Below, piece by piece: positions 1 to 64,000 of a stretch of 64,000 bases of DNA. The stretch is from assembly GCA_033442325.1 (NCBI GenBank), contig JAWQFM010000021.1:14290-78289 (forward strand), written 5' to 3'. The position numbers and the translations under genes were made by a program. Every line of letters begins with the position of its first letter. The first letter of the stretch is position 1. The notes beneath the pieces were generated by a model. The model ran no database searches and was not told where the DNA came from. It worked only from the letters and a program-made list of their open reading frames with translations. Source of the stretch: Salpingoeca rosetta (taxonomy: Eukaryota > Protista > Choanoflagellata).

Positions 1-597
1 GAATCTCATGGGGAGAAGCAAGAAGGAGAGGAGAGAGAAGAGAGTGGAGAAGAGAAGGTGCTGTGAGCAGAGGAGAAGAGAAGGCAGGGTGTCTGTGAAC
101 GTGCCCCGAAGGAGCAAGCCCGGACCCCGCGCACCGACAAGGGCGAACGCGCACAAGCGGGAAGAAAAAGAAGCAGGTCACCAACAAGGAGAAGAACAAC
201 AGCAACGGGTCACGGAGGCCAACAAAAAGGGTCGCGTTGATGTGTCTGCACGTGAATGTGGTGAGGTCGCGCACGTTTGTGGTTGTGGTGGCGTTTTCGA
301 GCACAATGGTGTCTGCTCTGGGCTGCCGTGCTTCGTGCGTTCTGGATGAAGGCTGCCGGAGGTCCGGCATGGCAATGTCTCAGCCTGCATGCTTGGGTCC
401 GGGAGTAGTCGAGGCAGACCCCGCCCGCCCTCTTTGCTGAACACCAGCTGCGTGCCTGAGCTGATGCGCTAAGCCTTGCACAGGCACGTGTCGAGGGGGC
501 GCCTTGAGCAAACAGCAGTGTGCCGCACACCATCTGGAGCACGGTGGGCCAGGAAGACGCCATGGTGCAGGTGGTGTTGGCATGAACCATGCACACA

Positions 598-653
<56 letters not shown>

Positions 654-843
654 CACACGCACACACACACACACACACACACCTCCTCAACGCTGTGAAA
701 TGTGTGTGCACAGACACAAGATGGGAGAGAATGCAGGGGATGAGGTTGACAGCGACGCATCATCAACCACACGCCAGCCCCATTTCAACCACCCACACTG
801 ACACACAACCACACGCACACATGTTGTCCCCACTCACCACCAC

Positions 844-893
<50 letters not shown>

Positions 894-3219
894 CTCACCT
901 CTTCATCAGAGCGGCTGACACGTGCAATGTCTGCCTCACGCCAGATTGGGGCTGGCGTCGGCCGGAGTGTGATGGCGGCTGTGCAGTCGATGGCGATGGT
1001 GATGATAGCGGAGCTGAGGTGGAAGAGAGAGAAAGGAGAGAGAAATGGGGAAGGTTGATGATGATGGGTCGTTCATGGCGGCTGCTTTCCCCTCCTCTGA
1101 TGTTGCCCTGGTGCCCATGTAACCAACACACAACGACAAGACACAACGACATCATCACACACAAGGTACAGAAATGGCATGTGAGCACAGCAGGCGTGTT
1201 CACCTTCCTATTCCCTCCTCTGCTTTCCTCCTCCTCGCCCACGACACACACACACACACACACACACACACCTGCTGCACATGACTGCGTCGCTGTGGTT
1301 AGATGTGTCCACCATGACCATGGACGTGTGTGTCCACAGCTGCTTCTCCCAACCCATCATGTGTGCACCCGCCCATCATCCTCCAACGATCCTCAGGCAG
1401 CCATCCCCTGCATACACATCCACACACACACACACACACTTTGCATGTGAGCTGCACAGCTACACTGGTGCACGAGGCACAGCAGCAGCAACACCAAACA
1501 CCCACAGCAGCAACAACACCAACACATGCACCATGTGGCAACCAAAGCATGCATGATGGGCTCACCTCGCTCAAGCACATGGGAACACTGCATGAGCACA
1601 GCAGCGGCAGCTGAATCGGGGAAGTTGCAGCAGCAGCAGTCGGCATGCGAGCCCGCTTCCATCATTACCATCCTGATGTGTGCTGGTACCTCACCACCTG
1701 TGCATATGTGTGTGTGTGTGTGGTTGCAGGGAACGTGGATGGGAACAGAACACAACAGGCACAGAGCAAGCCATCATGTCAGCACAGCAGAAGAAGTGAT
1801 TGACATCACACGCAACACGTGTGTGTGTGTGTGTGCGTGTGTGTGTCAGTGTGTGCGACCATCATCCCCCATCAACCTTCTTCCCTTGTTCACTTCACCG
1901 CACCCCATCACCGCCACCACATCCCATCACACACACCACCAACCACTCATCACCAACCTCCCATCACCACCCACATACCATGTGTGATACGAGTGCAGCT
2001 GGCACGCGTGGCAAGTATCCTCGACATTTCCCTCATCCTGCTGTCTGTGCGTGTGCATCACCTGCAAGTGTGTTTGTGTGCGAGCACCAGCATGGTGAGT
2101 GAGTGGGAGGGAAAGAGGGAGTATGGATATGTGCGCAGTCACACTGCTGCTGCCACTGCTGCAGATGTTGTGCATGCATGTGTGTGAAGGAGGAGAAAGG
2201 GAAGAGAGAAAACTGAAAACAGAGGGAAGGAACAAGACATGCTCCATCCATCCCTCTTCCTCACACCACACACCATCATCCTCTGTCATCAGCCAGCCAC
2301 ACCACACCACACCACACCACACTCACCCAGCATCCCCCACCCCACCTCATCCCATCCATCCATCCATTCAACACACATCTCCTCTCCTTTTCCCTCTCTT
2401 CCAGCACTCACCTCTGCTTGCTGCTGCCCGCCGAAATGCAACTTGTGCTGTCGCGACCTGTTCCCAGCTGCAAACAACCAGCTTCCGTCAGCAGCAGCGG
2501 GCGATGGGCTGGTTGGTTGGTTGGGTAGTTGGGGAATGTGTTCAGCAGCAAGTGATGGTGGTGCTGGTGCTGCTACTGCTGCTGCTGCATCGGCGGTGGA
2601 GGGTGTGTTGGCTGCTGCTGCTGTTGTTGTTGTGATGGCCGCCAGGGAGGGCGAGAAAGAGAGGGGAAGATAAGCAGCAGCTGCAAGGTGGAGAATGCGC
2701 AGGGGTGCAGGCGGTTGTGTGTGAGAACGACGAGTGAGACAGCGCATCACGCAAAGCAAAACAGGCAGCCACACCACACACATGCATGCACATTGATGTG
2801 GGACAACAAGGGGAGACAGGAGCAGCAGAGTCAGCGACCACAAAACACGCACACTGGTGCTGTGCTCACCACATCAACACACATGCAGTGATGCACTCAC
2901 GTTGCTCACCGCTTGCTTGTTTGTGGTGTGTGTTGGTGTTGCAGCTTCCACGGCCGCACAAGCGTGGCTGGATGGTCATCACATGGCAACGCCCGTCTGT
3001 TCATCCCACCGGAGCAGCGGTGATTGGTGGAGGGGGAGGGGGTGACAGCTGCTGGCTCAAGGGCCCTCTGTGTGGCGACAGCAGAAAGAAGCAGCAACAA
3101 GCGTGGAGGGTGGACTGGTGGTTTTTTGGTGTGTGTGCGATTTTCCTCTTCCTCCTCTTGTTCTTGCTTGCTGGCTTGCTGGCTCTGCCTTGATAAATGG
3201 CTTGTCTTGCTCTTCTGTC

Positions 3220-3338
3220 GGCAACGTTCATACCAACGGGATCACGCCCGCTCTCGTCCGATCGCGGAAGCTAAGCCCATTTGGGCCCGTTCAGTACTGC
3301 CGTGGGTGACCAGGCGGGAATCACGGGTGATGTTGCTC
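3220..3338 (+). rRNA. 5S ribosomal RNA gene
   Basis: 119-nt sequence GGCAACGTTCATACC...GATCGCGGAAGCTAAGC...CAGTACT...TGGGTGACC...GGGAAT...GGGTGATGTTGCT has the eukaryotic 5S landmarks (CATACC, box A AGCTAAGC, AGTACT, box C region). The 5' GGCAACG pairs with the 3' TGTTGCT (helix I). Confidence 0.96.
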
Positions 3339-3344
3339 TCTTCC

Positions 3345-3353
3345 TTTTTTTTT
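3345..3353 (+). terminator. Pol III oligo-T terminator of the 5S gene
   Basis: T9 run a few bases after the 5S 3' end. Confidence 0.8.
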
Positions 3354-3642
3354 CTCTCTCCCATATGGGCCTGCTGTGCTGCGCTGGTTGCTGTGGTACT
3401 GTCTCCCTCTTCCCTCTTGGTTTGGCTTGTTGCTTGGTTCGGTTTACTTCTTGTTCTTCTTCTTTGCTTGCTGACTTGCTTGCTTCCACTTCGTGGGGAG
3501 AAGAGGTGGTGGCGTGTGTTGGCTCATCTCCTCTCTCTCTTGTTGCTTTGTCTGCAGCACTGCTGTGCTTCACACACACACACACACACAGCCTGCCTGA
3601 CATCGTGTCATCTCAACGCATTTATTTCCATGCACACACACA

Positions 3643-3679
<37 letters not shown>

Positions 3680-3698
3680 GCGCGCGCGCAGTCTCACA

Positions 3699-3761
<63 letters not shown>

Positions 3762-3763
<2 letters not shown>

Positions 3764-4291
3764 TCTCACGGTATTCGCGACCAATGGCGGTGTCGAAGAT
3801 GTGACCCTTGAATCTCGTCTCGTACACGTCCGCAGAGAACACCTCGCTCCACAGATAGCCGTAGTACTGCACGTGTTGTGGGTAGCATTAGCATTGCACA
3901 TGCCAGTACGCAAAAGGGTCAAGTGAGAGCACGAAGGTTGTGCACCGTGACACAGCCCAACCACCCACTGGTTGGTCCTTTGAGGGGCGAGCGGTCGCAT
4001 GCCTGACCTGCGCATCGTAGCCGCCGGCAAGGTGCCCGAAGGAGGCTGCAAAGTTGGTGTTGGGGCTGGCGGGGTAGCGGCAAATCTCAGTGCACAGCTC
4101 CGCAAACAGCTCGGCCGTGTTTACCTGTTCACACACGCGGGAGGCGAAGCAACGAAAGGCGTGGGAAAGAGGCGTGGCACGAGACCCGAGACATCCATGC
4201 GTTCAACCACACGTTGAGGCACACACACACACACGCACATACACACGCACACACGCACACACGCACACACACACACACGCACATACACACG

Positions 4292-4342
<51 letters not shown>

Positions 4343-5585
4343 CTACCTCTGGTTGGGAGTGAATGGTCTGGTCGAAGGTGGCGTACAGGATCTGCCGCTT
4401 CGTGAGGATGCCCGCATTTGCAACACGCGACTTGATCAGCGCCGAGATCAGCTCATCTGTTTGAGCGGCAGTGTGTACAAGCGCGTGGGTGAATGGGGAA
4501 GATGCAGAGCGAACCACACGAGCAGCTCATGCATCCTTAAATGCGCGGCTGACCTGGGAGCTTCTCGCCAGTCTGGTAGTGGGCGGACATGCGCAGGAGG
4601 GCGTCCTTCTCCCACACCCAATTCTCAAGCATCTGCACCAGGATGGGCAAGGAGAAAACAAGATGAGACAGACGGCTGAAGGCACAACAGCCAGCGTGAT
4701 CTGCACACAGACAAATAGCTGGAGAGGGAGAGAGAATGATAGGGAAAACAACCAGACAGACAGACAGACAGACAAGAAAGCGCCCTTCCTGGCCAAGCAC
4801 AGAAAGCAAGCGCAGGCCTTCACCCGCCCACCCTTGTTGGTTACCTGTGACGGGAGCTCGACGAAATCGCGCTCGACCTTGGTGCCGGCAAAGATGGCGA
4901 GCTGCGCGAGGGAGCAGAGCTGGTGCATGCCGTGCCCAAACTCGTGGAAGAACGTTTCAACCTCGTCGTGGAGGAGGAGGGCCGGGGCGCTGTCCGTTGG
5001 GCGGCTGAAGTTGCACAGCAGTGCCGCAACGGGGACAAGGCGACCACCTGTACCATGCGATTGGGTTGAGGATGCGATTAGTATACGCAAGTGTTAAAGC
5101 GTGTGAGGATACATCTACGCAGGGCAAGCACTCTGCAGGAGAGCAATGACGTGCATGTGCACCAGGGGAGCAATGGTGCACACAGAAATGAACGACAACG
5201 CTTGCTTGCTTCGCGTGCTCACCATCGGCTGTGGCGCAGGACGGCTGGAGGCCCCAGCACGCGGCGTGGGAGTATTTCCCTTCGCGCGGGTGCAGGTCGA
5301 GGTGGAAATACCCGAGCAGCTTCCCGCTCTCCTTGTCGCTCACCTGCACCATTGGCGGCGGGACGGGACAAACAGGAAGCATACACACACGAACACGGTT
5401 GATACGTAACGAGAAAGACGTGAATCCAGTGTACATGCGAGCGGGCAGCTGTTGACTGCTGAGTTTACACTGCAAAATAGTCTCCCTGCTGCAGATACAA
5501 ACACAGAGAGGCACCAGAAGCAGAGGAAGAGAGATGCGCATACACGCACAAGGAGAACAAGGAGACATACACAGGTAACCACACG

Positions 5586-5636
<51 letters not shown>

Positions 5637-6395
5637 ATGCACCAGCACACAGACGGCACACACATGCACGCACGCTTGCGCCACCTTGAATGTCATGTCC
5701 TCGTCGTGCCACTTCTCGAGCGCCGCTGTCTCCTCAATGCGCAGTGACAGCACGTCCTCGTAGATGGCCATCAGGCCTTTGGTCACCGTGTCGAGGGGGA
5801 AGTATTCCTTGATCTTCTGGTGGTCAACCTGAAACTGCTCTTTCTCCACCTGAGAACAAACAAACAAACAAACAAACAAACAAACAAACAAACAAACAAA
5901 CAAACAAACAAACAAACAAACAAACAAACAAACAACAATAACAAACAAACAAACAACAACAACAACAAACAAACAAACAACAACAAACAAACAACAACAA
6001 CAACAACAACAACAACAATAACAACAAACAACACACACACACACACACAAACGCGCAAGAGTGAGGAGCAAGTAGTGGTCGGGGAGCCTGCAGCGGCGTT
6101 TGTGGACAGGATGGAGGCTGTGTGCATGTGTGAGGGTGTGTGTTGGTGATGGTTCAACAATCGCACCTTGTTGAGGTAGAAGCTGATGTCCCACGGGTTG
6201 AGGGCGACGTCGTCAGAGGCGGCGATGCTCTCTTGCTCCCGTTTCAGCGCCTTGATCGTCTCGAGCTCTTTGTCCTACATCATGGTTTCCACAAACGAAG
6301 AGTACGGGTAACATTGGTGAATACCAGCGCGTGGGCGGGCGCGTACACAAACACAAACAGACCTATACAGCCAGAGAGTCACCACAGGCACACAG

Positions 6396-6443
<48 letters not shown>

Positions 6444-6909
6444 CGACACACCTGTGCAAGAATAAGTAGACTCGACGCGTCTCCCATGATAATAAAGTAA
6501 AGACAAGGGCGTATACTTTTGATGATGGGGTGATAATGTCTCCTACATCAGTACCAATGGGCCGACTATGCTTGGTATGCTAATCGTCCCTTTAGTCCTC
6601 TCAGTGCTCTAATCTATGCAAAATCGGGTGTGTTAGGCGTAGATTTTGGATGATCCCTAACTGATGTCTCATTAGTACCGCAACTCTAATAGGGGCACGT
6701 GTGCTTGATGTCTCGCGCGTGTAGGGGCTTGTCTGAGGCGGCGTTCTCTCTGCTTCCCTTTTAGAGCCTTGTTCTTCTTCAGCTCTTTGTCCTACATCAT
6801 GGTTTCCCAAACGAAGAGTATCGGGTAACATTGGTGAATACCAGCGCGTGGGTGGGTTGGTGTCCACAAACACAACAGACCTATACAGCCAGAGAGTCTC
6901 CACAGACAC

Positions 6910-6962
<53 letters not shown>

Positions 6963-6994
6963 CACAGCCACACAGACCCACGCACACACAGACC

Positions 6995-7031
<37 letters not shown>

Positions 7032-7709
7032 ACACAGACACACACACACAGACACACAGACACACACACACAGACACACACACACAGACACACCCCGCCC
7101 ACCGACCTGCAGCGGGGTGAGCCTGTTTCCGAGGTCCTTGAGAAACTCCACAACGGTTTCAGGCGTCTTCGCCATCCGCTCCTCCGTGATGAAATGCGCG
7201 TGTGTTTTGTACCCGAGCAGCTGTCGTCAAGATGAAGACGGAGAAGAAGAAATAGGAAAGGGGTGAGTGTGACGCCACGCTAAAGAGTCCAAGCACTAGC
7301 CAGCAACAGCAGCAGCAACAGCGATGGATGCATGGCAGCTGCGTCGTCACAGCCGTTGCGTCTCACTTGCGCTTTCTCGTGGCGGAGACGGACGAGCTCC
7401 TCAATGATGGGCGTGTTCGTGTCGATGCAGCGGGAGGTGAAGGCGTTTTCCATCCTCTTGCGCGTGTCGGGCACCTGGTTGTGTGTGCGTGTGTGAGGGG
7501 AGAGAATGGCAAGAGTGTGAAGGGAGAGAGGAGCTGAGGGTGGTGGGGCATGCGCATGATCACACGCAGGAAGACAGGTAGGATGGCAGATACACACAGA
7601 CACACGCACAGATAAACACACACAGACACAAAAAGTCCAACAAACACAACCAACACACACACACACACAGACACACACACACAGACACAGACACACACAC
7701 ACACACACA

Positions 7710-7750
<41 letters not shown>

Positions 7751-8530
7751 AAGCAGTGCGTCACCCAATGTGGTGGCACCTGGCAGAGACGCATGACGGG
7801 GCGGTAGTGCGGGTACTTGAGGGTGAGCTCGAATTTGCCCTCGCTGTCGTTGTTGAGACCGGAGAGGAAGTCGTCTGGCATGCCCTGCAGCTGATCTTTG
7901 GTGAAGTACAGCTTCGTCTTGTCCTCGCTCAGGTTCTCAGAGAGCTGAAACCGACACGCAGAAATTGGGTGGGGTATTGCCATCGTCAAGACAAGAAACT
8001 CAACGATAGTGCGCGCGCGTGTGTGAATGTGAGTGTGTGCGTGAGTGTGTGTGAATGTGAGTGTGTGTGTGTGCGTGTGTGAGAGACGGGATACTCAATA
8101 CTGGTCATTGTCCAGCACGGCACATTGTCATGTGCTCACCTGAATCCCCAGCGTGGCGCAGCGCTTGTTGATCTCTTTGACCTGTCACAAGCAGTGCCAG
8201 CAAGCACACAAGCACGTGCAATTCATTCATGTGGGTGTGAGCCTCGTCCACTGGCCAAGGTGCCAGGTCAACGTTGCATCTGACACTGCACATGGCCGCG
8301 AGTCCCACCTTGTTGCGGGTTTCCTCGTCGAGATGAAGACCAACGCGACGGTAGTCACGCAGCGTTCGATCCAGGTAGCGCTTCTCCTCGCCTGTGGCAC
8401 AGAGAGGTTCCAAGTACACATGCAGTTGGGCCGATCATGAACACTGTGCATTCGGTGTGATTCGAGACATCTCAGCCCATTAATCCAGAGAACAGTCAAG
8501 AAATGAGGTGGCACATCAGCACAAGTCATG

Positions 8531-8580
<50 letters not shown>

Positions 8581-9171
8581 TGGGAGTGAATCTGACCGTG
8601 CAGCTCCTGTTTCGTGTCTTCGAAAGCTTGGAAGGCGAGATAGACGTCGTGTCGGGAGCTGATGTCCACGCGCAGATCGCTGAGGATCTTGTCGGCCTCA
8701 CGGGCGGCCTTGCGGACTTCCTCGTTGGCTGCGTGCAACATCACACACGAATGGCGCAAATGTCAATGAGGTTGTGCGAGTTGCGGGCGATAAAGCACAG
8801 TCGCCAGACCAGTCGGTCAAACTGTAAATCGGGAATGCGGCGTCAGATGTGGCTCCAACATATGAGCTGGTTGAAATGGCATTTTGTTGCTTGTTCGCGT
8901 GCACTTACTGGAGACATGCTGGGGGAAGGTGAGGATACTGTCGAGGACGTGGAACTGCAGATCGAGCTGAGTCTTGAGCGCACACACTGAGTCCCACGTT
9001 GGTTTCTCCTTGGCAGCCGCAATCTGCACCACGGTGTGCATGCATGCGTGTGTATGCGTTGTGAAGACCGCAGAACGAGTGAGGCAGAGAAGCAAGGCGG
9101 CAAAGTGGCAGGGTGGGACACAGTGGCAGACAGGACTCAAGTGGACGCATGCAAACATTCGCACATTCGTT

Positions 9172-9207
<36 letters not shown>

Positions 9208-9208
9208 T

Positions 9209-9291
<83 letters not shown>

Positions 9292-9342
9292 TACGCACAC
9301 ACACACACACGCACACACGCACGCACATACACACGCACATAC

Positions 9343-9426
<84 letters not shown>

Positions 9427-9583
9427 TGGCACACGTTTCAAGGGCCGTGTCCGAGAAGGCCTTGGCAGCCTCCACGATGGCGGGAGCAGACATGTCCCAC
9501 CAGCGACCACACTCGATTAGAGGGCCATCTCCACCTCCGCGCTTGAGCTTTGTCAGCACTTCACCAAGCAGAGCCGTCGCCAT
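3762..9583 (-). CDS. Thimet oligopeptidase / neurolysin-like M3A metallopeptidase (multi-exon; final exon not visible)
   Basis: Exons encode [18 protein letters not shown] (HExxH), [71 protein letters not shown] and [12 protein letters not shown] boundaries. Start ATG at 9583. Confidence 0.93.
5856..6030 (+). repeat. (AAAC)n / (AAC)n microsatellite in an intron
   Basis: Directly visible tandem repeat. Confidence 0.95.
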
Positions 9584-9704
9584 TGTCGTTGTCTCTCAAC
9601 CAAGGCTATCACACACAGGTTCACTTGTCGTTTCGTTGTTCGTTTGGATTGCCGAAAATGAACAAAAGACATTCACAAATCATCTACAACGCAGGCAGAG
9701 CCGG

Positions 9705-17790
<8,086 letters not shown>

Positions 17791-17947
17791 CTTGTGTGCG
17801 TGTGTGCTGTGTGTGTGCGTGTGGGTGTGTCTGTGTGCGTGTGCTTGGTGCCCGTCTGCGTGTGTCTGTGTGCGTGTGTCTGTGTGCGTGTGCTGTGGAG
17901 TCGATTTACAAGCCAGTCGTTGCTTCGTCGTCGTCGTCGTTGTTTGC

Positions 17948-18025
17948 GTTTTCGTTTGGCAACCAAATTCATGGGCGATTGGCAATATCTTATAGGGAAT
18001 CCGCACAGCGAGAAACGGCGCGAAG
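17948..18025. promoter_or_regulatory. Candidate bidirectional promoter for CSPP1-like/FANCD2 with X-box-like, CCAAT and E2F-like motifs
   Basis: GTTTTCGTTTGGCAAC at 17948-17963, ATTGG at 17978-17982 and GGCGCGAA at 18017-18024, between divergent genes. Confidence 0.4.
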
Positions 18026-18143
18026 AAGACAAAACGACTGCTGGTGGCAGGAACGTGTTTGGACAGTCGCAGCAGCAGCGGCAGTGGCAGTGTTGGTGTT
18101 GTGCTTGCTTGCGAAGCGCCCTTCCCACCGCTCCACGGTTACG

Positions 18144-27680
<9,537 letters not shown>

Positions 27681-28431
27681 CGTTGTCCAGTTGGCTGTGG
27701 GTGTCATTTCAAATCACATCACAACGTGTCAACCCCAATTTTTTCTAACTGTCCTGTACTCACACATCAACATCCAAGTGCGACATGAAGCGTCTTCTCC
27801 ACACAGCCATAAAGCAGTTGTATCTTCCTTTCACATCGTGCAGACGGACACACACACACACACACACACCACTTGCGTCACTTAAGTGCCTGTGTCCGTG
27901 TTGCTGTGTTCGCCTTGTTGTGTTGTGTATGTGTGCCGCACACGTGTGCATGACCACGAGCGTAACATTCACGTCACAGGCACTGTACTTTGCGATAGTC
28001 GCCGCGACGCCACACCAAAACCAACAGAGAGCTAATCGACCACGTGCATGTGCGTGTACGTCACCACACTTTACACTTTCGGCAAACACACACACACACA
28101 CACTGCTGCACGCTGCCACAAAACACCAGCAGCCAACGTCAGGCAGACAGACACAGACAGACACAGACACAACACAGACAGACACACAACACAAACACAC
28201 ACAGACACACAACACAAACACACACACAACACACACAGACACACAGACACACAGACACACACAGACACACACTTGTGGAACGCTGCGAAAAAGAAGAAGA
28301 CGAAGAACGAGGAACAAGGGGAGAACAAAAGGTCGAGCGAATCAAGAAAACCCCCGAGACGCACATCAAAGCAAAACGAAAAGAGGATTGTCGGGGGTTG
28401 GCCACGACAACGCTTGCTGAGCGCGCGCAAT

Positions 28432-29802
28432 CTAGATCTGGGCGTAGTTGCCGCGGGAAGCGGTGCCCTTGAGCTTGGCGGTGGTGAAGTAGAAGCCGTC
28501 CTGCACGAGGCCGGGCAGGGACGCCCAGAACTCGCGGTTGGGGATCATCTCCACGCCGCGCCTGCCCTGCGCACCGCCGAGGTAGACGGCGCCGAGCACA
28601 AAGTAACCGAGCAGGACGCCAAAGAAAACACCAAGGACAATGGCACCGCCGTCCGTCTTCTTCTTGCCATTGTGGCTGGGGCCGTGAGGGGGAGAGTTGG
28701 TGCAGTGTTTGCTGGGCATGTTGATGTTGAAGTTGTAGGTGAGGCCAGACTCGCCCGTCTCCTGCATGTTGGTGTACTTGGCGCCAAACTGGCATTGCGC
28801 CTTGATGCTCATGGACCGCCCGTTTGTGCCACCGGTCGCGGTGATGGTCAGGTCGTTGGTGGAGTTGTCATACGCCCAGTTGATGAGGTTGGCCTTGGCC
28901 AGGCTGTAGCAGCCTTGGCCGTCCAGGCGCACCTGCGCGCCGAGCACGGAGCTGTCCTGCAGGGTGCAGTTGCTGCAAGTGGGTGTAAATCACACAAGGG
29001 GAGTGTGGTCATTTGTGTGAGCATGTGTGAGTTTGTGTTCTTGGGTGTGCATTTGAGTCTGTGTGTGCGTGTGTGTGCGTGCGTGCGTGTGTGTGTGTGT
29101 GTTGCAAGGTCCACACGCGCGTGTGGTTAGGAAGTGAATCACAGTTGCAGGCAACTGCAGGCAGACAAACTCACGGGAGCTTGGATGGCACGCCGTTGTT
29201 GGTGAACTGCACGTAGTACATGTACTGCAAGATCAAAAATCGTGGGATGGAAGGGGTAAGCTTGGGGAAGGCGCGGGCATCTTGAATCGTTCTGACACGA
29301 AGCAAAACCACAATCACAAGCACACACACACACAAGCACACACACACACACACGTACCCCGTTGGTTGTGTCCTTGGCGGTGAGCAGTGACTTGCCATCG
29401 GCACCCTTGATGGATGCAAGGTCAAAGCTGCAAGTGAATTAATTGCCCAGTTAGCATCACACGTGCAGAAGCATTTAATGCAATAGACAGAGACAAACAC
29501 AGACACAAGGACAGAGACAGAGACACTCATCTACACCCACACATTTCAACATACCCACGTACACCGACCCACATACACCCACGCACACACCCACGCACAC
29601 ATACATACACACACACACACATACGCACGCACATTTTCATTCAAACACACAGTCACACTAAACCATGGCATACTCACTACTGCTTGCCGCATTTGCGGAT
29701 GAGATCGTTGCCATTGACCGGCTGGCAGTTGACGGTGGCTGCGCGTACAGCAGTTGCGCTCAGCAGGGCCAACACCCCTGCAATAACAAGCAGCTTCGCC
29801 AT
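28432..29802 (-). CDS. Cation-dependent mannose-6-phosphate receptor / ATG27-like type I membrane protein (4 exons)
   Basis: Signal peptide MAKLLVIAGVLALLSATAVRA, Cys-containing lumenal domain, TM segment GAIVLGVFFGVLLGYFVLGAVY, family tail GVEMIPNREFWASLPGLVQDG and C-terminal YxxPhi (YAQI). Confidence 0.85.
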
Positions 29803-30167
29803 GATGTGACGTTGTCTCGCGTGTGCGTGTGTGTCTTTGTGTTGTCTTCGTTGTTGCTTCTCGCTCAGAAATGACTGCTCGTATCTGGTGCCGTCTCTGT
29901 TGTCTCCTCCAGCCACTGATTTTGCCTGACGCATGCCAAAACTTTTATCAAGCCAAGGCGCAACTGAATTCAGTTTACAATGATGACTCATTGGTTGTGT
30001 TGGTTTGGTTGTCTTTGTCTTGACTGACGTTTGCTTGCGTGCATGAACTGCACCAACACACACGCACACATGCTCACACACACGCACACATGATCACACA
30101 CACACACACACGCGCGCACCAACACACACACACACACACACATCGAATCACACATAGGGAGGTCGCG

Positions 30168-30198
<31 letters not shown>

Positions 30199-30327
30199 TA
30201 CAACAACTACAACAAAACAAAACAAGAATCACAACAACCTGCAAGCACGCACTCGGCACGTCTCTGTTTCACAATAGTCCTCCAAAACACAACACAACAC
30301 ACCCAAACAACACAACACACCCAGGTG

Positions 30328-31329
30328 TCAGAAGGAGCGGGGCGTCATGTCACGCGTGAGCGGGTGAGGTACGGGGCTGTTGGCTGGCTGGGGCCCGCTA
30401 AAGGTGTCCACAAACGCAGCAACGCTCGGTGTCACCACTTTGCTTGGGCCGTCCGTTCGCACGCCAGGTGCACCAACATCAACTACAACTTGGATTATGC
30501 GCGGCGCCCCCTGTGCCAGCACATGCGCCCACACCGTGTGCGCGTTTACCCGCTGCAGCACAAAGCTTCCCTCTGCCACACCAGGCCGCTGTAGCAGCTG
30601 CTGCGCCTCCACGGCGTCCATGTCCGCAGGAACATGTGTAGCCTGGCTTGTTCGGCGTGGCTGCTGCTGCGGCGGCTGCTGTTGTGGCGCCATCTGCGGC
30701 GCCCGTGTTGCTGCCTGTGCTCGTCCACCATAGCCGCCACCGTATGCACCACCTGAGCCATCACCTCGCTGCTGCTGCTCAGCTGGGATCTCCTCGTAGT
30801 CGCCACCAGCTTCCTCCGCAATGATGGAGTGCCGCGGAACAAACGGCTGGTTGGCAAACCTGGACGGGCGGGCCCCGCGACGACCACCACCGCGCCCACC
30901 ACCGCGCCCACCACGGCCTCGCTGGGACATGTGCGGGCGGTACCCTGCGCTTGGAGGCGTGGGCGGCTGGCGTGACGGCACACCCGCTCGCTGATCATCA
31001 TCACCGTACACGTCAATGTAGCCGACAGAGACGCGCGAATCAAGGGACACGCGGCCATTGTTGCCTGCAAGCAACTCCGCACCTTGCTCATTGCCGAAGC
31101 CAGGATCATCAAACGCTGACATGGGGCCAGGCGATCGCCCATATGCGCCAAGCCCTTGTTGCTGGTGTTGCTGGTGTTGCTGGTGTTGCTGGTGTTGCTG
31201 TTGCTGCCGACGTGCTTGATAAGGGTTGGAGGCCGGTGAGCGGTGGCGGCGGTGGTGGTGCCCAACACCAGCCACCATGGGTGTGTTTCTTCGCTGCGCC
31301 ACCCGACCACCAGTGTCACTACCGTCCGA

Positions 31330-31362
<33 letters not shown>

Positions 31363-33288
31363 GGTGCGCGACACGGCGCGTGATCCGCGCGGCTGCCCTG
31401 GCGATGGCGACGCCATTGAGCTGCGGGAGACGTACTGGGCAAACTCGCTGGCCGGGTCCCGCCGCGGTGCGGGCTGAGAGACGGGCGACCACGCCTCGGC
31501 CGGCTGCTGGCGCGGCGTGGAGGGGAAGTCGCGCGGGTCGGCCACGTCTGCGTTGGCGACGGAGGACGCGCGGGAGCGGCGTGCAAGCTCCTCAGAGGTC
31601 ATGTACTCCGCACCGGTGTCCGCCCGCACATACACGGGGTCGCTCTCGTTCTCCTTGCACAGCACCGCGTACACGCCGTCGTCGCTGCGCAGGAGCGAGA
31701 TGTACCCGCCGTCAAACGCCGTGCTGTCCAGCTCCGTCAGCGACTCGTCTGGCGCCCGCCCGCCGCCGCCGCCCACGCCATCGTCGTCAACCTGCGTGTA
31801 CCCGTCGTCGGCGCGGTGCAGGTCAAAGTAGCGCCCGTCCTGCGTCTCCACCGTCACGTACATGTTCTCCCGCTGCGAGCCAACCTCTGCTCGGCGGTAC
31901 TGCCCGCCAGGGTTCTTCTCCATCACCACATATCGGTCGTGGGCGCGGTCCTGCTTGAGCAGCGTCACCAGCCGCTTGGCGTCCTGCGCCGCCTGCCCCG
32001 CCCCAAACTGCGGCTCAAGCTGCACCACTTTGCTCAGCACCTCCTTGAAGCACGACGACGGCAGCGTCAGCGGCAGCCCGTCCTCTCCGAGGTCGTCCGT
32101 CTCCACGCGCACATATGTGTCCGCGCCCAGCTGCTGCAGGTGCAGCGGCTCGGGTCGCGTCTTGAGCACGATGGAGAGGTCTGCCGGCAGCACCGCGGGC
32201 CGCCGCATGGGCTCCAGCCGAAAGTGCACAGAGCGCATGCGCACCAGCCGGAAGCAGTACAGGTCCGGCGGCGCTGATGACTGCGCCGCGGTGGCCGCGC
32301 CGGCCGTGGACGCCGAGGAGGAGGCGGAGGACACCCGCTTGCCGTTGGCGTGCTGCGCATCGCTGAAGCCGCCAATGCTGTCAATGCTGCCCATGCTGCT
32401 GGCATTGCTCAACCCGCCGTTGAAGTTGCCACTGCTCTTCTTCTTCTTCTTCGTTTTGTTATTGTTCGCCTTCTGCATGTTGCCCTTTCCCGCGTCGTCG
32501 CCGTCACTGCCGTGGCCGCCGTCACCGGGGTGTGCGGGCCGAACGGCGCCAATGCAGAATATGGTCAGGTCTCTGTCGTCGTGGTCGTCGGCGCGCGGCA
32601 GGATGGCGCCCACGTCAATGCGATCAAACAGCGTCACCGTCTGCATGCTGCCTGCGTCGTCCCCCAGCAGCAGCACGGGCTTGCCCATGAGCGTGTCCAC
32701 CACCATCACCTCGTCCTCCGTTGTCGCCGACCGCACGGCCTGGTACGCCTGGCCCTGGTTCCGCTTCAGCAGCACATACCCGCCCTTTGGTTTGCGCACG
32801 ACAATGGCGTGGTGCATGGCGCCGAGCTCCTTGGGCTGCAGCGGCCGCGCCACCGTGTACACCCCCGGCTCCGTGCGCACCAGCACCAGGTGGGACCCGT
32901 CGGTGCCCTCGTGCAGCACCACGGGCGGCTCGAGCTTCTCGCTCTCTGCCGTGCGCTGGCGGCGCAGGCGGCTGTACTCCGGCGTATGCCCGAGCTCCGT
33001 CTCCCGGATGTCGTACACCACGTTGTTGATCATGGACGGGCGCGACGTCGCATCGCCATACACGTAGTCCTCAAACCCGCTGCCCACGCCGTCCGCACGC
33101 CCGCGCTCGTGCTGGTGGTGGTGGTGTTGATGATGATGATGAGGATGATCGTGGTGGTGCGCGTATGTGGCGCTGGGGTTTGAGGTGAAGAGGGAGCTGC
33201 GGGGCGGTGAAACGTGTTCGTCACGTTTTGTCGCCTGCGGCTCGTGTTCAAAGTCACTTTTTCCATCCACATTGTCCGTTTGAGTCTG

Positions 33289-33328
<40 letters not shown>

Positions 33329-34635
33329 TGTGTGTGTGTGTGTGTGTGTGTGAGTGTGTGAGTGAGTGTGTGTGTGTGTGTGAGTGTGTGTGTGTGTGTG
33401 TGTGAGTGAGTGAGTGAGTAAGTGTGTGTGTGTAAGTGTATGCATGCACACGTCTCAACAGCGAGTTTTGGGACTTCTTGTGTTGACACGTGAGTCTGTT
33501 TCATGGCTTCCTACCCCAAAAGTGCTCAGTGCACTGTTCCAACCAAAGCGCGTGTACCTTGTCCTTGCTGCGTGAGCGAACGAGCAGCACTAGCGCTGCG
33601 ACGATGATGAGGAGCCCGACACCGCCGCCAACGGCACCGCCAACAATGACCGCCGTGTCTGACGATGCGCTCGTGGACCCGGCCGCACCTGATGCAAACA
33701 TCGCGGGGTGATGTGGTGGGGAGGGGGGGGGGGTGGAGGGTGAGGGATGAAGGAAGGCAAGGAGGGGTAGGAGGTGGAGTGGTGAGACACAATACCCATG
33801 GTACCGCACATCCAGTATGACACGTAGTTTTCCATGCACTGCAAGGACACACACACACGGAGGGACACACACACACATATGCACACGCACAAGCACACAT
33901 ATGCACATGCACATGCACAAACATCCAAACACAGACGTATAGACACACGGAGGCACACACGCACATGCATACGCACACACACATATGCACACGCACAAGC
34001 ACACATGCACATGCACACGCACACAAACATCCAAACACAGCACACAATTTACTCCCATGCACGTACGTTGAGATGAGAAGGAGGTGCAGGTGCAGTTGGT
34101 GCAGCCGGAAGTGCTGGTGAGGGACAAGGTCGCATCGGTAAAGGCGCTCCCAAGCCGCTGCAGGTCCTGCATGGACGCAGTGCTGTTCGTAAACGAGACG
34201 GCGCCACAATACAGCAGGGTCACATCCGCCTCGCTGTCTGGCGTGATGCGCGTGCGGAACACGGCAGAGGGCGATTCGGAGAGCTGCTCTGTCAGTAGGC
34301 CATAGTCGCTGGCGGGGAGGCGGCCGACCTCCAAGGAGAGCTGGTTGGAGATGAACGAGCGGTAGCTGGAGCGCATGCTGCTGGTCCACGGCGGCGTCAC
34401 GCCCTCGACACTCGTCACCACCACAATGGACCCCAGCGGCGCAGCAGTCGTCGTCGGCGCCTCAGTGGTGGTCGTCGTGTCGCCACAGTCTGTTGCACGC
34501 GATACGTGGACGGAAGCATGTAGGTGAGCGGGTGGGGGGAGGTGTCGTTTGATGGGGTGAGGCGGCATGTCAACTCGTGCGGTTGGGGGGGGGGGCAATG
34601 GCACTTCCACGCATGCGGATGCATCCACGCACACG

Positions 34636-34667
<32 letters not shown>

Positions 34668-36219
34668 CACACACACAGCGCACAAAGACAGACAGACAGG
34701 CAGACAGGCAGACAGGCAGGCACACACGCAGAGCAATGTCCAAAGGTTGAAGAGGGGGAACGCTACATTTAATAAGTACCAGTAACTTATTCCACCCCAC
34801 AACTCGCAGTCGCCTCGGAGCAAGACAGGATGCACGGTGAGTTTAGATACCCCCTCGTTAAGGCTATCTCGCACACTAATCCAGTTACTTGTGAACATGT
34901 AAAACACACCTGTTCGTCTGACCGGCTGAGGAGGAATGAATAGGTTAGAAACCCTTGTGGCAGTGTTCCACAAATTTTGATGCCAAAGTGCAGTACGTGT
35001 TAATATTTGCTGTATTCTGAGTCACACACACACACACGCAACACACACACACACACACAGCCACACAGCCACACAGACACACAGACACACAGACACACAG
35101 CCACACAGACACACAGACACACACACACACACATACAGACACACACATACACATACACAGCCACAGACATAATCCCCCAAGCCACTCCCACCCCTCTCCC
35201 CCTTCTCTCTCTCTCTCACTCATCTGAGTGACACACGTACCGACAATCTCCGTCTCGACAAGGACGGGGTCGCCGCACGTGCCGAAGCAGCTGGCGGTGC
35301 ACTCTGTGGCCTCCCGCGTGCGGTTGCGTTCCCCGCAGGGCCGGCTCCACTCGGACCAGCTCGTGTACTTCCAAAACCCGTCAACAGGGCAGCACTGGTT
35401 GATGGTACACACGCGCGTGTCCTGGTCGACGGTGCCCACGGGTTGCCCGTCGCAGCCCTCCGCGCCGCCGCAGGACGCCGCCTGGCACGTGCGGGTGCGC
35501 GTCTCCAAGCCGTTTTCACACGTGACGGAGCACTGGGACCAGCCGGACCACGCGGTCCACGTCGAGTCCACCGCGCAGCACGGCTCGGGCTCGCACACCA
35601 GGTGCCGCGTCTGCGTTGTGCCCACGCTGGTGAAGTTGCACTGGTTGCCTGGGGTTAGCGACACGGCGCTGGCGTTGCAGGGGTTGCTGCCCAGATAGAT
35701 GCAGTCCCGCGACTCTGGCCGGGTTCCGTTGATTCCCGACGCGCACACGGCGTCGCAGGAACCGCTCGAGGTCCACGATGTCCACGTCGGGAGGTCGCAG
35801 CATGTGCTGTCCACGCACTCCTGGCTGATGCCGCACTGCGTGGCTGTCGTGCACGACTGTGTTTGGCCCCGTGCCACGTCGCCGTGCGACAGCAGGACGG
35901 TGGTGGCAAGGAACACGGCGCAGCACACCAGCACCAGCCGCGCGCGCTGCGCCACGCCGTGTACAGTGGTGGTTGTGGTTGTTGCAGCAGAGGAAGTGGC
36001 ACACGCATCGTCGTCTGGGTGCTGGGTGTTGTTGCGTCGGCGTGGGCTGCTACAGGGTGCCTGTTGCTTGTGTTGCAGCACAGCTCTTCTTCTTCTTGTT
36101 CTTCTTCTTCTTGTGCTGCTGTTCCTTCTGCTGCTTGTGTTGTGTGTGCCTGTGTGTGGCAGCGTGGTTGTTGGAACAGCGCCGCACGCGGCTGCTGTGT
36201 TCAAAACGCGCTGTCTCAT
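30328..36219 (-). CDS. Single-pass receptor-like protein: TSP1 repeats, TM, Tyr-rich cytoplasmic region, degenerate C-terminal SH2
   Basis: Four in-phase exons (36219-35241, 34489-34067, 33688-33558, 33285-30328). TSP1 motifs [25 protein letters not shown] and [40 protein letters not shown], terminal [34 protein letters not shown]. Start codon is tentative. Confidence 0.8.
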
Positions 36220-37367
36220 GCCTTGCTGTGCCTGGTTGGTTGCTGGGTTGGAGCCGTTTTGCTTTGAGGCAGCAACAGCAACGGCACAAGCCTGAGCGCG
36301 CTTGATTACTGAGCGTGAGATGGAGGGGGGTTCTTGTGGTGGGTGTGGTTTCCAGCCAGCAGGGCGCTCTGTTGAGGGTGGGGGCAAGGCCGCTGCCTTT
36401 GCTGTAAGGCAGGGAGGGTGTGGTTTTGCTGTTTTTGCTTCCTTCGCAGCTGGATGTGCGCAAACACACGCACACACCACCAGAAATCACAATCACACGG
36501 CCCTCACGTTGTCACACACAACAACAACAACAACAACAACAAACACGCCCAACTTTGCTGTGTGTGTGTGTGTGGGCGGGGAAGATGGACAACGGATAAA
36601 CTCGCTCCCACCACCACGCTGCTTGTGCTTCTTGTTGTCCCCCCCACCTTGCCTGCTCACCTTACATACGCATGGAATTCAGGCCTACAATAATAATTTT
36701 TGTGATGTGATTAGAAAACGACACGCATGGCGCGAATAGAAAATTCGCCACGATTTCACTAGAATAGCGGTCCTTGCTGCACAAACGCAGGCCGGCCGTG
36801 TTTCCGTTCCTTCTTTCCACCAACCACTTCGCTTGCGTCGTGATTGTTGTCGCGTTGTGTCTGCACCACCACTTCTCCTTCTCCTGCTCCTGCTGCTCCT
36901 TTTCTTTCCGCTCGGTGCCACCAGCCAGCAACAGCCAGCCAGCAACAGTCATCACGGGCCAGCACCTGCACCAGCACCTTGAAGCAGAAGCCCCTCTCAG
37001 CCGCAGCTCCAGAGAGCCCACTCTTTTCTGTGCAAGGCTCCATCCTTTGCCAATCGCATTCCCGCACAGCCACACTGCACACGACGCACATCATTGTTCT
37101 TGGTTGGTTGGTGCTTGCCAAGAGCAACCTGAGTTCACAACAAGTACACCAGCCAACAAGCAGTTCTCTGAGTGTACTCCGTGACAGCGGTGCCTGAGTC
37201 TGTGTGTGCGCGCGTGAGCGGACATACTCTTTCCCTTTCCAAAGCTTGTGTGTGTGTGTGTTTTTTTTTTTTTTTCTTTTCTCTTCTCTTCCACTCGGCC
37301 ACTTCCATTTGTTGCTCTTGGTACTGTAGCCAAGCAGAGCGTTTGCGTGCTTCACCTAACCTGCTGG

Positions 37368-40300
37368 ATGGGTGACAGTGTCGCAACTTCCAGTGTGCAG
37401 CTTCCTCACGGCGGCAAACACGTCATCAAGGTACCGCACAGACCACGTGCATGTGTGTACTTGTCGTGTGTACTTGTGTGAGCTGCTTTGCCTTGTGCCA
37501 TGAACCGTGTCGCGTGTTGTGATGTGCCATGTGTCGCGTGTACCTGCAGCTGTGCACAGCTCATCACAGATAACCCTCCCCCTCTCTCTGTGGTTGCTTA
37601 TAACCCCCCCCCCACACACACACACACACACAACCTGCCACTGCTTCCAATCAACGAACTATACTGGGCACTCACTCACTGACACTACTGCGCTTGTCTG
37701 CCTTGCCTGGCTGTTTTCGCCTGCACTGCCGCACCCAACCACCGTGATCCAGATTGTGCGCAGCGCCAAGCCTGGTTCAGCATCGCTGCTTCCACTGGCT
37801 CGCCCTCTCCGCGTGAAATCGGCTCAGGAGACAGCCTCGACGGCATCAGCGTCATCAACGCCAGCCACTGCCGCCACCAAAACCAACAACAGCACTAACC
37901 AGCCAGCGGCGTTTCCAGCCGGTGCCCAGCACTTTGACGATTCCACCGCTTTTGGCCGCAACCTGCTTCCAGACCCAGACGACTCCTTTGTCATGTAAGC
38001 TGCAGACCCCACACAGTCACCTTCATATACTCTTTGTTGCCACACTACACACTGTTCACACCACACGCACACACGCACACACACACAACTCACGCTATAT
38101 TACACTACATGCACACACAGCATACACAACTCACGGTACTGCACTACACACACACGCACACACGCACGCACACACTACTCACGCTATATTACACTACACG
38201 CACACACATACTCATACACACATACAGGGGTATGCACTATGGGCGCGAGCACGCCATCAACGGCCCCAAGCAAGACGACTCCGCCACAGCAGTTGGCGCT
38301 CCACCAACAGCATCGGCCGCCACAGCCACATCACCAGCAGCAGCAGCAGCAGCTGTCGCCAAGGCCAAGCAGGACCATCCCCCAACAACAACAACAGCTG
38401 CTGCAGCAACCAAAGCGGTCCAGCCCTCCAAGACGCAGCCCAAGCCAACCACCATGGCGAGAACCACCCCTGCAGTGTCATCATCGTCGTCGTCGGCCAC
38501 AGCTGCGCTCCAGAGCAAGCTGCAAGTGAACTGGGCCACCACTGCCACCACCACCAACAGCGGCAGCGGCACCACCGCGAACACCGGCAAGCGCCCGCCG
38601 TCTCGCACGGCGTCCACCACCCAGTCGGCGGCGATTGTGATGGCCATGCACAACAACAGCGGCGCGATGGGCGACGACAGCCGCCGCAACTCTGTGTTTG
38701 CGGAGCCGTCAGGCCCGCCCATGACGCAGGCGGAGCGCATCCGGGCACGCGCGCGCAGCATCCAGCAGATGATGAGCCAGCGCAGCACAGCACGCCGCGT
38801 CAGCTTCAGGCACGACGAGGACCCGCGGTCGTTCTTCAACGAGACAGTGATGGACAGGCTGTATGCGGAGCTCACAGCGCACGATCGCCGCCAGCTCGCA
38901 GCGGTGAAGCATGAAGAGGCGGCGCGCGCACGCGAGGACGCAGCGGCGATGCTGAAGCGCTGGAAGCAGGACGAGGACCCCAAGCTCAAGGCCGTGTTTG
39001 ATGCCGGGGACAGGCGTGCAGAGGAGGTGTTGGTGGAAGTGTCGTCGGCGCCGTCGTCGCCCGAGGAGGACAACACACAGGACGCAGAGCAGCGCATTGC
39101 AGAGATGGAGCAGCAGCTGGAGACGATGAAGGAGAGGTACAGGGCAGCGCAGCGCCAGGTATACACGTGTGTGTTTGTCTGTGTGTTGTTTGTGTCTGTG
39201 GTAGGTGTGTGTGGTGGTTGTTTGTGTCTGTATATTTATATATGTGTGTGTTTGCGTGTGTGTTTGTGTGTATGCGTGTGTTTGCGTGTATGTGCGCGTT
39301 GTGTATGTGTTGTGTGTGTTAGTTGTGGTGCCTTCCGCATGATCACACCGTACATCTGTCTTGTGCTGCGCCTGCTTACACTCACCCCATTCATCACTGC
39401 TCGTTTCACCATCCCCTCCACCCCCTCCACCCCCTCCTCCTCCCGTCTTATCTCGGCATCCGCTTCAAAGATGGAGCTGGCGCGCCGTGCAGAGCTCGCC
39501 GCCAGCCGCAGCAGCAGCCGCGCCAACAACAACACCACCAACAACAGCAGCAACAGCGACGACGACAGCAAGTCTGCCCTCAACGATGCCGACGAGAACA
39601 GCAACAGCGCCCCCGACAGCTACTTTGTGCCGCTCGCCCTTCGCCGCGCACAGCGGACGCGGACGCGGGCGAGCCAGCGGGTTGACGGCGGCGACGGGAG
39701 CGAGCAGGCGTCGCGCAGTGAGAGCAGGATGTCCACGCGCCGGTCGCGCCGGCAGGGGGGCCGTGCATCAGCCAACGCCCGCACGCGTGACGATGGTGGC
39801 GAGGATGAGGATGGCCGGGGCGCTGGTGATGAGCGGGGGCGGCAGTCCACCAGCAGCAGCGGTAGCGGCAAGACGGGCGATGATGATGATGATGATGGCG
39901 GTGATGTCAACGGTGATGTCAACGGTGATGGGGATCAGCAGCAGGCGAAGGACGACGCCCCAACAGCGGCCGCAGCCGGCGGTGAGGAGGACTGCGACCC
40001 CGCAGATGACGATGGTGCTGGTGCTGCTGCTGCTGATGATGATGATGACGGAAACAACGATTACGGTGGTGATGGTGACGATGATGACGATGATGATGAT
40101 GACGATGGTGGTCATGGGGAGCAGGCGCGGAAGCGCAGCAAGACGGACGGCGACGTGAAGAGCGAGCAGACTGGCTCCCCGACCGCCGGCAGCACGGTCG
40201 ATGCCGAAGATGACGAAGACGCCAAGCAGCCGTATGAGGAGGAAGCGGCGGACGATGAGGCCAGCCCCTCCCCCAAACCCGCGCGTGACCGCAGCAGGGC

Positions 40301-41035
40301 CCGCCGGAAGGTGCGGCGCACACGCGCGTCGCCGCCGCACGAGATTGCAGCCCTCGGCGTTGGCGAAGACATTGACGACATTGAGGGCGGTGACGTGACG
40401 GCGGTCTCTGCCCGCGCCCGTCGGCAGCAGGCGCGCCACTTCAACCAGCTCGCCCGCCGCCGCCAGGCCGCCACCGCCACCACCGCAGACACGTCTGCCG
40501 ACGACACGGGCGCAAGCACCTCTGCCTCTGCCCAGCCGAGTCCACGCAAGTCGCGGGAGACGCGGCGCCGCAGCCGAGCCAACAGCGGGCGGGCGTCGGC
40601 GGACCACTCGCGCGCACCGCAGGGCTTCACGGCATCGCAGCCGAATCTGGTGCAGCGGCCCCACGCGCGCCGCGGACAGCACAACGCAGACGCTGGTGGC
40701 GCCACGCCGGGCGGCTCGCGGGCAACGACGCCGAGCAGCGGGGAGAACACGCCGCGGACGTCTCGGACAAGCGGCAGCGGCCGGGCCTCGCGCACAAAGG
40801 GGAAGGTCTACGTATGCGAGAAGTGCGGACGGACGTTTGGGCACCCACCGGCATACTCGCAACACGTGCGCTCGCACAGCAAAGGGCGCGCTAGCACAAG
40901 CAGCAACAACGGCGACAACGACGCCTCAAAGCGGCGAGCAAGCGACGAAAGCAGGTTCGACCGTTGTGTACGTGTGATGGGTTGTTTGGTTGTTTGGTTG
41001 TTGGGTTGTTTGTTTGGTTCGTTGGTTGTGCGTGC

Positions 41036-41089
<54 letters not shown>

Positions 41090-41269
41090 CTGGCACCTGG
41101 TTGCGTGACGTTCATATGTGTGTGTGTGTGTGTGGTTGTGTGCGTGCCTCTAACACAGCCTCTACACCACCACCACAATCTCATTTGCCCGCTGTTCTTG
41201 CGCTCTTTATGCCACCGCACGTGCAGTGAGGGACCGGCGAGCAAGCGCCGCAAGGGCCGCAGGCGCTGA
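37368..41269 (+). CDS. Low-complexity nuclear protein with a coiled coil and a single C2H2 zinc finger
   Basis: Exons from MGDSVATSS to SEGPASKRRKGRRR*. C2H2 finger YVCEKCGRTFGHPPAYSQHVRSH (~40809-40877), coiled coil AEQRIAEMEQQLETMKERY and basic NLS-like C-terminus. Confidence 0.7.
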
Positions 41270-41777
41270 CAGGAAATAGCCTGCACGCATGGCCCCATGA
41301 GAGAGAAAAACAAAAACCCTGTCGGATGCCACCGTGTTCGTGTTGACTTGAATCGTTTGCTCGTTTGCCGCTTTCGCTCGCTCGCTCGTTCGCTGGCTTG
41401 CTTGCTTGCTTGCTTATGTGCTTGGAGTGGTAATCGTGCTTGTTTGACAGCTGGCTATTTCGCCGCTAGTGTTGTTTAGGCATTTGTTTGTGTACTCGAT
41501 CCGTGAAGAGTAATGCAGTTATGTTGTCGTTGTTGTGTGTTGCCGCGCTGTTTTGTTTGGAATGTGTTGTTCATGTGGTATTGTGCTCCCGCGTTCCTGG
41601 CTTTGCTCGCTGTTGTATTGGTTGTTAATGGTTGATTGATTCACTTCTTCATTTCCTAATTGAATAGCTCATCGACGCAAGATGTGCTGCTGTATCAAAC
41701 ACATACACGCAAGCACACACACACACACACAGACACACACACACACACACACAGACACACACACAAGAAGATATTAA

Positions 41778-52278
<10,501 letters not shown>

Positions 52279-52471
52279 CAAGCAGCTGTCGCTGAGGGAC
52301 ACGGCGTGCAACAACCACGAGACGAGGGTGGGCGAGCGGAGGGTGGGAGCGGAGAAGAGAGCAGAGGGAGCAGAGCAAGGTGAGAGGTGAGCAACGTCCG
52401 TTGTTTTTGTTTGGGCAAAGTCCTGAATATTTGCTGCTATCTTCATATAATTTTCAGCAAGCGCACGGACG

Positions 52472-54408
52472 ATGATGTGGGTGCACTCATGTGCTGCTGG
52501 TGGCGCTGCGAGTGGCAATGTTGTGGTGCGGCGCATTGATGTCGAGCCGCTCGCTGCGGCCATCAGCAAGCTGGTCTTGGAGGTAGCGACAGCAGCATGC
52601 CACCCTACAACACTGTCTTTGCCCAGCACACGTAAGTTGCATGACGTAGGGACGCGTGTGGATGTGTGCGTGTGCGTCTGTGTCTGTATGTGTGTTTGCA
52701 TGTGTGTCTGTGTGCGCATGCGTGTACGCGTGTGTGTTTGCATGTATGTTTGCATGTGTGTCTGTGTGCGCATGCGTGTACGCGTGTGTGTCCCTCCCTG
52801 CCTCTGCATCTCTATCTGTGTCTCTCTGTGTGTTCGTGGTCGCGCAGTCCCACCTTTGCTTGGTGACCACCTTGCACCCGCTTTTCTAACACGAGCTGTT
52901 GTTGGTTGACAACAGTGGAGACGTGCGTGGCTGTTGCAGTGTGCATGGACAACGGCGTGGAGTTGGTGGCGAGCGAGGTGGCAGTGATTGAGGCTGGACT
53001 GACGCTTGTGCCAGTCGCACCCGACTGCACGCTGGAGGAAGCTCGCCATCGCATCATCAACACTGTTCCTGTGGTCGCGGCCCTCGCTGATCTACAAGGC
53101 GCCACATCCGCACTGGCTGCGCTGTGCCAAGAGCACGGTATCCCGATCCTTCTTGTGGAAGAACAGTGCTCACGCGATACTGCTGCTGCTGCTAAGGACA
53201 GCGAAAAACAACGTGGCTGCACGTGGTCTCTCTCCCTCCAGCAGCCGCCATCTGCCGCAACACACGTGCACGTTTGCACACAAATAGCCACGATGCATGA
53301 TCACGATGACAGTGGAATCAGCACCAGCACCAGCACATCACGTGGTGGGTGTGCTCATGGCCTGCAGAGGTTGGACAATCACGCGGTAAACGACGACGAC
53401 AACGATGACGACGACGACGACAACCACCACCACCACCACCACCACCACCACCACCACGACGGCGACGACGAAGCTGATGTTAACCACGTGAGCCATATCT
53501 TCTTCACTTCCGGGAGTACGGGTTTGCCGAAAGCCTGCGCAGTGACACGCCGCACATTGCTCGAGGCTGTACATAACCAGCGCACGACATTCAACATCAG
53601 CGCCAACTCTGCTGTGTTCCTCGGCTCCACCATCACCTTCGACCCATCGCTCTGTGACATTTTCATGGCCCGCGCAGCCGACGCTACTGTCGCCGTGGCC
53701 CCGCGGCACCTCATGCTCACGTCGCTGCCGGAGTGCCTGCAGGCAACGCGTGCCACACACATCTGCACCACGCCAACCCTGCTGCAGTCCTACCCACGCG
53801 CGGCACTGTGTCCTGCAACGCTGCCAGCACTGCGCACAGTCGCGCTTGGTGGGGAGCCAATGGCGCCGCTGACGGCTGCGACGTGGGGCACGGCGCCAGC
53901 ACAACACCGATGTCGGCTCTTCAACGTGTACGGCGTCACGGAGTGCTGCGGGTACCAGTCTGCGCTTGAGATTGAAAACCCTGCCTCAGGTGCTATTGCG
54001 CAGCAGGCCCCGGGTGAAAAGCAGCAGCAGCCACACCAACCGCACCAATCGCTGCCCGTGCACCGGTGTGTTGGAGGCGCGATGGGTACAGCACGGCTGC
54101 TGCTGGTCAAGAACCACAAGCACGTCAGCGCCAAGATCACAGCGTTGCTTAACGGTGATGATGGTAGCGGCAGCAGTCGTGGTCGTGGCGATGAAGGATG
54201 TCGTGGAGGTGAGGACGGTTACAGCGGAGATGAGAGTGATGGCAATGCGTGTAGCAGCAACAATGGTCATTCTGACGCTGTTCCAGCAGCACAGCGGCGC
54301 TGGCCCGTGCTGGCAAAGGAGTACGTTGAGGTGGTGTCGCCGTCAACACGTCATGCTGCAACTGGAGAAGTATGGGTTGTTGGAGGACAAATGGGTCTTG
54401 GATACATC

Positions 54409-54441
<33 letters not shown>

Positions 54442-54843
54442 CACACACACACAACATAGTGGCCGCCCGTTTAGTCGCACCAATCGCTGCCCGTGCACCG
54501 GTGTGTTGGAGGCGCGATGGGTACAGCACGGCTGCTGCTGGTCAAGAACCACAAGCACGTCAGCGCCAAGATCACAGCGTTGCTTAACGGTGATGATGGT
54601 AGCGGCAGCAGTCGTGGTCGTGGCGATGAAGGATGTCGTGGAGGTGAGGACGGTTACAGCGGAGATGAGAGTGATGGCAATGCGTGTAGCAGCAACAATG
54701 GTCATTCTGACGCTGTTCCAGCAGCACAGCGGCGCTGGCCCGTGCTGGCAAAGGAGTACGTTGAGGTGGTGTCGCCGTCAACACGTCATGCTGCAACTGG
54801 AGAAGTATGGGTTGTTGGAGGACAAATGGGTCTTGGATACATC

Positions 54844-54880
<37 letters not shown>

Positions 54881-57228
54881 CAACAACAACAACAACAACA
54901 TCATCACTATCAGCCACGCCAGGTACAGCGTTGAAGGGCCCTGCTCGCTTGTTACTGAAACCGCACGCGTCGTTCGTGTATGTGCGTGGGGTTGGCGCCG
55001 CCTACAGAACAGGCGACATTGCACGCACGTGTTCCAGCGACGACCAAGACAATGACGGTGACGAAGACCAGCATGGTGGTGGAAGACGTCTGGTGGACGG
55101 GAGGGCGAATGGCACCATCACCAACAGCAGCAGCAGTACCAGCACCACCAGCAGCAACAACAATAACCACGACAACCACAGCAGCAAAGATGCATCCGCC
55201 AGCAGCAGCAGCACCACCACCGCTGCCAGTGAGTGTGGGCGACTGCAGCTACTTGGCCGGGTGGACTGGCAGGTGAAGTTGCTTGGGCGACGTGTGGACC
55301 TGTGCGGGCTTGAATCGCAATACAAACAGCATTTGGCGCCAGCAGTGGATGCCGTGGCAATCACTGCCGCCAACCAGTGGCTGTTGTGCTGGGTCACACC
55401 AGCAAACGAGCACCACGTGGATACACATGTGTCCACGTGCCGGACTGACGGCGGTGGCGATGGGGTGGACACGTGCCCCCACGGCCTCCCGACAGCACCG
55501 CAACCCCGTCCTGGCGGCAACACAATGGCACTGCATGCAGGGCACGGCGGCACAGCGCAATCGTGTCGAAGGTGTGAGCTGCTGCGGTCAGCGTGTCTGT
55601 TTGTGTTGCGAGCACACATGCCCTCGTACCTTGTTCCCAGAACGATGACGTGCATTCGCACGTTTCCGACCACCTCATCAGGCAAGCTTGCACGCAAGCA
55701 TCTCTGGCGTGCGCAATCCCGTCTTTACCCGGCGCTGTCACCATCACCATCCTCCACATCATCATCATCATCATCATCTCGACCTGATCAGGCTTGCATG
55801 ACATCGGCTGCTGGTGTGGATACGCGGCTGGACACACCTCTGCAACAGCTGATTGCGGATGTGCTGAGTCAGCATTTACCTGTGCCGATGCAATCACCGC
55901 ACGACACATTCGCACAGCTCGGGGGCGATTCCCTGCGCGCCGTTCGCGCCGTGCACGCGCTGCTGGCAGAGATCAACACCAGGCACCACAGCAACGGCAG
56001 TACCAGCACCACCACCACCACCAGCAGCAGCAGCAACAACAGCACGAGCGATGGGGGTGGTATTGGTACGTTTGCTGAACGCGCTGCCATTGCACCCGCT
56101 GTTGTGCTGACATCAACGATTGTGGAGCTGGAGCAAGCCGTGATTGCCGCATTCCCAGATATGGCTCCACTCAACGACTGCAATGACGATGACGATGCTG
56201 ATGGTGGTGTTGATGGCGTGCAGGCGCACAGGGATTCGAGCGGAACAGGCAGCACAAACGGCAGCAGACACCACCCCACCCCCATGACCACTTCACTCAA
56301 TGGTGCGCGGGAGCGTGAGACGCGGCGGCTGCTTGCTTGGGCTGCAGAGAGCAACGACACGGCCGTGATGCAGCTGCTGATACGTGCTGCGCATGGTGGC
56401 GCGACGCCTCTCATGCGCCGCAGGTGTTTGGCTGTCGCCTATGCCGTTGCTTGCAGGCACGGGAGCGATGGCGTGGTGCGCCTCCTCAACCCGCACGTGA
56501 GGTTGGCAGATGTGTGTGAGCACGGATGTACCCCGTTCACGAGCGGCCATACCACCAGCGCCAGCACAGCGAGTGGTACAGCCAGTGACATGAGCGCTGG
56601 CGACAGCACGAGTAACGGCAGCATGATGGCAAATGGTGCTGGCACGGACAGGCCAACACAGCAGCGCCCACTGCACCTGGCGTGCGGGTCGGGGAGTGAA
56701 GCAACAGTGCGGGCAGTGCTGTGCCATCCCGACACGCGCGGCGGCGATGATGCTGTGCGCAGGGACGGAGATGGGATGACTGCGGTGCACCATGCAGCGA
56801 GGGGTGGGGCAGGCACGCGGCTGCTGCAGCTGCTGCTGTCACAAGAGATGAGCAAGAAGGGCAAGGCGACAAGGCAAGCAGCGGCATCGCGCAACAAAGG
56901 CAGCAAGGCTACCAAAGGCGCACACCAGAAGCGCAGTGGTGGCACGTGCACTGTCGGGGACGTGTGTCTGCACATGCGAGACGCGTGGGGACGAACACCG
57001 CTGCACTGGGCGGTCGTGAACGGCCACCGCACGGCCGTGTGTGCACTGCTGGACCATGGGGCCGATGCAACAGCGCGCGACGCAGCTGACGAAACGCCAC
57101 TCATGATTGCAGAGCGCCGGGCGCAGTGCAGGGCAGCGGACCGCGGTGGCCTCCGCCCATCTGTCTTTGGCGACATTGCCACCCTGCTTGGCGGCTCGGG
57201 CAAGACTGTCAAGCTTGCAAGCACCTGA
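52472..57228 (+). CDS. NRPS-like monomodular protein: adenylation domain, PCP/thiolation domain, ankyrin repeats (AASDH-like A domain); interrupted by a 435-bp duplication
   Basis: A-domain cores [58 protein letters not shown] and [11 protein letters not shown] motif FAQLGGDSL (Ser codon 55930-55932). Ankyrins [29 protein letters not shown] and ETPLMIA. One in-phase intron near 52632-52914. Confidence 0.88.
54041..54875. repeat. Direct tandem duplication (offset 435 bp) within the NRPS-like ORF
   Basis: 54041-~54438 recurs from 54476; the junction contains a TAG at 54457-54459. Confidence 0.95.
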
Positions 57229-57230
57229 GC

Positions 57231-57294
<64 letters not shown>

Positions 57295-57373
57295 CGGGTA
57301 CACTCGCCCACTTCTGCCCTGACTAAACGGTCTGTTTATTGTATTCGATCACAAAAGTAGTACACGGCGGTTG

Positions 57374-59411
57374 CTATTGTGTTGCCACGTGGCGTCGTCT
57401 CAGCCTCTTCTTCTGCCCCTCTGATGCCACGCCAGAAGCACCACCTTCATCGTCATCGTCACGTTGACCACTCTGCCCATACACTTCTCCACCATAACCG
57501 CCACCTTCATTGTCACGATCAGCACCGTTTCCACTACCGTCACCGCCACCATCACCAGCAGCGTCACCACTGCCACCATCAGCGCCATCGCCGCCGGTTT
57601 GGTGCTTCTCTTCGTGCGTGTGCTCGTAACTGAACCCGAATTCATTCACGCGGGATTTGTCCACGGGATACAACCTGCACGCAAACAGAGCAGGGCACAG
57701 CGGTGTCAGTTACAAGAGGATACAGTGGTGCTTATGCGTGCGCTGATTGTGTGTGTGTGTTTGTTTGTTTGTGTGTGTGTGTGTGTGTGTTTGTGTTCTG
57801 CTCATGTGCGGGTTTGTCTGTCTGTGTGTGGTTTCTGTAGTTTTGTTTCTTGTATGCACATGTGCGTGGATGCATGTACGTGTGTGCTCGCACGCGTGTG
57901 CGCACCAGCGCTGGTAGAGATAGACGATGAAGACGACGTCATCGCGCAGACAGGCGAGGCGGTGGGCGGTGGGCATGGCGATGATGAATGAAAACACATC
58001 GTCGATAAACGTGTTGAACGCCTGCCACGAAACAACACCAAAGGAAAACGGATCAAAACGCAGTCACGAGTGAGCATGGATGCAAGGGTGTGGGGTCACA
58101 CAACGGCACAACAAGCCAAGCACATGAGACAAACGACTCCAAAACAACCCACACCTACGACAGTACGCATGCATCATGTGTGTGCACCATATGAGCACGA
58201 CACGCAATGAATACAATGGTGGGTCTCACCTTGTACATGAGAGCACGCCAGGGCAGGTGCGCCACAGACTTGAGTTTGTAGTTGATGAACAGCTGCGGCG
58301 TCATGAAGATGAACCCAAACACATACACGCCTGCACGTGCGGATGTGTGTGTGTGTGTGTGCATATGTGTGTGTGCGTATGTGTCGTTAGAGGCACGTCG
58401 ATGGAGGTATCATCCCTCGGTGCATTCGAGCATGAGAAAAACGTAAAGCATCAGCGGCTGATTGCAGTGCAGTTGTCGCCCTCACACAGCGGCACCTTTT
58501 GCGAGGGATGCAAGTGCCCAGCTGTACCAGCTCCTGTGGGGCGTGTACACGAGCGAGTACGCGGCAAACGCCAAGGCAATCGGCGCAAGGGCCTAAAACA
58601 CGGACGCCAGCAAGCACACACACACGCGCGCGAGGAACGCCAAGAAGGCACAGACGTGACGCCCATGGGCGGATTGAGTGTGAATGCGAGCGTTCATGTG
58701 GTTGCTTGTTCATGTGCGTGTGTGTCTGTGTCTGTGTGTCTGTGTGTGTGTATGTGTGTGTGTGTGTGTCTGTGTGTGTGTGTGTGAGTTCCTATTGCAT
58801 GTGTGTGTCTGTGTGTGAGTTCATGTTGCATGTGTGTGAGTTCCTGTTACATGTGTGTGTGTGTGTGTACAGAGGTGTGCGCAACTGACCCATCCGAGAT
58901 ATCGCATGGCCAGCGCGTCGTACTCGTCCGTCTTGAGCTCGAGCGATGGTTCAGACGAGTCATCAACGCTGCTGCTGCTGCCACTGCTGTCCGTGGTGTG
59001 GTGTCGCAGGACCTTCATCGCCTGCACAGTGGTTTTGTGTGAGGGGTGCGAGTGAGGGAAGTGAGGGAAGGGAACAAGGGGGCAAAGAAGCCCTACGTGC
59101 TTGTTGTGATGCAGGCACCACGCACGTTCCCCAGCACACCGAACATACGACCCACCACCACGAGTCGCACCTTCCAGCCCTCAACGAGGACCGAAAATCC
59201 GGTCACTCCCAGAATGATCATCGACGTCTGCGCATGTGTCAACCACACGACACGCACATGATGCACGCATGGTTGAGCGTCGTGTTGAATGCATCATTTG
59301 AACAACATCAAACACGTGCACACATGTCACGGAGCACACATGACCACACGTACACACGCAAGCGCGCATCTTGTACGTGCGTTTGTGTGCGTATGTGTGC
59401 GTGTGTGCGTA

Positions 59412-59446
<35 letters not shown>

Positions 59447-60225
59447 GTGTGTGTGTGTGTGTGTGCGCGTGTGTGTGCGTGCGTGCGTGTGTGTCTGTGT
59501 CTATGTGTGCGTGTGCGTGCGTGTCTTGTGGTCACACCTGCTGCGAATCAAGGAGGTAGAGAAAGATGATGACGGTGGAGGCAAACTGGAACATCACTGC
59601 GCGCCGCGACAGCCCAGCAAAGTGCTGATGCAGCAAGCACAAGTGCACGCACGGTGATGGTGAGTGAGGGCGAGTGATGACGAGTGATGGTGTTTGGCTT
59701 CAGCGATGCGAACGCCAAGTGGATGCACTGCCAATTCACACAACGCTGCTGTCACGAACCTTGCGCCCGCGCCAGAAGCCAATGTCGTTCTACAGGTGTG
59801 AATTGGAAAGAGAGCACGCAAAATGATGAGATGGATGCGATTTGAAAATAGGTGCTCATGCACGCCGGAATACACGCGCACGTACACTCACACACCCACA
59901 CGCATGCGCATACACATACATTTACACATACACATGCATTTACACATACACATACACATACACGCACGCACACACGCACAGGCATACACGCATGCACACA
60001 CGCACGCACACGCACACACACACGCATACATGCACAAACACACATACACACACGCACGCACGCATACATACACACAACCCCCCAAACTCTGCGACTGACC
60101 TTGAAGGCGAGGTAGTCGAAGATGAGGTGTAGGATGGTGATAGCATACGTGATGCCGAGCACAGAGAGGCTGTTGTTGAGGAACAGCGCCTTCACGTCAT
60201 CAATGTCCTGTCGCCGACGACACGC

Positions 60226-60259
<34 letters not shown>

Positions 60260-61461
60260 GCAGCAGCCCGAGTCGAAGAACAGCGCGTGGAAGGTGACGT
60301 GACAGGCGTTTGTGCATGGTTGAGCAGTGCATTTGGGTCGTTCTTCCAAGCAAGGCAAGCTCCCTGTATCACGTGTCAACGAAAACACTAAATGTGTTCC
60401 CTTCCCTCCCTCTCCATGTCATTCCCTTCTCTCCCTCTCCATCCCACAACCGCCTTCACATCCATGACTGCACCAACCTTGTCTGTGAAGCCGAGGGTGT
60501 GCCGGAGTTGCCCCAGTCCCTGATTGACTGTGATCACCAGCCGGTACAGCCCTATGCTCGTTGGCCGGAACGTAAAGGTGAACGTGGCGTTGCCTCGCTG
60601 CCCGCTCTCATCGCGCGTCACCGCATCGTCGAGTGGCTGGTACGGGGGGCGGCAGTGAGGCGAGGGAGGGGCATGTTGGTGAGGATGTGGGCAGATAAAG
60701 TGATACAGCTCAAGCGCACGCCGAGCCACAATCCTGCGACGCGAACAAGCAAACGCACACAAACGCACATACACACACGCACAAACAAAAACAAATACGG
60801 TGGCGAGCGAACACACCCGCCAGTCTCTGCGGGAGACGAGGAGGTCGGCAATGTCGACGACGGGGTGATATGTCTTGTATCGGACCAGCTTGAGCGGGAC
60901 AGGAAGAACACGGATATCGTACGCCTGGACAAACACACACACACACACACACATAGGCATGCACGCACGATGCATGTCAGGGCGGTAACAATGGCACCAT
61001 AGCCAGACCAGCATGCCTTATGCACATCAATCCACAACAACCACAACATGAACCCACGCCATCCCGCCGCCGCCGCCATCGATGCCACTGTCACTGTCGC
61101 CGCAACAAGCTGCACAATACGTACCGTGTCGTCCGGCACATACATGAGCGTGACGTGGTCGCGCAGGTGGTTCTGCGGCTGCAGGGGCGTGTGATCATCG
61201 CTCCTCGCGCTGCTGTCATCATCACCACCACCACGTGGTCCTTTTTGGCTTGTCGTGTGACTGGCACCATCACCAGCCCCTGTATCACCGCTTGTGTTGC
61301 CGGCGTCGTCTTCGCCGCTGAGGAGCAACTTCCCGCGTTCCAACGGCACGAGGTGTCGCGTCAGTGGCGAGCGCGCATACAGCACATTGTCCTTGTCATA
61401 CCCCGGTGTTCCTGGCACAATGCTATGACCTGCAAGCAAGCAAACACATGTGCGAGCGTGA

Positions 61462-61549
<88 letters not shown>

Positions 61550-62237
61550 TATGTGTGCGTGTGTGCGTGTGCGTGTGTACGTGTGTGACTGCAGTAAACT
61601 GGAGGGTTGTGGGACCCATCACGGCGCGCAACAGCCAGTACTCACCAGCCTTGGTGATGAACACGTGCGAGTAGATGGTGGCGTTGTTGAATATGGCACG
61701 AGGAGGGCTGAACACAACGTCCCTGCAAGAACAAAAGCAAGTGGGCGGGACACAGCAGAGTGATGTGAGTGCAGGAGCTGCAAACACGCAAGGGTTGTGC
61801 ATCGTGTGCGTGTGATGATGCATGGAGTGGAGTGCAAGTGGCAGCAAACAATGAAAATGTGCACTGCAGCAAGTGCTGTGATCCAGTGTGTGCTGGAAGC
61901 AAAATCGCTGACTGGCGCGCATGTGTGAAGCATGAACGTACTCGGAGAATCCGGCGTTTGGAGAAACGTTGGTGAAGCGAGCCACCGCCTTGTTGAGCCC
62001 ATCCACGGTTGTCACCTTCTTCTTTGGCCCAGCGCTCACAAAAACCTGCCGGGACGGACAGCGAAAGAGAAAACGCACGCACATTCATCCAACACATACG
62101 TTGTTAGCGCAGATGTGGTGTGACACAGATGCATGTATCCACTCACTCGCACACGGTCACACACTCACTCACAGCTGCACACACACACACACACTCACTC
62201 ACTCACAGCTGCGCACACACACACACACACACACACA

Positions 62238-62328
<91 letters not shown>

Positions 62329-62496
62329 CAAAACCACACTGACGTAAATATCCAGGAGCTGGTCTTGGGCAAAGTGGGGCGTGACACAGTGGGCGTTGGG
62401 GCCACCACAGGGCTGCGGCACAACCACTTGATACAGCACGCTCGCCGTAAACGCGAGGTATGCCGCAATGGCGACCACCACCACCGCATACAACAT
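57374..62496 (-). CDS. CLPTM1L: CLPTM1-family membrane protein, CLPTM1L-like (multi-exon)
   Basis: Exons encode [88 protein letters not shown] and [12 protein letters not shown]. Confidence 0.92.
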
Positions 62497-62580
62497 CTCC
62501 GCTTCAACTTTGTCCTGCTGCTGGCTGGTCGTCTTGGTTGTTGGCGATTGGTGGGAATCGTTGGTTAATTTTCCACAAGG

Positions 62581-63670
62581 ATGCAGCGTGCGGCGAGAAC
62601 AACAGCGGCGGCAGTGGTGGTGGGTCGACAGCGTGGTGCTGTGGTGGCACGGCACATGTTCTCGCTACATGTCCACACCTCCTCGCAGCAGAGCAACGGC
62701 GGCGGACAAATGGCCACCACAACGTGCTTGGGATGTGCGCACCTGCGTGGGGCCTCTCTATCGTGGCAGGTTCGGCGCGGGCTGGCATCGCAGCGACCCC
62801 TGCACCAGCAACTTGCAACCTCACAGCGTGGGCTTGGGCCGCGTGCAAGCCTGACTTCTTCAACGCGGGCATCATCGCAGCTGCAGCAGCAGCTCGATCG
62901 CACCCTTTTGCACGCTTCTTCCGTCACTGCGCCACTTTCAGCGCAGCGTGAACAGTGCCACGAGCAGCAAGAGACTGGCGATGCAAGACACCATGCTGAT
63001 CAACGTCGCGGGACAGCTCCATCCCCTGCACCGTTGACAACGGCATCGGACATGTCACGCAGGCAACTGAAGCGCGTTCGCAAGCAATTGAAACAACACG
63101 TAGAATCTGGGCAGTACGATCGTGTTGTGGCATTTGTGCGCGCCCTGGTGCGCTCCCTACTTGAAGGCGCTGGCCGTGGCGGGCACGCCCAAAACACAGC
63201 CACTGGCACAGCCGCCGACGCAGCCGCGCGCACAGGTGGCGGCAGCAACCATGGTACCGTCAATCGTGCTGACAGCTCCCATACTCCACGCCACCGGGTA
63301 GCACACAGCACAGAACAACAGAGGCAGCCGCGACAGCCGCGACAGCGAACCCTTGATGGCCCCTCGATGTGCATGGTGGTTGAGGCGATGACAGCGGCGC
63401 TAGATGTGCGGGAAGTGCTGGAACTGACAACGCAGCTGCGTGCAACCAACCACGCCTTCCCGCGCCAGGCGCCAGCGGTATTTATTGAACAGCTGATGCG
63501 CAAGCACTTTGCTCGCACTCCCCACGCCCACAACGACAATGTCTCGGATGACTACGACGATGATGGTGCTACAAGCCGGGATGGTCGTGACGACCAGACG
63601 ATGCCCACGTCGCAACCTCCACACTCCCCAGACGGTGCCACAAACACCTTTTTCAGCCATCAGCACGATC

Positions 63671-63758
<88 letters not shown>

Positions 63759-63780
63759 CCAACAACAACACCAACAACAA

Positions 63781-63818
<38 letters not shown>

Positions 63819-64000
63819 ACACACAAGCGACTCACACCCGAGACCGCCATCGCCTCCTCCATCCCCGTCATCAGCTGCACCACAGCGCTGGACAAGGCAC
63901 CCAATAACAGCAACAGCAGCAGCAGCACCTGCAATGCGGGGGCGCGATGCCGTGTCGCTGTTCCTCGAGTTCCGCCGCTTGACCGGCACCACGCTGAGCG
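62581..64000 (+). CDS. 5'-part of an unknown protein with Arg/Ala/Ser-rich N-terminus (possible mitochondrial presequence) and long polyQ; runs off the window
   Basis: Frame from ATG 62581 (MQRAARTTAAAVVVGRQRGAVVARHMFS...) appears open to the window end; CAA/CAG tract at ~63670-63819. Confidence 0.65.

What the first reader, a model, noticed from the sequence alone, without database searches (positions are those of the whole stretch)
52472..57228. Stand-alone NRPS-like A-T-ankyrin protein with no condensation or release domain
All A-domain cores (including the amino-binding Asp of FDPS and the catalytic Lys of SGKL) and the PCP serine are intact. The C-terminus is an ankyrin-repeat region rather than a C, TE, reductase or PQQ-propeller domain. 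From recollection, the motif context (VFLxSxxTFDPS, TPTLL, LRxxALGGE, FNVYGxTE) resembles AASDH/ACSF4, an A-T-beta-propeller protein that activates beta-alanine. Inference: the ankyrins dock a partner protein that receives or processes the PCP-tethered amino acid, which would make this a possible protein-aminoacylation or small-molecule conjugation system.
Basis: partly seen in the sequence, partly recalled or inferred. Interest (0 to 1): 0.78.

Follow-up and report, generated by a model that had tools for sequence, protein, structure and literature searches.

The report
Choanoflagellate adenylation-carrier-ankyrin enzyme
This is a real gene of the choanoflagellate Salpingoeca rosetta (PTSG_07767, annotated only as hypothetical) for an enzyme that should activate a small amino acid, hang it on its own swinging arm and end in ankyrin repeats instead of a release domain; it belongs to an unstudied family found in many marine protists, but this copy carries a perfect 435-base tandem duplication that I could not check against reads.

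Summary
Window 52472-57228 (+) is exactly the CDS span of S. rosetta PTSG_07767. It encodes an NRPS-type adenylation domain with cores A2-A10 identified, a carrier domain with its serine, and about seven ankyrin repeats. It has no C, TE, reductase or propeller domain.

It is not the AASDH orthologue: S. rosetta has its own (PTSG_06811, with the ACSF4 beta-propeller). It is one of at least 19 A-T-Ank proteins from choanoflagellates, haptophytes, dinoflagellates and marine metagenomes; ESM Atlas clusters add green algae. Their A domains form one clade (100/99), and their last ankyrin repeat is highly conserved.

The trees do not settle which group is sister.

Partner docking by the ankyrins remains inference; I found no functional study.

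It puts a stop in frame, and the annotation bridges it with a doubtful 105-nt intron.

The scan found the same layout before on other DNA of this genome (s1-438719, chromosome piece C15); I also found a paralogue on C35.

The parts
52472..52631 (+). Exon 1: start codon and first 53 codons plus 1 nt (N-terminal lead-in to the A domain)
   Evidence: The model rebuilt from these coordinates equals P0001. GTAAGT donor at 52632.
52632..52915 (+). Intron 1 (284 nt, GTAAGT...ACAG), filled with GT-rich 54-nt tandem repeats
   Evidence: In the closest homologue's genomic contig (L025) an AG directly precedes the point where homology to P0001 begins, at the same protein position.
52916..54369 (+). Exon 2 as annotated: A-domain cores A2-A5, with a poly-Asp/poly-His insert
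   Evidence: Pfam AMP-binding at 59-402 of P0001. A3 53500-53529, A4 53638-53649, A5 53923-53943.
54041..54441 (+). Tandem duplication, copy 1 (401 nt, 100% identical to copy 2). It covers the stretch from after A5 through A6 and the poly-Ala run.
   Evidence: the repeat finder D4, TRF period 435, alignment A2. The unit occurs only here in the genome.
54442..54475 (+). 34-nt junction filler between the copies. It holds the in-frame TAG at 54457-54459.
   Evidence: Alignment A2. A 24-nt pattern spanning most of the filler and the start of copy 2 occurs only once in the genome. Unspliced reading ends ...[10 protein letters not shown].
54370..54474 (+). Annotated intron 2 (105 nt, GTATGG...TTTAG). 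Doubtful: its donor lies inside the A6 codons GEVWVVGG of copy 1.
   Evidence: Needed to reproduce P0001. The same bases are read as coding in copy 2. No read evidence.
54476..54876 (+). Tandem duplication, copy 2
54475..57228 (+). Exon 3: A6-A10, carrier domain, ankyrin repeats and stop codon, in one open frame
   Evidence: ORF 54493-57228 of 911 aa. Model check.
54799..55695 (+). C-terminal part of the A domain: A6 54799-54822, A7 55003-55017, A8 hinge 55255-55278, A10 Lys in SGKLAR 55678-55695
   Evidence: D719, R800, D802, K806 and K942 are invariant in all 19 family members.
55813..56160 (+). Carrier (thiolation) domain; phosphopantetheine Ser1024 at 55930-55932
   Evidence: Pfam PP-binding 20.9 bits. 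G1022 and S1024 invariant in the family. The AF2 model gives helices in the carrier region with pLDDT of about 90.
56308..57225 (+). Ankyrin-repeat solenoid (about seven repeats, interrupted by a low-complexity loop). The last two repeats and the tail are strongly conserved: [14 protein letters not shown] ... AERRAxC ... SVFGDIAxLLGGSGxT.
   Evidence: Pfam Ank families. AF2 model pLDDT above 90 in the repeats. Foldseek hits are DARPins and ankyrins. Tail alignment A4 has 58% mean identity.

Best explanation
PTSG_07767 is the S. rosetta member of a conserved, eukaryote-restricted (as far as my scans saw) family of stand-alone NRPS-like enzymes with the layout adenylation - carrier - ankyrin repeats.

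Proposed mechanism:
1. The A domain uses ATP to adenylate a small amino acid. Asp235, the A10 Lys and a pocket of the AASDH type (D-P-x-x-A-G-x-x-Y-K) point to a substrate class like the beta-alanine activated by AASDH. This step is inferred from sequence.
2. The aminoacyl group is transferred to the phosphopantetheine arm on Ser1024 of the protein's own carrier domain. This is inferred; the serine is invariant and a PPTase gene is present.
3. There is no condensation, thioesterase or reductase domain, so the thioester must be unloaded in trans. The C-terminal ankyrin solenoid, whose last repeat is the most conserved non-catalytic part of the protein, most likely holds the partner that takes or modifies the tethered group, or anchors the enzyme where that partner is. 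This step is inference only.

In this assembly the gene also carries a perfect 435-bp tandem duplication between A5 and A6. It is either an assembly error or a very recent event, and it does not change what the ancestral gene is.
For: Identity and architecture:
- P0001 is identical to the window model.
- Only AMP-binding, PP-binding and Ank are detected.
- The best NCBIfam match is the amino-acid adenylation domain TIGR01733, 144.5 bits.
- The best solved A-domain relatives are NRPS modules such as LgrA.

Family:
- 18 further proteins of 844-1294 aa have the same Pfam layout. They include Prymnesium parvum, Symbiodinium, Durusdinium, and Tara and other metagenome sequences.
- ESM Atlas has two eukaryote-only clusters, of 66 and 60 members, named 'Ligase/ankyrin repeat fused protein'.
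- Catalytic and carrier residues are invariant in 19 of 19 members.
- The A domains are monophyletic: 100/99 in the careful tree, 94-95 in the quick trees.
- The C-terminal 90 aa have 58% mean identity.

Pocket code:
- Family: D-P-[GCT]-[LQCV]-A-G-[VT]-[VGC]-Y-K.
- AASDH: D-P-[IVL]-[QC]-[AF]-G-[LIV]-[STVC]-W-K.
- AASDH is reported to activate beta-alanine and pass it to thiols (Drozak 2014, as cited in PMC4882622).

Other support:
- A PPTase family hit exists in the genome.
- The fusion lies in one ORF, and also in the homologue's single 1228-aa ORF.
- I found no prokaryotic or viral locus joining an A domain to this tail.
Against: - No expression or read data could be obtained.
- The substrate is not predicted by any tool here.
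- TIGR01733 scores below its curated cut-off (144.5 against 317.4), and PP-binding is only 0.1 bit over its cut-off.
- The S. rosetta protein has long low-complexity inserts inside the A domain, including about 70 aa between A7 and A8.
- As assembled, the reading frame is broken by the duplication unless a non-canonical intron is used.
- Nothing identifies a partner.
- Ankyrin repeats could serve localisation or regulation rather than substrate hand-over.
Confidence: 0.6

Rival explanations
1. The S. rosetta copy is broken, or the assembly is wrong here. The 435-bp tandem duplication is either real, in which case the mRNA meets a stop after A6 and the locus is a very young pseudogene in this strain, or a misassembly. 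In both cases the annotated 1455-aa protein with a repeated 110-aa segment is not what the cell makes.
For: - The two copies are 401 nt long and 100% identical.
- TAG at 54457-54459 lies in frame.
- The annotated intron's donor lies inside the A6 motif codons, and the same bases are read as coding in copy 2.
- The closest homologue, P0002, has the segment only once.
- The 34-nt filler is unique, which fits a real duplication joint.
Against: - The 911 codons downstream are fully open and all their motifs are intact. Any break is therefore extremely recent or artefactual.
- The annotated 105-nt intron is in frame with GT..AG ends, so it cannot be excluded.
- No reads could be laid.
Confidence: 0.3
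2. It is the choanoflagellate AASDH/ACSF4 (beta-alanine-activating enzyme) with its propeller replaced, that is, the orthologue of the animal gene.
For: - Shared A4, A5 and pocket signature.
- 25% identity over 440 aa, including the carrier domain.
- A tree holding the two families together is not rejected and has the higher likelihood (p-AU 0.74).
Against: - S. rosetta has PTSG_06811, with AMP-binding plus Beta-prop_ACSF4 at 190 bits against a cut-off of 133, and a second such locus.
- P0001 has no propeller.
- The family profile scores bacterial NRPS A domains at 230-250 bits against 164-177 for vertebrate AASDH.
- The careful tree puts the family with bacterial-type NRPS, weakly (89/46).
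Confidence: 0.05
3. It is a trans-acting loading module of secondary metabolism. It supplies an amino-acid starter or extender unit to the S. rosetta PKS-NRPS hybrid or similar megasynthases, and the ankyrins act as the docking scaffold.
For: - A KR-ACP-C-A megasynthase lies on the same contig, about 650 kb away.
- A survey of Symbiodiniaceae notes that monofunctional, probably trans-acting PKS/NRPS domains are often fused to ankyrin, HEAT or PPR repeats (PMC6361889).
- FabD-like acyltransferases with ankyrin repeats are reported in dinoflagellates (PMC8283056).
Against: - There is no physical clustering.
- The family is conserved across distant protist groups with a near-constant pocket code. 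That fits a shared primary or cell-biological role better than lineage-specific natural products.
- I made no co-occurrence test.
Confidence: 0.15
4. It is an ordinary acyl-CoA or fatty-acyl-AMP ligase whose carrier-like stretch is vestigial.
For: - Source names such as 'acyl-CoA synthetase/AMP-acid ligase' are attached to metagenome homologues.
- PP-binding scores only at threshold.
Against: - The best family model is the amino-acid adenylation domain, with FadD-type models far lower.
- Asp235 is present in all members.
- The GGDSL serine is invariant.
- The carrier domain folds confidently.
Confidence: 0.05

Closest known systems
AASDH / ACSF4-U26, the animal beta-alanine-activating enzyme (A - T - Beta-prop_ACSF4)
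   Same: Both are stand-alone eukaryotic A-T proteins with a non-catalytic-looking repeat domain in place of a release domain. They share the TFDPS, ALGGE and NxYG(V/I)TE motifs and the pocket pattern D-P-x-x-A-G-x-x-aromatic-K. Identity is 25% over A3 through the carrier domain.
   Different: The C-terminus is an ankyrin solenoid, not the seven-bladed propeller. The gene is a separate one from the S. rosetta AASDH orthologue PTSG_06811. Pocket position 239 is small (G/C/T) instead of I/V/L, and position 331 is Y rather than W. A8-A10 look like bacterial NRPS rather than AASDH.
Bacterial NRPS C-A-T modules (for example LgrA)
   Same: The A domain matches TIGR01733, and the family profile scores these A domains highest outside the family. 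The adenylation-thiolation chemistry is expected to be the same.
   Different: There is no condensation, epimerisation, thioesterase or reductase domain. Pro replaces Ala/Val at pocket position 236, and Val replaces Pro in YGPTE. The family is eukaryote-only as far as I saw.
Ebony (insect A - T - amine-selecting domain) and Lys2/AAR (A - T - R)
   Same: They follow the same logic: one A-T unit plus one unusual C-terminal domain that decides the fate of the thioester.
   Different: Those C-terminal domains are catalytic; the ankyrin repeats have no known catalytic residues. The Lys2 model TIGR03443 scores only 25.8 bits. I had no Ebony sequence available here, so it was not compared.
ACBD6 and plant ACBP1/2 (acyl-CoA-binding domain + ankyrin repeats); resemblance drawn from my own knowledge, not tested
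   Same: A module that carries an activated acyl group is fused to ankyrin repeats that bind a client protein.
   Different: Those proteins bind acyl-CoA non-covalently and have no adenylation or phosphopantetheine chemistry.
The second S. rosetta adenylation-carrier-ankyrin gene on C15 (earlier finding s1-438719)
   Same: It has the same three-part layout in the same genome: AMP-binding 132 bits, a weak PP-binding of 19 bits, and Ank 56 bits.
   Different: Its A domain is of the FadD/oxalyl-CoA-synthetase type and served as the outgroup in my trees. The conserved tail of the present family was not matched.

Membership tests
ANL superfamily / NRPS-type amino-acid adenylation domain | Core motifs A2-A10, including the A3 P-loop, A4 Asp235, A5 xYGxTE, A7 Y(R/K)TGD, the A8 hinge GRxDxQVK and the A10 Lys | tested here: met
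   Motifs read at the listed coordinates. Invariant across 19 family members. Pfam AMP-binding 111.5 bits against a cut-off of 29.9.
ANL superfamily / NRPS-type amino-acid adenylation domain | Score over the curated cut-off of TIGR01733 (AA-adenyl-dom) | tested here: not met
   It is the best NCBIfam hit, but at 144.5 bits against a cut-off of 317.4. The match is split by low-complexity inserts and the duplication.
Carrier protein (PP-binding, PF00550) | Four-helix domain with a GG(D/H)SL serine for phosphopantetheine | tested here: met
   20.9 bits against a cut-off of 20.8. G1022 and S1024 invariant. Helices in the carrier region at pLDDT of about 90 in the AF2 model. Holo-form not testable here.
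AASDH / ACSF4 (beta-alanine-activating enzyme) | C-terminal Beta-prop_ACSF4 propeller (PF13570) | tested here: not met
   No hit in P0001. The domain is found at 190 bits in another S. rosetta gene, PTSG_06811.
AASDH / ACSF4 (beta-alanine-activating enzyme) | A domain forms one clade with AASDH A domains | tested here: inconclusive
   The free trees place the family with bacterial-type NRPS at 72 (quick) and 89/46 (careful). The constrained ANK+AASDH tree has a log-likelihood 16.8 higher than the quick free tree, with p-AU 0.74. There is only one, very long, outgroup branch.
AASDH / ACSF4 (beta-alanine-activating enzyme) | Activates beta-alanine | not testable with these tools
Canonical NRPS module | Condensation domain and a release domain (TE or R) | tested here: not met
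   No PF00668, PF00975 or PF07993 hit in P0001 at E up to 1.
Lys2 / alpha-aminoadipate reductase | TIGR03443 equivalog score and a C-terminal NAD-binding reductase | tested here: not met
   25.8 bits against a cut-off of 1030.1. No reductase domain.
A-T-Ank family ('Ligase/ankyrin repeat fused protein' of the ESM Atlas) | AMP-binding + PP-binding + C-terminal ankyrin repeats in one chain; A domain inside the family clade; conserved terminal repeat AERRAxC...LLGGSGxT | tested here: met
   Architecture. Clade support 100/99. Tail alignment with 22 invariant columns. Atlas clusters.

The most novel reading that the evidence does not exclude
The A-T-Ank proteins are the loading half of an undescribed conjugation system. 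The carrier-bound small amino acid (beta-alanine-like) is handed directly to a protein or metabolite client held in the ankyrin groove, in other words a thiotemplate-driven post-translational aminoacylation. The system would be a sister solution to the still unexplained animal AASDH, so solving it in the tractable S. rosetta would also say what AASDH is for.
Probability: 0.1. Interest if true: 0.85.

Novelty: new variant of a known kind. Interest (0 to 1): 0.55.

Why it matters
Stand-alone A-T enzymes with an odd C-terminal domain are few, and each characterised one does something distinctive: Ebony, Lys2, the glycine-betaine reductase ATRR, and AASDH.

The physiological role of AASDH in animals is still unknown. 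Here the closest living relatives of animals keep AASDH and also have a related family in which the propeller is replaced by ankyrin repeats. That family is widespread in ecologically important marine protists (haptophytes, dinoflagellates, green picoalgae), and I found no functional study of it.

S. rosetta can be transfected and edited. Substrate, partner and phenotype are therefore directly testable, and the answer could open both the family and the AASDH question.

Tried and rejected

2. The first word search, with the 911-aa exon-3 product, was swamped by low-complexity words and found only the protein itself.

3. The one big profile search, run with the 90-aa tail alignment A4, was a poor choice. 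Giant multi-ankyrin proteins summing dozens of repeats filled all 150 rows, so it says nothing about the tail's distribution or the family's size.

The repeat with A4 found only ordinary bacterial ankyrin proteins with no A domain nearby. The viral scan found nothing.

5. Rooting the A-domain tree. Only one usable outgroup piece could be taken from the genome, and it later proved to come from another A-T-Ank gene with a different type of A domain. The deep branching stays unresolved.

6. Foldseek of the T-Ank model gave only generic DARPin and ankyrin matches.

7. Literature searches for the locus tag, for NRPS in S. rosetta, and for AMP-binding + PP-binding + ankyrin found no study of the family.

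8. The promoter/terminator scan is bacterial and irrelevant here.

How sequences were handled: searches used the public protein by its id, or exons by reference. The spliced model was joined only inside a script, to check that it equals P0001, and was not sent to any search tool.
Full report
WHAT IS THERE

The window is eukaryotic: it has introns, microsatellites and low-complexity coding sequence. Earlier notes of the scan name the genome as Salpingoeca rosetta. That is borne out by a 100% match of the exon-3 product to NCBI 'hypothetical protein PTSG_07767 [Salpingoeca rosetta]' (P0001, 1455 aa).

Rebuilding the model from the window reproduces P0001 exactly. This was done inside a script only, as an identity check:
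- exon 1, 52472-52631
- intron 1, 52632-52915, GTAAGT..AG
- exon 2, 52916-54369
- annotated intron 2, 54370-54474
- exon 3, 54475-57228

Pfam finds AMP-binding (111.5 bits), PP-binding (20.9 bits; cut-off 20.8) and five Ank families, and nothing else even at E = 1. The best NCBIfam model is the amino-acid adenylation domain TIGR01733, at 144.5 bits, below its cut-off because the match is fragmented. The best solved A-domain relatives are NRPS modules.

The core motifs A3, A4 (FDPS), A5, A6, A7, A8, A10 (SGKLAR) and the carrier GGDSL are all present at the coordinates listed under parts. A6-A10, the carrier and all the ankyrin repeats lie in one 911-codon open frame, so the ankyrins are not a separate gene.

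An AlphaFold2 model of residues 975-1455, built with the family alignment, has mean pLDDT 76.7. It shows a helical carrier domain followed by about seven ankyrin repeats, broken by disordered low-complexity loops. Foldseek returns only DARPins and ankyrins.

Between A5 and A6 there is a tandem duplication. Positions 54041-54441 and 54476-54876 are 401 nt long and 100% identical. They are joined by a 34-nt filler, and a 24-nt pattern spanning that joint occurs only once in the genome.

Read straight through, exon 2 ends at TAG 54457-54459, after a first copy of A6. The annotation escapes this stop with a 105-nt in-frame 'intron'. Its donor, GTATGG, is part of the codons for GEVWVVGG, and the same bases are coding sequence in copy 2. 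This intron looks like a gene-caller's workaround.

The closest homologue, P0002, has the segment only once.

The duplication is therefore either a misassembly or a very recent event. In both cases the 110 extra residues in the public protein are suspect.

THE FAMILY

A word search with the A3-A5 core found 18 further proteins of 844-1294 aa with AMP-binding, Ank and, in most or by alignment, PP-binding. The named ones come from Prymnesium parvum, Symbiodinium sp. and Durusdinium trenchii. The rest come from Tara Oceans and other metagenomes and from Logan assemblies.

The ESM Atlas holds two eukaryote-only clusters of 66 and 60 members, one auto-named 'Ligase/ankyrin repeat fused protein', with Chlorophyta as the commonest known phylum.

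In the 19-sequence alignment the following are invariant: the A3 loop, FDP of A4, NxYGVTE, the A7 Asp, the A8 hinge R/D/K, the A10 Lys, and the carrier G-x-S.

The last 90 residues are the best-conserved non-catalytic part, at 58% mean identity, with AERRAxC and LGG..T invariant. They comprise the penultimate repeat [14 protein letters not shown] and a capping repeat AERRAxC..RP.G.RASVFGDIAxLLGGSGxT.

Scans of one genome per prokaryotic species and of viral contigs, using these two peptide patterns, found no locus that joins such a tail to an A domain. The reach of those scans is limited to the patterns used.

S. rosetta itself has a second, more divergent member on C35:412-417 kb. Its A domain falls inside the family clade, and family profiles detect its carrier and first ankyrin repeats.

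RELATION TO AASDH

The genome has two loci that pass the curated cut-off of Beta-prop_ACSF4. One is the annotated PTSG_06811 (P0121: AMP-binding + PQQ_2 + Beta-prop_ACSF4). Its animal relatives are named beta-alanine-activating enzyme / ACSF4. PTSG_07767 is therefore not the AASDH orthologue.

- The family and AASDH share TFDPS, (V/L)ALGGE, N(V/L)YG(V/I)TE and TP(T/A)L. The bacterial NRPS fetched here have SFDAS, xAGE, NAYGPTE and LPPS.
- I mapped the ten pocket positions onto GrsA numbering from memory of the PheA sequence, so the mapping is a lead. They read D-P-[GCT]-[LQCV]-A-G-[VT]-[VGC]-Y-K in the family (S. rosetta: DPCCAGVGYK) and D-P-[IVL]-[QC]-[AF]-G-[LIV]-[STVC]-W-K in AASDH.

The trees do not settle the deep order:
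- The family is one clade (100/99) and AASDH is one clade (99/86).
- The free trees join the family to bacterial-type NRPS only weakly, at 72 and at 89/46.
- A tree holding the family and AASDH together has the higher likelihood and is not rejected (p-AU 0.74).
- The single outgroup branch is very long.
- The family profile scores bacterial A domains higher (230-250 bits) than vertebrate AASDH (164-177 bits).

My reading is that this is a distinct family whose pocket is of the AASDH type, and that sisterhood is possible but unproven.

MECHANISM

Shown by sequence:
- an intact adenylation apparatus
- an intact carrier serine
- a PPTase gene in the genome
- no domain that could condense, hydrolyse or reduce the thioester

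Inferred:
- The substrate is a small amino acid. Asp235 and Lys517 are present, and the pocket resembles that of AASDH, which is reported to activate beta-alanine and pass it to thiols (Drozak 2014, as cited in PMC4882622).
- The thioester is unloaded in trans.
- The conserved ankyrin end holds the partner or places the enzyme.

Surveys of Symbiodiniaceae have noted that monofunctional PKS/NRPS domains are often fused to ankyrin, HEAT or PPR repeats and are probably trans-acting (PMC6361889). A dinoflagellate survey reports FabD-like acyltransferases with ankyrin repeats (PMC8283056). I found no functional study of the A-T-Ank family.

THE SAME LAYOUT ELSEWHERE IN THE GENOME

An earlier finding of this scan (s1-438719) described an adenylation-carrier-polyQ-ankyrin gene built on an oxalyl-CoA-synthetase-type A domain. 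I located what is most likely that gene at C15:157-163 kb. There I confirmed AMP-binding (132 bits, FadD-type by NCBIfam), a weak PP-binding (19 bits) and Ank (56 bits) in one orientation.

S. rosetta thus has three genes of this layout, built on two different A-domain lineages. This suggests that carrier-plus-ankyrin is a reusable cassette.

VERDICT

The AASDH likeness is real, but this is not AASDH. The family is uncharacterised and widespread. The mechanism beyond loading is inference. The S. rosetta copy needs its duplication checked before any protein work.

Noticed in passing
G000:C18:~578700-584000 (+) (L009) and G000:C18:502492-503931 (-) (L008): There are two AASDH/ACSF4-type loci about 80 kb apart in opposite orientation. 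Both pass the Beta-prop_ACSF4 cut-off (195.9 and 192.9 bits). One corresponds to PTSG_06811. The annotated protein is 94% identical to the L009 ORF over 73% of it, so the two copies differ or the model is spliced differently.
   Followed up: partly
G000:C35:~412200-417500 (+) (L006): A second, divergent member of the same A-T-Ank family. Its A domain falls inside the family clade. Family profiles match its carrier and first ankyrin repeats, but the conserved terminal repeat was not found.
   Followed up: partly
G000:C15:~157400-163300 (+) (L040): A third adenylation - weak carrier - ankyrin gene, with a FadD/oxalyl-CoA-synthetase-type A domain. It is most likely the gene of earlier finding s1-438719. 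I had unknowingly used its A domain as the tree outgroup.
   Followed up: partly
G000:C21:722017-728358 (+) (L007:17-6358): A PKS-NRPS hybrid: KR, ACP, condensation and adenylation domains in one open frame of more than 2100 aa, on the same contig about 650 kb from the finding.
   Followed up: no
window 57232-57289 and 52663-52821: A (TG)29 microsatellite starts four bases after the stop codon. Intron 1 is almost entirely GT-rich 54-nt tandem repeats.
   Followed up: no
window 53360-53470, 54840-54905, 55020-55250 and 55950-56060 (approximate): There are long homopolymer and low-complexity inserts inside folded domains: poly-Asp/poly-His between A2 and A3, poly-Ala/poly-Thr after A6, about 70 aa between A7 and the A8 hinge, and a Ser/Thr run inside the carrier domain. 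The closest homologue, P0002, lacks the insert between A7 and A8.
   Followed up: partly
window 57100-57225 (P0001 residues ~1414-1455): There is an invariant Cys in AERRAxC and a near-terminal LLGGSGxT about ten residues from the C-terminus. Both are conserved across the core family and I have no explanation for either. The Cys could be structural or an acceptor thiol.
   Followed up: no
L025:950-975: In the genomic contig of the closest homologue (39% GC, Logan SRR14727191), an AG directly precedes the point where homology to P0001 begins. This is the same protein position as the start of S. rosetta exon 2, so the position of intron 1 appears conserved.
   Followed up: partly
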